The notes: generated from the letters alone by a model not told the origin. A stretch of 64,000 nucleotides of DNA from Oscillospiraceae bacterium (GCA_021203045.1 JAJQBY010000119.1:1927-65926), one strand, 5' to 3'; numbered from the stretch's first letter, positions 1 through 64,000 are shown. Numbers and translations are program-made.

Positions 1-99
1 GCCGGCGACTATGTCAGCTTCCCTGCGGAGATGCTTTATAACGGCATGCTGAACTCCGGTTCTGCCATGACCTTTGAGGAGTTTGCCGCGCAGTATTGA
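1..99 (+). CDS. 3' end (32 codons plus stop) of a gene cut by the window edge; paralog of the secreted protein at 54750..56786
   Basis: Frame 1 reads AGDYVSFPAEMLYNGMLNSGSAMTFEEFAAQY*. This closely matches the C-terminus ...VGDYVSFPAEMLYGGMLESGVAMTYEEFVAAGGVY of the 678-aa ORF. A strong terminator follows. Confidence 0.6.
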   Translation, partial: AGDYVSFPAEMLYNGMLNSGSAMTFEEFAAQY

Positions 100-136
100 T
101 GCGGTACAAGCGCTGCATACAGAAACTTAAATACCA

Positions 137-170
137 GGAGGAGCATTCGCTGGAATGCTCCTCCATTTTT
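137..170 (+). terminator. Rho-independent terminator
   Basis: 12-bp perfect stem ggaggagcattc / gaatgctcctcc with loop gctg, followed by attttt. Confidence 0.8.
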
Positions 171-401
171 GCTGTACATCGGCAGAGTGACCGCTTACCA
201 GCGTAAAAGCGAAAGCAAGGGAAAATCCGGGAATATCCCGGAATTTTTTGACTGAAAAAAGTTTTTTCCAGGCTTACGCTTGATGTACTGTTGACAAAAG
301 ATGTATACAATACGATCAACAAGGAATACCCATTAAAATGTCACGATGAGAGGAGAGAGCACAGGGAACTACCGGGTTTTCTGGTGCGAGAGGAGCGCTT
401 C

Positions 402-1265
402 ATGAACATTCTCTATTGTGGGGACAAAAATATACAGGAGGGTCTGCTGCTGTCCGTCCTATCCCTGTGCAGGACGGTGCAGGAGGCGCTGCATGTTTAC
501 GTCCTGACCATGTACTGTCAGCAGGGAGAAAAGACTTACCTTCCAGTGACAGATCAGGCGATCGCCTTTCTGGATATGCAGGTCAAAAAGCATGACTGTG
601 ACAGCTTTGTGAAAAAGCTGGATGTGACGGACCTTTTTATCGCCGATACGCCGGAGGCAAATCTTGCTACCCGTTTTACTGCTGGCTGCATGCTCCGACT
701 GTATGCGGATCTGGTGCCGGAGCTGCCGGACAGAGTGCTTTATCTGGACTATGATGTCATATGCCGCCGGGACTGCACAGACTTTTATGCCCAGGATCTG
801 TCCTACCCTGAAAAAAAACGTGGAGCGGGGCAGGAGGGACTTGAATATGAGCTGGCCGGAGTGCTGGACTATTACGGACGTTTCTTCTTCCGCAATCGCC
901 CACTGCACATGGACTATCTAAATTCCGGCGTACTGCTGCTGAACCTGAAGGAAATACGAAAGACTGGCCTTTTTGAAAAGTGCCGCACCCGCTGCCGGGA
1001 GAAGGAGATGTTCATGCCCGACCAGTCGGCGATCAATAAGCTGTGCATGCGGAAAAAGATATGCCCTCGCCGATTCAATGAGCAGCGTATTCTGAAGGAC
1101 GACACCGTGCTTCAGCATTTCACTACCAGCTTCCGGTTTTTCCCCTGGTTCCACGTCCTCTGTGTCAAGCCATGGCAGGTGGACCAGATGCACGAAAAGC
1201 TGAAACTTCATGAATATGACAGCCTGTTAGATGAATTCCTACAGCTGAAGCCACAACTATATTAA
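402..1265 (+). CDS. Glycosyltransferase family 8 (LPS/lipooligosaccharide glycosyltransferase-like)
   Basis: MNILYCGDKN... N-terminus typical of GT8, DxD motif in YLDYDVI, NSGVLLLNL motif. Start moved to the internal ATG at 402; the 291 start adds a non-homologous extension. Confidence 0.75.
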   Translation: MNILYCGDKNIQEGLLLSVLSLCRTVQEALHVYVLTMYCQQGEKTYLPVTDQAIAFLDMQVKKHDCDSFVKKLDVTDLFIADTPEANLATRFTAGCMLRLYADLVPELPDRVLYLDYDVICRRDCTDFYAQDLSYPEKKRGAGQEGLEYELAGVLDYYGRFFFRNRPLHMDYLNSGVLLLNLKEIRKTGLFEKCRTRCREKEMFMPDQSAINKLCMRKKICPRRFNEQRILKDDTVLQHFTTSFRFFPWFHVLCVKPWQVDQMHEKLKLHEYDSLLDEFLQLKPQLY

Positions 1266-1281
1266 GGAGAAGAAAAACAGC

Positions 1282-2244
1282 ATGACTCAGGAGAAACCTA
1301 TTATTCCCATTTTTTTCACCATCGATAACGGCTATGCCCCTTGTCTGGGGGTAGCATTGGCGTCCATGAAGGCCAATGCTTCCCGTGATTATCAATATCG
1401 GATTCATATCCTTCACCAGGAGCTGACAGCGGAAAATATCGCAAAGCTGTCCTCCATCGGCGAGGACTGGTTCCAGGTGCATTTCGAGGAAATGAAGGAG
1501 GGGCTGGAGAGCATCACCGACCGCAAGGAAAACCGTCTTCGGTGCGACTACTTCACCATGACCATCTACTTCCGACTGTTCATACCGGAGATGTTCCCCG
1601 AATATGATAAGGGTATCTACATAGACAGCGACATCGTCGTGCCGGGAGATATCTCCCGCCTGTACAACATCCAGTTGGGGGACAATCTTTTGGGCGCCTG
1701 CCCAGATCATTCGGTGTCGGAGATCCCGGAGTTTGCTCATTATATAGAGGAGTCCACGGGTGTGAACCGTTATAAATACATAAATTCCGGAATATTGCTG
1801 ATGAATCTGGCTGAAATGCGAAAATGCCGTATGACGGAGCATTTTCTCCATCTTCTGAATACCTATCATTTTGACAGCATCGCACCGGACCAGGACTATA
1901 TAAATGCTATGTGTTATGGACGCATTCATTTTCTGGATGAAGAATGGGATGCCATGCCCAACAAACAGAAGGAGCCTATGGCTCATCCCAGCCTGATACA
2001 CTATAACCTGTTCGATAAGCCCTGGTGCTACGACGACGTGCAGTACGAGGACTATTTCTGGCAGTATGCCAGAGAGAACGTCTATTATCAGGAGCTTCTG
2101 GAGATCAAACGGAATTATTCCGATGAACAGAAGAAATCCGACATGGAATGTCTGGAAAATATGCTGACAAACGCCATGCGGATACCCAATAATCCGGTGA
2201 CCTTTAAAAAGATACACGAAAGTGAAGGAACGATACGTTTATGA
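1282..2244 (+). CDS. Glycosyltransferase family 8
   Basis: IPIFFTIDNGYAPCLGVALASM, DxD in YIDSDIVV, NSGILLMNL, HYNLFDKPW; a paralog of the preceding gene. Confidence 0.8.
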   Translation: MTQEKPIIPIFFTIDNGYAPCLGVALASMKANASRDYQYRIHILHQELTAENIAKLSSIGEDWFQVHFEEMKEGLESITDRKENRLRCDYFTMTIYFRLFIPEMFPEYDKGIYIDSDIVVPGDISRLYNIQLGDNLLGACPDHSVSEIPEFAHYIEESTGVNRYKYINSGILLMNLAEMRKCRMTEHFLHLLNTYHFDSIAPDQDYINAMCYGRIHFLDEEWDAMPNKQKEPMAHPSLIHYNLFDKPWCYDDVQYEDYFWQYARENVYYQELLEIKRNYSDEQKKSDMECLENMLTNAMRIPNNPVTFKKIHESEGTIRL

Positions 2245-3113
2245 TCTTCGGAGGAGAGAAAGATCAAGTCATTGATAATATCCGCGCCGCTGCAGGCCGG
2301 GGAGAATTTCACGTCAAGGTCGAGGTAGGCGACCCCGAGCTGACAGAGGAACAGAAGTCCTCGCTCGTGCGGGAATTCTGGGAAAAACAGCAGCGGCCAC
2401 GGTACTGCTTTTGCAACCGTATAGCGCGGCTCATAGAGAATACTGCGGCAAAGCTGGTGAATGGTTCAACTCAGATAGAGGGATTGGAAAATCTGAAGGG
2501 CATTACCGGCGGCGCGGTCATAACCAGCAATCACTTTAATCCAGTGGACAATACCGCCATATTCACCATGGTGAAAAAGACCGGGCGGAAAAGGCTTTTC
2601 ATCGTAAGCCAGGAGAGCAATCTGGCCATGACAGGGCTTTTCGGCTTTCTAATGAATTATGCAGATACTGTCCCCATGACGGCCGATCCGGACTATCTGG
2701 CAAATACCTTCATGAAAAATATATCTGATCTTCTGGATAGCGGAAACTGGGTGATGATATATCCGGAGCAGGAGATGTGGTTCAATTACCGCAAGCCCCG
2801 CCCACCCAAACGGGGAGCCTATTACTATGCTGCCAAATGCGGTGTGCCGGTTTTGTCATGCTTTGTGGAGATCGTTGACCTGCCGGAGAAGGAAAAAAAT
2901 CGGGACGACTTTTATCAGGTTCGGTATATTGTTCATGTGCTGCCGCCGGTTTACCCTCAGGAGGGCCAAAACGTACGGCAGAACAGCATTGCCATGATGG
3001 AAAAAGATTATGAGCAGAAACGCGCCGCCTATGAGAAGGCCTACGGCAAGCCGTTGACCTACGATTTTGAAGACGGCGATATCGCCGGATGGATTCCTCC
3101 GGCGGCCAGGTAG
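2241..3113 (+). CDS. Lysophospholipid (1-acyl-sn-glycerol-3-phosphate, PlsC-like) acyltransferase family protein
   Basis: HxxxxD acyltransferase motif in ITSNHFNPVDN, downstream IYPEQE block. ATGA start/stop overlap with the upstream GT8 gene. Confidence 0.7.
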   Translation: MIFGGEKDQVIDNIRAAAGRGEFHVKVEVGDPELTEEQKSSLVREFWEKQQRPRYCFCNRIARLIENTAAKLVNGSTQIEGLENLKGITGGAVITSNHFNPVDNTAIFTMVKKTGRKRLFIVSQESNLAMTGLFGFLMNYADTVPMTADPDYLANTFMKNISDLLDSGNWVMIYPEQEMWFNYRKPRPPKRGAYYYAAKCGVPVLSCFVEIVDLPEKEKNRDDFYQVRYIVHVLPPVYPQEGQNVRQNSIAMMEKDYEQKRAAYEKAYGKPLTYDFEDGDIAGWIPPAAR

Positions 3114-3131
3114 AAAGAGGGAATTTCAGAT

Positions 3132-6100
3132 ATGCAGCCGGATAACGAGGAATTAAGGCTGGGGATAGATGTTGGTTCTACTACGGTAAAGCTGGCTGTG
3201 ACGGAAAGCGGCAGTGGGAAAATGCTGTATTCCTGCTATTACCGCCATAACGCCCGTCAGGCAGAGACGGTAGAGCAGCTGCTGGGTCTGTTGGAGGAGC
3301 AATTCCCCGGCAGACGCTTTCGGACGGCGGTGTGCGGCTCCGGCGGCAAGCCGGTGGCAGAGCGGCTGGGCGTCCATTATATTCAGGAGGTAGTAGCGAA
3401 CGCCGCTGCCGTCAGTACCTGGTATCCCCAGGCCCGTACGGCGATTGAACTGGGCGGCCAGGATGCCAAGATCATTTTTTTCCACTTTGATGAAAAGACA
3501 GAAAAGCTGGTCGCCTCCGATATGCGCATGAACGGAAGCTGCGCCGGCGGTACCGGAGCCTTCATCGATGAAATAGCAAAGCTGCTGAATATCGAGACCA
3601 CGGAATTTGAGTCTCTGGCAGCTAAGGGGACAACAGTTTTTGATATATCCGGCCGATGCGGTGTCTTTGCCAAGACGGATATCCAGCCTCTGCTGATACA
3701 GGGCGCCTCACACGAGGACGTGGCGCTTTCAGTCTTTCACGCCATCGCCAGGCAGACCATCGGCGGTCTGGCTCAGGGGCTTGAGATCGCTCCGCCGGTG
3801 GTGTTCGAGGGGGGACCGCTCACCTTTAATCCCACTCTGATACGGGTCTTTGGAGAGCGGCTTCAGCTCACGCCGGAGCAGATCATTATCCCGGAGCACC
3901 CGGAGACCATCGTGGCCTTCGGCACTGCGATTGCCATCGACCGCATATTCGCTCCCACAGATGACGAGTGTGCTATGCTGACCGCCGGTGAGCTGCGCGA
4001 GAGACTGCAAAATACCGCAGCCTCGGCCTCTGCTGTCAGCCATACAGCGGAGCCGTTTTTCAGGTCGACTCAGGAACGGGACGATTTTATGGCCCGTCAC
4101 GACCGGGAGCTTATGCCTGTTCAGGAACCGACCGGACAGGGGCCGCTGCAGGTGTATCTTGGCATCGATTCCGGCAGTACTACCTCCAAACTGGTGCTTT
4201 TGGACGAGGATGAGCGGGTCATCGACCGCTATTACGCAAACAACAACGGCGAGCCGCTGCGCGTGATAAAGGAGGGCCTGCTGGCCCTGGCGGACAAATA
4301 TGAGCGCATGGGCCGGCCTTTGGAGATTCTGGGTCTTGGCACCACCGGCTATGGCGAAAAGCTCTTTGCCCGGGCCCTGGGTGCGGATTATCATGTGGTG
4401 GAAACTGTGGCCCACGCCAAGGGCTGTTTGCAGTATTTCCCGAATGCCTCGTTCCTGCTGGACATCGGCGGTCAGGACATGAAGGCCATTTGGCTGAACG
4501 ACGGCATTATCACAAACATCATGCTGAATGAGGCCTGCTCCTCCGGATGCGGCTCATTCCTGGAAAATTTTGCCTCCAACCTGGGCATGCCGGTAGAGGA
4601 GATCGCTGCCGCCGCCTTCCGCTCGGAAAACCCCGCCTCCCTGGGCAGTCGATGCACAGTGTTCATGAACAGCACTATTATTAACGAACAGCGGGACGGC
4701 AAACTTCCGGACGACATCATGGCTGGACTGTGCCGTTCTATTATCGAAAATGTTTTCACAAAGGTAGTCCGCATCGCCAACAAGGATGAGTTGGGAGATC
4801 ATGTAGTCGTCCAGGGCGGCACATTCCGCAACCGGGCGGTTCTGCGGGCATTGGAAGAATATCTGGGCCGGGAGGTATCCCTGGCGCCGTATCCCGGAGA
4901 GATGGGCGCACTGGGCGCGGCTCTGCTCGTGAAGCAGCAGATAGAGCATGAGGGCTATGCCAACGGGGAGTCCACCTCCTTTATCGGACTGAACGGCCTG
5001 CGGGACTTTGACTATATTACCCGCAATGGAGACCGCTGTCCCGGCTGTGCCAACCATTGCAGCCGCACGGTCATGCTGTTTTCCACCGGCGGGGCCTGGG
5101 TCACGGGCAACCGCTGCGAGCGGGGCGCCACCGTAGACGATGAATACCCCGGCGAGAAGAAGGCAGGGGAGAGCCAGCCCAAGCCTCAGACAGAGAAGAC
5201 GGTGGAACCCGCTCCTGATTTGTTTCTAAAACGGGAAAAACTGCTGTTTGAGCTGTATCCCAGTGAACCGGTCCGGGAGGCGCAGGGCCAGACCATCGGC
5301 CTGCCCCGCGTGCTGGAATTTTGGGACAGTATGCCCTTCTGGAGCACCTTTTTCCGTGCTCTTGGATATAGTACAAAATTCTCTCATCCCAGCGGCCGTA
5401 AGCTCTATGAGCAGGGCATCACCTATGTTGCCTCGGATACCATCTGCTTCCCGGCAAAGCTTGCCCATGGCCATGTAATGGACCTGGCAGAGCAGGGGGT
5501 AGATCGCATTTTCATGCCCTATGTGATGCACATGCCGCCGGAGGGAAAGGATAAGCTTAGTCCCTACGTCTGCTCAGTAGTCATGGGTTACCCCATGGTG
5601 GTGCGTAATTCCCAGACTCCGGAGGAGCGATATCATATTCCCTTTGATACGCCCGTGTTCCACTGGTTTACGGAAAAGGACAGAGAAAAGCAGATATGCC
5701 ATTACGCCGTTGAGACCTTGGGCGCCACCGAAAAGCAGGCCGAAGCTGCCTTTGCCCAGGGGAAAAAGGCTCTGGCATCCTTCCGGCAGACCCTGCGGGA
5801 TGAGGCGTCGCAGATATTGGACAAAGTCCGTCAGGAAAACGGCTTTGCGGTCGTCCTGGCAGGAAGGCCGTATCATTCAGATTCCTTCGTCTGTCATGGT
5901 CTTTCCAAGCTGTTTGCAAATCAGGGTATCCCCGTTCTGCCGGTGGACAGCTTGCCGGGCCTTGAGAAGGTGGATCTGCATAACACCCGCATAGAAATTA
6001 CGAACGACTTCCATACCCGTATGCTGGCCGGAGCCATGATCGCCGCCCGGGAGGAAAGCCTGGAATATGTCCAGCTCGTCAGCTTCGGCTGCGGTCATGA

Positions 6101-7634
6101 TGCGGTGCTGTCGGATGAGATCATCCGTATTCTTACAGAGAGCGGACAGAAGTCTCCCCTTGTTCTGAAGCTGGATGAGAGTGACGCCGCAGGCTCTCTG
6201 GCGATCCGGGTACAGTCTTTTATTGAGACCGTCCATATTCGCCGTAAGCTGGCGGCGGAGCGGCGTTCCGCCGAAAACGTGCTTGAACACGCAGCCTCCG
6301 AGCCGCTGACATCCAGCGGGAGCACGGGAGGCATCCGGCTCCGTCGTCGCCGGAGTCAGACCACAGACCCGGCGCTCCAGGTCTATCATAGCCAATATTT
6401 CCGGGAGTTGCCCCCACCCAGTCCGGCAAAATTTCTGCCGGGGGACCGGAAAAAGCGAACGCTTCTCCTGCCAAATATCACCGGAGAGGCGGCAGTGCTG
6501 CTGTGCGCTCTGCTGGAAAAGGAAAACTTCATTGTGAAGTCGGTCCCTATCGGCGGCATAGAGCAGATACGACTGGGGAAAAAATACGTGCATAACGACA
6601 TCTGCTTCCCGGCTCAAATGGTCATCGGCGAGCTGATCGGCGAGCTGAAGCGCGGGAATTATAATCAGGACGAGGTAGCTGTCGGTATGGTAAAGTTCCA
6701 ATGCGACTGCCGCATGTCCCACTATGCGGGCCTCTTGCGAAAGGGATTGGACGCTGCCGGGTTTGATGGTGTGCCGGTGCTGACCACAGATGTGAACGAC
6801 ACAAAGGATATGCACCCCGGTGTGGCCCTGCTCGGCCTGAGCGCCGTGCTGGGGGCTGTGTGGGGCTTTATGATGCTGGATATCATGACCGAGATTGTCC
6901 GTAAGATCCGGCCCTACGAAATCAATCCCGGCGAGACGAACCGTGTTTATCATCAGTGTGTGGAAAACATATCCCAGGCGCTGAAGGAGGGCATGTCACC
7001 GGCGCGGCGGGTGTTCGAGCAGTGCATAGATAGTCTGGCAGCCATCCCCTATGACCGGTCCAGTCTGAAGCCCCGTGTGTTCGTTACCGGTGAGCTGCTT
7101 GTGACCTATCACCCCGGCTCAAACTTTCACATTGAGGAATATATCGAGCAAAACGGCATGGAGACTGTGTTTCCCCGCATCACCGACCAGCTCCGCAAGG
7201 ATTTCCAGGCCACGGGCGCAGAGATAAAGGATTGCCATGCCAATATCCCGCCCTATCCCTTCCTGGTCAGCGGCCTGTTCGACTATGTGCAGCGTTCCCT
7301 GGAAAAGGTGGCGGCCCGTCATCCTTTGTTTGAAAAAGGGCATTCGCCTAAGGAAATGTATGACGGCGTCAGCGATATCATCCCGGAGCCCCTGAGCTGC
7401 GGCGAGGGCTGGCTGATGGCGGCCGAGATTGCCCGATACGCCAAAGAGGGCGTCAGGAGCTTTATCATCCTTCAGCCCTTTGGCTGCCTGCCTAACCACA
7501 TCTGCGGCCGCGGCACTATCAAGAAGCTGAAGACCCGCTATCCGGACATTCAGATACTCCCCTTAGACCTCGATCCGGACACCAGCTTTGCCAACGTGGA
7601 AAACCGGCTGCAAATGCTGATTATGAATCATTGA
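3132..7634 (+). CDS. Giant BadF/BadG/BcrA/BcrD-type ATPase fusion: two ASKHA 'CoA-substrate-specific enzyme activase' modules plus DUF2229-like C-terminal domains
   Basis: Two ASKHA phosphate-1 motifs (LGIDVGSTTVKLAV; YLGIDSGSTTSKLVLLD). Two cluster-helix Cys motifs (NGSCAGGTGAFIDE; NEACSSGCGSFLEN). Then GLPRVLEFWDSMPFW, typical of the activase-associated domain. A single uninterrupted 1500-codon ORF. Confidence 0.8.
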   Translation: MQPDNEELRLGIDVGSTTVKLAVTESGSGKMLYSCYYRHNARQAETVEQLLGLLEEQFPGRRFRTAVCGSGGKPVAERLGVHYIQEVVANAAAVSTWYPQARTAIELGGQDAKIIFFHFDEKTEKLVASDMRMNGSCAGGTGAFIDEIAKLLNIETTEFESLAAKGTTVFDISGRCGVFAKTDIQPLLIQGASHEDVALSVFHAIARQTIGGLAQGLEIAPPVVFEGGPLTFNPTLIRVFGERLQLTPEQIIIPEHPETIVAFGTAIAIDRIFAPTDDECAMLTAGELRERLQNTAASASAVSHTAEPFFRSTQERDDFMARHDRELMPVQEPTGQGPLQVYLGIDSGSTTSKLVLLDEDERVIDRYYANNNGEPLRVIKEGLLALADKYERMGRPLEILGLGTTGYGEKLFARALGADYHVVETVAHAKGCLQYFPNASFLLDIGGQDMKAIWLNDGIITNIMLNEACSSGCGSFLENFASNLGMPVEEIAAAAFRSENPASLGSRCTVFMNSTIINEQRDGKLPDDIMAGLCRSIIENVFTKVVRIANKDELGDHVVVQGGTFRNRAVLRALEEYLGREVSLAPYPGEMGALGAALLVKQQIEHEGYANGESTSFIGLNGLRDFDYITRNGDRCPGCANHCSRTVMLFSTGGAWVTGNRCERGATVDDEYPGEKKAGESQPKPQTEKTVEPAPDLFLKREKLLFELYPSEPVREAQGQTIGLPRVLEFWDSMPFWSTFFRALGYSTKFSHPSGRKLYEQGITYVASDTICFPAKLAHGHVMDLAEQGVDRIFMPYVMHMPPEGKDKLSPYVCSVVMGYPMVVRNSQTPEERYHIPFDTPVFHWFTEKDREKQICHYAVETLGATEKQAEAAFAQGKKALASFRQTLRDEASQILDKVRQENGFAVVLAGRPYHSDSFVCHGLSKLFANQGIPVLPVDSLPGLEKVDLHNTRIEITNDFHTRMLAGAMIAAREESLEYVQLVSFGCGHDAVLSDEIIRILTESGQKSPLVLKLDESDAAGSLAIRVQSFIETVHIRRKLAAERRSAENVLEHAASEPLTSSGSTGGIRLRRRRSQTTDPALQVYHSQYFRELPPPSPAKFLPGDRKKRTLLLPNITGEAAVLLCALLEKENFIVKSVPIGGIEQIRLGKKYVHNDICFPAQMVIGELIGELKRGNYNQDEVAVGMVKFQCDCRMSHYAGLLRKGLDAAGFDGVPVLTTDVNDTKDMHPGVALLGLSAVLGAVWGFMMLDIMTEIVRKIRPYEINPGETNRVYHQCVENISQALKEGMSPARRVFEQCIDSLAAIPYDRSSLKPRVFVTGELLVTYHPGSNFHIEEYIEQNGMETVFPRITDQLRKDFQATGAEIKDCHANIPPYPFLVSGLFDYVQRSLEKVAARHPLFEKGHSPKEMYDGVSDIIPEPLSCGEGWLMAAEIARYAKEGVRSFIILQPFGCLPNHICGRGTIKKLKTRYPDIQILPLDLDPDTSFANVENRLQMLIMNH

Positions 7635-7653
7635 AAAAGCATATTAACAACAA

Positions 7654-7681
7654 AAGGCAGGATGAAAATCTTGCCTTTTTT
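7654..7681 (+). terminator. Rho-independent terminator after the activase gene
   Basis: aaggcagga / tcttgcctt stem (one G-U pair), 6-nt loop, then a T-run. Confidence 0.7.
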
Positions 7682-7737
7682 GCTTGTCGTCATTATACTA
7701 TAATCATAGTCGGTATATGAGACAGGAGGGAAAACCC

Positions 7738-8244
7738 ATGACAATTTCGGAAATCATGCGAAGGATGATATCCTTTTCACAGGGGAATATCCATGATATA
7801 GACCATCTTATCCGGGTATGGGCCTATGCCAGGACTATAGGGGAGCTGGAAGGACTTGATGAACACACTCAGTTCATTACAGAGGCCGCCGCCATTACCC
7901 ATGATATCGCATGCCCCCTGTGCCGGGTGAAATACGGCAACACCAACGGCAAATACCAGGAGAGAGAAGGCGCTGTCCTGGCAGCGGATTTTTTACAGGA
8001 TACGGGTATGGCGCAGGAGGACATAGACCGCGTAGCCTATCTGGTAGGACATCACCACACCCCTGCCGGGATAGACGGGCCTGACTACCAGATTCTGATA
8101 GAGGCTGACTATATCGCCAACGCGGAGGAGAACAGTTACCCTGCTCAGAATATAGAGCAGTTTCTCGGATGCATATGCAAAACGGCCTCCGGTGAGGCGA
8201 TGATACGGGAGATATTTTCTGAAACGCTGCAAAAGAAGGAGTAG
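7738..8244 (+). CDS. HD-domain metal-dependent phosphohydrolase (small, stand-alone)
   Basis: H...HD...HD pattern (IHDIDHLIRV ... ITHDIACP ... VGHHHT). AGGAGGG RBS before the ATG at 7738. Confidence 0.75.
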   Translation: MTISEIMRRMISFSQGNIHDIDHLIRVWAYARTIGELEGLDEHTQFITEAAAITHDIACPLCRVKYGNTNGKYQEREGAVLAADFLQDTGMAQEDIDRVAYLVGHHHTPAGIDGPDYQILIEADYIANAEENSYPAQNIEQFLGCICKTASGEAMIREIFSETLQKKE

Positions 8245-8247
8245 CCC

Positions 8248-10413
8248 ATGGATACAGAAGCTACAGAGAACATACGCCAGTCAAAGGATATTCCGTATCG
8301 CTGCGGTGACTGCGAGCCATGCGTTGATGATTCGGGCTACATTTTCATCAGCTATGCCCATGTTGACCGTCCGATGGTACAGAGGATTATCAACCTGCTG
8401 GACAGGCGTGGATTCCGCATCTGGTACGACAGAGGGATATCCGGCGGGACGCCATGGCGCGATGTGTTAAAGGATAGAATGAATCACAGTCAGTCGTGTC
8501 TGGCGTTTTTATCCGGCGGGGTCGAACAGCGCCATGTCATCATGGACGAATTGACATGGGCGATAGAGCGTGCGAAAAGTGATGAAAATTATCAGCTCGT
8601 ATTCGTGCTGCTGGATAAGGTGTCCCCATCTCTGTTTCCGGGGAAGATTCAGGACTATCTGAAGGAATGCCAATCCATCAATCTGGAAAAAATGGGCGGC
8701 CTGACGGAGCGGCTGGCCAATGCGCTGCTCTCCATCTGCTGGCCCCATGCTATCGTTGATGAGAACTACCGCAGGGCCATGGGCTATGCTCCCTGGAACC
8801 CGCAGCATGTCGATGAAGGGGAGGTAACGAAGGGCATTGCAGAGCAGGAGGGTGAGCTTAGCTACGTCTATCCCCGGGCGCGGCTCGTTCCGGCAGAGGC
8901 AGCATCATGCGGAAGAACATTCCGTTTTTATAAAATAAGCCCTGACTCCGTAGACCCTGATACGGTCCATCCCATGTGCATAGATAATCAGTGGGTACCG
9001 GAGGATATGTATACCCGCAGGGATTTTCAAACAGACGGTCTCAGGTGCCCCAGCGTCTCTGCAGATATCCAGAGCCGCCAGCGCCGGGAAATATACCAGG
9101 CCCTGCTGCACAACTGGCAGATGGTGGTGAACCGTGCCCATCTGATGAATAGCCAGGTGTTTTCTGCATGGTATATGCAGGAGGGGACGGAGGATTATGA
9201 AGCCTTTGCCGCGCTTGTGTCCAACGGTTCCATTCTGGCCTATCTGATGGAGGAGAAGGACCCCGCCGAGCATCCGCCGTTCGATACATCAAAACAACAG
9301 CTTGCAATGTGGCAGAAATTCTGCGAAAGATATTCGGTCTCCTGCCTGCGTTTCGACTGGGATAATGAGGAGAGCAACGCATACGAGACCAAGCGGCTGC
9401 TTGGCTATTCCTTCCAAAACTTCTGCCTTACCACGGCAAATGACGCCTACCGGCAGGAGGAGCTGGCCGCGGCATTTAACATTCGGGACCGTGATGCTTT
9501 TGCGGCCCAGTGGCAGAAGATACAGGAGGATGTTCAGGCCTTTGCAGACGAACAGAGCGCGAAGCCCCTTGCGGAACGCCGGCCATACAGCCGAAGCCGG
9601 TTCTATCAGACCTTTATCTGCGATCTTTCAGACGGCAGGCAGGTAGACGACGGAGTGCTGGATATGAAAAAAGGGCCGTTCGTTCGTGAATTGAAGCAGA
9701 TCGCGGATTTTGAATACGGCATGAATTTTGCCGCCGCCATGAATATACAGCCGCTGGTGCCGGGGGATTCAAGGCTGAAAAACTTTGCGTTCTCTGAACG
9801 CATCATGGAACACGCAGGCCGCGAGATCGGAACGGATGAACTGACCTTTGCTGTGACCGAGTTTGTCCCCCGGTTCCTGCGGAAGCAGGTTTTATATGCA
9901 GAAAATCTGTCTCTGTCCCTGAGTCGTATCCACCAGATCAGGCAAACGGATGGGTGGAGGAGCTATATGAATTCCATCACCGCCGGCCGCCGGCGCGCCG
10001 GACTGGACCAGCTGGACCTGCTGGATACAGTGCCGGTCTGGGAAAAATATCAAACGCTCATGGAGACCGTTCAGACGATGTTTCCGAATGAAAGCTGGCA
10101 GCGCCGACAGGGGAGCCTTTCGATGATTTACCGCTTCGGCGAGCAAACATTGATATCCGTGTACCGTCATGGCGCCGCTTCGATCGAGATAGACGACAGA
10201 GGCGTAAAGGACAGGGAACGGATGCAGAAAAAAAGCGTCCTCACAGTCGACTATGTTTGCGGCGATGTGCTGGCCGGAGAGATGAAAAACGGCCTTCTAG
10301 CCGAGATACGGCTGTTCCAGGGGCTGACCCGCGACAGAGGCGCAGATGCCTGCGAGAAGCTTCTGGGTAAACTAAAAAGCATTCATTATCGGGGAGATGT
10401 ATATGAAAGCTGA
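8248..10413 (+). CDS. TIR-domain protein with a large C-terminal region of unknown function
   Basis: N-terminal TIR_2-like signature YIFISYAHVDRPMVQRIINLLDRRGFRIWYDRGI...W...CLAFLS...VIMDELTWAIE (residues ~30-150). The remaining ~570 aa show no motif I recognise: no Walker A, SIR2, Macro or nuclease signature. AAGGAG RBS lies inside the 3' end of the HD gene. Confidence 0.8.
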   Translation: MDTEATENIRQSKDIPYRCGDCEPCVDDSGYIFISYAHVDRPMVQRIINLLDRRGFRIWYDRGISGGTPWRDVLKDRMNHSQSCLAFLSGGVEQRHVIMDELTWAIERAKSDENYQLVFVLLDKVSPSLFPGKIQDYLKECQSINLEKMGGLTERLANALLSICWPHAIVDENYRRAMGYAPWNPQHVDEGEVTKGIAEQEGELSYVYPRARLVPAEAASCGRTFRFYKISPDSVDPDTVHPMCIDNQWVPEDMYTRRDFQTDGLRCPSVSADIQSRQRREIYQALLHNWQMVVNRAHLMNSQVFSAWYMQEGTEDYEAFAALVSNGSILAYLMEEKDPAEHPPFDTSKQQLAMWQKFCERYSVSCLRFDWDNEESNAYETKRLLGYSFQNFCLTTANDAYRQEELAAAFNIRDRDAFAAQWQKIQEDVQAFADEQSAKPLAERRPYSRSRFYQTFICDLSDGRQVDDGVLDMKKGPFVRELKQIADFEYGMNFAAAMNIQPLVPGDSRLKNFAFSERIMEHAGREIGTDELTFAVTEFVPRFLRKQVLYAENLSLSLSRIHQIRQTDGWRSYMNSITAGRRRAGLDQLDLLDTVPVWEKYQTLMETVQTMFPNESWQRRQGSLSMIYRFGEQTLISVYRHGAASIEIDDRGVKDRERMQKKSVLTVDYVCGDVLAGEMKNGLLAEIRLFQGLTRDRGADACEKLLGKLKSIHYRGDVYES

Positions 10414-11095
10414 GAATACGATGCTCCGGGACATAGAAGAAAAAGGGCGTTCGAAGTCTTGGCAGGAATATCTTTCGCTGATGGAGGAGCGTCCGGAACT
10501 GTTCCGGCAGAATGACGGACTGCGGATTATAACAGCTTTGGCGGATATATGTGCCTACGAGCGGCGCACAGGACAGATCATCGGCGTCCGGTATCGAAGC
10601 CCCTATTATATGCTGGTGCAGGACCTGGTGCAAAATGCTCAGGGGGAGGTATTTTTCTACGACCGATTGCTGCCTGCGGTCCCGGCCGGCGCAGTGGCCA
10701 TGCTTCCAGTCTATCAGGGTAAATATGTTCTGCTGCATCAGTTTCGCCATGCTATCCGGGATTATCAATACGGATTTCCCCGCGGTTTTGGAGAGCCGGG
10801 CCTGTCTCCGGAGGAGAATGCACAGAAGGAGCTGCGTGAGGAGTTGGGAGGCCGGGCAGCCCGGATAGAGCTTTTGGGAACGATATACCCGGACAGCGGA
10901 TTGACATCCACCGGCGTTTCCGTGTATCGGTGTGACATGGAAAGCGTGAGCCTGCAGGCGGATCACGAGCAGATAGAGAATATTGTTTTCCTGTCCTCTG
11001 ATGAACTGCAGCAGTGGGTGCGGGACGGAAAAATCACGGATAGCTTCACCCTGGCTGCCATATTATTATTAAAAGCAAAGGAAACAAAGCTATGA
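10397..11095 (+). CDS. Nudix hydrolase, ADP-ribose pyrophosphatase-like
   Basis: Nudix box GFGEPGLSPEENAQKELREELGG (nt 10784..10852), downstream YPDSGLTS and C-terminal ITDSFTLAAILL resembling NudF-type ADPRases. Overlaps the TIR gene by 17 nt; an alternative ATG at 10403 also overlaps. Confidence 0.75.
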   Translation: MYMKAENTMLRDIEEKGRSKSWQEYLSLMEERPELFRQNDGLRIITALADICAYERRTGQIIGVRYRSPYYMLVQDLVQNAQGEVFFYDRLLPAVPAGAVAMLPVYQGKYVLLHQFRHAIRDYQYGFPRGFGEPGLSPEENAQKELREELGGRAARIELLGTIYPDSGLTSTGVSVYRCDMESVSLQADHEQIENIVFLSSDELQQWVRDGKITDSFTLAAILLLKAKETKL

Positions 11096-12261
11096 AAAAG
11101 AAGGAATCCTGGATTATTGCGGCCATCCTGGCCCTGGAAGTGATGCAGATGGGCGCCAATGGTATCTCGCCCATTATTGCTGAGCTGACAGCGGCATTTC
11201 CCCAGGCCGGAACATCGACTGTGCAGTTTTTGATGACCTTTCCCAGCCTGATTGTTATTCCCGTCAGTCTTATGGCGGGCAAGCTGGCGGAACGGGTGCC
11301 GAAAAAATATCTGACCGCCCTGGGCAGCGGCCTTTTCTGTGCCAGCGGCCTGTTAAGTCTGGCATTTCACGGGTCCCTGCCGGTGCTGTACGCCTGGGCG
11401 GTATTGATGGGGGCGGGGATCGGCCTGGTGATTCCCATCGCTACCAGCCTTATTACGGATTGCGTGAGCGCCGAACGGCAGGACAGCGTTATGGGATGGC
11501 TGTCCAGCGCTGCCAGCGTGGGCGCTATGCTGATGACCTTTTTTGGCGGCCTGCTGGCAGAGATACATTGGAGCCTGAATTATCTGGTCTATTTGGTCGC
11601 CCTGCCGGGACTGCTGCTGTCTCTCCTCTGTCTGCCAAGGGACGCAGGACGGCAGCCTATAGCGGAAGGGGAGCCCACCGTCGCACAGGCAAAGCCCAGG
11701 TATGGCCCGCTGGCCTTCTGCTGTGTTCTGGCTCTGCTGGCCACGCTGCTGTATAATACCTTCCCGGTAAATATGAGCCTGTATCTGGCGGAAAAGAGCC
11801 TCGGTACCTCGGCGCAGGCCGGCACGGCTACGACGATCCTGCTGCTGATGGGCGTTGTCGGCGGGATACTCTATGGCCGCGCTGTCAGTCGGGTAGGGCG
11901 GTATGTATACGTCATCGGCTTTGCCCTGATGGTTGCGGGCCAGGTCATATGCGGCACTGCCGCCGGGCTCTGGCAGGTATACATTGGCTGCGTGGTGGGC
12001 GGCGCATCCCTGGGCTTTGTGATGGCCCGCGTGTTGACAGATGCTGCAGCCTGCTCCGGGACAAACGTGGCCTTCGGCATGGCGCTTATCACGGCCTTTG
12101 CCAACCTGGGCGGCTTCTGCGCTCCGGTACTGACAGCGGCGGCCCGACTTATTTCCGGCAGCGAAGCTGTCGGCCCCCGTTTCCTGCTGAGCGCCGCCTG
12201 CGCCGCTGTTATGGCCGTGGTGATGTGTATCGTTGTCCGCCGGAAGCACGCCCGTGGGTAA
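11092..12261 (+). CDS. MFS transporter
   Basis: About 12 hydrophobic segments and a typical MFS layout. ATGA overlap with the Nudix gene. Confidence 0.7.
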   Translation: MKKKESWIIAAILALEVMQMGANGISPIIAELTAAFPQAGTSTVQFLMTFPSLIVIPVSLMAGKLAERVPKKYLTALGSGLFCASGLLSLAFHGSLPVLYAWAVLMGAGIGLVIPIATSLITDCVSAERQDSVMGWLSSAASVGAMLMTFFGGLLAEIHWSLNYLVYLVALPGLLLSLLCLPRDAGRQPIAEGEPTVAQAKPRYGPLAFCCVLALLATLLYNTFPVNMSLYLAEKSLGTSAQAGTATTILLLMGVVGGILYGRAVSRVGRYVYVIGFALMVAGQVICGTAAGLWQVYIGCVVGGASLGFVMARVLTDAAACSGTNVAFGMALITAFANLGGFCAPVLTAAARLISGSEAVGPRFLLSAACAAVMAVVMCIVVRRKHARG

Positions 12262-13030
12262 GCCCCGGGTCGCCGTATGCTATGGACTGGCAATGCTTAT
12301 TGCACTATCCGGCTGTAACAGGGGAGAGCTTGCTAACACAGGAGAAATCACCCATGTGATCATGCCTGCCGTTACGGAAGTAAATGTGGAAGCGTCGGAA
12401 CAGCCAGAGGCGGATGTGCCTTCACTTGATTTTTCCTCGGCGGAAAATCGGGACGGAGAACTTGTATTCACTGTTACCGGCGCAGCACTGATAGAGGCTT
12501 TCAACGCCGAATATGGGGAGGTCTTCCTGCCGGAGATGGACGCCTGGCAGCAAACAGTCTGCCAGACGGCTCTCAATTCGCCTTATGAAACCGTGTGGTT
12601 CCGATTTCAGATGGTGGAAGGAGTGACAATGTCCCCCGCCGTCTATCTGTATACCCCATCGGACAGCGATCTTCTCGGTGAGATCGTCCTAGTCTTCGAC
12701 CATCACGGATATGCGGATTGGGCCTATTCTCTGTATGCGAGAGTGAGCGGCCAAATGCTGGCGCTGCTGCTTCCGGACATGGATGCAGAGGCATATGTCG
12801 GACTTTTTGAAACGCTGTATGACTTGGCCATTCATGATGACGCGTGCTACCTGGGGACGCTGCTGAATGGAGAGATAACACCGCCGCTGCTCTATTGGCA
12901 GGACGATGTGGGTCTTTACCCCTGTTACGCCGGGGGGCTGGTGTATATCTGCGCTGTGCCCGTGACAGCGGAATATATGGAAGCTCTGGCGGCCCGAAAT
13001 ATAGAACTGATTGCAATTGAACAAGACTGA
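12254..13030 (+). CDS. Putative lipoprotein, function unknown
   Basis: A GTG start at 12254 gives (M)GKPRVAVCYGLAMLIALSGC with lipobox LSGC. It overlaps the MFS stop. The maximal ORF starts at 12233. Confidence 0.5.
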   Translation: MGKPRVAVCYGLAMLIALSGCNRGELANTGEITHVIMPAVTEVNVEASEQPEADVPSLDFSSAENRDGELVFTVTGAALIEAFNAEYGEVFLPEMDAWQQTVCQTALNSPYETVWFRFQMVEGVTMSPAVYLYTPSDSDLLGEIVLVFDHHGYADWAYSLYARVSGQMLALLLPDMDAEAYVGLFETLYDLAIHDDACYLGTLLNGEITPPLLYWQDDVGLYPCYAGGLVYICAVPVTAEYMEALAARNIELIAIEQD

Positions 13031-13045
13031 AAAGGAGCAACAAAA

Positions 13046-13417
13046 ATGAGCACTTTTGCATTTAACCATGTGAATTTCAACGTTCTTGACCTAGGCAGAA
13101 GCCTGGCGTTTTATCGGGACGCTTTGGGCCTGGAGCCGGTGAACACGAAGGATGCGGCGGATGGGGCGTTCAAGCTGGTCTATCTGGGAGACGGTCAGAC
13201 TGGATTTCGCATGGAGCTGACCTGGCTGCGGGACAGGACCGAACCATACGACCTGGGAGAGGGAGAGTTTCATGTGGCTTTTGCCGTCTCCGATATGGAG
13301 GCCGCCCACGCCAGACATCAGGCCATGGGCTGCATCTGCTTTGAAAACCATGCCATGGGCATATATTTCATCGAAGACCCGGACGGATACTGGCTGGAAA
13401 TTGTGCCGGAGAAATAA
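13046..13417 (+). CDS. VOC family protein / glyoxalase I-like (lactoylglutathione lyase family)
   Basis: FNHVNFNVLDLGRSLAFYRDALGLEP ... GEFHVAFAV ... PDGYWLEIV. Confidence 0.75.
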   Translation: MSTFAFNHVNFNVLDLGRSLAFYRDALGLEPVNTKDAADGAFKLVYLGDGQTGFRMELTWLRDRTEPYDLGEGEFHVAFAVSDMEAAHARHQAMGCICFENHAMGIYFIEDPDGYWLEIVPEK

Positions 13418-13489
13418 AATGAACAGGTCGTGCAGTGCTTTGTTTGTACGAACAAGAGCTCAATCAGAATCTGTGGAGAAAATTATATT

Positions 13490-13852
13490 GTGAAAATAAA
13501 ACAAGTAGAAAAAAACTATATCGTTTGCGCTGTTATTCAAAGCGATGATTTGGTAATTGCGGATGCTCAATCCGCGCTGGATCTGTTGATGACGGTCAGA
13601 TACGAAAATGGGACGAAAAATATTGTGATTGATAAGCGACTGATCGCAGAGGAATTTTTTATTCTCAGTACGGGTCTTGCGGGCGAAATCCTGCAAAAGT
13701 TTGTCAACTATGGCGGTCGCATTGCAATATTCGGCAATTATTCGCGTTATACAAGCAAACCTCTGAAGGATTTTATTTACGAGAGCAATCAGGGCAAAGA
13801 CGTATTCTTTGCTGCAACAGAAGATGAAGCGATAGATATGCTTACTCGCTAA
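13490..13852 (+). CDS. DUF4180-like protein
   Basis: VKIKQVEKN...SALDLLMTVRYE...LAGEILQKFVNYGGRIAIFGNYS...LKDFIYESNQGKDVFF matches my recollection of DUF4180. GTG start at 13490 with a GGAGA RBS. Visibly lower GC than the surroundings. Confidence 0.55.
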   Translation: MKIKQVEKNYIVCAVIQSDDLVIADAQSALDLLMTVRYENGTKNIVIDKRLIAEEFFILSTGLAGEILQKFVNYGGRIAIFGNYSRYTSKPLKDFIYESNQGKDVFFAATEDEAIDMLTR

Positions 13853-13883
13853 TGTCCAATTAATCGGCTAATCGGAGGCGCCA

Positions 13884-14237
13884 ATGAACAGGCGGGATAT
13901 TTTTGACTATGTCAAACAGAAGTATGGGACGGAGCCGGAGTATTTATGGGTGAAGTATCCGTCCTATGCTGTCCTGCGGCATCAGGACAATCGGAAATGG
14001 TACGGCATTGTGATGGATGTTCCAAAAGACAAGCTGGGCTTGCTGGGTACAGAAGCGGCGGACATTCTGGATATCAGGTGCGAGCCGCTGATGGCAGACC
14101 AGCTGCGGCAGCTGCCGGGTATTCTCCCCGGCTATCACATGAATAAGAAATATTGGGTCAGCATCCTGTTGGACGGCACAGTATCAGCCGATAAGATATT
14201 GGAGCTGCTGGATATGAGCTTCCGGAACACCCGGTAA
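13884..14237 (+). CDS. MmcQ/YjbR family DNA-binding protein
   Basis: YLWVKYPSYAVLRHQDNRKWYGIVMDVPKDKLG...GYHMNKKYWVSI, typical of YjbR. Confidence 0.7.
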   Translation: MNRRDIFDYVKQKYGTEPEYLWVKYPSYAVLRHQDNRKWYGIVMDVPKDKLGLLGTEAADILDIRCEPLMADQLRQLPGILPGYHMNKKYWVSILLDGTVSADKILELLDMSFRNTR

Positions 14238-14278
14238 CCTAAAACTGAGGGCTTATCTCTATTTTATAAAAAAAGGTC

Positions 14279-14307
14279 TTGATTTGCGGGGCAATATATG
14301 GTATAGT
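14279..14307 (+). promoter_or_regulatory. Sigma-A-type promoter of the rimP-nusA-infB operon
   Basis: TTGATT - 17 nt - TATAGT. Confidence 0.6.
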
Positions 14308-14332
14308 CAAATGCAGTAGAGGTCTTTTCCTA

Positions 14333-14360
14333 GAGTGGGTCGTGTCCCACTCTTTTTCTT
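14333..14360 (+). terminator. Leader hairpin plus U-tract between the promoter and rimP (candidate attenuator)
   Basis: gagtggg / cccactc stem, 6-nt loop, then tttttctt, about 40 nt upstream of the rimP ATG. Confidence 0.5.
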
Positions 14361-14399
14361 GATATAAATGAATTTGTCAAAAGCTGGAAATTATAAACT

Positions 14400-14861
14400 A
14401 TGAATCGAATTGAAAAAACTGTTTGGGATCTGGCACTTCCTGTGGTAGAGCAGGCTGGCCTGGAGCTTTGGGATGTAGAATATGTGACCGAGGCGGGGCA
14501 GAAATATCTGCGTGTCTATCTGGACGGTCCGGAGGGCGTGACGCTGGACGACTGTGAGACTGTATCCCGCGCCCTGGACCCAATCCTGGACGAAAAGGAC
14601 CCTGTGCCGGACAGCTATATTTTCGAGGTCAGCTCCGCCGGATGTGAACGCTCTCTGAAGCGTCCCTCTGATTTTCAGCGGTTTCTTGGCTCAAAGGTGG
14701 AGGTCCGGCTTTACAGCGCCGTGAATGGCTCCAAGCTGTGGGTAGGCAGCCTGACCGCTTATGAGGACGGCGACGTCATCGTCACTGCCGGAGGCCAGGA
14801 GCACCGCTTCACAGAAAAACAGATCGCCAATGTGCGCCTGCGCATGGAAATGGATTTTTAA
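14400..14861 (+). CDS. rimP: Ribosome maturation factor RimP
   Basis: Sequence family resemblance and its conserved position upstream of nusA. Confidence 0.85.
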   Translation: MNRIEKTVWDLALPVVEQAGLELWDVEYVTEAGQKYLRVYLDGPEGVTLDDCETVSRALDPILDEKDPVPDSYIFEVSSAGCERSLKRPSDFQRFLGSKVEVRLYSAVNGSKLWVGSLTAYEDGDVIVTAGGQEHRFTEKQIANVRLRMEMDF

Positions 14862-14908
14862 TACGAAATAACAGATAACACGTCAGTATAAATTGAAGGA
14901 GATGCACT

Positions 14909-15961
14909 ATGAACGCCGAGTTTTTTGCCGCCATTGAGGACATTGAGCGGGAAAAGGGGATACCCCGTGAATATATGTACGAGAAGATCAACCAGGCCAT
15001 GCTGGCCGCCTTCCGCAAGGATAATCCGGATGCCGCGGATAATGTGGTAGTGGAGCTGGACGAAGCAAAAAAGAAGATCGAGATGTATGTTCTGACCGAT
15101 GTAGTGGAGGAGGTAGAGAATCCCGCCACAGAGATGACGGAGGAACAGGCTCGCAAGATATCCAAGAAGGCCAAGGTAGGCGATCAGATCCACGTTCCCG
15201 TGAATACCAAGGAATTTGGCCGCATTGCAGCCCAGGCGGCAAAGCAGGTCATCATTCAGGGCATTCGTGAGGCAGAGCGTGGCCTCATTTATGATGAGTT
15301 CACTTCCAAGGAGCATGAGATATTCACCGGTGAGGTATCCCGTATAGATCCCCGGACGGGGAACATATCCATGAAGATAAGCTCCAACGCCGAATACACA
15401 GACGCTCTGCTCTCTACCAATGAGCAGCTTCCCAATGAGGAGCTGGTGGAAGGCTCCCGGGTGAAAGTCTATGTTATCGAGGTCCGCAAGTCTCCCCGTG
15501 GGCCGCAGGTGCTTATCAGCCGCACCCATCCCGGTCTGGTGAAGGGACTGTTTGAGCTGGAGGTGCCGGAGATCGCCGATGGCACAGTCGAGATCATGAG
15601 CATCGCCCGGGAGGCCGGCTCCCGCACCAAAGTGGCCGTGTGGAGCACCGCTCCGGACGTGGATTGCATCGGCGCCTGCGTAGGACCGAGAGGTAGCCGT
15701 GTAGCCGCCATCGTAGATGAGCTGGGCGGCGAGAAAATAGACATCGTAAAATACAGCCAGACCCCGGAGGAGTATGTGGCCGCGGCCCTGTCCCCGGCAG
15801 AGGTGGTGAACGTCTTTATGGACGATGATGAAAAATCCTGCCGGGTCATTGTTCCGGATGGGCAGCTTTCTCTGGCTATCGGCAAGGAGGGGCAGAACGC
15901 CCGTCTTGCCGCAAAGCTGACCGGCATAAAGATCGATATCAAGCCTGCCAGCGAGGGCTGA
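14909..15961 (+). CDS. nusA: Transcription termination/antitermination factor NusA
   Basis: N-terminal NusA domain, S1 and KH motifs (RTHPGLVKGLFELEVPEI, GACVGPRGSRV, IGKEGQNARLAAKLTG). Confidence 0.95.
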   Translation: MNAEFFAAIEDIEREKGIPREYMYEKINQAMLAAFRKDNPDAADNVVVELDEAKKKIEMYVLTDVVEEVENPATEMTEEQARKISKKAKVGDQIHVPVNTKEFGRIAAQAAKQVIIQGIREAERGLIYDEFTSKEHEIFTGEVSRIDPRTGNISMKISSNAEYTDALLSTNEQLPNEELVEGSRVKVYVIEVRKSPRGPQVLISRTHPGLVKGLFELEVPEIADGTVEIMSIAREAGSRTKVAVWSTAPDVDCIGACVGPRGSRVAAIVDELGGEKIDIVKYSQTPEEYVAAALSPAEVVNVFMDDDEKSCRVIVPDGQLSLAIGKEGQNARLAAKLTGIKIDIKPASEG

Positions 15962-15964
15962 GCC

Positions 15965-16231
15965 ATGTCAGAGCCGCTGCGGATGTGTGTCGGCTGCCGC
16001 ACCAGAGCCACCAAAAAGGAGCTTATCCGTATCGTCCGCACGCCGGACGGTCAGGTCATAGCGGATGCCAGAGCCAAGGCTCCTGGCAGGGGAGCATATA
16101 TATGCCGCAAGGCGGCATGCCTGCAAAAAGCAAGAAAAAGCCGCGCTCTGGAGCGTATGCTGGAAGTTGAAATAACGCCGGAGACCTATGAGGCCTTGGC
16201 TTCCGCCATCGAGGAGAACGCCGGTGGATAA
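15965..16231 (+). CDS. ylxR: YlxR/RnpM family (DUF448) RNA-binding protein
   Basis: RMCVGCR...GRGAYIC motif and conserved synteny. Confidence 0.85.
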   Translation: MSEPLRMCVGCRTRATKKELIRIVRTPDGQVIADARAKAPGRGAYICRKAACLQKARKSRALERMLEVEITPETYEALASAIEENAGG

Positions 16232-16535
16232 AGCATTGGGCTATCTGGCATTGGCCGCGAAGGCCGGAAAGCTGCGAGTCGGCGAGCTGGATATAAAAAC
16301 GAGTGTCCAGAGGGGAAAGGGAAGTCTTCTGGTCCTTGCCCGGGATGCCGGACAGAACACAGCGCATCGGGCGCAGAAGCTTTCAGAAGATCTGCCTGCG
16401 CCGCTGATAAAAACCGCTTATACAAAATCGGAGATCGCAGCCGCCATTGGGCGGGGCAATCCCGTGGCCCTTGTCCTGATGAGGGACGAAGGCCTTGCAA
16501 AGGCCTTTGCAGAGGCCGCAAGAAAGGAATCGTAG
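16224..16535 (+). CDS. L7Ae/YlxQ family ribosomal-protein-like RNA-binding protein
   Basis: LGYLALAAKAGKL... family signature. A GTG start at 16224 overlaps the ylxR stop. Conserved synteny before infB. Confidence 0.7.
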   Translation: MDKALGYLALAAKAGKLRVGELDIKTSVQRGKGSLLVLARDAGQNTAHRAQKLSEDLPAPLIKTAYTKSEIAAAIGRGNPVALVLMRDEGLAKAFAEAARKES

Positions 16536-16562
16536 GAAATCCCAGGAACAGGAGGAGCGAAT

Positions 16563-18923
16563 ATGAGCTTGATCAAATACCGCGTGCATGAGGTGGCAAA
16601 GGATTTTGGCGTCACCTCCAAGGTCATCACAGAGATCCTGACGCAATATGCCACGACTCCCAAGAACCATATGCAGGTCTTGGAGGATGAGGAGCTGAGC
16701 ATCATCTTTGAATACATGACCCAGCACAATCAGGTCGAGAGCATCGCGGAGGTCTATGCAGACACGGCCCCCAAAAAAGAGGAGGAGAAGAAGCCTGCTC
16801 AGAAGGGAGGTCAGTCTCAGCCTGCTCAGAAGTCCGGCAACGGAGCTGCCTCAGCCCCTCAGAAACAGGGACAGAACCAGAATCAAGGGCAGGGACAGAG
16901 CAAGCAGGCCAAGGCCGAAAAGCCCCATGTTCCCAAGCAAATGCCTCAAAAGAAGGTAGTGGACACCCGCGGCTCCGTCGCCACGAATCTTTCCAAGTAC
17001 GACGAGCGCTTTGACCGCATGGCGGGAGACAAGGCGGACAAAATGAAGCGGGGTAAGAAAAAAATCGGCGGCCGCAATAAGCGGAACAGCTCTGCTCCCT
17101 CCAGCAGTGCCAAGCGCCGTCAGGAGGAGCGGGAGAAGATGCAACGCCTCCAGCTTGAGATCGCCAAAAAGGCCCCTACCCGCGTGCAGATCCCCGATGA
17201 GATCTCTGTCCAGGAGCTGGCTGTCCGCATGAAAAAGAGCGGTACGGAGGTCGTTCGCAAGCTGGTCCAAATGGGAGTAATGGCGAGCCTGCCGGATACA
17301 ATAGACTATGACACCGCTGCGCTTGTCGCCATGGAGTTCAACTGCAAGGTGGAGCACGAGGTGGTCGTCACCGTAGAAGAACGGCTGATAGACGATCATG
17401 TAGACACAGAGGAGGAGCTGAAGCCCCGGGCCCCGGTGGTGGTCGTTATGGGCCACGTTGACCACGGCAAGACCTCTCTGCTGGACTATATCCGCCATAC
17501 CCGTGTGGCGGAGGGCGAGGCCGGCGGCATTACCCAGGCCATCGGCGCCTATGTGGTGGACATCAACGGCGCCCCCATCACCTTCCTGGATACGCCGGGA
17601 CATGAGGCCTTCACCTCCATGCGCGCTCGCGGCGCCATGGTGACCGATGTAGCCATTCTGGTGGTGGCCGCCACAGAGGGCATCAAGCCCCAGACCATCG
17701 AATCTATCAACCACGCCAAGGCTGCCGGCATCCCCATCGTAGTGGCTATCAACAAAATGGATATGCCCGGCGCGAATCCCGAGCGCGTCAAGCAGCAGCT
17801 GACGGAATATGAGCTTGTCCCGGAGGAATGGGGCGGCGACACCATCATCTGCCCCATCTCTGCCAAGACCGGCGAGGGAGTAGAGGATCTTCTGGAAATG
17901 CTGGCTCTGCAAACAGAGATGCTCGGCCTGCGGGCCAATCCCGACCGTGCTGCCAGCGGCGCAGTGATCGAAGCCCGTCTGGATAAGGGCCGCGGTCCTA
18001 TCATGACCGTACTGGTGCAAAACGGTACGCTGAAGCAGGGTGATGTCATCATCGCCGGTACCGCTGTTGGCCGTGTCCGTTCCATGATCAACGACAAGGG
18101 ACAGCGCGTCACAGAGGCAGGCCCCTCCGTTCCGGTGGAGATCGCCGGTATGAGTGAGGTGCCGAACGCCGGCGACGTGTTCAATGCTGTGGCGGATGAG
18201 CGCATGGCCAGAGAGCTTGTTGAAGAACGGAAGGAAAAGGCAAAGCAGGCTGCCGGTTCCGCCCCCAAGAAGGTATCGCTGGACGATCTCTTTGCCCGCA
18301 TCCAGCAGGGAGAGATGAAGGACTTCAATATCATCGTTAAGGCGGACGTAAAGGGCAGCGCCGAAGCGGTGAAGGCTTCCTTGGAGAAGCTTTCCAACGA
18401 GGAAGTCCGGGTAAAGGTCATCCATTGCGCTGTGGGCGCCATCAACGAGTCTGACGTTATGCTCGCTTCCACCTCCAACGCGGTGATCGTGGGCTTCAAC
18501 GTTCGCCCGGATAACGCAGCCAGAGACAGCGCCGCCCGTTCCGATGTGGACATCCGGCTCTATCGTGTGATCTATGACTGCATCAACGAGATTGAATCCG
18601 CCATGAAGGGCATGCTGGCGCCGAAGTTCCAGGAGAAGATCATCGGCCACGCCGAGGTCCGCCAGACCTATAAGGTCTCCAAGGTGGGTACTGTCTGCGG
18701 CTGTTATGTACTGGACGGCAAGATCCAGCGCAACTGCCAGGTTCGTGTTCTGCGGGACAACATTGTTGTCTTCGAAGGAAATCTGGCTTCTCTGCGCCGC
18801 TTCAAGGACGACGTCCGCGAGGTCGCGTCCGGTTACGAGTGCGGCATGCAGGTGGAAAAATTCAACGACATCAAGGAGCTTGACGTGATAGAGTGCTTTA
18901 TCATGGAGCAGATCAATGCCTAA
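16563..18923 (+). CDS. infB: Translation initiation factor IF-2
   Basis: GTPase motifs GHVDHGKTS, DTPGH, NKMD. Low-complexity N-terminal region. Confidence 0.97.
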   Translation: MSLIKYRVHEVAKDFGVTSKVITEILTQYATTPKNHMQVLEDEELSIIFEYMTQHNQVESIAEVYADTAPKKEEEKKPAQKGGQSQPAQKSGNGAASAPQKQGQNQNQGQGQSKQAKAEKPHVPKQMPQKKVVDTRGSVATNLSKYDERFDRMAGDKADKMKRGKKKIGGRNKRNSSAPSSSAKRRQEEREKMQRLQLEIAKKAPTRVQIPDEISVQELAVRMKKSGTEVVRKLVQMGVMASLPDTIDYDTAALVAMEFNCKVEHEVVVTVEERLIDDHVDTEEELKPRAPVVVVMGHVDHGKTSLLDYIRHTRVAEGEAGGITQAIGAYVVDINGAPITFLDTPGHEAFTSMRARGAMVTDVAILVVAATEGIKPQTIESINHAKAAGIPIVVAINKMDMPGANPERVKQQLTEYELVPEEWGGDTIICPISAKTGEGVEDLLEMLALQTEMLGLRANPDRAASGAVIEARLDKGRGPIMTVLVQNGTLKQGDVIIAGTAVGRVRSMINDKGQRVTEAGPSVPVEIAGMSEVPNAGDVFNAVADERMARELVEERKEKAKQAAGSAPKKVSLDDLFARIQQGEMKDFNIIVKADVKGSAEAVKASLEKLSNEEVRVKVIHCAVGAINESDVMLASTSNAVIVGFNVRPDNAARDSAARSDVDIRLYRVIYDCINEIESAMKGMLAPKFQEKIIGHAEVRQTYKVSKVGTVCGCYVLDGKIQRNCQVRVLRDNIVVFEGNLASLRRFKDDVREVASGYECGMQVEKFNDIKELDVIECFIMEQINA

Positions 18924-19284
18924 TTATCATATCGACAGGATCAACGACGATATCCGCCGGGTCTTGGCGGAAAAACTCCGGGAGGTAAAGGACCCCCGTA
19001 TCCAGCAGGGGGCCATGGTTACCATTACCCACACAGAGACCACGAGAGATTTGCGTTACTGCAAGGTGTATGTGAGCGTCCTGGGGGAATTTAACGAAAA
19101 GGAAATGCTGCGGGGTCTGCGCTCCGTCGCGGGATATCTGCGGCGGGAGCTGGGCCGGAGCCTGGACTTACGCTACACCCCGGAGCTCACCTTCCAGCTG
19201 GACGATTCCATCGCCCACGGGGCATATATCAACCAAATCATCAACGATTTAGACATTCAACATGACGACGATGACACTGAATAA
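18916..19284 (+). CDS. rbfA: Ribosome-binding factor A
   Basis: RINDDIRRVLAEKL...VTITHTETTRDLRYCKVYVS. Confidence 0.9.
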   Translation: MPNYHIDRINDDIRRVLAEKLREVKDPRIQQGAMVTITHTETTRDLRYCKVYVSVLGEFNEKEMLRGLRSVAGYLRRELGRSLDLRYTPELTFQLDDSIAHGAYINQIINDLDIQHDDDDTE

Positions 19285-20209
19285 CTGTATAACCTATCTG
19301 AACGAACACGACGGATATTTGCTGGTGACGCATATCCACCCGGACGGCGACACGCTTGGCAGTGCCGCCGCCCTTTGTCATATGCTCCGTCGCATGGGAA
19401 AGACCGCTTTTTTGTATGACAATCCGGAGACCACCGAGCGCTACAGCCGGTGGACAGCCCCCTATATCGCTCCGGATGGGTTTGAGCCGGATTGTACCGT
19501 GGCCATCGACCTGGCAGCGGAAAATCTCTATCCTAAGGGCTTTCACGGCGGCTCTGTCGGCCTTTGCATCGACCATCATCCCACCAATACCAATTATGCG
19601 GAAAATCTTCTGTGCCAGCCGGACAGAGCCTCCTGCGGAGAGATAATTCTTCAGCTTGCCAATGAGATGCTCGGCGGGCCGGATAAGGATGAGGCAGACC
19701 TTCTTTATATGGCGGTCAGCACAGATTGCGGCTGCTTCGTTTACGCCAACACCACGGCGGAGACCCACCGTGCCGCAGCCCAGCTTATCGAGGCGGGAGC
19801 CGACCATAAGCAGCTGAACATCCAGCTTTTCCGGGCCACATCCTTCGCCCGCCTGACGCTGGAAGGGATGATCTTTGCGAATCTTAAACGCTATGGTCCT
19901 GAACAGTGTGTGACCGTAGCCACGGTCACGCTGGATATGCTGGAGCGCTCCGGGGCCGTAGAGGACGACCTCGACGATCTGGCCTCTCTGGCCGGACGTG
20001 TAGCAGGCAGTCGGGTCTCCGCCACCATCCGGGAAATGCGGCCGGGCCACTGCAAGATCAGCCTGCGCAGCGGGCCGATGTTTGATTCCTCTGCCATCTG
20101 TGCCCTTCATGGCGGCGGCGGCCACCGCATGGCCTCCGGATGCACCATAGACGCCGGACCGGAGGAGGCCCGTGAGATCCTGGTGCGAGAAATACTGGAG
20201 GCGCTTTAA
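19262..20209 (+). CDS. DHH/DHHA1 phosphoesterase (NrnA-like oligoribonuclease/pAp phosphatase)
   Basis: HIHPDGDTLGS, IDHHPTN, GGGHRMASG motifs. Confidence 0.85.
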   Translation: MTTMTLNNCITYLNEHDGYLLVTHIHPDGDTLGSAAALCHMLRRMGKTAFLYDNPETTERYSRWTAPYIAPDGFEPDCTVAIDLAAENLYPKGFHGGSVGLCIDHHPTNTNYAENLLCQPDRASCGEIILQLANEMLGGPDKDEADLLYMAVSTDCGCFVYANTTAETHRAAAQLIEAGADHKQLNIQLFRATSFARLTLEGMIFANLKRYGPEQCVTVATVTLDMLERSGAVEDDLDDLASLAGRVAGSRVSATIREMRPGHCKISLRSGPMFDSSAICALHGGGGHRMASGCTIDAGPEEAREILVREILEAL

Positions 20210-20907
20210 TGGACGGCATACTCCTTGCGGATAAGCCGGCAGAGTGGACCAGCATGGATGTATGCGCCCATCTGCGCGGTGTTCTGCATGAAAAGCATAT
20301 CGGACATACCGGCACATTGGACCCCAACGCTACGGGCCTTCTGGTGGTTCTGACCGGCAAGGGCACGAAGGCCGCAAAGTATGCGGAAAATGATATAAAG
20401 GAATACCACGCCCGTCTCCGACTGGGTGTCAGGACCGATACCCAGGATATATGGGGAAATATCCTGGAGCAACAGGAACAATCGTTGACGGCGCAGTCGA
20501 TCGAGGCCACGCTGGCAGGCCTGCGGGGGGATATTTTGCAGACGCCGCCTATGTATTCCGCTATAAAGATACGCGGCAAGAAGCTGTATGAGATTGCCCG
20601 CCGGGGCGGCGAGATCCACCGTGATCCCCGGCCTGTTACCATCTATCGCCTGGAACTGACAGAGCAGGACGAGAATGGGGACTGGGGCCTTATCATCGAA
20701 TGCTCCAAGGGCACCTATATCCGTACTCTCTGCGACAGCATCGGGGAAGCGTTGGGCTGCGGCGGCTGCATGAGCGCTCTGCGCCGCACACGGGCCGGCG
20801 CCTTTCATGTCTCTCAGGCTCACACCCTGGAGGACATACGGGAAGCCCCGGAGAAATATATTCTTCCGCTTACGCTTCTTACAGGGGAGGAAGCGCGTCA
20901 TGAATAA
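20209..20907 (+). CDS. truB: tRNA pseudouridine(55) synthase TruB
   Basis: GHTGTLDPNATGLL catalytic motif and synteny. Confidence 0.93.
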   Translation: MDGILLADKPAEWTSMDVCAHLRGVLHEKHIGHTGTLDPNATGLLVVLTGKGTKAAKYAENDIKEYHARLRLGVRTDTQDIWGNILEQQEQSLTAQSIEATLAGLRGDILQTPPMYSAIKIRGKKLYEIARRGGEIHRDPRPVTIYRLELTEQDENGDWGLIIECSKGTYIRTLCDSIGEALGCGGCMSALRRTRAGAFHVSQAHTLEDIREAPEKYILPLTLLTGEEARHE

Positions 20908-21820
20908 TGCAAGCGAGCTGAAGCGCGTAGTGGCCCTTGGTTTTTTCGACGGCGTACACCTGGGGCATCAGGCTCTGATGAAGAAAACCGTGGCGCGTGC
21001 CGCCGAGACCGGCGCCAGGCCGGCGGTCATATCATTCGATGCGCACCCAGACACCTTCGTCCGGGGGCAGGAAGTGCCTCTGCTGGGCAGCGTGGCTGAC
21101 CGCAAGGGCCTCATTTCCCGAATCGGTGGGATTGATGATATCATCATGCTCCATTTCGACCGCCGGTTCATGCAGATGCCGTGGGAGATGTTTCTCCGCT
21201 CTGTGAAAAACGACCTGGGAGCCGTCCATCTCGTGATGGGGCGGGATTTCTCCTGCGGCTGGAAGGGTGAAGGGACCTCAGATAAGATCGCCGCCTGGTG
21301 CAGAGAAAACGGCTTGGGCTTCGATATTGTGGAGGAAGTGGTCGTTGACGGTATCGTCGTCAGCTCCACCTATATCCGCAAGCTGATAGCTGCGGGAGAC
21401 GTGGAGCGCGCCGCCCGGTACCTTGGCCATCCTCATACTCTGACTGACACGGTGGGCTATGGCTATAAGATCGGCCGGAGCATAGGAGCGCCCACCATCA
21501 ACACCCGTATTCCCGAGGGGGTGCTGGAGCCTAAGCACGGGGTCTATGCCACCCGCGTCTGGCTGCCGGAGGGTGCGAAAGCGGCTGTGACGAACGTGGG
21601 CGTGCGTCCCACCTTCGACAGCGACGGCCATGTAACGGTGGAGTCCAACATTCTGGATTTTGAGGGCCGTCTTTATGGCTCTCAGGTGCGGTTGGAATTT
21701 CTGAAATTCCTGCGGGAGGAAACGCGTTTTCCCACGCCGGAGGCGCTGGGAGAGCAGATACAGCGGGATATACAGGAGACGCGGGCCTATTTCGCCCGGA
21801 CAGAGGGCGGCGCATCATGA
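20900..21820 (+). CDS. ribF: Bifunctional riboflavin kinase / FMN adenylyltransferase
   Basis: ALGFFDGVHLGHQAL at the N-terminus, riboflavin kinase C-terminus. Start set at the ATG at 20900, overlapping the truB end. Confidence 0.92.
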   Translation: MNNASELKRVVALGFFDGVHLGHQALMKKTVARAAETGARPAVISFDAHPDTFVRGQEVPLLGSVADRKGLISRIGGIDDIIMLHFDRRFMQMPWEMFLRSVKNDLGAVHLVMGRDFSCGWKGEGTSDKIAAWCRENGLGFDIVEEVVVDGIVVSSTYIRKLIAAGDVERAARYLGHPHTLTDTVGYGYKIGRSIGAPTINTRIPEGVLEPKHGVYATRVWLPEGAKAAVTNVGVRPTFDSDGHVTVESNILDFEGRLYGSQVRLEFLKFLREETRFPTPEALGEQIQRDIQETRAYFARTEGGAS

Positions 21821-22332
21821 GGATACTGGGCATCGACCCCGGCATCGGAACGGTGGGATTCGGCGTCATTGACGCAGAGCGGGGCAAAAATACATATGTG
21901 GCCTGCGGCGTTATCACCACGCCCCCCAACACAGCCCTGTCCCCGCGGCTGGATATGATATACAATGACCTGAACGAGATCATCGTTACCTTTGCCCCGG
22001 CGGAGATCGCGGTGGAGGAATTGTTTTTCTCCAAGAATATCACCACCGGCATTGCGGTGGCTCACGGGCGGGGCGTCATCCTGCTCAGCGCCTACCGCAG
22101 CGGCGTGCCGGTCTTTGAATATACGCCTATGCAGGTGAAACAGGCTGTGGTAGGCTATGGCGGTGCGCAGAAGCGGCAGGTCATCTATATGATACAAAAG
22201 CTGCTGCATATGTCCAAGCCTCCCAGGCCGGACGATGCGGCAGACGCCCTTGCTCTGGCCATATGCCACGCCAGGAGCAGAACAAGTGCCCTGACAGCGG
22301 AAGGAGAGAGTGGACCATGTTCTACCATCTGA
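21817..22332 (+). CDS. ruvC: Crossover junction endodeoxyribonuclease RuvC
   Basis: MRILGIDPGIGTVGFGVID..., DAADALALAICH. Confidence 0.92.
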   Translation: MRILGIDPGIGTVGFGVIDAERGKNTYVACGVITTPPNTALSPRLDMIYNDLNEIIVTFAPAEIAVEELFFSKNITTGIAVAHGRGVILLSAYRSGVPVFEYTPMQVKQAVVGYGGAQKRQVIYMIQKLLHMSKPPRPDDAADALALAICHARSRTSALTAEGESGPCSTI

Positions 22333-22922
22333 TGGGAACAGTCGCCGATCTGGAGCCAAATCTGGCTGTGATCGACTGCGGCGGCGTGGGCTTTGCCGTG
22401 AATGTCTCCGCAAACACAGCAGGCCGCCTGAACCGGGGCGCTCAGACAAAGCTGTATATCAGCGAGCAGATACGGGAGGACGCCTTCGACCTGTATGGCT
22501 TCAGCACAGCAGCAGAAAAAAGATGCTTTGAGATGCTGCTGGCTGTTTCCGGCGTAGGCCCCAAGGCGGCTTTGGCCATTTTATCCGTCAACACGCCGGA
22601 GGGCGTCAGTATGGCAGTGCTGACGGATGACGAGAAGGCCCTGACCGCTGCCGCAGGCGTAGGAAAGCGCCTTGCGCAGCGAATCATTCTGGAACTCAAG
22701 GACAAGCTGAAAAAGCAGGCTCCGGAGCTGGTTCTGTCGGAGAGCGGACCGGCCGTCCCCGTCGGGGAGGAGGGACATTCCAAGCTGGCAGACGTGACCT
22801 CTGCGCTGACAGTCCTTGGCTACAGCCGTGCCGAATGCACGGCTGCCATGCGCGGATTGGATTTAGATACCCTGTCTCTGGAGGACGCTATACGGGCCGC
22901 CCTGCGGAATATGATGAAGTGA
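22317..22922 (+). CDS. ruvA: Holliday junction branch migration complex subunit RuvA
   Basis: MFYHLMGTV..., [33 protein letters not shown]. Confidence 0.92.
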
Positions 22923-22935
22923 AGGGGAGATCGCA

Positions 22936-23973
22936 TTGAGCATCAGCTTTTCCGGCGATGCGCCGGAGATCGTTACTACAGCGGCTTCTCTGCCGGAGGA
23001 TGCAGCAGAAGCCTCCCTGCGGCCAAAATATCTGGCGGACTATACCGGCCAGGAAAAGGCCAAGGAGAATTTGGCTGTTTTTATCCAGGCAGCAAAAATG
23101 CGCAACGAGCCGCTAGATCATGTTCTGCTCCACGGCCCACCGGGCCTGGGCAAAACCACCCTCGCCGGCGTCATCGCAAACGAGATGGGAGTCAATATGC
23201 GCATCACCTCCGGCCCGGCCATTGAAAAGCCGGGGGATCTGGTCGCCCTGCTGACGAACCTGCAGGAAAATGACATCCTGTTTCTGGATGAAATACACCG
23301 GCTGAACCGCTCTGTGGAGGAGATATTATATCCCGCCATGGAGGATTATGCCATTGACATCATTCTGGGAAAGGGTCCTTCCGCTAACTCTATACGGCTG
23401 GACCTTCCGCATTTTACCCTGATCGGAGCCACGACCCGTTCCGGCCAGCTTTCTGCGCCTCTGCGTGATCGTTTTGGCGTTAATCTCCGGCTGGAGCTTT
23501 ACAGCACAGAGGAGCTCCGCCGCATCATCGAGCGCAGCGCCGCCATACTGGAGATCGAGATCGAACCGGATGGGGCTGTTGAGATCGCCTCCCGCAGCCG
23601 CGGAACGCCCCGTATCGCCAACCGCATGCTCCGTCGGGTGCGGGATTTTGCCCAGGTGAAAGGGACCGGCGTTATCACCAAAGCTATCGCAGACGAGGCG
23701 CTTCTCCGTTTGGAGGTAGATAAGGCAGGCCTTGACAATATTGACCGGCGTATGCTGCGCAGCATCATAGAGCTGTATAATGGCGGGCCAGTCGGTCTGG
23801 AAGCTCTGGCTGCCACCATCAACGAGGAAGCCGTCACCCTGGAGGATGTCTATGAGCCATTTTTGCTCCAACAGGGGTTTCTCACACGCACAATGCGGGG
23901 CCGCTGCGTCACAAAAAAGGCTTACGATCACCTGGGCATCGCCTATTTAGGGCAGCAGGAGCTGGATATGTGA
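22936..23973 (+). CDS. ruvB: Holliday junction DNA helicase RuvB
   Basis: Walker [37 protein letters not shown] start. Confidence 0.95.
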
Positions 23974-24045
23974 CCCTGGCACTCGATTCAATGGATTTCC
24001 TGGGATATTTTTTTGGCAAATTTGCGTTTTTTTGAGAAAAAAGAC

Positions 24046-24073
24046 TTGACTTCCTCGCGCGGTGTTATATAAT
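24046..24073 (+). promoter_or_regulatory. Sigma-A-type promoter upstream of sigH
   Basis: TTGACT - 16 nt - TATAAT. Confidence 0.6.
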
Positions 24074-24094
24074 TATAGGCATAATGACATAATA

Positions 24095-24703
24095 ATGATG
24101 AATTACTCAAAAAACACAGATGAAGAGCTCCAGGCGCTGGCCCGCATGCAGGAAAATGGGGCAGAGGAGGCGCTGGCAAAGCGTTATGTCCGACTGGTGC
24201 GCATTTGTGCAAGGCCCTATTTTTTGACCGGGGGCGACGGCGAGGATCTTATCCAGGAAGGAATGCTGGGTCTGCTGTCTGCCATCCGCAGTTACGATCC
24301 CCAAAAGGGCTCATCCTTCAGAGCCTATGCAAAAAGCTGTATTCAAAACCGTATCAGATCTGCCGTGCGCAGTGCTGGCCGTCAAAAGCACGCACCGCTG
24401 AATAACGGCTTGCCTCTAGACGAAGTCCTCTCAGATGAATCCCAGTCCCTAGGTGTCCACTATTTTCAGCAAAGTCCCGAGGAGCAGGTTCTAGCAAGAG
24501 AGACCGAAAAAGAATTTATCTCTGCCTATTCTCAGCGCCTGTCAAGCTTCGAGGCGCAGATCCTCGACCTGTATCTGGACGGTCTGTCCTATGAGGAAAT
24601 GGCCGCTCAGCTTGGTCGGGATGAAAAGGCAGTGGACAATGCCGTCCAACGCATCAGGCGCAAGTTGGCAAAGCTCTCCTCAGGCGAGAACAGCGTAAGC
24701 TGA
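24095..24703 (+). CDS. sigH: RNA polymerase sporulation-initiation sigma factor SigH
   Basis: ARPYFLTGGDGEDLIQEGMLGLLSAIRSYDPQKGSSFRAYAKSCIQNRIRSAVRSAGRQKHAPLN parallels the SigH regions 2-3. Confidence 0.8.
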   Translation: MMNYSKNTDEELQALARMQENGAEEALAKRYVRLVRICARPYFLTGGDGEDLIQEGMLGLLSAIRSYDPQKGSSFRAYAKSCIQNRIRSAVRSAGRQKHAPLNNGLPLDEVLSDESQSLGVHYFQQSPEEQVLARETEKEFISAYSQRLSSFEAQILDLYLDGLSYEEMAAQLGRDEKAVDNAVQRIRRKLAKLSSGENSVS

Positions 24704-24754
24704 TCGCATATATTCTGCCCATATTGGGAAAATTTTCTAAAGAGAGGACCAAAA

Positions 24755-25036
24755 ATGTACCAAGACAAGACCTTCGTATGCAAGGAATGTGGCCAGGAAT
24801 TCGTGTTCACCGCCGGTGAGCAGGAGTTTTACGCAGAGCGCGGCTTCCAGAATGAGCCTCAGCGCTGCAAAGCCTGCCGGGACGCCCGCAAGGCGGCTTC
24901 CCGTGGCCCCCGTGAGTATTTCACCGCGACCTGCGCCGCCTGCGGCGGAGAGGCCCGCGTGCCCTTCGAGCCCAAGAGCGACCGCCCTGTGTATTGCAGC
25001 GAGTGCTTTGCTCGGATGCGTTCCGGCGAAATGTAA
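24755..25036 (+). CDS. Zinc-ribbon (CxxC-x17-CxxC repeat) small protein
   Basis: Two CxxC...CxxC pairs (CKECG...CKAC; CAACG...CSEC). A strong terminator follows. Confidence 0.65.
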   Translation: MYQDKTFVCKECGQEFVFTAGEQEFYAERGFQNEPQRCKACRDARKAASRGPREYFTATCAACGGEARVPFEPKSDRPVYCSECFARMRSGEM

Positions 25037-25051
25037 GATCGTCCTTGAAAA

Positions 25052-25081
25052 GGGGCTGCGTCTGACGCAGCCCCTTTTTTA
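25052..25081 (+). terminator. Rho-independent terminator
   Basis: ggggctgcg / cgcagcccc stem, loop tctga, then a T-run. Confidence 0.85.
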
Positions 25082-25198
25082 TGCGCTGACGGTATCATTC
25101 AGCTATTGAATCCCCCGGAACATGATGCTGCGATACTCAATTTTATGAGGGATATCTGTGTTAATAAAAAGCGGTTTGATATCCGGATGAATTTTATG

Positions 25199-25227
25199 TT
25201 GAAATCTTGTATAAGAATGGGTATAAT
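25199..25227 (+). promoter_or_regulatory. Sigma-A-type promoter
   Basis: TTGAAA - 17 nt - TATAAT upstream of the DUF1858 gene. Confidence 0.6.
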
Positions 25228-25262
25228 AGACTCAATCACTGTGAAATTGGAGGGTCTCTATT

Positions 25263-25469
25263 ATGTATGAGGTCACAAAAGATACCATCGTCTATGACGT
25301 AATGCTCAACGCTCCTGCCACTCAGCCGTTATTTGAGCGCATCGGGATGCACTGCCTGGGCTGCGCCTATGCCACCGGCGAGAGCATCGAGCAGGCGTGC
25401 CTGGTCCACGGCGTGGATGTAGACGGCTTCGTCAATGAGGTCAACGACTTTATTGCCGCTCACGCCTGA
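25263..25469 (+). CDS. DUF1858 (hybrid-cluster-protein-associated redox disulfide) domain protein
   Basis: IVYDVMLNAPATQPLFERIGMHCLGCAYATGESIEQAC. Confidence 0.7.
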   Translation: MYEVTKDTIVYDVMLNAPATQPLFERIGMHCLGCAYATGESIEQACLVHGVDVDGFVNEVNDFIAAHA

Positions 25470-25508
25470 CGGAGATACAGCGGCGGATGATCTCCCGCCG
25501 CTTCTTTT

Positions 25509-26942
25509 ATGAATATGACGATACATCTGTCCCCCCGGCTGGAGGCGGTCGCGCAGGCCGTACCGCCGGGGGCCTGCGTTATTGACGTAGGGACTGATCA
25601 TGCCAGGCTCCCAGTCTGGCTGGTGCAGTCGGGACGCGTCGGCCGTGTGATAGCCGCCGATCTGCGCCCCGGACCCTTGGAGGGAGCTGCAACGCTGATA
25701 AACAAGACCGGCACAGCAGATCGTATTACCCTGCGGCTGACAAACGGTCTCTCCGGCCTGGGGCCGAGGGATGGAGACACGATCGTAATTGCCGGGATGG
25801 GCGGGGAGACTATGATATCCATCCTCTCCGCGGCGCCGTGGACAAGGCAGGGGACGCTTCTTATCCTGGAACCCCAGAGCAAACAGGCGGAGCTTCGGAA
25901 ATTTCTAATAGAAAACGGCTATTCCGTCACATCCGAGCGTCTGGTGAAGGATGCGGGGCGGCTTTATCCTATTCTGACCGTCCGGGGTGGGGCTGCGCCG
26001 GGATATTCCCTGGCGGAGCTGCATACCGGGCTGTATGAGCAGATCAGTGATGACCCGCTCTTTGGCGAATACCTGTCAGGCCTTGCAGACCGCATGGCGC
26101 ATGCCGCGCCTTACGACAGCACAGCCGCAGAAATATCAAATGAATTGCAGGAAATGAAAAGGAGGTATGTTCCCATGACGACCGTGCAGGAGGTTTTCAC
26201 CCTTCTGGCTCAAAAGGCCCCGGTGGAGGGAAAGCTGGATTTCGACAATGTCGGCCTTTTGGTGGGCCGGGGGAGCCGGGAGGTACATCAGGTGCTGACG
26301 GCGCTGGACATCGTGGACGAGGTGATAGAGGAGGCCGCCGCCATAGGCGCGGAGCTGATCGTCAGCCATCATCCGCTGTTTTTCGATCTGAAATCTGTTA
26401 CAGACAGCACCTGGACAGGTAGCCGCGCCCTGACTCTAGCGGAAAACCACATTGCGGCCATCTGCATGCACACAAACCTGGATGCGGCGGAGGGCGGCGT
26501 GAACGACGCGCTGATGGCTGCCCTGGGCGGGCATGTCACCGGGCAGCTTGACCCGGTCTCCCGCATCGGACGGATAGGGGAGATGGCAGAGGAGCTCCCC
26601 TTCAGCCGGTTTCTGCCCATGGTGAAGTCTGCCCTTTCCTCCAACGGCCTGCGGTATCACGACGCCGGCCGTCCGGTAAAACGGCTTGCGGTATGCGGCG
26701 GCTCCGGCGGCGGGGAAATTGCCCTGGCCTGCCAGGCCGGATGCGATACCTATGTGACCGCCGATGTGAAATATGATCAGTTTCTGGAAGCCAGGCATCT
26801 GGGCGTAAACCTCATCGATGCCGATCATTTCTGCACGGAAAACGTGGTTGTCCCTGTTCTGGCGGGCTGGCTTCGGGAGGCGTTCCCGGAGCTGGATGTA
26901 CACATCGCCAAATCTCATGGACAAACGGCACAGTTCTATTGA
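25509..26942 (+). CDS. Fusion protein: tRNA (adenine22-N1)-methyltransferase TrmK (N-terminal) plus NIF3/YqfO-like dinuclear metal-centre protein (C-terminal)
   Basis: N-terminal LSPRLEAVAQAV...DVGTDHARLPVWLV...IAGMGGETMISIL (TrmK). From about residue 215, VQEVFTLLAQKAP...FDNVGLLVG...ELIVSHHPLFF...CMHTNLDAA (NIF3). No stop codon lies between the two parts. Confidence 0.75.
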   Translation: MNMTIHLSPRLEAVAQAVPPGACVIDVGTDHARLPVWLVQSGRVGRVIAADLRPGPLEGAATLINKTGTADRITLRLTNGLSGLGPRDGDTIVIAGMGGETMISILSAAPWTRQGTLLILEPQSKQAELRKFLIENGYSVTSERLVKDAGRLYPILTVRGGAAPGYSLAELHTGLYEQISDDPLFGEYLSGLADRMAHAAPYDSTAAEISNELQEMKRRYVPMTTVQEVFTLLAQKAPVEGKLDFDNVGLLVGRGSREVHQVLTALDIVDEVIEEAAAIGAELIVSHHPLFFDLKSVTDSTWTGSRALTLAENHIAAICMHTNLDAAEGGVNDALMAALGGHVTGQLDPVSRIGRIGEMAEELPFSRFLPMVKSALSSNGLRYHDAGRPVKRLAVCGGSGGGEIALACQAGCDTYVTADVKYDQFLEARHLGVNLIDADHFCTENVVVPVLAGWLREAFPELDVHIAKSHGQTAQFY

Positions 26943-27007
26943 GCCCCTGTCATAAATTATCCCTCCAGGGCGTATGCTTAACCAAACACGCCATGGAGGG
27001 ATCATTT

Positions 27008-28480
27008 GTGGACAAAATCTATGAGGATATTGCCCGCAGGACGGACGGCGATATATATCTGGGCGTCGTCGGACCTGTTCGGACAGGGAAATCTACCTTT
27101 ATCAAGCGTTTTATGGAGACGCAGGTCATCCCCGGCATTGAAAATGTCTACCGCAAGGAACGGGCACGGGATGAGCTGCCTCAATCCGGCTCCGGCCGCA
27201 CCATTATGACCGCAGAGCCGAAATTCGTACCGGAGGAGGCAGTAGACATCTCTCTTGGAACAGAGACCTCTGCCTCCGTCCGGCTCATCGACTGTGTGGG
27301 CTACATGGTGCCAGGGGCCGAGGGACTATATGAAAACGGCGCCGAGCGGATGGTAACGACCCCGTGGTATGACCACGAGATACCAATGACGCAGGCGGCG
27401 GAGGAAGGAACGCACAAGGTCATCGCCGAGCATTCTACCATTGGCCTGGTCATAACCACCGACGGAAGCTTTGGGGATATTCCCCGGGAAAACTACACAG
27501 CCGCAGAGGAACGGATCGTCCGGGAGCTGCAAAGCATCGGCAAGCCCTTCGCCGTCATCCTGAATTCTGCCGTCCCGGAGTCCGGGGACGCAGCGGCTCT
27601 GGCGGAGGAGCTGGGCCGGAAATACAATGTACCCTGTATGGCGCTGAACTGCCAGGAGCTGACAGATGCAGAGATTCATGCCGTTATGAACGCAGTGCTG
27701 TTTCAGTTTCCCTTAAACGAGATATCCTTCTGGCTGCCTGCCTGGGTGGAGGCGCTGCCGGAGGACAGTGAGCTGAAGCAGACCCTGTATGGTATGTTTC
27801 TGGACGAGGGAACACGAATCAGCGTCCTGCGAGATGCCTATACCTGCCTGGCCGACATCGGGCAAAACGAGCTTGTCCGCGAGACCCGCATATCCGGGAT
27901 ACAGGCTGGAATCGGCACAGTAAGCGCTGTAGTGGAGCTGAAAAATGCGCTCTATTATCGCACCATCAGCGAGGAATCCGGATACGATATACAGGACGAC
28001 GGTGATCTGATGGAACTTCTGCGGTCGCTGAAAAGCCTGAAGCAGGAATATGACCATGTACACGAGGCACTGGCCCAGGCCCGGGAAACGGGCTACGGAA
28101 TTATCATGCCAGGCCCGGAGGATATGGTACTGGAGGAGCCGAAGATCATCAGCCGGGGCGGCCGATACAGCGTCCGGCTCAAGGCCAGTGCTCCGGCCAT
28201 TCATCTGTTTCGGACCCAGGTGGAAACGGAGGTGTCTCCGGCTGTTGGCGGGGAAAAAGCCAGCGAACAGATCGTCAGCTTTTTGCTTCAGGGCTTCGAC
28301 GGTGATATCAACCGCATCTGGGAATCCAATATTTTCGGAAAATCCCTGTATGACATTGCTGAAGACGGCCTTACCACCAAGCTCCGCCGTATGCCAGGCA
28401 ATATCCAGAATCGCCTGCGCACTACCATACAGCGCCTGGTAAACGATGGCGGCTACAGCCTTATCTGTATCATCATATAG
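27008..28480 (+). CDS. spoIVA: Stage IV sporulation protein A
   Basis: VDKIYEDIARRTDGDIYLGVVGPVRTGKSTFIKRFME parallels the B. subtilis SpoIVA N-terminus. GTG start with a GGAGGG RBS. Confidence 0.92.
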   Translation: MDKIYEDIARRTDGDIYLGVVGPVRTGKSTFIKRFMETQVIPGIENVYRKERARDELPQSGSGRTIMTAEPKFVPEEAVDISLGTETSASVRLIDCVGYMVPGAEGLYENGAERMVTTPWYDHEIPMTQAAEEGTHKVIAEHSTIGLVITTDGSFGDIPRENYTAAEERIVRELQSIGKPFAVILNSAVPESGDAAALAEELGRKYNVPCMALNCQELTDAEIHAVMNAVLFQFPLNEISFWLPAWVEALPEDSELKQTLYGMFLDEGTRISVLRDAYTCLADIGQNELVRETRISGIQAGIGTVSAVVELKNALYYRTISEESGYDIQDDGDLMELLRSLKSLKQEYDHVHEALAQARETGYGIIMPGPEDMVLEEPKIISRGGRYSVRLKASAPAIHLFRTQVETEVSPAVGGEKASEQIVSFLLQGFDGDINRIWESNIFGKSLYDIAEDGLTTKLRRMPGNIQNRLRTTIQRLVNDGGYSLICIII

Positions 28481-28563
28481 TGGGAGCAGCGTCAGGAGCG
28501 GCTGAGCCGGGACAGTATGCATGCCGGCCCAGCCGCCGGGCGCTTTCCCAATTCATAAAACAG

Positions 28564-28593
28564 TTGCATCCCGGCAGAGTCAAGCGGTATAAT
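28564..28593 (+). promoter_or_regulatory. Sigma-A-type promoter upstream of the aminotransferase gene
   Basis: TTGCAT - 18 nt - TATAAT. Confidence 0.5.
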
Positions 28594-28657
28594 GGAACTT
28601 ATAGAAAACAACAGTGTACCATCTCGCCCTATGATGCCATACAAAGGAGACGTCAAA

Positions 28658-29845
28658 ATGAGACCTTTATCCAAAATAGCTGCATCCCTCCAGCCTTCAG
28701 CCACCATGGCCGTGAATGCCAAGGTAAAGCAAATGCGCGCTGCGGGGGAGGTGGTGTTCAGCTTTGGCGGTGGGGAACCGGACTGGCCCACGCCGGAAAA
28801 TATATGTCAGGCCGGTATACAGGCTATTCAGTCCGGATACACAAAATATACACCGGCCTCCGGCGCACCGGAGCTGCGGACCGCGATCGCGGAAAGACTG
28901 AGAGCTGACTACGGTCTTGCATATGATAAGGAACAGATCATTGTCACCAGCGGCGGGAAACACGCCATTTATGTGGCGTTGTGCTGTCTGCTGGACCAGG
29001 GGGATGAGGTCGTGCTCCCGGCGCCCTACTGGGTCTCCTATCATGAAGCGATCCGCATGGCCGGCGGAACGCCGGTGGTCGTTTATGCATCAGAGGAGCA
29101 GGGCTTCAAGCTGACGGCCGCCCAGCTGGAGGCTGCCGTCACACCCAGGACAAAGCTGTTTCTTTTGAATAACCCGGGAAATCCCACCGGCGCAGTTTAT
29201 ACCGGGGAGGAGCTGGCGGCCCTGGCGGAGGTATGCAAAAAATTCGATTTGTATGTGCTTTCGGACGAGATGTACGGAAAGCTCGTGTACGACGACGCGG
29301 AGCTTGTCAGCTTCCCGTCCCTGAGCCAGGACGCCTATGACCGCACCGTGCTGATAAACGGCGCATCGAAGGCCTATGCCATGACCGGCTGGCGTATCGG
29401 CTATGCGGCAGCCCCTAAGCCCATTGCAGCGGCTATGGACGGATATCTGTCCCAATCCACCGGCGCGCCCCCGTCCATCAGTCAGGCGGCGGCCCTGGAG
29501 GCATTCTCCGGCCCGCAGGACGCAGTGGAGCAGATGCGCCGGGGATATGACGAACGGCGGAAATACCTTGTGGACAGGCTGAGCGCCATGGTGGGAGTAT
29601 CCTGCTCTATGCCCAAGGGGGCTTTTTACCTACTGATCGATATACGGCCCCAGCTTGGCCGGACGCTGGCAGGCCGGAAAATCGAAAACGATGCGGATTT
29701 CACCCAGGCTCTGCTGGAAGCGGAGCATGTGGCGGTGACCCCCGGAACAGCCTTTGACGCCCCGGGCTATGTTCGATGGTGCTATGCCTCCTCCATGGAG
29801 GAGACTGTGGAGGGACTGAACCGGCTGGAGCGATTCATCAGATAA
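28658..29845 (+). CDS. Class I/II pyridoxal-phosphate-dependent aminotransferase (aspartate aminotransferase-like)
   Basis: NNPGNPTG, SKAYAMTGWRIGY (PLP lysine). AAAGGAG RBS before the ATG at 28658. Confidence 0.85.
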   Translation: MRPLSKIAASLQPSATMAVNAKVKQMRAAGEVVFSFGGGEPDWPTPENICQAGIQAIQSGYTKYTPASGAPELRTAIAERLRADYGLAYDKEQIIVTSGGKHAIYVALCCLLDQGDEVVLPAPYWVSYHEAIRMAGGTPVVVYASEEQGFKLTAAQLEAAVTPRTKLFLLNNPGNPTGAVYTGEELAALAEVCKKFDLYVLSDEMYGKLVYDDAELVSFPSLSQDAYDRTVLINGASKAYAMTGWRIGYAAAPKPIAAAMDGYLSQSTGAPPSISQAAALEAFSGPQDAVEQMRRGYDERRKYLVDRLSAMVGVSCSMPKGAFYLLIDIRPQLGRTLAGRKIENDADFTQALLEAEHVAVTPGTAFDAPGYVRWCYASSMEETVEGLNRLERFIR

Positions 29846-29907
29846 ATTGAATACAAGAGGCGTCCATCTCATATAAGTTATTAAACGAGCAATGAGGTGG
29901 AGCGCGG

Positions 29908-30609
29908 ATGTTTGATAATGTAAAATGGTGGTATCTCCTGGTTCTGATCGTCCTGCTGGCAGGCGTGGCCCTGGCGCAGTCCTCTGATACGGAGGCGGCA
30001 GATGGGGCAGCCCCGGCCCCTGTGATGGTAATCGATGCAGGTCACGGGGGCGCGGACGGCGGCGCCGTGGCAGCGGATGGGACGCTGGAGAGCGATCTGA
30101 ACCTGGATATCGCCCTGCGGCTGGAAGCGCTGGCCGCCTTTTGGGGCGTGGACACGGTGATGACCCGGGACAGTGCGGAGATAGAATATCCCGCAGAGGC
30201 TACTACCCTGGCCGCCATGAAGCGGGCCGATCAGTATGCCCGTGCCGCGCTGGTAAATTCCACCGCCGGGGCCGTGCTTATCAGCATCCACCAAAATAAT
30301 TATCCGGCCGCCGCTCCATGGGGCATCCAGGTCTTTTATGGCAGCGTTTCGGGAAGCGACGCTCTGGCGGCGGTCCTACAGGAAAACCTGACCGGACAGC
30401 TGTGCAGCAACACCCGACGGCTGGCCGAGCCGATCGACAGCAGCATTTATCTCATGAAAAAGGTAAACTGCACCGCGGTCCTGGTGGAGTGTGGTTTTCT
30501 CTCCAATCCGGATGATCTGAGCCAGCTAAAGACCGGAGAATACCGCCTGGAGCTGGCTGCGGTCATCCTGGCCTCCTATCTGCAATATACACAAGGAATG
30601 ATAACATGA
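29908..30609 (+). CDS. cwlD: N-acetylmuramoyl-L-alanine amidase, CwlD-like (germination-specific)
   Basis: N-terminal TM segment, VIDAGHGGADGGAV...ESDLNLDIALRL, ISIHQN, ECGFLSNP. Confidence 0.75.
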   Translation: MFDNVKWWYLLVLIVLLAGVALAQSSDTEAADGAAPAPVMVIDAGHGGADGGAVAADGTLESDLNLDIALRLEALAAFWGVDTVMTRDSAEIEYPAEATTLAAMKRADQYARAALVNSTAGAVLISIHQNNYPAAAPWGIQVFYGSVSGSDALAAVLQENLTGQLCSNTRRLAEPIDSSIYLMKKVNCTAVLVECGFLSNPDDLSQLKTGEYRLELAAVILASYLQYTQGMIT

Positions 30610-31955
30610 AAGAAAAAACAGTTTTTTTCTGCTCCGCCTGTGGCCATGAAACGCCGCGTTGGCTGGGCCAGTGTCCCGCCTGCGGGGCCTGGAACACTAT
30701 GACAGAGGCCCCGGCTGCACCGAAAGCGGCGGCCAAGGCCCGTCCTGTCCGCCGGGCGGCGCCAAAGCGTCTTTCCGAGCTGGACAGCCATGACGACCCC
30801 CGTTTTTCCACAGGCATCCGGGAGCTTGACCGGGTGCTGGGCGGCGGCGCGGTGCGCGGGTCCATCGTCCTGTTCGGCGGTGCGCCGGGCATCGGCAAAT
30901 CAACGCTGCTGCTCCAGGCCTGCGGTTCCATCGCTCAGCAGGAAAAGATTCTGTATGTCACCGGCGAAGAGAGCGAGCGGCAGATAAAAATGCGGGCCGA
31001 GCGCCTTGGGGTGAGCCATGACAGCATTTATATCCTGGCGGGGACAGATATCAACGATATCATTGCCTCCATAGAGGAGCTTGGTCCGGAGCTTGTGATC
31101 GTGGATTCCATCCAGGCCATATACGACCCGGCGCTGAATACTGCCCCTGGAAGCGTCGCTCAGGTGAAGCAGTGCGCCATGGAGATCATGCAGCTTGCCA
31201 AAGCCTCAGGCTTTACCGCCTTCGTGGTAGGTCATGTGAATAAGGAGGGGGCCATTGCAGGGCCTAAGGTACTGGAGCATATGGTGGACTGTGTGCTCTA
31301 CTTTGAAGGGGACGGAAGTCTGAGCTACCGCATCCTGAGGGCGGAGAAAAACCGCTTCGGCTCTACCAATGAGATCGGCGTTTTTGAAATGTGCCGGGAG
31401 GGGCTGCGGGAGGTACCGAACCCCTCGGAGGTCATGCTGGCCGGACGGCCCACAGGCGTGCCGGGCACCTGCGTCGCATGCGTCATGGAGGGCAGCCGGC
31501 CCATTCTGGCAGAGGTACAGGCGCTGGTCACGCCCACCAGCTTTGCCGCTGCCCGCCGCACCTCCAACGGATTCGATTATAACCGGCTGTATCTGCTGCT
31601 GGCCGTGCTGGAAAAACGGGGCGGCATGCGGGTAAACGCCTGCGACGCTTATATGAATGTGGTGGGCGGCCTGACACTGGATGAGCCGGCTGCTGATCTG
31701 GCGGCCTGTCTCGCCATTGCTTCCAGCTTTCGGGACATCCCCATACCGGACAAGCTGGCCGCAGTGGGGGAGGTAGGTCTGACAGGGGAGATACGCAGTG
31801 TTCAGGCACTGGATCAGCGGCTGTCTGAGATCGCCCGGCTCGGCTTTACCCAGTGCGTCATTCCGTCCCGCGTCCGGGGCGGTTTGAAAAAGCCGGAGGG
31901 GCTGGAGCTTATCTATGTAAAAACACTGCGGGAGGCGGTGGAGAAAATCCTGTGA
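30606..31955 (+). CDS. radA: DNA repair protein RadA
   Basis: Zinc finger CSACGHETPRWLGQCPACGAWN, Walker A GAPGIGKST, KNRFG motif, Lon-like C-terminus. Confidence 0.95.
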   Translation: MKEKTVFFCSACGHETPRWLGQCPACGAWNTMTEAPAAPKAAAKARPVRRAAPKRLSELDSHDDPRFSTGIRELDRVLGGGAVRGSIVLFGGAPGIGKSTLLLQACGSIAQQEKILYVTGEESERQIKMRAERLGVSHDSIYILAGTDINDIIASIEELGPELVIVDSIQAIYDPALNTAPGSVAQVKQCAMEIMQLAKASGFTAFVVGHVNKEGAIAGPKVLEHMVDCVLYFEGDGSLSYRILRAEKNRFGSTNEIGVFEMCREGLREVPNPSEVMLAGRPTGVPGTCVACVMEGSRPILAEVQALVTPTSFAAARRTSNGFDYNRLYLLLAVLEKRGGMRVNACDAYMNVVGGLTLDEPAADLAACLAIASSFRDIPIPDKLAAVGEVGLTGEIRSVQALDQRLSEIARLGFTQCVIPSRVRGGLKKPEGLELIYVKTLREAVEKIL

Positions 31956-32653
31956 TCTATCTGATAGGCTCACGATACATGAACGATCTGGCCGGGCCCC
32001 TTGGACCGGCTGGGAGCAGCTGTAAGCTGGCTGCCCGACGCCCCAGAGCTGGACAGCCGTCTGGCAGGGCACGCCGATCTGCAGATTTTTGCCGCCAATG
32101 GGCAGGCTGTTGTGGGGGCAGGGATACCTTATCATATTGTGAATATATTAACTAATAGGGGGTGTTCCATTCAGACTTCCATATCGCAGGGGCCGGACTA
32201 TCCGGCGGATGTGGGCCTGTGTATCTGCGACACAGGAAGGTATCTGCTATACAATCCCAGGACTGCTGCGCCGCAGGCGGTGGCGCTGTCCCACAGTCAC
32301 AGGATACCAGTAGCCCAGGGCTATACCAGATGCGCTGTATGTATCGTGACCGAGCGGGCCGTTATCACAGCTGACCACGGTATCGTCCGGGCTGTATCCA
32401 ATAATAATATAGAATAGATATGGATGTGCTGGAGATCACGCCGGGCTATATCGAGCTGAGCGGCTACCAGTATGGCTTCATCGGCGGCGCATCGTTCAGG
32501 CTGGATGCGCACACCATCGCATTTACCGGAACGCTGGACAGACACCCAGATAAAATGCGCATTCTGTCATTTCTGGCCAAGCACAGCGTAAAACCGGTCT
32601 TTCTGACCGACAGACCCTTATTTGACGTCGGCGGCGCAGTATTGCTTCAATAA
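31952..32653 (+). pseudogene. Conserved clostridial gene following radA (recalled as DUF6873-like), split across frames
   Basis: The family-like sequence (…QGYTRCAVCIVTERAVITADHGI… / …ITPGYIELSGYQYGFIGGASF…) sits in ORFs 32001..32417 and 32420..32653 in different frames. A possible N-terminal piece starts at GTG 31952 (GTGA overlap with radA) in a third segment. See the repeat at 32409..32418. Confidence 0.55.
32409..32418 (+). repeat. Perfect 5-bp tandem duplication ATAGA-ATAGA creating a frameshift and a TAG stop
   Basis: Read directly: aataataat ATAGA ATAGA tatggatgtg. Deleting one copy joins ...SNNNI-DMDVLEITPG... in one frame (653-5 = 648 nt from 32001). Confidence 0.85.
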
Positions 32654-32672
32654 GCCGTTCGCCCCTCCCCTA

Positions 32673-32705
32673 AATTCGGCATAATATTAATTATGCCGAA
32701 TTTTT
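32673..32705 (+). terminator. Rho-independent terminator
   Basis: 13-bp perfect stem aattcggcataat / attatgccgaatt, loop atta, then ttt. Confidence 0.85.
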
Positions 32706-32772
32706 AGTCAGTTTGCCTATGGACAAAGAGCGCCTCCCTCTGCTATCATGGAAGCATCGGGAGGCTTTTCAT

Positions 32773-33753
32773 ATGACGAACTACAAAGACGATTCATCCC
32801 AGCCCATGCGTGAATTTCTGGTGTATCACGACACGATCAAGGGCCAATCCGGAGCCACGGTCGATTCCTATTATCTGGACCTGCGGACCTTTACCCGCTG
32901 GCTGTATATCGATCGGAACCTGGTGCCCAGGGACACGCCTATGGAGGACATCGACATCACCGGAGCAACATTGGAGCTTTACGGCTCTGTTACACTGACC
33001 GAGGTCTATGACTTTCTGGCGTACCTGTCCCGTGACCGGATGCTGAACGCCGCTTCACGGGCCAGGATGATCACCACCTTGAAGGGCTTTTACAAATACT
33101 TCACCGTCAAGACCAAAGCGTTGTCCACGAACCCGGTGGAAACGCTGGATGCTCCGAAGCTGCAAAAATCCCTCCCCCGCTATCTGACGCTGGAGGAAAG
33201 CCAGCGGCTCCTCTCTGCGGTGGACGGAAAAAACAAGGAACGGGATTACTGCATCCTGTGCCTTTTCCTCAACTGCGGCCTACGTATCTCCGAGATGCGG
33301 GCGCTGGACCTGACGGATATCCGTCAGGACTGCCTGCTGATACACGGCAAGGGCAACAAGGAGCGCATCGTATATCTGAACAGCGCCGCCATACAGGCCA
33401 TAGACGACTGGCTCGCCGTGCGCAGGACCATCGCCGCCCTGGATGAAAATGCCGTGTTCCTCTCCAATCGACGCAGGCGCATGAGCGTTGACGCCATTCA
33501 GGTCATGGTACACAATACCCTTCTGAAGGCCGGGCTGGACGCTGAGCAATACTCCCCCCACAAGCTCCGCCACACCGCCGCTACCCTGATGCTGCAAAAC
33601 GGCGTGGATGTCCGTACGCTGCAGGAGGTCCTGGGCCATGAAAATCTGAACACTACACAGATTTATACTCATATCGCAAACGAGGAGCTTCAATATGCGG
33701 CTGCGGCCAATCCCCTGGCGGAATTCAGGCCGGAGGAAAAAACGGACGAATGA
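32773..33753 (+). CDS. Tyrosine recombinase, XerC/XerD family
   Basis: C-terminal catalytic region HKLRHTAATLMLQNGVDVRTLQEVLGHENLNTTQIYTHI, ARDYCILCLFLNCGLRISE (Arg I). GGGAGG RBS before the ATG at 32773. Confidence 0.85.
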   Translation: MTNYKDDSSQPMREFLVYHDTIKGQSGATVDSYYLDLRTFTRWLYIDRNLVPRDTPMEDIDITGATLELYGSVTLTEVYDFLAYLSRDRMLNAASRARMITTLKGFYKYFTVKTKALSTNPVETLDAPKLQKSLPRYLTLEESQRLLSAVDGKNKERDYCILCLFLNCGLRISEMRALDLTDIRQDCLLIHGKGNKERIVYLNSAAIQAIDDWLAVRRTIAALDENAVFLSNRRRRMSVDAIQVMVHNTLLKAGLDAEQYSPHKLRHTAATLMLQNGVDVRTLQEVLGHENLNTTQIYTHIANEELQYAAAANPLAEFRPEEKTDE

Positions 33754-33812
33754 CCCGTAAATCAGCATACCATGCCTGACCGGTGCAGCAAAGCAGCTGC
33801 CTCGTCAGGCAT

Positions 33813-34513
33813 TTATCTGTTCCCCAACGGCTGCTCCGGCTTTATCAGCAAAACGCATATAGGCATGGATATAGCCGCGGTCAAAACAGCGGCATAGGTC
33901 TCGGAAAACCAGGGCGCGACAGGATAGCTGCCGGTAACAAGCTCTATGGCGGTCCACATGACCGCAGCGATCGCGGTCAGGAGCATGCTGGCCACGGCAG
34001 CCCGCTGGTGCGCCCGTTTCCAGTATATCCCATAAAGAATGATGATGAAGATGGCGCCACGGAGGGCGTAGGCTCCATATACCATATCCAGTATCTGCCC
34101 CGCGTCCACCAGCAGGACAGCTCCCACGGCGCAGATGATGCCGGCAGCGGCTACGGCAGCCCGGTTTATCCGTAGCAGAGACGCCTCCGATCTCTCCCTG
34201 AGCGAGCATATATCCTGGCTGAACATCGTCCCCACAGCCAGAAAGATTGGCGACGCGGTGGAAAATATCGCCGCCAGTATAGCCGCCAGCACCGGCTGTA
34301 TGCCCGCCTGGGCGGTACAGGCGCCCAGCATGGAGGCGATAATCCAGGACAGCACCTTTCCCCGGCAGAGGTGCACACGATGGCCGGGATACCAAGACCT
34401 GCCCCGCGAAAGGCAGCCCCTGTCCCGGCCCTGCTCTGGGCGCGGCATACGATCACTCCTATCCCCACTGTAGCTGCCGCATAGGCAGCTACGATCCAAA
34501 CCTGCAGGCTCAA
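33813..34513 (-). pseudogene. Remnant of a sodium:solute symporter (SSS family) gene with an internal deletion and frame change
   Basis: An SSS-like N-terminus (MSLQVWIVAAYAAATVGIGVIV...) lies in frame of ORF 34166..34513. An SSS-like C-terminal third (…AAILAAIFSTASPIFLAVGTMFSQDI…YGIYWKRA…) lies in the other frame (33813..34499). Total length is about 700 bp versus about 1.4-1.5 kb expected. Confidence 0.55.
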
Positions 34514-34704
34514 GGCCTATTCATCTCACTTTCCCGAAATTCTCATTTAGTTAACTAACATTTGTATTATACCAAGGTTTTATATATGTGTCAACGTATG
34601 CCTGTCCCCGGGGAGAAAAGGTTGCCCCCGGCCCAAAATGGTAGTATACTATTATGAGCGAAACACAAGGCGATCAAAATGAAATATAATGGGAGCTCAC
34701 TACT

Positions 34705-35937
34705 ATGAAATATTTACTGGTCATCGGCGACGGCATGGCGGACAATCCTGTGCCGGAGTTGGGAAACAAGACACCGCTGGAGGTGGCGGACAAGCCGGTC
34801 ATCGACGATCTGTCCCGCCGGGGCGTTCTGGGAAGCGTGGTCAACTGCCCTAAGCAGTTCGAGCCGGGCAGCGCTACGGCCATCATGTCCATTTTCGGGG
34901 CCTCTCCCCTGCGGTATTACCATGGCCGGGGGCCGCTGGAGGCCGCCGCGCAGGGCGTGAAGCTGGCAGACGGAGACATGGCCTGCCGCTGCAATATGGT
35001 CACATTGGAGGATGCAGACGTTCCCTACAGCCAGCGGCGTATCCTGTCCCACAGCGCCGGCTCCATCGAGGGAGACGTGTCCGACCGGCTGATCACGGAG
35101 CTTTGGGCCAGTCCGGAATTTTCTGCTCTGGCGGAAAAATACCGCGTCAGCATTAATCCCGGCTCCTCCTTCCGGCATTTTGCCGTTATGAGCGGCGCGG
35201 ATATCACGGGCATTAAGCTCATCCCGCCCCACGATCATCTGGGGGAGGTCATCGGGCCTCTGGCCCCCTCCGGCTGCGCCGCAGCCCAGGCGCTGGAGGA
35301 GCTGCAGGAGGCGGCCTTCCGTTTCCTTGACCATCACCCTCTGAACGAGGAGCGCCGTGCCGCCGGGAAAATGCCCGCCAACGCCATATGGTTCTGGGCG
35401 GAGGGCACCGCCGCTGTGCTGCCCGATTTCCAGAAAAAATACGGTCACACCGGCGAGGTGGTATCCGCCGTCCCCCTGGTGCAGGGCATAGCGAAGCTGT
35501 CCGGCCTGCCAGCCCCCGTCGTCCCCGGCGTAACGGGAGAGATCGATACCAACTGGGAGGGCAAATGCGAAAAGACAATCGAGATACTCTCCCGCTGCGA
35601 TTTTGCCGCGCTGCATGTGGAGGCGCCCGATGAGTGCACCCACAACGGGGACACCCCGGGCAAGCTGCAAAGCATTGAGTGGCTGGACAGCCGGGAGGTC
35701 TCCCCTATCGTAAAATGGCTTCAGAGCTGCGGAGAGGATTACCGCATTCTCATTCTGTCCGACCACAAAACGCTGACCTCCAACCGCGCCCATGACGGCG
35801 ATCCCGTGCCCTTCCTGATATACGACAGCCGGGAGCCGAAATGCTCCGGCCTGTCCTATACAGAGGCCAACGGCCTGAAGACCGGCATCAATCTGCCGGA
35901 CGGCACGGTACTGCTGAACATGCTGTTTGAGACATGA
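34705..35937 (+). CDS. Cofactor-independent phosphoglycerate mutase, archaeal-type (ApgM family)
   Basis: MKYLLVIGDGMADNPVPELGNKTPLEVADKPVIDDLSRRG..., HVEAPDECTHNGD, LSDHKT. Confidence 0.8.
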   Translation: MKYLLVIGDGMADNPVPELGNKTPLEVADKPVIDDLSRRGVLGSVVNCPKQFEPGSATAIMSIFGASPLRYYHGRGPLEAAAQGVKLADGDMACRCNMVTLEDADVPYSQRRILSHSAGSIEGDVSDRLITELWASPEFSALAEKYRVSINPGSSFRHFAVMSGADITGIKLIPPHDHLGEVIGPLAPSGCAAAQALEELQEAAFRFLDHHPLNEERRAAGKMPANAIWFWAEGTAAVLPDFQKKYGHTGEVVSAVPLVQGIAKLSGLPAPVVPGVTGEIDTNWEGKCEKTIEILSRCDFAALHVEAPDECTHNGDTPGKLQSIEWLDSREVSPIVKWLQSCGEDYRILILSDHKTLTSNRAHDGDPVPFLIYDSREPKCSGLSYTEANGLKTGINLPDGTVLLNMLFET

Positions 35938-36797
35938 TCGTTCATGCCAACGGAAAGCTGAACCTGTCCCTGGATGTGCTTGGACGTGCTACCGGAGGCT
36001 ATCACGACCTGCGCATGGTCATGCAGTCCGTAGCCTTCGGGGATGACCTGGACATAAGCCTTACAGAGGACGGCTCGTTTTATATCGACCCCGGCCAGCG
36101 GTATCTGCCCAAGGACGAGAAAAACCTGGCGCTCCGGGCCGCGCGGCTCTTTCTGGAGGGCACGGGCCTGGGGGCCAGGATACGGGTGACGAAGCGCCTG
36201 CCGGTATGCGCCGGACTGGGCGGCGGCTCAGCGGACGCCGCCGCCGTATTGGTGGCGCTGAACCGGATGACCGGCGCGGGGAAAACCACAGCGGAGCTGT
36301 GCGAGATGGGCCTGCAGCTGGGCAGCGATGTGCCCTTCTGCGTCCGGGGCGGCACAGCGCTTGCGGAGGGCCGGGGAGAAAAGCTGACTCCCCTGCCTGC
36401 CCTGCCGGACTGCCCCATTGTCATATGCAAGCCGTCCTTTGCCATCTCCACCCCGGAGCTGTTTGGCCGCATCGACGCAAGACGCAGCCGCCTGCGGCCG
36501 GATACCAGGGGCCTTCTGGCTGCCCTGGAGCAGCAGGACCTGTACGGCGTGGCCCGGCGGATGTATAACGTATTCGAGGACGTGCTGGATCGCCGCCAAA
36601 GCGCTGTGCCGGCCATAAAGCGCCAGCTCATCGATCTGGGTGCGGTCAATGCGGTCATGACCGGCACCGGCAGCGCCGTTTTCGGTCTGTTCGATGACGA
36701 GAGGACCGCCAGGGACGCAGTAGACGCCCTGTCCCCCGCTTATCAGAGCTGCGTGCTCACCCGCCCGGCAGGGGCCGGATGCGTGTGCAGGGAGTGA
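35934..36797 (+). CDS. ispE: 4-diphosphocytidyl-2-C-methyl-D-erythritol kinase
   Basis: AKLNLSLDV, GHMP kinase motif PVCAGLGGGSADAAA. Confidence 0.9.
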   Translation: MIVHANGKLNLSLDVLGRATGGYHDLRMVMQSVAFGDDLDISLTEDGSFYIDPGQRYLPKDEKNLALRAARLFLEGTGLGARIRVTKRLPVCAGLGGGSADAAAVLVALNRMTGAGKTTAELCEMGLQLGSDVPFCVRGGTALAEGRGEKLTPLPALPDCPIVICKPSFAISTPELFGRIDARRSRLRPDTRGLLAALEQQDLYGVARRMYNVFEDVLDRRQSAVPAIKRQLIDLGAVNAVMTGTGSAVFGLFDDERTARDAVDALSPAYQSCVLTRPAGAGCVCRE

Positions 36798-36847
36798 GCC
36801 TCAGGTCTGCAAGCAGCACGGGAGATCAGATACAGACGAACATACGA

Positions 36848-36883
36848 ATGCGGCGCAACGGCAAAAAGCTCGTTGCGCCGCAT
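36848..36883. terminator. Bidirectional hairpin terminator between convergent ispE and sigK
   Basis: 12-bp perfect stem atgcggcgcaac / gttgcgccgcat. Confidence 0.7.
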
Positions 36884-36892
36884 TGCATTTTC

Positions 36893-37594
36893 TCATGGAG
36901 CCTCCAGGCTTTCCCGCAGGCGCTCCAGGGCCTTCTTTTCTATGCGGGAGACATAGGAGCGGGATATGCCCACAAGCTGCGCCACCTCCCGCTGGGGCAT
37001 GGGAGGCTTTCCATCCAGACCGTAGCGCAGGCGGATGACCTGAGCCTCCCGGCCGGAGAGAACGGCGTCCACCGCCTGCCGCACCTGCATGGCGTCCTCC
37101 CGGCGGGACAACTCCTCCAGCATATCCTCCCCGTCCGATATGGTATCCAGCAGGGCCAGGCCGTCCCCCTCCTCATCGGAGTCCAGGGCATCGGACAGCG
37201 ACACGTCTCCGGCGCTTTTCTTCCGGCCCCGGAAGTGCATCAGTATCTCATTTTCAATGCACTTGGAGGCGTAGGTCGCCAGGCGGACGCCCTTATCGGG
37301 CCGATAGGTCGATACGCCCTTTATCAGGCCGATGGTGCCGATGGATACCAGGTCCTCCGCGTCGGCGCTAGTGGTGTAATACTTCTTGATGATGTGCATC
37401 ACCAGCCGCAGGTTATGTTCTATCAGCGTGTTGCGGGCCTCCATATCTCCCGCCAGGGAGCGCTCTATGCACTTGCGTTCCTCCTCCGGCTTCAGGGGCC
37501 GGGGAAAGGAGGAGGCGTTTTCTCCCATGCGCAGCATCATCAGCGCGCTGGAGACGAGAAGCATGAATGTTGTGGATAGCATAGCTGTTATCAC
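36893..37594 (-). CDS. sigK: Sporulation sigma factor SigK (pro-sigma-K, uninterrupted)
   Basis: Hydrophobic pro-sequence, then SSFPRPLKPEEERKCIERSLAGDMEARNTLIEHNLRLVMHIIKKY...DLVSIGTIGLIKGV...ASKCIENEILMHFR parallels B. subtilis SigK. Confidence 0.85.
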   Translation of the reverse strand: MITAMLSTTFMLLVSSALMMLRMGENASSFPRPLKPEEERKCIERSLAGDMEARNTLIEHNLRLVMHIIKKYYTTSADAEDLVSIGTIGLIKGVSTYRPDKGVRLATYASKCIENEILMHFRGRKKSAGDVSLSDALDSDEEGDGLALLDTISDGEDMLEELSRREDAMQVRQAVDAVLSGREAQVIRLRYGLDGKPPMPQREVAQLVGISRSYVSRIEKKALERLRESLEAP

Positions 37595-37656
37595 CCTCCT
37601 CAGCAGACTATGCTATCGCGGTTTGTCCTGATTCGACTTTATTTTTCAGAAGGGCC

Positions 37657-39156
37657 TTATTCCTCCGCCCAGTCTCTGGCCCGGGAAACGGCCTTATGCC
37701 AGCCCTTCATCAGCGCCTCGGCCTGCGATGGGTCCATGGACGGCTCGAACCGCCGCTGGGTGCGGCGCATGGCGCGCACATCCTCCGGCTCCGTCCAGAC
37801 GCCGGCGTTCAGACCGGCCAGGAACGCCGCACCCAGGGCTGTGGTCTCCACTGTCTGGGGCCGGTCGATGGGCCGCTGCAAGATATCCGCCTGAAACTGC
37901 ATCAGGATATCGGAGACAGCCGCGCCGCCGTCCACCCGCAGCACATCCAGCTGCTTTCCGGCGCCCGATTCCATGGCGTGGAGCAGATCGGCCACCTGAT
38001 AGGCGATGCCCTCCAGCACGGCCCGGCAGATATGGGCCCGGCCGGTGCCTCTGGTGATGCCGACGATGGTGCCCCGGGCATAGGCATCCCACCAGGGAGC
38101 ACCCAGGCCCGTGAAAGAGCTGACCACATACACGCCCCCGGTGTCCGGGACGGATTCCGCCAGCACGTCGCACTCGTGGGCGGTGGAGATAAGCCCCAGC
38201 TCATCCCGCAGCCACTGGATGGAGGAGCCGGCGTTGAACACGCTTCCCTCCACCGCATAGGCGGTCCGGCCCCCGATCTGCCAGCCCACGCAGGTTAGAA
38301 GCCCGCCCCGGCTCTCAGGCACGGACGAGCCCGCGTTCATCAGGGTGAAGCAGCCGGTGCCATATGTATTTTTTGCCTGCCCCGGCTCCAGGCATCCCTG
38401 CCCCAGCAAGGCGGCCTGCTGATCGCCGGCGGCTCCGCATACGGGCACGCCCGCCAGCTTTTCCAGGCCGGGGATGTTCTCCCTTATCCGCCCGAAGGCG
38501 AAGGAATTGGGCACCGGCTGGGGCAGCATCCCCATGGGGATATCCAGCGCCCGGCACAGCTCCTCATCCCAGCACAGGCGGTGGATATCAAACAGCATGG
38601 TGCGGGAGGCGTTGGAGTAATCCGTCATATGCTGACCGGTCAGGTTCCAGATCAGCCAGGTATCCACGGTGCCGAAAAGAAGCTCCCCAGCCTCCGCCCT
38701 TTTCCTTGCGCCGGGCACGTTATCCAATATCCATTTCAGCTTCGTGCCGGAAAAATAGGGGTCCGGCACCAGACCGGTGGTCTGCCGGATATATCCGCCC
38801 ATGCCCTGAGCCTCCAGCTGCTGGCATATGGGAGCCGTCCGGCGGCATTGCCAGACGATGGCGTTATACACCGGCTCGCCGGTTCTTCGGTCCCAGACGA
38901 TGGTAGTCTCCCGCTGGTTGGTGATACCGATGGCGGCGATATCCGCACGGGACAGGCCCGAGCGCTCAAAGGCAGCCCCCAGCGCATGCAGCTGGGTGGC
39001 CAGAATATCCCGGGGATCATGCTCTACCCAGCCGGGCCTGGGATAATGCTGGGGAAAGGGATACTGCTCCAGAGAGACAATATTCCCCCGGCTGCCGAAA
39101 ATAATAGCCCGGGAGCTCGTCGTTCCCTGATCCAGGGCGATCACATAACCGTTCAT
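37657..39156 (-). CDS. glpK: Glycerol kinase
   Basis: YVIALDQGTTSSRAIIF, GITNQRETTIVWD, FGTVDTWLIWNLTG. Start at MNGYVIAL with a GAGGTG RBS. Confidence 0.95.
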   Translation of the reverse strand: MNGYVIALDQGTTSSRAIIFGSRGNIVSLEQYPFPQHYPRPGWVEHDPRDILATQLHALGAAFERSGLSRADIAAIGITNQRETTIVWDRRTGEPVYNAIVWQCRRTAPICQQLEAQGMGGYIRQTTGLVPDPYFSGTKLKWILDNVPGARKRAEAGELLFGTVDTWLIWNLTGQHMTDYSNASRTMLFDIHRLCWDEELCRALDIPMGMLPQPVPNSFAFGRIRENIPGLEKLAGVPVCGAAGDQQAALLGQGCLEPGQAKNTYGTGCFTLMNAGSSVPESRGGLLTCVGWQIGGRTAYAVEGSVFNAGSSIQWLRDELGLISTAHECDVLAESVPDTGGVYVVSSFTGLGAPWWDAYARGTIVGITRGTGRAHICRAVLEGIAYQVADLLHAMESGAGKQLDVLRVDGGAAVSDILMQFQADILQRPIDRPQTVETTALGAAFLAGLNAGVWTEPEDVRAMRRTQRRFEPSMDPSQAEALMKGWHKAVSRARDWAEE

Positions 39157-39192
39157 ACTGCGGCACCTCACATATAAAAGATTTTTCGGGAC

Positions 39193-39636
39193 TCAGACGT
39201 AGCCCCAGGTCTTGAGAGACCAGCCTCCCAGGGCGTTTTTGACCAATACCCACTTGTAATTGGAATACACCGTATCCGGCTCCAGACTCACGGTTCTCCC
39301 TGAATCGTCAGTCTGAAATGTGGACAGCAGGACGATAGCCTCCCGGCCGTTATACCGGGCGGACCAGTCCTCCTCCTCGGCGGACATGCTCTCTCCCTCA
39401 TACCAAAGCTCGGTCAGGGTGCAGCCGGTATACTCAGCGCGGAAGAATTTTTTCACCCTGCTCATAGCGGCTTCGATCTCCCGGGCACTGTGGTCCTCTG
39501 TGACGGTAAAAGAGGTCTTCGCCTGGCCGGTATCACCGCCTGCATTCATTTTAATTCCGATAATTATACACGCAATGATGAGTAAAATTACAGAAATTCT
39601 CGGGATAACAGCTTTTATTTTGCGAGTTTTATTCAT
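39193..39636 (-). CDS. Membrane-anchored or secreted hypothetical protein
   Basis: N-terminal basic stretch plus a hydrophobic anchor (KIKAVIPRISVILLIIACIIIGI). No recognisable catalytic motif. Confidence 0.5.
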   Translation of the reverse strand: MNKTRKIKAVIPRISVILLIIACIIIGIKMNAGGDTGQAKTSFTVTEDHSAREIEAAMSRVKKFFRAEYTGCTLTELWYEGESMSAEEEDWSARYNGREAIVLLSTFQTDDSGRTVSLEPDTVYSNYKWVLVKNALGGWSLKTWGYV

Positions 39637-39671
39637 TTTTTATTTAATCGCTCCTGTATTCAAGAGAAAAT

Positions 39672-41758
39672 TTATTCTGCTCCGGCGGTGGCTGTCAGGG
39701 CCGTGTTTTCCTCGTTTTCGGGGAGCCTTGTGACGATTGGGAAGGTGATAAAAGCCTTGAACAGGTTCCCGTCCAGTATCAACTCCAGCTCGCCGCCCAT
39801 CAGCTTTGTCAGGCTCAGGGCGATGGACAGGCCCAGGCCGGAGCCCTCGCTGCTGCGGGAGCTGTCTCCCCGGACAAAGCGCTCCATCAGCTCCTCCGCC
39901 GGGATGTCCAGCGGGGCCCTGGATATGTTCTTTATGGCGATCTCCAGCCGCCCCTGGTCCACGGTCAGGTCAAAATAGGCCCGCGTTCCCGGCTGGGCGT
40001 ATTTCAGGATGTTGGTGATCAGATTATCCAGCACCCGGCCCAGCAGCCGCCCGTCCGCCAGGAGCAGGACGCTCTCCCGGGGCATATGGATGACCGGCTC
40101 AATCTCCGCCTCATGCAGGCGCTCGCTGTACTCCCCCACGGACTGCTCCAGCAGCTCCGTTACATCCAGCTCCTCCCAGTTCACCTCGATGGCTCCGCTT
40201 ACGGCCTTAGAGGCCTCCACCACGTCCTCCGTCAGCTTCTTCAGCTTGGCACTCTGCCGCTCCAATACGTCAATATATTCCCGGCGCTTTTCCACCGGCA
40301 GGGTCTCATCCTTTAACAGATCGATATAATTGATAATAGATGTCAGCGGGGTCTTCAGGTCATGGCTGACGTTGGTTATCAGCTCGGTCTTCATACGCTC
40401 GCTGCGCATGCGCTCCTCCACCGCCAGGGCCATACCGTCCCCCAGGCTGTTCAGGTTCTGCCCCAGGTCCTTCCAGGTCAGGTGGAGCTTTTTTGTATCC
40501 ACCTTATAGTCAGGTCTCCCTCCGACAGGGCCTGGGACGCCGTGCGGACAGAGCGCTCCTCCATGCACCAGCGGATGAATACGGCCAGTATCGCCACATC
40601 CGCCGCCAGCAGGAGCCAGGACAGGTAATATAATATATACGATCCATCGTAGTGCATCACGAACAGTCCTAAACCGGCCTGTCCGCCCACAGCGATCACG
40701 ATCAGCACCCGAAGGATGGGCCGCATGGGCAGCGCTGCCGCCATACGGCGCAGAAGCGAGTTTTTCAGCAGCAGCTTCGCCGCGATCTGGGCAGCCAGGA
40801 TATAGCCGAACAGCCCGGCGGCCATCAGCAGGAGCATGCCATTGAAAAGCGAAAAGGGCACATAGAACTCCGCCGTCTTATAGAGAAGCTCGAAGGCCAG
40901 CTCCCACAGGGCGTTCCAGAGAAAAAGGGCGCATAAATAAAGCCCCAGCGCCAGCACCTCAAAGGGCATACGGCACAGCCGGGCAGGCTGCTCCCCGTTT
41001 TTCCCTGCCAGGATAGCCCCGGCCAGGGCGAACGCCAGCAGCATAAGGGCCAGAAGCCCGCTGCCCACGCATGCGGCCAGGTAATAGTCCCGGCCCGCAT
41101 ACAGATGGGTGAAGATAAAATACTCCCCGTAGCAGCCGTCATAGGGCTCCACAGGCAGGTTCACATAGCCGGAGATGATATAGCCGGATTCGGTATCGGT
41201 ATAAAGATAGTATACGGTGTCCCCGTCGCCGCTGTCCACAGGCTCGGCCTCCGCCCCCACATCATCGGCTTCCGTATCGCTGGCGCTGGCGCTGTCCGCC
41301 GGCAACGGCTCCGGCGTGGCTGACGCACCGGTAGATTCGCTGGCGTATATGATAGCTTCATTCTCCGCGTCTGCGGTCAGAATGATGACGCCGGCCTCTC
41401 CGTCCCCAGAGTCGTCATAGTCCATCACATAAACGGAATCCGCCGTGGTGGTATCCGCCACCACCTCACCGGTATCGACCCGGGTGATGGTATAGGAAAA
41501 GGAGTCTCCGCCGTAGTCTCCCAGGGTGGTATCTGTGGGGTCTCCGAGCCACAGGAGGTTCTCCGCCACATAATACAGGCAGTCCTGGATATATGTCCGA
41601 CAGAGGGCGCTGTCCTCAAAGCTGTCCGCCTCGCCGTACCAGCCGTCCTGGAGGCCGTAATTATAAAGAAAGCCGCAAAGGAAGCTGACGACAGTGAACA
41701 GACAAAACAGTATCAGCGCCAGGGCCCGCGCCCAGCGCTTCCGGCAAAAGCTTTTCAT
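39672..41758 (-). pseudogene. Two-component sensor histidine kinase, reading frame broken by an apparent 1-nt deletion near 40510/40511
   Basis: The N-terminal TM/sensor part is in ORF 40478..41803. HisKA (ELITNVSHDLKTPLTSI) and HATPase (GSGLGLSIA) are in ORF 39672..40568. The minus strand reads gag gga gac ctg ACT ATA AGG; inserting one G gives ...SEGDL DYKVDTKKLHL. 2087+1 nt is divisible by 3. Confidence 0.7.
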
Positions 41759-41771
41759 CCCGTATTCCCCC

Positions 41772-42461
41772 TCACTCGAATTTATAGCCCTTGCCCCATA
41801 CAACCTTCAGATGCCGTGGGTCAGCGGGGTCGATCTCCAGCTTCTCCCGCAGATGGCGGATATGTACGGCCACGGTGTTCTCCGTGCCCATGGGGGTATC
41901 CTGCCATACGCTGCGGTATATCTCCCGGCTGGAAAACACCTTGCCGGGATGCTGCATGAAAAATTTCAGGATATCGTATTCCTTCGGTGTGACCGGGACA
42001 GGCTCCCCGTCACAGGTGACGGTTTTGCTGTCATCGTCCAGCTCTATGCCGCCCAGGCTCAGGACCGAGGAGTCGGCCGCGCCTATGCCGCCCAGGTCGG
42101 AATACCGGCGCAGCAGGGCCTTGACCCGGGCCAGGACCTCCCTGGCGTTGAAGGGCTTGGTGATATAGTCGTCCGCCCCCAGCTCCAGGCCGGCGATCTT
42201 GTCGTCATCCTCGCCCTTGGCGGTCAGGAATATGACCGGGACGTTGTTTTTCTTCTCCCGCAGGAGCGTCAGCACCTCTGTTCCATCCAGAACAGGCATC
42301 ATGATATCCAGCAGAATCAGATGGACGGTCTCCCCCTCCATCAGCTTCAACACCTCCCAGCCGTTGGCGGCCGAGAGCACCCGATAGCCTCCGCCGGTAA
42401 GATATATCTCCAGCGCGTGCCGGATGTCCTCATCATCGTCGCAGATCAGAACGGTATACAT
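41772..42461 (-). CDS. OmpR-family DNA-binding response regulator
   Basis: Receiver domain (ICDDDEDI...LLDIMMP...KGEDDDK) and winged-helix C-terminus (VAVHIRHLREKLE...VWGKGYKF). Confidence 0.92.
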   Translation of the reverse strand: MYTVLICDDDEDIRHALEIYLTGGGYRVLSAANGWEVLKLMEGETVHLILLDIMMPVLDGTEVLTLLREKKNNVPVIFLTAKGEDDDKIAGLELGADDYITKPFNAREVLARVKALLRRYSDLGGIGAADSSVLSLGGIELDDDSKTVTCDGEPVPVTPKEYDILKFFMQHPGKVFSSREIYRSVWQDTPMGTENTVAVHIRHLREKLEIDPADPRHLKVVWGKGYKFE

Positions 42462-42549
42462 GCTCTCCCTCCTTTACTCCCCTTACCCTATCACATTTCG
42501 CCCGGGGAATAAAGGGTGGAAGGTTTAAGATTTTATTATTTTTGTGGCG

Positions 42550-42581
42550 AAAAAGCCGGGATGATGTACCCCGGCTTTTTT
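42550..42581. terminator. Bidirectional hairpin terminator (A-run / stem / T-run)
   Basis: aaaaagccggg - 8-9 nt loop - cccggctttttt. Lies downstream of the minus-strand YgiT gene. Confidence 0.75.
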
Positions 42582-42619
42582 CTTCACGGTAATGGAATAC
42601 CGTTCTCCCGTGAGCTCGT

Positions 42620-42853
42620 TTACGCCACGCTTTGCGAGTATTCGACGATCGCCACCTCGCTCATGATGCTTTCCTTCACTGCTCCGGCAATCGCTTCCAG
42701 ACGCTGGGCCACCTCGTCACTATAGGATGCTTCGCCGCACTGTGGGCATACATGGGCGGGCACGTCCTTCACAATCAGAACACACTGGCCCAGATCCACA
42801 ACAAATTTTGTAAGCGCCTCAACGGTCTCGCCCTTGCAATAGAAGCATTTCAT
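42620..42853 (-). CDS. YgiT-type zinc-finger protein (MqsA-family antitoxin-like, no HTH domain)
   Basis: MKCFYCKGE...VKDVPAHVCPQCGEASYSDEV, the YgiT zinc-finger pattern. ATGA overlap with the upstream DUF4258 gene. Confidence 0.7.
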   Translation of the reverse strand: MKCFYCKGETVEALTKFVVDLGQCVLIVKDVPAHVCPQCGEASYSDEVAQRLEAIAGAVKESIMSEVAIVEYSQSVA

Positions 42854-43170
42854 GTCTCCGTCACCTGCTTTCTGGTTTTTAGATCACTTTCCCATTCGGA
42901 CAAGCTGGGAGAATACGCACTTATTACCCACAGCTCATTTTCTCCCTGACCACACACTATATGGAGCGGCCGTTTTCCCTTTGCAAAAATAAGACAGCTT
43001 GGAAAAGGGTAGTCGTTGGGGTACTGTTCTATTATTTCCCCTGCTATGATAGCCTGGATAACCTCGGCCCTTGTAATGCCGCGCTGAATGAGCCGCTGCA
43101 TAACATGAGCCGTCCAGCGAATAGCTCCATCTATGCAGAGCTTGCGTAAATCCTCAATGTTTATTCCCAT
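42850..43170 (-). CDS. DUF4258-domain protein (putative toxin partner)
   Basis: IRWTAHVMQRLIQRGITRAEVIQAI..GEIIEQYPNDYPFPSCLI...LHIVCG..., as recalled for DUF4258. Confidence 0.6.
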   Translation of the reverse strand: MGINIEDLRKLCIDGAIRWTAHVMQRLIQRGITRAEVIQAIIAGEIIEQYPNDYPFPSCLIFAKGKRPLHIVCGQGENELWVISAYSPSLSEWESDLKTRKQVTET

Positions 43171-43221
43171 AATTCACTCCCTCACCTGCAGTGCAAGCAT
43201 TTCCCGGGAAACGGGGCGGGG

Positions 43222-44928
43222 TCATTTCTCCTCCGGCAGGACGGTGTCCTTCAGGAGGAAGGCACGGAGGGAGTTCAGGACGGCCAGGAGGGCCACGCCT
43301 ACGTCTGCGAATACGGCCAGCCACAGCGGGCAGGAACCGAACATATCCAGTATCAGGATGATGATCTTAAAGGCCAGGGCAAAGATGATATTCTGCCATA
43401 CGATGGTGCGGGTATGCCGGGCGGCCTCCATGGCCGTCACCACCTTGGAGGGAGAATCGTCCATGATGACCACGTCCGCCGCTTGGATGGCGGCGTCAGA
43501 GTCCGCGCCGTTCAGGGATACGCCCACGTCCGCCTGGCGGATGCAGTCGCTGTCCGTCTCCGCATCGCCTACGAACATCAGGGTGCCCTTTTTCACCTGG
43601 CGGTTCTGTATCTCCTTCACCACGGCCACCTTATCCGAGGGCGGGCAGTCGGGATAGAACTCGTCGATGCCCACCTGACGGGCGAATTTCTCCGATGCGG
43701 CCCGGCTGTCGTCCGTTATCATGGCGATCTCCCGGTCCTTGCCCCAGGACAGGACCGTCACCGTGCCGCTGGCGTCGGATTTCGCCACGCTGCCCAGCAG
43801 GATGCGCCCTGCGTACCGGCCGTCTATGGCCAGGTATACGCAGTCATCCTCCGGAAGGGCGTCCTCTCCGGGGTCCACGTCATGGCCGCGCATGAAGTCC
43901 AGCAGACCCAGGGTGATGCGGACCCCGTCCACCTCCACGGTGATGCCGAAGCCCTCCTCCTGCTGATGGAAGCTCTGTATCAGCTCGATATAGATAACCC
44001 CGTCATAGGAGGCCTTGATGCCCTCCGCATAGACCGAGCCGGAATAGGCGCAGGCATGGGCGGCGATGCGCAGAAACACGTCCGCGTCCATCCTGTCGCT
44101 CTTGACAGAGACCACCCGCAGGCCCTCTCCCTCCAGGGCGCCGGTCTTATCGAAGACCACCGCCTGGGTGCGGGCCACATCGTCCATGGCGCAGGTGCTC
44201 TTAAACAGGATGCCCTGACGGGTCGCCCCGCCGATGCCGGCAAAATAGGTCAGCGGCACGGAGATGACGATGGCGCAGGGACAGGCGATCACCAGCATCA
44301 CCAGAGCCCGGTGTATCCCCTCCGCCACGGTAACATCCAGCGCCAGAGGCGACACGATGGCAATGACAACGGCGATGCCCAGGACCACCGGGGTATACAC
44401 CCTGGCGAAATGGGTGATGAACTCCTCCGTCCGGCCCTTCTGCCCCTTGGCGGAGCGGACGTCCGCCAGGACGGCGCTGGCCTCCGGAGAACGGTTCTCC
44501 ATCAGGTCCTCTATGTTGTGCCGGACCTTCGCCACGGCGTACCCCTGGAACAGCTCTCCCAGCTGGAACAGGATCATCACAGAGGCGCCCTCGCCGGCCT
44601 CCCCGATGATGCAGGCGGCGATGGCTACCACGCTCATCAGCAGGGTCTCATCGAACAGCTTGCGCTGGAAGATATTGGCAACCGCGCTGATGAAAAGGTC
44701 GTACCCGGCGCAGAGGATGGCCAGGACGAACAGGATCAGCGACAGGGTGGGCAGAGTCCCCTCCGACACCTCGCCGCCGATGAAAAGAACGGCTGCGGCG
44801 ATGAGCCGCCAGACCATCACGGTATCGAAACCGTGATGGTCGTGGTGATGCTCCTCCATGCAGCTGTCACAGGTGCAGTCGTGCCCGTGGCCGGACACGG
44901 CCTGTTTTATCTCTCTCAGAAACCCCAT
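43222..44928 (-). CDS. P1B-type (heavy-metal) ATPase-like protein lacking the actuator domain, with degenerate P-domain motifs
   Basis: His/Cys-rich N-terminus (HGHDCTCDSCMEEHHHDHH), CPC metal site (VIACPCAIVISVP), DKTG retained in VFDKTGALE. TGDN is replaced by ITDDS, and GDGxNDxP by GDAETDSD. The ~115-aa TGES actuator segment is absent between ...DLMENRSPEA and ...FITHFARVYTP. Confidence 0.75.
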   Translation of the reverse strand: MGFLREIKQAVSGHGHDCTCDSCMEEHHHDHHGFDTVMVWRLIAAAVLFIGGEVSEGTLPTLSLILFVLAILCAGYDLFISAVANIFQRKLFDETLLMSVVAIAACIIGEAGEGASVMILFQLGELFQGYAVAKVRHNIEDLMENRSPEASAVLADVRSAKGQKGRTEEFITHFARVYTPVVLGIAVVIAIVSPLALDVTVAEGIHRALVMLVIACPCAIVISVPLTYFAGIGGATRQGILFKSTCAMDDVARTQAVVFDKTGALEGEGLRVVSVKSDRMDADVFLRIAAHACAYSGSVYAEGIKASYDGVIYIELIQSFHQQEEGFGITVEVDGVRITLGLLDFMRGHDVDPGEDALPEDDCVYLAIDGRYAGRILLGSVAKSDASGTVTVLSWGKDREIAMITDDSRAASEKFARQVGIDEFYPDCPPSDKVAVVKEIQNRQVKKGTLMFVGDAETDSDCIRQADVGVSLNGADSDAAIQAADVVIMDDSPSKVVTAMEAARHTRTIVWQNIIFALAFKIIILILDMFGSCPLWLAVFADVGVALLAVLNSLRAFLLKDTVLPEEK

Positions 44929-44929
44929 A

Positions 44930-45865
44930 TTACGCCTTTCCGTCGCTCCCCAGGACGTTCACGATCTTGTCCTTCACCAGCTCCCGGATATAGTCCCGGC
45001 CCACGGTCAGATACTGACGGGGGTCGAAGTGCTCGGGATGCTCATTGAAGTGCTGGCGGATACCGGCGGTCATGGCAAGGCGCAGATCGGAATCGATGTT
45101 GATCTTGCAGACGGCCATGGACGCGGCCTTGCGGAGCATATCCTCCGGCACGCCGATGGCGTCCACCAGCTTGCCGCCGTTGGCGTTGATGATGTCCACA
45201 TACTTGGGGATGACGCTGGAGGCGCCGTGAAGGACGATGGGGAACCCGGGCAGACGCCGGGCCACCTCCTCCAGGATATCGAACCGGAGCTGGGGCTTGG
45301 TGCCGGGCTTGAATTTATAGGCCCCGTGGCTGGTGCCGATGGCGATAGCCAGGGAGTCCACCCCGGTGCGCTCCACAAACTCCTGCACGTCCTCCGGGCG
45401 GGTATAGCTGGAGTCCTCGGCGGAGACGACCACGTCGTCCTCCACCCCCTCCAGGCGGCCCAGCTCGCCCTCTACCACCACGCCGTGGTCATGGGCGTAC
45501 TCCACCACCTGATGGGTGACGGCGATGTTGTCCTCAAAGCTGCGGGAGGAGCCGTCTATCATCACGGAGGTGAAGCCCCCGTCCACGCAGCTCTTGCAGA
45601 TTTCGAAGTCCGCCCCGTGGTCCAGATGCAGGGCGATGGGCAGGCCCGTATCCGCCACAGCGGCCTCCACCAGCTTTGTCAGGTAGACGTGCTTGGCGTA
45701 TTTCCGGGCACCGGCGGAGACCTGGAGTATCAGGGGAGAATTGACCTCGGCGGCCGCCTCCGTGATGCCCTGGACGATCTCCATGTTGTTGACGTTGAAG
45801 GCGCCGATGGCGTATCCGCCCTTGTAGGCCTTCTCGAACATTTCGGTTGTTGTTACGATTGGCAT
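44930..45865 (-). CDS. fba: Class II fructose-1,6-bisphosphate aldolase
   Basis: MPIVTTTEMFEKAYKGGYAIGAFNVNNME..., LHLDHG, GTSHGAYKF. Start at the ATG at 45865 with an AAAGGAG RBS. Confidence 0.93.
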   Translation of the reverse strand: MPIVTTTEMFEKAYKGGYAIGAFNVNNMEIVQGITEAAAEVNSPLILQVSAGARKYAKHVYLTKLVEAAVADTGLPIALHLDHGADFEICKSCVDGGFTSVMIDGSSRSFEDNIAVTHQVVEYAHDHGVVVEGELGRLEGVEDDVVVSAEDSSYTRPEDVQEFVERTGVDSLAIAIGTSHGAYKFKPGTKPQLRFDILEEVARRLPGFPIVLHGASSVIPKYVDIINANGGKLVDAIGVPEDMLRKAASMAVCKINIDSDLRLAMTAGIRQHFNEHPEHFDPRQYLTVGRDYIRELVKDKIVNVLGSDGKA

Positions 45866-45970
45866 GAATATCACTCCTTTTTCCTTTATTTTACCGCAAA
45901 ACCGTGTTATAATCAATACAAACCTCGATCATGTTGAACATATTTTAAACATATTTTGGGAGGATGAACC

Positions 45971-47209
45971 ATGGCTGAAAAACTTGTAGGCGCCTGTATC
46001 ATCGGGCAGTCCGGCGGGCCTACGTCGGTCATCAACGCCAGCGCCTATGGCGCTATCACGGCGGCGCTGGCCGCAGAGGAGATCACCCAGGTCCTGGGGG
46101 CGGACCACGGGATAACCGGCGTGCTGGGAGACAAGCTCTACGACATGGGTCTGGAGGACCCGGCGGAGCTGGCCTATCTGAAAAACACCCCCGCCTCGGA
46201 GCTGGGCTCCTGCCGGTACAAGCTGGCCGACCCGGATGAGGACGACACCGACTATAAGCGCATCCTGGAGGTGTTCAAAAAGCACAACGTCCGCTATTTC
46301 TTCTATAACGGCGGCAACGATTCCATGGACACCTGCGACAAGATCAGCCGGTATATGGCCCGTTCCGGCTGGGCCTGCCGGGTCATGGGCATCCCCAAGA
46401 CCATCGACAACGACCTTTACGGCACCGACCACTGCCCCGGCTTCGGCTCTGCGGCCAAGTATATCGCCACCAGCTGCATGGAGGTATCCAGGGACAGCCG
46501 GGTCTACCCCACCGGACAGGTCACCATCATCGAGATCATGGGCCGTCACGCCGGGTGGCTGGCAGGCTCCGCCGCCCTGGGCTCCTGCTTCGGGGCGGGG
46601 CCCGATCTGGTATATCTGCCGGAGCGGGATTTCGATATGGAGGCGTTCCTGAACGACGTGGAGCGCATCTATAAGGAAAAGGGTAGCTGCCTGGCCGCCG
46701 TGTCCGAGGGGCTCCACTTTGCCGACGGCACCTTCGTATCCCAGGCCCAGACCAGCAGCACGGACGGCTTCGGCCATGCCCAGCTGGGCGGTCTGGCCTC
46801 CCGTCTGGCGGAGATCGTGAAGGAGCGCACTGGGGCCAAGGTGCGTCCTATCGAGCTGAGCCTTTTGCAGCGTTGCGGCGCTCATCTGGCCTCCAAGACC
46901 GATGTGGAGGAGGCGGAGCTGGCGGGCCGCGTGGCGGTGGAGGCCGCTGTGGCGGGCGAGACCGGCAAGATGGTGGCCTTCAAGCGGACGGAGACAGACG
47001 GCCGCTATGCCTGCGAGACCGTGCTGCTGCCCCTTTCCGCCGTGGCCAATGCGGAGAAGAAGGTCCCCCCGGAATGGATAAACCCGGAGGGGAACTTCGT
47101 CACCCAAGAATTCATCGACTACGCCCTGCCCCTTATCCAGGGTGAGCCGGAGCGGCCGGTGGAGCAGTCCCTGCCCCGGTATGCCAGGCTGAAGAAGATA
47201 CAGGCATAA
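45971..47209 (+). CDS. 6-phosphofructokinase, long clostridial type (probably PPi-dependent)
   Basis: IIGQSGGPTSVINAS, GGNDSMDT, IPKTIDNDL, MGRHAGWLA. The PPi dependence is inferred from resemblance to clostridial PPi-PFKs and is unverified. Confidence 0.8.
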   Translation: MAEKLVGACIIGQSGGPTSVINASAYGAITAALAAEEITQVLGADHGITGVLGDKLYDMGLEDPAELAYLKNTPASELGSCRYKLADPDEDDTDYKRILEVFKKHNVRYFFYNGGNDSMDTCDKISRYMARSGWACRVMGIPKTIDNDLYGTDHCPGFGSAAKYIATSCMEVSRDSRVYPTGQVTIIEIMGRHAGWLAGSAALGSCFGAGPDLVYLPERDFDMEAFLNDVERIYKEKGSCLAAVSEGLHFADGTFVSQAQTSSTDGFGHAQLGGLASRLAEIVKERTGAKVRPIELSLLQRCGAHLASKTDVEEAELAGRVAVEAAVAGETGKMVAFKRTETDGRYACETVLLPLSAVANAEKKVPPEWINPEGNFVTQEFIDYALPLIQGEPERPVEQSLPRYARLKKIQA

Positions 47210-47321
47210 CGCCGGATTATTCAATCAATCCTCACACAGAGACCCCCCTTTGCATAGGATGGCTTGCAAAGGGGGATTTCTTTTGGCAAATAATGATTCC
47301 TGCAACTATAAAGAAGGGCCG

Positions 47322-47729
47322 ATGACGGCCTGCGCGCCCCTGGCCGTGCCTATGGTGGCAGTCCAGCAGAGCAGTCAGCCGGCCTATGACAGCGGGGAGG
47401 CCCTGGCGAAGGGGACCCTGTTCCCGGGCCTGGACCTGCCCTTTATGGATTATGTGGCAACCGGCGGGGCGGAAAACGGCCCCCAGGCGGAGCTGATGGC
47501 CCTGGACTTCGTGCTCCAGGAGCTGGCCCTGTATCTGGACACCCACCCGGAGGACACCGAGGCCTTCAAGACCTGGAAGAATTTCGTATCCCTGGCGGAG
47601 AAGGGCCGGAAGCGCTATGTGGAGCTGTACGGCCCGGTGACCCGCCGGGAGACGGCAGGCTGCCGCTCCTGGGTATGGACCGAGGACCCCTGGCCCTGGG
47701 ATAACGGCGGAAAGGCAGGGAAAAGCTGA
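47322..47729 (+). CDS. Spore coat-associated CotJA-CotJB fusion protein
   Basis: CotJA-like PLAVPMVAVQQ...ALAKGTLFPGLDLPF is followed in the same ORF by CotJB-like LMALDFVLQELALYLDTHPEDTEA...YVELYGPV...DPWPWD. The maximal ORF starts at 47250. Confidence 0.7.
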   Translation: MTACAPLAVPMVAVQQSSQPAYDSGEALAKGTLFPGLDLPFMDYVATGGAENGPQAELMALDFVLQELALYLDTHPEDTEAFKTWKNFVSLAEKGRKRYVELYGPVTRRETAGCRSWVWTEDPWPWDNGGKAGKS

Positions 47730-48337
47730 TGTTTGTATATGAAAAGAAGCTGCAATATCCGGTGCGCATCAAAAACCCGGACCCGGCCATGGCCAAGTTC
47801 ATCATCACCCAGTACGGCGGGCCGGACGGAGAGCTGAGCGCCTCCCTGCGCTATCTGAGCCAGCGGTACTCCATGCCCTATCCGGAGCTGAAGGCCACCC
47901 TGACGGACATCGGCGTGGAGGAGCTGGGCCATCTGGAGATGATCGGGGCCATCGTCCACCAGCTGACCCGGAACATGACCATCGAGCAGGTAAAGGCGGC
48001 GGGGTTCCAGGAGTACTTTGTGGACCACACCGCCGGGGTATACGCCCAGGCCGCCGCAGGCTGGCCCTTCAACGCCGCGAGCTTCGCGGTGAAGGGGGAT
48101 GTGATCGCCGATCTCACGGAGGACATGGGGGCCGAGCAGAAGGCCCGGGCCACCTATGACAACATCCTCCGCATGGCGGACGATCCGGACGTGATCGATG
48201 TGATACGCTTCCTGCGGGAGCGGGAGGTGGTCCACTTCCAGCGCTTCGGGGAGGCCATGGAGCTGGCCACAGCCAGGATGGACCGGCGGAACGTATACGC
48301 GGTGAACCCGGCCTTCGATAAGACCGCAGGAAGGTAA
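47729..48337 (+). CDS. cotJC: Spore coat protein CotJC (manganese catalase family)
   Basis: MFVYEKKLQYPVRIKNPDPAMAKFIITQYGGPDGELSASLRYLSQRY, EELGHLEMIG. Confidence 0.9.
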   Translation: MFVYEKKLQYPVRIKNPDPAMAKFIITQYGGPDGELSASLRYLSQRYSMPYPELKATLTDIGVEELGHLEMIGAIVHQLTRNMTIEQVKAAGFQEYFVDHTAGVYAQAAAGWPFNAASFAVKGDVIADLTEDMGAEQKARATYDNILRMADDPDVIDVIRFLREREVVHFQRFGEAMELATARMDRRNVYAVNPAFDKTAGR

Positions 48338-48349
48338 AAGCTCATAGAT

Positions 48350-48420
48350 ATGCGATAACGTGAATAAAATTATCGCATAAGCGTGAAATATCGCTGGATA
48401 TGATGAAAATATCCAGCGAT
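48350..48420. terminator. Two hairpins in the convergent cotJC / ligA intergenic region
   Basis: atgcgataa/ttatcgcat (48350..48378) and atcgctggatat/atatccagcgat (48390..48420). The U-tracts are weak. Confidence 0.4.
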
Positions 48421-48449
48421 ATCGTATAATGTGCGAATAAACATAAAAT

Positions 48450-51097
<2,648 letters not shown>

Positions 51098-51148
51098 AGG
51101 CTCACCCCCTTATGGGATAGCTTATGGGCCGGGAGGCCGGGATATGCC

Positions 51149-52174
51149 TTATTCCGCCAGATACTGCAAAAACAGCCGGGCCAGCTTATACTGGTCCTGG
51201 CACTCGCTTTCCTTCGCAACGCAGGCCGGGGAGTGGATATTCCGCACCGGGACGGACAGAGCCGCCACCTGCACCCCCGTATCGGCCCGCTGGATGGCGG
51301 AGGCGTCCGTGCCCCCGGCGATGCGGGTCTTGGTCTGCCAGGGAATGCCGTTTTCCTCCGCAAGCCGGGTCAGGTCCTGATAGAGCCCCTTATGATAAAT
51401 AGTTCCCTTGTCCATGAAGGGGATGACTACCCCCTGCCCCAAGGCGCAGGTGCGGGCCACGCCCTCCACCCCGGGGATATCCGCCGCGGTGGTGCCCTCC
51501 AGAATCAGCGCCGTCTGCGGCTGTATGCTCCGGGCGGCGACGGCCGCGCCCCGGCAGCCCACCTCCTCCTGGACGGTGAAGGCGAACCAGCAGTCGCAAG
51601 AGAGGCGGCTCTCGATAAGCTCCAGCATGACGGCGCAGCCTGCCCGGTCGTCTATGGCCTTGGCGCGGATGTATCCGTCCCCGAAGCGGGTCGCCCCGTC
51701 CTCAAAGGCCACTGTGTCCCCCAGGGATACCTGGGCCTCGGCGGCTGCCTTATCCGGCGCGCCGATATCGATATACATGCTCTCTATCTCCGGCAGGGTC
51801 CTTCTCTGCTCGGCGGTGGTGAGATGGAAGGCCTTGGAGCCCACCACCCCCTTCACCCGCATGGGGCCCACATACACCCGCTTGCCGATGAGCACACGCC
51901 GGTCTATGCCCCCGATGGTATCGAACCGGAGGTAGCCCTCCGCCGTGACGCCGGTGACCATCAGGCCCACCTCGTCCATATGGGCGCAGAGCATGACGGG
52001 GGCGGTGCGGGGCCTGTCCCCCTTTTTGAAGATCATCAGGTTTCCCATGGGGTCGGTGCGTATCTCATCCGCAAAGGGCATAGCCCGCTCCAGGATATAG
52101 TCCCGCACCTCGTCCTCCCGGCCGGATACCCCGTCCAGGCAGCAGAGGGTCTCCATCGTGTCCAGCAGGGTCAT
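51149..52174 (-). CDS. M42 family metallopeptidase (glutamyl aminopeptidase / FrvX-YsdC-like)
   Basis: AHMDEVGLMV, KAIDDRAGCAV, FTVQEEVGCRGA. Confidence 0.85.
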   Translation of the reverse strand: MTLLDTMETLCCLDGVSGREDEVRDYILERAMPFADEIRTDPMGNLMIFKKGDRPRTAPVMLCAHMDEVGLMVTGVTAEGYLRFDTIGGIDRRVLIGKRVYVGPMRVKGVVGSKAFHLTTAEQRRTLPEIESMYIDIGAPDKAAAEAQVSLGDTVAFEDGATRFGDGYIRAKAIDDRAGCAVMLELIESRLSCDCWFAFTVQEEVGCRGAAVAARSIQPQTALILEGTTAADIPGVEGVARTCALGQGVVIPFMDKGTIYHKGLYQDLTRLAEENGIPWQTKTRIAGGTDASAIQRADTGVQVAALSVPVRNIHSPACVAKESECQDQYKLARLFLQYLAE

Positions 52175-53190
52175 AGGTCAGCCTCCTCTATATAAGCGGT
52201 CAGAAGGGCCCGGATGGCGGTCATATCGTCAATCCAGACGGTCTCCACTGGTGTGTGCATATACTTCAGGGGCAGGGACACAAGCCCTGTGGCCACCCCC
52301 TGGCGGGATATCTGGATGGCGGCGGCGTTGGTGCCGCTGTCTCCCGGGAGGGGCTCGGTCTGATGGGTGATGCCCCGGGCCTCCGCCGTGCGGAAAAGCC
52401 CCTCCGTCACCGCCCGGTTCAGATTGGGCCCTACCCCGATGGCGGGGCCGTGAAGCCCCTCTGTAAGGGCCTCCGGTCCGTCCGGGGTCTTGGCGTGGGT
52501 CACGTCCACCACCAGGGCCACATCCGGCTCCATGTCCCATGCGGCCACGGCCGCCCCCCGGCGGCCTACCTCCTCCTGGGTGCTGAGCTGACAGCATATA
52601 TCGAAGGGCAGAGGCTTGTCCTTCAGGTCCTCGTATACCTTCATGATGATGGCAGCGCAGGTCCGGTCGTCCAGGGATTTGCCGCAGAGCTGGCCCTCAC
52701 CCAGCTCATCGCAGCCCCCTACATATACCGCCGGGGTGCCGATGGGGACGGCCTTCTCCGCCGCCTCCTGTGTCATGCCTATATCGATATAGAGCTTCTC
52801 CGCCGGGATGGTCTTGCCGTCCTCCCCGGGGGCCAGAAGATGGGGCGGCATGGTGTCGATGACGCCGTATACCGGCGGGTCGGTGAGGACCTTCACCTCC
52901 CGGGCCGGGAGCATACGGGCGTCCACGCCCCCCAGGGTATCGAAGGACAAAAAGCCCTCCTTCACCCCGGTCACCACAAAGCCTATCTCGTCTATATGGG
53001 CGTCCAGCATGAGCATTTTCGCATTGGGACGGCCGCACCGGCGGATGGCCCGCAGGCTCCCCAGAGGGTCGGTGGTTATCTCATCCGAAAGGGGCCGGAG
53101 ATACTCGGCGCACCGGCGGTATACCGCCTCCTCCGACCCGGAGGGACCGGGGAGAGCGCAGAGCAGCTTTGTCAGCTCGATAAGTTCCAT
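52171..53190 (-). CDS. M42 family metallopeptidase (second paralog)
   Basis: AHIDEIGFVV, KSLDDRTCAA, STQEEVGRRGA. 4-nt overlap with the downstream paralog. Confidence 0.85.
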   Translation of the reverse strand: MELIELTKLLCALPGPSGSEEAVYRRCAEYLRPLSDEITTDPLGSLRAIRRCGRPNAKMLMLDAHIDEIGFVVTGVKEGFLSFDTLGGVDARMLPAREVKVLTDPPVYGVIDTMPPHLLAPGEDGKTIPAEKLYIDIGMTQEAAEKAVPIGTPAVYVGGCDELGEGQLCGKSLDDRTCAAIIMKVYEDLKDKPLPFDICCQLSTQEEVGRRGAAVAAWDMEPDVALVVDVTHAKTPDGPEALTEGLHGPAIGVGPNLNRAVTEGLFRTAEARGITHQTEPLPGDSGTNAAAIQISRQGVATGLVSLPLKYMHTPVETVWIDDMTAIRALLTAYIEEADL

Positions 53191-53199
53191 AGTATTCTG

Positions 53200-54585
53200 T
53201 CACTCCGTTTCCGTAACGATTCTGCGGAACGCATCGCCCCGCTCCTCGAAGTTTTTGAATCGGTCGAAGGAGGTGCAGGCCGGGGACAGCACCACCCGGT
53301 CCCCCGGCTGTGCCTCCCCTATGGCGGCCCGGACCGCCTCATCGAAATCGTCTATCATATGTATGGCAGGACCTGCGGGGAGATAGCCGGGCATATCCCC
53401 CACGGCGGCCCGCAGCTTCTCCGCCGCCATGCCGGTGAGATACAGGCTTTTCACCCCCTGGCACAGGACCGGGCCCAGCTCGTCGAAGGGCAGGCCCTTA
53501 TCCTTGCCCCCGGCGATGAGGATGACCTTCTCCTTGAAGCATTTGAGCCCCGCAATGGTCCGGTCCGGGCTGGTGGCGATGGAATCGTTTATGAAGGTGA
53601 CCCCGTTCCGCACCGCTACGGTCTCCAGCCGGTGGGGCACGCCGGGGAAGGTCTCCGCCACATGGGCCATCACGTCCGGAGGGACCAGCTCCCAGGCGGC
53701 GGCGAAGGCCGCCATCATATTATATATGTTGTGGTCTCCCGGGATGAGTATTTTGTTGGCGGCCACGATGGGGGTCTTGCGCCATATCCGGGTGTGATAA
53801 ATCGTCCCGTCCCGGCGGAAGAACACCCCGGTCTCCGGCCGCTCCCAATAGCTGAACCAGCGGATGCTGCATTTGGCCTCCTTGGCACAGGGGGCGGAGA
53901 GGGGGTCGTCCTGATTCAATATGAGCCGGGCGTCCGGCGACTGGTTCCGGAATATCTGCTTTTTGGCGTTCAGATAATCGTCCAGCGTGCCGTGCTTATC
54001 CAGATGGTTGGGGGTGAGATTCGTTACCACCGCCACATCGGGGGAGCAGACCATGCTGTGGAGCTGGAAGGAGCTGAGCTCCAGCACCGCTATATCCTTG
54101 GGGCCGATGCTGTCCACCTCCGCCAGGAGGGGACGGCCGATGTTGCCACCCAGCCAGACCTTATACCCCGCCGCCTGAAACAGCGCCGCCAGGATGGAGG
54201 TGGTGGTGGTCTTCCCCGCCGACCCGGTCACCGCGATGATCCGGCAGGGGCACAGGGACATGAACAGCTCCATCTCGCTGGTGAGCTCCGACCCGGCGGC
54301 CACCGCCCGCTGTATGGCGGGCTCGGTGGGCAGCACCCCCGGCGTCCGGAAGATGATATCCCCGTGCAGGGTATCCAGATTATCCGGCCCCAGGGAGAAG
54401 GTCACTCCCCGCTCCGCCCAGGTATCGTAAAACTCCCCCAGCTGCTCCCGGGTCGCCCGGTCATATACGGTGACCTCCGCCCCGGCCTCCGCCAGCAGGG
54501 GTATCAGGGGACGGTTGGATATCCCCGCCCCTATCACCGCCACGGTCTTCCCCCGCAGCGATGCAAGATATTCCTTTAAGCTCAT
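53200..54585 (-). CDS. murD: UDP-N-acetylmuramoylalanine--D-glutamate ligase
   Basis: VIGAGISNRPL, ATP site VTGSAGKTTT, GGKDKG. Confidence 0.92.
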   Translation of the reverse strand: MSLKEYLASLRGKTVAVIGAGISNRPLIPLLAEAGAEVTVYDRATREQLGEFYDTWAERGVTFSLGPDNLDTLHGDIIFRTPGVLPTEPAIQRAVAAGSELTSEMELFMSLCPCRIIAVTGSAGKTTTTSILAALFQAAGYKVWLGGNIGRPLLAEVDSIGPKDIAVLELSSFQLHSMVCSPDVAVVTNLTPNHLDKHGTLDDYLNAKKQIFRNQSPDARLILNQDDPLSAPCAKEAKCSIRWFSYWERPETGVFFRRDGTIYHTRIWRKTPIVAANKILIPGDHNIYNMMAAFAAAWELVPPDVMAHVAETFPGVPHRLETVAVRNGVTFINDSIATSPDRTIAGLKCFKEKVILIAGGKDKGLPFDELGPVLCQGVKSLYLTGMAAEKLRAAVGDMPGYLPAGPAIHMIDDFDEAVRAAIGEAQPGDRVVLSPACTSFDRFKNFEERGDAFRRIVTETE

Positions 54586-54679
54586 ACTATCCGCCTCCCA
54601 TTTGGTCTATTATACTACGCCACCGGCCCGGAAACAAGAAACGAAAAGCTACAAGTTTGGGGACCAACGGACAGGCGCG

Positions 54680-54715
54680 AAAAAACGGGGCCGCACCGGT
54701 TAGGGTGCAGCCCCG
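54680..54715 (-). terminator. Rho-independent terminator of the secreted-protein gene
   Basis: On the minus strand: cggggctgcacc / ggtgcggccccg (one G-U pair) followed by uuuuuu. Confidence 0.75.
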
Positions 54716-54749
54716 CTGTTATGGGCGTTTCCGCCGCTGCGGTAGGATA

Positions 54750-56786
54750 TCAGTAGACCCCGCCTGCGGCTACGAATTCCTCATAGGTCATGGCGACGCC
54801 GGATTCCAGCATCCCGCCATAGAGCATCTCCGCCGGGAAGGAGACATAATCTCCCACCTCGATGAGAGGCATGAACTCGTTCTCCACCTGGTCCTCGGTC
54901 AGAGAGGAGTTGACCTCCATCTCAGCCAGAAGCCACTGATGGATATACTCCGCATAGGCCTCGGCGCTGGTGTCGCCCTCGGCGGCGACGGTCTCGGCGG
55001 CAGGCTCGGCGGACTCGCCGGATGCGGCCTCGGCCGGCTCGATGATATAGCCGTCCTCGGTCTCGGTGATGACGCCGTTCACGGTGGAGGTCTCGTCCAC
55101 GATCAGCTCATCCACATAGCTGGTCTCGGTGACGTTCCAGACAGCGCCGTTTACAAGGGTCAGGGTGATGCCGGTGCAGTTTTCATAGGCCTCGTCATAG
55201 GCATAGACGCCGGTGCCGATGGAGCCGTCCTCGCCCCAGATGGCGTTCCAGTCCTCTACGTCATAGTTCACGACCTTGCCGGTCAGGGTGGTGCCGTCCA
55301 GGGTCAGCTCCATAGCGCGCTGATAGTCATAGTCCAGCACGTCGCCGGTGATATCGGAATCCTTCACGGTGATATCCATGGGGTTGGCCACGTCGCCGTC
55401 GGCGATCAGGTTGGCGTTGCCGTCGGAGTTCAGAACGGACATCAGGAACACGCCGCTCTGGCCGAATTCGGCCTCGTCATAGTTGGTCTCGAAGGTCACG
55501 TCCTCCAGATAGATCAGGGTGCTGCAGCTGCGCATCAGGATGGCGGGACCGGAGGTCCACAGCACGTAATTCAGGGTGTCCTCATAGAAGGAGGAGGCAG
55601 AGGAGGTGATATCCTCCGGAGTGTACCAGCCCTCGGGCATGGAATCCAGATCGAACAGGGTGTAATCGGTCACCAGGTCCGCGCCGATGGCGACGAAGAT
55701 GTTCTGCTGGTCCGCGCCCTTGCCGGTCTGGGACTCATCGGGCTTATGGACCAGGATGCTGTTCCGTCCGCCCACCAGGGTGGAACGGCCGACCTCCAGC
55801 TCCTCGCCCTCATAGGCCTCCAGAGCGTATACGGGATAGCCGCCGGCGAAGTCCTGATCGGAGGTGTCCAGCAGCTCTGCGGGGTGCTCCTCCAGGAATT
55901 CATCCCGCCAGCCGTTCAGCTCGGTGGCGTCCATATCCAGGGCGTCCCCGTCGAACAGATACAGCTCGCCGCCGGAGGCGATGATGGCGCCGTACTCCGC
56001 CCCTACCAGGGTGGTGCCGAACACATAATCCCGGCACTCATGATCGGAATAGATGGCATAGCCGCCGTCGGTGGTCTCCGCATAGGAGTTCACGGAAACG
56101 AAGTTCACGCCGTAGCCGGAGGCGCCGTCGGTGGACATGGCGGCCCAGCCGTCTGCCACCACGACGGAGTTATAATAATAGGTGGTGGAGTTGCCCTGGG
56201 ACAGGTTGGTGCGGGTGTGGCCCCATACCAGCAGGCCCTGGAGCGCCATAAAGTCGCTCACGTCCTCATAGCCCTCAACGCTGCCCACAGATTCCAGATA
56301 GGAGTCGGTGATGACCATGGTGTTGTTGGTGCCGTCCGCATACATAGCGGCGGTCTGGGAGCCGGTGGTGAGGATATACACGTTCTCCAGGGTGACAGAG
56401 GAATCGTCGCCGGTCAGGTGAATCATGTTGTCGCCGCCCTCGGCGTCCGCCGTGCCGACGAGAACGGAGTTATAGCTTCCGCTCTGGGCCACGGCGCTCT
56501 GGGAGAAATACTTCTCCGTCAGCTCCAGGACGGGCTCCGCCTCGTATACGTCCTCCTCTCCGCCAACGGAGGCAGCGCCGCCGCTGATGTAGATATAGGA
56601 CTCGCCCTCATAGCTGACGCCCTCGACCTCGAGGGTATCCCCCTCGCCCAGGACGTTCTCCGCCGAGGAGACCTCCTCAGAGGCTTCCTCCGTGGCCTCT
56701 CCGGAGGCCTCGTCGCTGGCGAAGGCAACGGCGCTCAGACTCAGGCACAGGGCCAGAACCAGGAGCAGAGCCAATAGCTTTTTCAT
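54750..56786 (-). CDS. Secreted, highly acidic protein of unknown function
   Basis: Signal peptide MKKLLALLLVLALCLSLSAVAFA, an Asp/Glu/Gly/Thr-rich body, and a paralogous C-terminus at 1..99. The equally long plus-strand ORF is judged an antisense artefact. Confidence 0.7.
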   Translation of the reverse strand: MKKLLALLLVLALCLSLSAVAFASDEASGEATEEASEEVSSAENVLGEGDTLEVEGVSYEGESYIYISGGAASVGGEEDVYEAEPVLELTEKYFSQSAVAQSGSYNSVLVGTADAEGGDNMIHLTGDDSSVTLENVYILTTGSQTAAMYADGTNNTMVITDSYLESVGSVEGYEDVSDFMALQGLLVWGHTRTNLSQGNSTTYYYNSVVVADGWAAMSTDGASGYGVNFVSVNSYAETTDGGYAIYSDHECRDYVFGTTLVGAEYGAIIASGGELYLFDGDALDMDATELNGWRDEFLEEHPAELLDTSDQDFAGGYPVYALEAYEGEELEVGRSTLVGGRNSILVHKPDESQTGKGADQQNIFVAIGADLVTDYTLFDLDSMPEGWYTPEDITSSASSFYEDTLNYVLWTSGPAILMRSCSTLIYLEDVTFETNYDEAEFGQSGVFLMSVLNSDGNANLIADGDVANPMDITVKDSDITGDVLDYDYQRAMELTLDGTTLTGKVVNYDVEDWNAIWGEDGSIGTGVYAYDEAYENCTGITLTLVNGAVWNVTETSYVDELIVDETSTVNGVITETEDGYIIEPAEAASGESAEPAAETVAAEGDTSAEAYAEYIHQWLLAEMEVNSSLTEDQVENEFMPLIEVGDYVSFPAEMLYGGMLESGVAMTYEEFVAAGGVY

Positions 56787-56953
56787 ATGAATGTTCTCCT
56801 TTCAAAAGATCGATGCAGAGCAGACTGCGCTCTGCTTGCCTGGATTTTAGCATGCTCGTTATAGTCCTGTCAACTGTTTTGATGAAAAAAGATTAAAAAA
56901 TTGTAATGTGACTTAGACCGGGAAATGCTCGTGAGGGTGAGGGAAAAGTGGCA

Positions 56954-57156
56954 AGTTAGGCGCAAAGCCTGTGATATCAAGGGATTGCTAACTTGACAGG
57001 GGTGAGCAGTTAGAAAACAGGAATGAGCGGTTAAGAATTATAAATAGAATTATTTTATTTTTATATTTTTATGTTCTCACTCCCTCCCGTCCTAACTGCG
57101 CAGGGGTGCGCAGTTAGCAATCCCAGTGATACCAATGGTTTGAGGCTAACTGCGCA
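56954..57156. repeat. Iteron-like repeats and inverted repeats flanking an AT-rich core (candidate replication origin)
   Basis: CTAACTGCGCA at 57092..57102 and 57146..57156; its reverse complement TGCGCAGTTAG at 57107..57117, giving a perfect palindrome with a GGGG spacer. Variants occur at 56954..56964 and 57006..57013. The ~22-nt inverted pair tgatatcaagggattgctaact (56972..56993) / agttagcaatcccagtgatacca (57112..57134) brackets the AT-rich block ~57033..57075. Confidence 0.6.
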
Positions 57157-57164
57157 CCCTGTGC

Positions 57165-59040
57165 TCACTCAGACAGAAATCCCTCAAAGGGAACGGGTGT
57201 GTCGTCCGGCAGAGGTCTTATCTCCGGAGATGTAACAAGCCTGACATGCCACACCTTACCGCCCGTCATCGAGTTGCCGGTGGATATAAGCTCAACCTTA
57301 TTTTCCTGGCTCAGCTCCGTTTTTGCCCTCTTTACGGCCGATTGGCTATACCCCTCCCCCACGGCGGCGTCCTCCAGCTGCTTGCGGGTCATCCGGCCCC
57401 CGGCGGATTCCAGGGCGGAGAGGATGAACTGCTTGCAGTCCTCCCGGACGGGGGCGGTATGGGGCTGTTGCTTTTGCTCAACAAAATCGCGGTCCCGCTT
57501 CCAGGTATATCCCCGGAGCCGGATGCGGCCGTTGCCGTCTATCTCATAGAGCACCGTCCGGCGGGGGGTGTCGTTGCTGGATTTCTCGTGGCTGAGATAT
57601 CGCTCTCCCGGCGCGCCGGTATACCCGGCCATAATCACCGACCGGGCGATATCCCAAAGATCGGCGCTGTCTGCTATCCGGTCCCGGCCGGAGGCCCGGA
57701 GGCGCTTACCGGAGGCGCTTATTGGTATGGCAGATGAGCAGGAAGGTGATGCCCAGCTCCTCCCCCAGGGCGGAGAGCTGATTGAAGCAGTGGCGCATGG
57801 CGTTCCGGCTGCCCATATTCACCTCCGGGGGCAGGAAGGACTGAATGGGGTCGAACACGCATACGGCGGGCCGCAGGCTCCGGAGCACCTGCTCCATCTC
57901 CGGGGCGCCGAACTTGAACCGGCTGAGAAAGCCGGATTTATCCGAACGCATGTCCATCGCCCGGATGCGGCGCAGGTCGCCGTCCGCCAGGCGGAGCTTT
58001 TTCAGCAGCCGCTTCCGGAGGCTGTCCTCTGTGGTGCAAAACGCCACATCCAGAGGCCGCCGCTCATAGCCCGGCGGGTCCAGCAGACAGGCCCGTCCGG
58101 CGCTGAATGCGGAGAGCAGCTCCACCCATAGGGTGGTCTTTCCCAGGCCGCCCTCGGCGGCTATCAGGGTGACGCCCCCCTCCGGTATCCAGCCGGGGAC
58201 CAGCCACCGGGCCTCCTCCTCCTGCAAATCGCTGGCCCGGGGAAACCCTGCCAGCACCCCCTCCGAGGGGGCGGGCTTTTCCATATCCGGCACGCCGGAT
58301 ACCTTCTCCAGCAGGGCCTGAACCAGAGGGAGCTTCTCGCCGGAGGCGAGATAATCGGACACATCGGCGTGCTCCGGGGCCTCCGGCCAAAGCTCCCGCA
58401 GGTCCACAAGCTTCAGAGCGGAGGCCTTATCATACAGCCGCTCCGCCAGGTCGTGGGCGTAGGCCCGGCCGGGGTCGTCGTTATCCGGCAGGAGGACGCA
58501 GAGCTTTCCCTCCATCGGCTGGGCGTATTCCGGCCGCCAGTTGCTTTTCGCCCCATCCGGCAGGGACAGGGCGCAGAGCCCCAGCGCATCCAGGGTGTCC
58601 ACATCCTTCTCCCCCTCCACCAGAAACAGCAGCCCCTCCGGGCCCGGGTCCCGCCGCCAGTACAGGGGCGCGGACGGCCCCCGGCCGGGCCGCCATTTTC
58701 CGTTTTCCAGATGCTGCCAGTAAAAGTGCTTGCCCCCGTCGGCGTGGCGCACCTTCACCTTCTTCACCTGCCCCCCGGGATAGACGTATTCCGCCTCCGG
58801 CCAGCTGTCCCGGGGCGCAAGCTCCCGGTCCGGGAACAGGTCCGCCAGCCGCAGGCCCATAGCGCTCATCACCGCCGTCACAGAGCATCCGGCGTGGCAC
58901 TTTATCAGCACCCGCCCCTCCTCACCGGGGCTTACGGACAGGCTCTGATGCCGGTCGTCATGGGCCGGGCACCGGGCCATATAGCCCTCCCCGCACCGGC
59001 GGACATCCGACAGATGGGACAGTAAATCTTCAATTTTCAT
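57165..59040 (-). pseudogene. Mobile-element primase / replicative ATPase fusion (CHC2-like zinc finger + Toprim + AAA_25 RepA-like P-loop + C-terminal winged-helix-like tail), frameshifted
   Basis: CPAHDDRHQSLSV...CHAGC zinc motif, Toprim LFLVEGEKDVDTLDALG...LLPDNDDPG, Walker A AAEGGLGKTT, ICHTNK. The ORF stops at 57706. The downstream frame continues ...ASGRDRIADSADLWDIARSVIMAGY... to 57165. Confidence 0.75.
57696..57721. repeat. Perfect 13-bp tandem duplication (ccggaggcgctta x2) that breaks the primase/ATPase ORF
   Basis: Read directly at 57696..57708 and 57709..57721; the premature TAA (57706..57708) lies in one copy. Removing one copy gives HTNKRLRASGRDRIADS... in frame (1876-13 = 1863 nt). 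Confidence 0.9.
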
Positions 59041-59226
59041 AGTGTTCCCTCCGTTGCTTAATAAAATTATGGCAACATTAGTAGCACTCCATTTTGCGAA
59101 AGTCAACTACCATTTCTAGGTTGTTGCATGGATTTGTAGGATATTGCAATTTCAAAAGGCAATTTTTGTTTATTTTTGGGACTTGACATAACCTCCGCCC
59201 CATCGGTGAACACCGATAACTCAGCA

Positions 59227-59255
59227 TTGACAGGGCCGGTCCCCTGTGGTAGCAT
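59227..59255 (+). promoter_or_regulatory. Sigma-A-type promoter upstream of the alcohol dehydrogenase gene
   Basis: TTGACA - 17 nt - TAGCAT. Confidence 0.5.
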
Positions 59256-59296
59256 AGACTGAAATCCATCCATAAATTGAAGTATCGAGGCGCAAC

Positions 59297-60508
59297 ATGA
59301 ATCCAATCAGAAAGCTATACTGCCGCACCTTCCAGCTGTGCCTGCGCATCGCCCTGCCCTTCCTGCCCTATCGGGAGCCGAAGCTGCTGCTGAATCTGGA
59401 CGACGCCAAGGCGGAGCTGAACCGGCTGGGATATACGAAGGTGCTTATCGTGACGGACCCGTACCTCTCGGAGCATCTGCTGCCGGAGGGCATCCTCCCG
59501 GCCCTGCGGGACGGGGGCATCGAGTACGCGCTGTATGACCGGACGGTGTCCAATCCCACTGTGGAGAACGTGGAGGAGGCCCGGCGGATGTATCTGGACC
59601 AGCACTGTCAGGCCATCATCGCCATCGGGGGCGGGTCCTCCATCGACTGCGCCAAGGCCGCCGGAGCCCGTATCGTCAAGCCCCGGCAGCCGGTGGACAA
59701 AATGCGTGGCCTGCTGAAGATACGCCGCCGCCTGCCCGACCTTATCGCGGTGCCCACCACCGCCGGCACCGGGAGCGAGACCACCCTGGCCGCCGTCATC
59801 ACCGACCCGGCGACCCATCATAAATATCCCATCAACGCCTTCGCCCTCATCCCCCACTATGCCATTCTGGACTATCATCTGACCCTGGGCCTGCCCCCTC
59901 AGGTCACCGCCACCACCGGCATGGACGCCCTGACCCACGCCGTGGAGGCGTATATCGGCCGGAGCACCACCCGGCACACCCGGGCGATGGCCATCGAGGC
60001 GGTGAAGCTCATCCGGGAAAACCTCCTCCCGGCCTATGACAACGGTCAGGACATAGAGGCCCGGAGGAACATGCAGCGGGCCGCCTATTGCGCAGGCGTG
60101 GCCTTCACCCAGTCCTATGTGGGCTATGCCCATGGGGTGGCTCACTCCCTGGGGGGACGATACGGCACCCCGCACGGCCTGGCAAACGCCGTCCTCCTGC
60201 CTATGGTGCTGGAGGCATACGGGGAGAGCTGCCATAAGCGGCTGGGCCGCCTGTCCCGCATCTGCGGCATCGCCCCGGAGGGCGCATCGGACGCAGAGGC
60301 CAGCGGCGCCTTCATTGCCTGGATACGGGAGATGAACCGGAACATGAACATCCCGGACCACCTGACCGGCATCCGCCGGGAGCATATCCCCGCCATGGCA
60401 CAATACGCGGATGCGGAGAGCAATCCCCTCTATCCCGTCCCGAAGCTGATGAACGCCAGGGAGCTGGAGGCCCTGTATATCCGTGTCGCCGGGGAGGATT
60501 TGGAGTAA
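59297..60508 (+). CDS. Iron-containing (group III) alcohol dehydrogenase
   Basis: GGGSSIDCAKA, VPTTAGTGSE, metal-binding His motifs (THAVEAY, HGVAHSLGG...HG). Confidence 0.9.
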   Translation: MNPIRKLYCRTFQLCLRIALPFLPYREPKLLLNLDDAKAELNRLGYTKVLIVTDPYLSEHLLPEGILPALRDGGIEYALYDRTVSNPTVENVEEARRMYLDQHCQAIIAIGGGSSIDCAKAAGARIVKPRQPVDKMRGLLKIRRRLPDLIAVPTTAGTGSETTLAAVITDPATHHKYPINAFALIPHYAILDYHLTLGLPPQVTATTGMDALTHAVEAYIGRSTTRHTRAMAIEAVKLIRENLLPAYDNGQDIEARRNMQRAAYCAGVAFTQSYVGYAHGVAHSLGGRYGTPHGLANAVLLPMVLEAYGESCHKRLGRLSRICGIAPEGASDAEASGAFIAWIREMNRNMNIPDHLTGIRREHIPAMAQYADAESNPLYPVPKLMNARELEALYIRVAGEDLE

Positions 60509-60524
60509 AGCAGAGAATATAAGA

Positions 60525-60559
60525 GCAGCCGCCGGAGGGTCTGTGCCCCCGGCGGCTGC
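60525..60559. terminator. Hairpin between the convergent adh and ACP genes
   Basis: gcagccgccgg / ccggcggctgc 11-bp stem, 13-nt loop, poor U-tract. Confidence 0.35.
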
Positions 60560-60585
60560 GCTGTGTTATATGCTGCTTGTCTTTA

Positions 60586-60810
60586 TCAGTAATACTTCTC
60601 CACCAGTGCCACGATGGTATCCAGGCTGTAGAAGTTCTCCGGCAGAATCTCCCTTGAGGGGATGTCGATGTCCAGATCATCGTTCAGTTGGTTCACCATA
60701 GCCACAACGGCGAAGGAGTCGATGACCTTTCCCAGCACCAGGTCGGTCTCCGTCTCAAAGTCCACATCGGGGACCACGTCCAGAAGTATCTCCAGAACCT
60801 TTTCTCTCAT
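60586..60810 (-). CDS. Acyl/peptidyl carrier protein (DltC-like)
   Basis: 74 aa, with the phosphopantetheine-attachment motif context GKVIDSFAVVAMV. Confidence 0.75.
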   Translation of the reverse strand: MREKVLEILLDVVPDVDFETETDLVLGKVIDSFAVVAMVNQLNDDLDIDIPSREILPENFYSLDTIVALVEKYY

Positions 60811-60875
60811 TTTGTATATTCCTCCATTTATATATGAATAATAATGAATAAACCTGTTATTTGCGGGATAAATAT

Positions 60876-61460
60876 TTATTTTGCCCGCTTCCGGCCCGCC
60901 TCGCTGGCGATGAGCTGCTCGGCCTTATCCAGCACTCCTCTGTCGCGCTCCTTGATGCGCCTGGCGGGGCAGCCCACATATACGCCCCAGGGCTCGGTGG
61001 ACTTGGAGATCATGCTCATGGCCCCGAAGGAGCAGCCCTCTCCGATATGCACCCCGGGCAGGATGACGCAGTGGGTGGCGATCAGGACGTGCTTGTCCAG
61101 GATGACCGGCTCCTCCGTCAGCTTGCGGAAGCGGGGCGGCACGGTGGGATTGTTCATATAGGGGCCCACATAGTCGTCCGTAATGCCATAGAAGGAGCAG
61201 TGGGAGGATATGCCGCTGAAATCATCGATCTCGATGCGGGACGAGCCGCTGTACAGCTCGCAGTTGGAGCTGATGTGGATGTGATTTCCGATGCGGATAT
61301 GCCCGTTCAGGACGGTGAAGTCGTCTATCTCCACATCGTCCCCGATCTCGATCTGATCGGTGTGATACAGCTTGCAGGTGCGGCAGATCAGCACCCGCTT
61401 GCCCAGGCTCTTAAAGCCCATGGCCCGCAGCTCTTTGTTGGAAAAATAATCAATATCCAT
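60876..61460 (-). CDS. Hexapeptide-repeat (left-handed beta-helix) acyl/acetyltransferase
   Basis: Repeated [LIV]-G-x4 hexapeptides (IEIGDDVEIDDFTVLNGHIRIGNHIHISSNCELY...HVLIATHCVILPGVHIGEGCSFGA). Confidence 0.8.
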   Translation of the reverse strand: MDIDYFSNKELRAMGFKSLGKRVLICRTCKLYHTDQIEIGDDVEIDDFTVLNGHIRIGNHIHISSNCELYSGSSRIEIDDFSGISSHCSFYGITDDYVGPYMNNPTVPPRFRKLTEEPVILDKHVLIATHCVILPGVHIGEGCSFGAMSMISKSTEPWGVYVGCPARRIKERDRGVLDKAEQLIASEAGRKRAK

Positions 61461-61513
61461 GAATTTTCCTCCATCTTTAGTGATTATTTAAGGGTTTTCT
61501 TTGCATAATTATA

Positions 61514-62683
61514 TCATTCCGGGGTATTCAGCGGGTCCAGGCCGATATGCCCTCTGGCCACATGAGGGGGCTGTCCCTCCCGGCATATGACCACCGCCGG
61601 AAGGTCCCGGCTCAGGAGGAAGGCGAAGCCCTCGTTGATGGAATAGGCCCCCGTCCGGCAGAAGGCCAGCAGGTCTCCCCGCTGTATGGGCGGGGTGGAC
61701 ACCCGGCGCACCAGCACATCGTTCGGTGTGCAGAGGCTGCCGCACACGCACCAGTCCTCCGGCTCGCCCTTCCCTCCGGTCAGGCGGCGGATATCCGGCA
61801 CCTGGGTGCCCTTCATCTGGCCGTCATAGTTCATCTGGTGCAGGCCCCCGTCCACAATGGCATAGCGGAAGCCGCAGTTTGTCTTGGTGTCCATCACCGT
61901 GGTGATATAGCTGCCGCAGGAGGCGGCATAGAACCGGCCCATCTCCACCGTCAGGTCGTATTTCTTCCCCATCGCCCGGATGAGGGGGGCGGTATCCCGG
62001 AGCAGAGCCTCCTCCGCGCTGTCCGGGTCCTCTCCGAAGTAGTCAATCCACAGGCCGGGGCCGTATTCGATCTTCGTCATAGCCAGGCCCGTCTCCTCCC
62101 ATATCCGGCGGATGAGCCCGTCCAGCTTGTCCAGCTCCCGGCCGATCAGGGTGGTGCGCTTTTTCAGCGTGCCGGAGAAATAGTGCAGGCCGGTGATCTC
62201 TATATTTGGATAATTATCCCTCTCCGCTGCAAGGCGGACAAGCTCCTCCTCGTCCATGCCGAATTGGTTATCCGATGTAAGTCTCAGCAACACCGGGACC
62301 TTCCGGCCTCTGGCTTCGGCGGCCTTCTGAATATATTCAGCGTGGAGCATGCTCTCCACTGTGAATATATATACATTATCGTCCATCGCCCGTTCCACGC
62401 TCTCCATGGTCTTGTTCACCCCGGAGAATACGATGGTGCTCAGGTCCGCCCCGGCGTTTTCGCATACGGTCAGCTCCCCGGGGCTGCATACCTCCAGACG
62501 GTCAATATCCTCCGGCAGGCACCGGAGAAGGAAGGGATTTGCCTTGATGGAATAGCACAGGGCCACATCCGGCCCGAAGGCGTCCCGCACCAGGGCCAGC
62601 CGCCGGGCGAACTCGTCCGCATCGAAGACATATAAGGGCGTGCCGTATTCCCGGGCCAGGGCCAGCAGCTTTTCGTTATCCAT
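61514..62683 (-). CDS. Type III (alanine-racemase-fold) PLP-dependent decarboxylase, Orn/DAP/Arg decarboxylase family
   Basis: YGTPLYVFD, PLP lysine context YSIKANP, GLHYFSG, C-terminal CGSLCTPNDVL. Confidence 0.8.
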   Translation of the reverse strand: MDNEKLLALAREYGTPLYVFDADEFARRLALVRDAFGPDVALCYSIKANPFLLRCLPEDIDRLEVCSPGELTVCENAGADLSTIVFSGVNKTMESVERAMDDNVYIFTVESMLHAEYIQKAAEARGRKVPVLLRLTSDNQFGMDEEELVRLAAERDNYPNIEITGLHYFSGTLKKRTTLIGRELDKLDGLIRRIWEETGLAMTKIEYGPGLWIDYFGEDPDSAEEALLRDTAPLIRAMGKKYDLTVEMGRFYAASCGSYITTVMDTKTNCGFRYAIVDGGLHQMNYDGQMKGTQVPDIRRLTGGKGEPEDWCVCGSLCTPNDVLVRRVSTPPIQRGDLLAFCRTGAYSINEGFAFLLSRDLPAVVICREGQPPHVARGHIGLDPLNTPE

Positions 62684-62694
62684 AGTCGTTCACC

Positions 62695-64000
62695 TCACAA
62701 CAGGGTCTTGAGATAGGTCCGGTCTATCTTGCCGTTGGCGTTCAGGGGCATGCTCTCCAGCACCACCAGCCGCCGGGGCAGCATATAATCCGGCAGCCTG
62801 CCGGCCAGGGCCTGATTCAGGTCCCGGAGCTTCAGGTCCGGTGTCGCGGTGGTGCAAAACAGGGTGATTCGCTCCTTATCCTTATTATAAAGGCAGCAGG
62901 CAAGCTCTATAAAATCCAGGGCGTTGGCCGCCGCCTCGATCTCTCCCAGCTCGATGCGATAGCCCTTATACTTGATCTGATAGTCCGTCCGGGACATGAA
63001 CACCAGGTCGCCCTCCTCATTGTACCGGGCCCAGTCTCCCGTCCGGAGCAGACGGCGCTTCCGCCCGTCTATCTCCAGCTGGATAAAGGTTGCGGCGGTC
63101 TTCTCCGGGTCGTTCACATATCCGTCCCCCAGGGCCTGGCTCTCCACCAGTATCTCCCCCTGCCCGGCGGACAGGGCTCCGTCCTGATAGAGATATATCC
63201 GGGTGTTCGCCAGAGGCTGACCGATGGGCAGCGCCTCCGGCAGCGGCTCCTCCCGGGGGATGTGATACAGGCAGCATATCCCCGCCAGCTCCGAGGAGCC
63301 GTAGAGGTTTATGAATTCCACCTCCGGCAGGGCCGTCCGCCAGGCCTCCAGGTCCTTGATGGGGAATACCTCCCCCACAAAGCATACCCGCCGCAGGGTG
63401 GTGGGCAGGATATCCCGGAAGGTCCGGAGCCGGGCCACCACCGCCAGGGCCGACGGCACCCAGGAGATAAACGATATAGCCTTTTCGTTTAAGTATTCTA
63501 TCAGGGTCACCGGGAAGGCGAACTTCGCCGAGGGGATGATCTCCAGCCTGGCCCCGGTTTTCAGCATGAGATAGATGTCCTTCGCCGAGGCGTCGAAGCA
63601 GAAGGGGGTCTGGTTGCCGATGATCTCATCATCGGAAAAGTCCAGCTCCGGGACGTAGGCCTCTATGAAGTCCATCACCGCCCCGTGGCTCTTTCGGATG
63701 CCCTTGGGGTCGCCGGTGGAGCCGGAGGTATAGATGATGTAAAGCCCGTCCTCCCCCGCCGGTGTGACCGCCGGAGCCTCTGCTCCCGGCAGGTCCAGGC
63801 TGTCCCAGGGGATATAGACACAGCTCTCCCCTGCGCCGTCATACTCCCCCTCGCCGAAGCCCAGGATGAGCCCTATCCCGGCGTGGCGGAGTATTCGCTG
63901 GTTCTTCTCTGCCGGGGCCTCCGGGTTCAGGGGCACATAGCACACCCCCGCCGCAGCGCACCCCAGCATAGCGGCGATCACCGCCGCCCGCCGCTGGGCG
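62695..64000 (-). CDS. ANL-superfamily adenylating enzyme (DltA-like amino acid--carrier protein ligase); 5' end lies outside the window
   Basis: A3 core YIIYTSGSTGDPKGI, YRTGD-like LLRTGDWARY, A10 NANGKIDR. The ORF is open to the window edge. Confidence 0.8.
   Translation of the reverse strand, partial: AQRRAAVIAAMLGCAAAGVCYVPLNPEAPAEKNQRILRHAGIGLILGFGEGEYDGAGESCVYIPWDSLDLPGAEAPAVTPAGEDGLYIIYTSGSTGDPKGIRKSHGAVMDFIEAYVPELDFSDDEIIGNQTPFCFDASAKDIYLMLKTGARLEIIPSAKFAFPVTLIEYLNEKAISFISWVPSALAVVARLRTFRDILPTTLRRVCFVGEVFPIKDLEAWRTALPEVEFINLYGSSELAGICCLYHIPREEPLPEALPIGQPLANTRIYLYQDGALSAGQGEILVESQALGDGYVNDPEKTAATFIQLEIDGRKRRLLRTGDWARYNEEGDLVFMSRTDYQIKYKGYRIELGEIEAAANALDFIELACCLYNKDKERITLFCTTATPDLKLRDLNQALAGRLPDYMLPRRLVVLESMPLNANGKIDRTYLKTLL

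Follow-up and report, generated by a model that had tools for sequence, protein, structure and literature searches.

A TIR-X and Nudix gene pair in an Oscillospiraceae bacterium as a candidate member of an apparently undescribed conflict-type family

Which of the closely packed genes in a 64,000-nt stretch of Oscillospiraceae DNA (GCA_021203045.1, JAJQBY010000119.1:1927-65926; hereafter referred to as the window) belong together, and what might they do as a unit? A preliminary description had proposed a single horizontally acquired cassette of three genes, encoding an HD phosphohydrolase, a TIR protein and a Nudix hydrolase, and had read it as one nucleotide generator plus two nucleotide processors. 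The features of the region, with positions counted from the first letter of the window, are as follows.

7652..7679, + strand: terminator-like hairpin, a 12-pair stem followed by TTGCTTG
7738..8244, + strand: HD-domain phosphohydrolase, 168 aa (ATG at 7738, TAG at 8242-8244; Pfam HD, 7.8e-8)
8217..11067, + strand: inserted segment of 2,851 nt relative to L028/L029, carrying the TIR-X and Nudix genes only
8248..10413, + strand: TIR-X protein, 721 aa, NCBI MCD8117314.1, annotated there only as a TIR domain-containing protein
8320..8787, + strand: TIR domain, approximately residues 25-180 (Pfam TIR_2, 5.6e-17, residues 32-135 of 721)
8860..10392, + strand: X domain, the C-terminal part of TIR-X, ~500 residues (~205-715; AF2 pLDDT 88.9, pTM 0.88)
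10403..11095, + strand: ADPRase-clade Nudix hydrolase, 230 aa (ATG 10403) or 232 aa (ATG 10397); Pfam NUDIX, 7.3e-11
11092..12261, + strand: MFS transporter (Pfam MFS_1, 8.6e-32)

Limits of the inserted module

The sequence bears out the three open reading frames, together with their domains and close junctions. The TIR-X ATG lies 3 nt past the HD stop, with AAGGAG at 8236-8241, inside the 3′ end of the HD gene, and AGGAGG (7724-7729) stands ahead of the HD ATG itself. When read from ATG 10397, the Nudix frame shares 17 nt with the end of the TIR-X gene, including its stop (10411-10413); the 230-aa length of the NCBI protein instead points to a second ATG, at 10403, which has GGGGAG ahead of it. 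The Nudix stop also overlaps the ATG of the MFS gene (ATGA at 11092-11095), and tight packing therefore sets no three-gene limits.

The limits can be drawn from two related Oscillospiraceae genomes (L028 and L029) that have the same gene order, but in which the MFS gene comes straight after HD, without TIR or Nudix. In blastn alignments, window positions 399-8216 match positions 1651-9479 of L028 at 84.5% identity, and positions 11068-12243 match 9494-10669 at 82.7%. Between the two matching blocks, L028 has just 14 nt where the window has 8217-11067. The HD-TIR arrangement of the window recurs in a 96.5%-identical strain (L030), in which the TIR-X gene carries a nonsense codon. The TIR-X/Nudix module thus shows present/absent variation among related genomes, and positions 8217-11067 are best described, from these alignments, as a horizontally acquired two-gene module within a resident HD-MFS operon. 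The alignment of the junction indicates that the terminal codons and stop of HD come from the inserted DNA, and the translational coupling to HD and MFS is attributed to the landing place of the insert, as a by-product.

The cassette boundaries first proposed were therefore wrong, since the insert comprises TIR-X and Nudix with HD outside. Horizontal acquisition holds for the TIR-Nudix pair by the empty-site comparison; it does not hold for HD, and the supporting argument from base composition is invalid. GC content is 0.539 in the insert against a mean of 0.585 (sd 0.036) for the window, and 11% of segments of the same size are no richer in GC. The infB gene, put at about 67% from one 60-nt line, is 0.580 over its whole length, and the resident HD gene, at 0.511, is below the insert. 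No mobile-element genes flank the window copy.

The HD gene is an ordinary resident of the backbone rather than a module component. Its family comprises 5,553 clusters at ~70% identity and is found in unrelated housekeeping contexts as well, and no HD homologue was found within 8 kb of TIR-Nudix at any of 27 other loci. A single HD protein, of the YfbR type, lies 2.4 kb off at one locus (L015). HD-TIR-Nudix as a conserved unit is refuted by the empty sites of L028 and L029 together with the absence of HD at the 27 loci. The MFS gene likewise groups with the backbone, outside the module. The same assignment is made for the hairpin, which had been placed at 7654..7681 and was found at 7652-7679; it sits 3′ of a 1500-aa CoA-enzyme activase gene in a region that is syntenic in L028.

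The TIR-X protein and its Nudix partner

Roughly 580 of the 721 residues of TIR-X lie outside the TIR domain, a share that had gone unremarked. When the full-length AF2 model (pLDDT 84.5) was searched with Foldseek, only TIR domains were retrieved (those of SPARTA TIR-APAZ, Cat1, RUN1, SARM1 and AbTir), with a probability of 1.00 to many of them; by sequence, the closest solved TIR is Cat1. Pfam TIR_2 and Foldseek thus agree that a TIR fold is present. The TIR_2 signature and the glutamate at the catalytic position in VIMDELTWA, both pointed out previously, are borne out. This candidate catalytic residue is E101 (codon 8548-8550). It is invariant across 16 homologues, occupies the alignment column of the motif Glu in TLR and TIR-STING TIR sequences, and in the AF2 model falls within a helix (96-111) that follows a strand (83-88), as expected of the alpha-C helix after the beta-C strand. 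The domain is likely a NAD+ glycohydrolase with an intact catalytic motif.

The X domain is modeled as an alpha/beta-rich core with a beta-rich C-terminal subdomain. Foldseek gave no significant structural relative (best E 0.6 versus PDB and 0.31 versus BFVD), and sequence relatives were absent from Pfam, NCBIfam, PADLOC and PDB sequences. The core has many invariant polar residues, in the motifs listed here (DNQW, Q..E..LLHNWQ..VNRA, CLRFDW, SN.YE, Y.R..FY, ELKQ..D..Y and REI..DEL). Since many of the invariant polar residues sit at strand ends, an enzyme would fit as well, not just a sensor. X was found in 442 representative proteins, most of them without a TIR domain.

The earlier view of the Nudix protein as NudF-type is supported by a PDB profile search, in which NudF (5c7t, 5e-17) came out on top and 8wv3, 1vhg, NUDT5 and several ADPRases also appeared. 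In NCBIfam, the scores are far under the cut-offs (NudE 47.7 versus 169, E 1.2e-12; NudF 17.1 versus 248). The Nudix box at 10775-10855 is a variant, reading G130 x5 L136 x7 K144-E-L-R-E-E-L-G. Compared with the canonical Gx5Ex7REUxEExGU, the core glutamates are kept (E145, E148 and E149), while the Glu of Gx5E is a Leu here and the Arg of REUxEE has become Lys in gut-clade members; soil orthologues retain this Arg. As many as three Nudix paralogues occur in a soil locus, and the catalytic residues of some of them are degenerate. Ahead of the NudF-like part is a family-specific N-terminal segment of ~55 residues. By its closest solved relatives the protein falls in the ADP-ribose pyrophosphatase clade; given the altered box, it is a putative enzyme with a predicted ADP-ribose-like substrate.

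In all 26 related loci with downstream DNA, the gene immediately following TIR-X encodes a Nudix orthologue, and four representatives (50%-identity clustering) are single-chain TIR-X-Nudix fusions. The co-occurrence that had been expected of three genes is thus seen for TIR-X and Nudix, and not for HD. The close TIR-X family is rare: of 185,579 species representatives, 12 have it. The family in the wider sense is found in gut and rumen MAGs along with soil and sediment metagenomes, and the two-gene form occurs in gut Clostridia. TIR-Nudix often lies beside defence or mobile-element genes: neighbors of family loci include TIR-NB-ARC-TPR, a Piwi-domain protein, HsdM, AbiH, AIPR, SLFN/AlbA_2, DUF4062-nSTAND1, extra TIR genes, integrases and TraG. 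Housekeeping genes surround about half of the gut loci, the window copy among them. No copies of the module were found in phages, plasmids or IMG/VR. PADLOC v2 returned only domain-level TIR matches and no named system for the module, in keeping with the preliminary description; as it has no model for the family, PADLOC-based annotation would miss it.

The pairing extends to the wider X family. Among metagenome loci that could be assessed (at least 1.5 kb on both flanks of X), 17 of 18 have the same Nudix family within 1.5 kb and on the same strand as X, and a reverse look-up from a distant Nudix homologue led to a standalone X just upstream (E 2e-61). An X-Nudix module, defined as the two being adjacent on the same strand or fused, was thus found in the gut, metagenome, fusion and reverse look-up sets. 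The N-terminal partners carried by X are more varied, and comprise TIR_2, PNP_UDP_1, Metallophos (a calcineurin-like phosphoesterase), GT4-conflict plus TIR, HEAT and DUF1822. For example, the PNP_UDP_1 partner matches the PADLOC CBASS “PN-superfamily” effector at 1.6e-20, and the Metallophos partner matches the PADLOC CBASS endonuclease effector at 2e-17. The X-Nudix pair remains where TIR is undetected or where a PNP nucleosidase, calcineurin-like phosphoesterase or HEAT repeats take its place, which argues that the Nudix tracks X and not NAD+ cleavage. The notion of one generator plus two processors is not supported by this result.

A candidate mechanism and its rivals

Based on these observations, the module of the window may belong to a wide family of the conflict or defence type that seems not to have been described, in which a core of X plus a dedicated Nudix controls swappable effectors. 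We put the probability of this reading at roughly 0.55. The defence role, X as sensor, the substrate of the Nudix and the direction of control are features that we infer. In such a system, X would be a regulatory or ligand-sensing module that restrains an N-terminal effector, here the TIR NAD+ glycohydrolase and elsewhere a PNP-type nucleosidase, a calcineurin-like phosphoesterase, or a neighboring TIR-NB-ARC-TPR. The Nudix would adjust how much of an ADP-ribose-like NDP-X ligand is available to X, serving as an off-switch or threshold setter. Ring nucleases have this function in type III CRISPR and provide an analogy. Alternatively, the Nudix might make the ligand for X by cleaving a precursor. 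Infection would then tip the balance, the TIR domains would assemble, and NAD+ would be destroyed, aborting the infection. A more far-reaching version, tentative and with odds short of even, is that X plus Nudix (in soil bacteria with the additional Nudix paralogues) forms the core of a widespread, undescribed prokaryotic immune family that senses or meters a nucleotide resembling ADP-ribose, which phage counter-defence might produce or use up, and controls the TIR NADase, PNP nucleosidase, phosphoesterase or a linked TIR-STAND protein.

Other readings must be weighed against this one. The Nudix may instead process the product of the TIR domain: TIR would cleave NAD+ to ADP-ribose or a cyclic ADPR isomer, and the Nudix would hydrolyse the product to AMP and ribose-5-phosphate, or linearise a cADPR isomer to a pRib-AMP-like signal. 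The outcome would be either irreversible NAD+ depletion (e.g., starving the ADPR-recycling NARP1 pathways of phages) or the creation of a real signal. This account is close to the one given in the preliminary description. It is favored by the ADPRase clade of the Nudix, the intact catalytic Glu of TIR, and the strict adjacency, and sometimes fusion, of the two genes. Phages are also known to rebuild NAD+ from ADPR (10.1101/2024.02.11.579819), and a precedent for clearing an effector product exists in CAAD plus Nudix, where CAAD turns ATP into ITP and the Nudix turns ITP into IMP (PMC13276650). Nevertheless, the Nudix family partners X without a detected TIR, or with a PNP nucleosidase, phosphoesterase or HEAT, and the two-gene gut form has no conserved downstream signal receptor, leaving product processing unlikely. 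Less probable again is a toxin-antitoxin or addiction pair, with TIR-X as a NAD+-depleting toxin that the Nudix neutralises, either by binding to it or by taking away a ligand that activates it, and with the whole persisting as selfish accessory DNA without a dedicated anti-phage role. The genes are tightly coupled with the putative antidote downstream in the gut form, the distribution is patchy, the behavior is insertion-like, and the sister strain has its nonsense mutation in TIR-X, as such a pair would suggest. However, the swappable effectors, degenerate Nudix paralogues and STAND-NTPase neighbors resemble immune architecture more than a minimal pair, and the window copy is without flanking mobile-element genes. 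Many defence systems are themselves toxin-antitoxin-like, so the two readings overlap.

Two further accounts carry little weight. A housekeeping pair acting in NAD/ADP-ribose metabolism, without a conflict role, would suit an ADPRase-like Nudix and the several loci that lie amid housekeeping genes. It is made highly improbable by the extreme patchiness noted above, the presence or absence of the module between close relatives, the TIR NADase domain, the swapping of effectors shared with CBASS-type effectors, and the defence-island neighbors. An HD-TIR-Nudix signalling cassette of three genes, in which HD would process nucleotides alongside the Nudix, is scarcely credible. While the 3-nt junction and the ribosome-binding site in the HD 3′ end, both also seen in L030, speak for it, HD leads directly to MFS in the empty-site genomes, has no homologue near the module at the 27 other loci, and belongs to a family of >5,500 clusters in unrelated contexts, with its coupling a by-product of the landing site.

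If the module defends against phage, X would be a new sensor or regulatory domain for TIR and other effector-based immunity, and a domain without structural or sequence relatives in the libraries searched would join the immunity repertoire. The dedicated Nudix, as constant partner, would rank among the core components of signalling in bacterial immunity. Nudix enzymes have also been proposed around the pathway in plant TIR signalling, a parallel to X-Nudix. The module would thus offer a direct, testable way into the metering of ADP-ribose-type nucleotides during immune signalling, a matter that plant TIR pathways raise as well. A caution also arises for the reading of operons, in that translational coupling to a neighbor, such as HD or MFS here, can be a by-product of where an insert lands.

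Comparison with named systems

Among known systems, Thoeris is similar in its TIR protein, small operon and NAD-derived nucleotide logic, and PADLOC gives weak ThsB matches to related TIR domains. In contrast to ThsB, which is a standalone signal synthase, the TIR here is fused to X in the manner of a swappable effector. Neither the window nor the related loci with Pfam-annotated or scanned genes yielded a ThsA-type gene (SIR2, SLOG, Macro, TM), and PADLOC gave no ThsA match. SPARTA/SPARSA systems provide the best structural matches to the full-length model (8i87 and 8qlo) and also fuse TIR to a large non-catalytic partner, but the SPARTA match covers ~200 columns, of TIR only, with a query-normalised TM-score of 0.17. 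X alone had no APAZ match in Foldseek, and no Argonaute/Piwi gene was found beside gut-type loci.

For the Nudix, the nearest solved relatives are NudF, NudE and NUDT5, with which the three core glutamates are common. It differs from NudF and NudE in falling under the NCBIfam cut-offs, in its own N-terminal segment, in the Leu and Lys box changes, and in having soil paralogues. The type III CRISPR effector CAAD (Cad1) and its Nudix are alike in that a defence effector is accompanied by a Nudix acting on a nucleotide of the same pathway (PMC13276650), while the module described here is without CARF, deaminase or CRISPR context, and its Nudix, an ADPRase-clade protein, accompanies X with different effectors.

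The architecture of TIR-X, an N-terminal effector fused to a larger regulatory domain, is likewise that of TIR-SAVED, TIR-STING, Cap effectors and the CARF-TIR protein Cat1, although X is neither SAVED, STING nor CARF. A PADLOC SAVED_TIR match spans model positions 9-109 of 404, the TIR part only, with no SAVED following TIR. Pfam and PADLOC showed no CD-NTase or pyrimidine cyclase of the CBASS or Pycsar kind, and just two genes make up the conserved unit. The effectors that trade places on X (TIR, PNP nucleosidase and calcineurin-like phosphoesterase) match PADLOC models of CBASS effectors. No cyclase (CD-NTase or Cas10) is linked here, however; the sole constant partner is the Nudix.

A two-gene insert in a resident operon

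Three co-oriented ORFs, described in a preliminary account as an HD–TIR–Nudix cassette, are present in the window, and the hairpin reported with them was confirmed at 7652-7679.

3132-7634, directly upstream: CoA-enzyme activase, a 1500-aa single chain with two BcrAD_BadFG ATPase domains and DUF2229
ATG 7738 to TAG 8242-8244, + strand: HD; AGGAGG 8 nt upstream of the ATG; Pfam HD, 7.8e-8
ATG 8248 to TGA 10411-10413, + strand: TIR ORF; AAGGAG at 8236-8241; Pfam TIR_2, 5.6e-17, residues 32-135
ATG 10397 (17-nt overlap) or ATG 10403 (preceded by GGGGAG), + strand: Nudix ORF; Pfam NUDIX, 7.3e-11

The second of the Nudix starts, ATG 10403, is implied by the 230-aa NCBI protein. The length of the CoA-enzyme activase is conserved in related genomes. 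Two features had been missed in the preliminary description. The Nudix stop overlaps the ATG of an MFS transporter gene at 11092-12261 (ATGA, 11092-11095), so tight packing sets no limits to a three-gene unit. In addition, ~580 residues of the 721-aa “TIR protein” (MCD8117314.1 of an Oscillospiraceae MAG, annotated solely as “TIR domain-containing protein”) lie outside the TIR domain.

The site without the insert is preserved in two Oscillospiraceae MAGs (L028 and L029), whose HD proteins are 86% identical to that of the window and whose gene order is the same: two GT8 glycosyltransferases, acyltransferase, the 1500-aa CoA-enzyme activase, HD, MFS, glyoxalase, and DUF4180. TIR and Nudix are absent in both, and MFS starts 28 nt after HD. 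Alignment by blastn pairs window 399-8216 with L028 1651-9479 (84.5%) and window 11068-12243 with L028 9494-10669 (82.7%), and hence window 8217-11067 stands in place of 14 nt of L028. The left junction falls within the last HD codons, where the insert supplies a new 8-residue HD tail, the stop, and the TIR ribosome-binding site. The right junction lies just 5′ of the MFS ribosome-binding site, so that the Nudix ORF enters backbone DNA and terminates on the MFS start. The apparent translational coupling of HD and TIR is therefore a by-product of the insertion site. HD–MFS is a resident operon that received a TIR–Nudix insert. The two ends of the insert may share a direct repeat, GCAAAAGAAGGAG at the left border and GCAAAGGAAAC at the right, that looks like the ribosome-binding site preceding MFS at the empty site; it is too short and imperfect to interpret.

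Horizontal insertion, as previously proposed, thus stands for TIR and Nudix (2.85 kb, by the empty-site comparison) and falls for HD, which belongs to the backbone. HD is ruled out as a module component by the empty site, by its absence at other loci, and by its family size: homologues of the HD protein fill 5,553 clusters (90% identity), many of them ~70% identical to it, and the same kind of search returned only 16 full-length relatives of the TIR protein. No homologue of HD, MFS or ORF5 occurs at any of 27 other TIR–Nudix loci, and a more distant HD homologue was found among unrelated housekeeping genes. A 180-aa gene upstream of TIR at one locus (L001) was considered and is not an HD homologue.

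The GC contrast once offered as a sign of acquisition fails. The insert has a GC content of 0.539 versus a window mean of 0.585; among equal-sized windows the standard deviation is 0.036, and 11% are as low as the insert or lower. HD (0.511) and the upstream glycosyltransferases (0.47–0.50) fall below the insert. Moreover, the 67% quoted for infB came from one 60-nt line, the whole gene being 0.580. Base composition was accordingly rejected as non-discriminating.

Between the CoA activase and rimP-nusA-infB, the DNA forms a small variable region in which several indels are independent of one another. Window 12244-13012 is a second insertion relative to L028, which has 71 nt there; its ORF (12233-13030) encodes 265 aa with no Pfam match and an N-terminal lipoprotein-like signal (…LIALSGC…). 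The greater part (window 12454-12967) is missing from a 96.5%-identical strain (L030). GC in the region is lowest at the DUF4180 gene (window 13430-13852; 0.40, with GC3 0.42), which is absent in L030 and present in L028.

The conserved TIR-X and Nudix pair

The actual unit is TIR-X plus Nudix, X being the C-terminal domain of the TIR protein. Homologues of TIR-X are 30–43% identical, and an orthologous Nudix gene (~220 aa, 34–50% identical) lies directly next, usually overlapping. Co-occurrence of TIR and Nudix in related genomes was borne out, with TIR-X followed by Nudix in 26/26 loci having downstream DNA (27 were fetched; L024, at a contig edge, was left out of the count). The close family is found in 12 of 185,579 species-representative genomes, all of gut or rumen Clostridia (Oscillospiraceae, Ruminococcus, Mogibacterium).

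The catalytic Glu of TIR and the core Glu residues of Nudix are retained. The Glu of VIMDELTWA, previously placed at the catalytic position, is E101 (codon 8548-8550); it is invariant, corresponds in alignment to the motif Glu of other TIR domains, and sits in the helix after strand beta-C of the predicted model. With the full-length model (pLDDT 84.5) as query, every structural match is to a TIR domain (SPARTA TIR-APAZ, Cat1, RUN1, SARM1, AbTir). As for the proposed NudF likeness of the Nudix protein, a profile of nine partners matches NudF (5c7t, 5e-17), several ADP-ribose pyrophosphatases, NudE, and NUDT5; the protein itself scores under the NCBIfam cut-offs of these families (NudE, NudF). 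Its Nudix box reads PRGFGExGLSxEENAxKEIxEExG, in which the three core Glu are invariant. The Gx5E Glu is replaced by Leu across the wider family, and the REUxEE Arg by Lys in the gut clade only. A family-specific segment of ~55 residues precedes the NudF-like part.

Defence or mobile-element genes adjoin the pair in at least 7 of ~17 distinct contexts; the remaining contexts, the window included, are isolated two-gene inserts amid housekeeping genes.

Neighbours of TIR-X/Nudix pairs and of loci from the wider X family
L003: Mob_Pre, SLFN/AlbA_2, AIPR, Eco57I-type methylase, large TIR protein
L004: TIR-STAND protein, NADAR-DarT1, TraG
L006: DUF4062-nSTAND1, TIR_2 protein, integrase
L011: integrase
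L012-L014: recombinase, AbiH, TIR_2 protein
L019, L021: second TIR gene
Wider family: TIR-NB-ARC-TPR (L034, L050), NB-ARC-TPR (L039), Piwi-domain protein (L043), HsdM (L056)

Beside the pair at L006 (1063-7551, minus strand) are genes for DUF4062-nSTAND1 (1172 aa), for a TIR_2 protein of 258 aa, and for one of 724 aa that faintly matches NPHP3_N. DUF4062 proteins are described in a 2026 preprint as TIR-like NADases of a defence system named Swarozyc (10.64898/2026.05.01.722283). Phosphatase or ADP-ribose-related genes also occur nearby, namely DSPc (L003 10916-11440), NADAR-DarT1 (L004 5176-5811, minus strand), the LMW phosphotyrosine phosphatase LMWPc (L018 11226-11678), and a YfbR-type HD (L015 9953-10519). 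As a variable third gene, these were too irregular in pattern to call.

The L030 copy of the TIR-X gene (1009-3174, corresponding to window 8248-10413) is interrupted at residue 383 (window 9394), where a nonsense change has turned CGG into TGA, and for this reason it is annotated as two fragments (MCD7769041.1 and MCD7769042.1). Possible sources are pseudogenisation of a costly gene or a MAG consensus error.

The X domain and its wider family

X spans residues ~205-715 and, modelled alone, has a pLDDT of 88.9 and pTM of 0.88. Foldseek of this model found no relative (best E 0.6 in PDB, 0.31 in BFVD), and that of the full-length model returned TIR matches and none for X. The window protein shows no match for X in Pfam, NCBIfam, PADLOC or a PDB sequence profile, and a Pfam scan of 35 standalone X proteins (E up to 5) gave no recurrent family. 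Many polar residues are invariant; several of them, as read from the model's secondary structure, lie at beta-strand ends of an alpha/beta core, a placement compatible with an active site as well as with a ligand pocket.

When X alone was used as the profile in an exhaustive search, 442 representatives at 50% identity were recovered, 231 of them below 1e-30. The best 150 of the 442 include ~50 TIR-X proteins, four single-chain TIR-X-Nudix fusions (P0150, P0152, P0155, and P0168; sequence checked), and ~95 proteins in which a family-derived profile detects no TIR. Most of these ~95 are standalone (~510 aa), and others carry N-terminal Metallophos, DUF1822 or HEAT repeats. Metagenome loci add PNP_UDP_1-X and GT4-conflict-TIR-X architectures. 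The PNP and Metallophos parts match PADLOC CBASS effector models (1.6e-20 and 2e-17). Standalone X proteins (P0197, alignment A8) lack the beta-rich C-terminal subdomain of gut TIR-X, and their C-terminal ~140 residues contain a hydrophobic stretch (e.g., PIVELIINIAGAVLSIIW), possibly an effector segment that acts on or spans the membrane.

Twelve close standalone X sequences, used to scan metagenome contigs, produced 73 loci, mostly from soil. Eighteen distinct loci extend 1.5 kb or more to each side, and 17 of these have the special Nudix family within 1.5 kb on the same strand (E 1e-40 to 1e-55 versus the gut-derived profile). An improved profile detects TIR in just 3 of the 73, plus L034, a locus from the P0197 look-up. 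Given this pairing and the rarity of TIR, X and Nudix form the constant pair, with TIR as one of a number of N-terminal modules that can be exchanged. Likewise, a reverse look-up from a distant Nudix homologue, in an apparent housekeeping chromosomal context, led to a standalone X 2 nt upstream (E 2e-61).

X at soil loci, whether standalone or fused to PNP, has as many as three Nudix paralogues beside it, often two upstream and one downstream (e.g., L035, L050, L062, L067). The downstream copy retains RELxEE. In most far-upstream copies Lys stands in place of the first catalytic Glu (ELAKEI), and in some near-upstream copies Glu is replaced by Gln, which suggests from sequence that such paralogues are pseudo-enzyme subunits. 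At L043 (5330-7591, minus strand), a Piwi-domain protein and a TPR protein adjoin standalone X, whose available flank shows no detected Nudix. At L081 (3919-7569), GT4-conflict glycosyltransferase, TIR and X are joined in one protein of 1216 aa, and Nudix comes next. No relative of X was found in IMG/VR (two profiles), GenBank phages or PLSDB plasmids.

Functional reading and relation to known systems

Insertion, pairing and fusions, effector swapping, retained catalytic Glu residues, accessory-gene behaviour, and absence from known-system libraries were all directly observed. A constant module bearing interchangeable effector domains like those of CBASS and related systems is the usual architecture of immune effectors, the constant part being a regulatory or sensing domain. 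By this likeness, X would be a regulator of the TIR NADase. The ADPRase-type Nudix could control how much of an ADP-ribose-like ligand is available to X, serving as off-switch or threshold setter; alternatively, it could make the ligand. Activation would then deplete NAD+ and lead to abortive infection. An X-Nudix module of defence type that uses TIR as its effector is somewhat favoured (probability ~0.55), and any specific role for Nudix within it is held with far less confidence.

A different role for Nudix would be product processing, in which Nudix acts on the ADPR or cADPR formed by TIR, either destroying or converting it. This is chemically attractive, has a precedent in CAAD plus Nudix, and would oppose phage ADPR recycling; however, it is weakened because Nudix tracks X rather than TIR. 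A toxin–antitoxin module overlaps with the favoured defence module. A housekeeping metabolic role is unlikely, and a three-gene cassette including HD is refuted.

Full-text literature searches turned up no account of a TIR-Nudix or X-Nudix system, and the matches were confined to general statements that assign Nudix, Macro, and TIR domains to networks of NAD-ADPr conflict (PMC9503650, PMC7159879). The earlier statement that no named system matches was upheld for PADLOC v2, which has no model for X or this Nudix family. No named system of more recent catalogues is known to pair Nudix with a partner of this kind. The module differs from Thoeris in having no ThsA, from CBASS and Pycsar in having no cyclase, SAVED or STING domain, from SPARTA in having no APAZ or pAgo, and from Type III CRISPR in having no CARF. 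What stands out most is a domain without a detected relative, near-obligately partnered with Nudix in gut and rumen Clostridia and in soil and sediment metagenomes, for which the function proposed here is putative. In its probable mode of action, the module would resemble the effector-plus-sensor proteins of nucleotide-signalling defence systems, and would be an effector-based, nucleotide-centred conflict system whose new elements are the regulatory domain X and Nudix as its constant partner.
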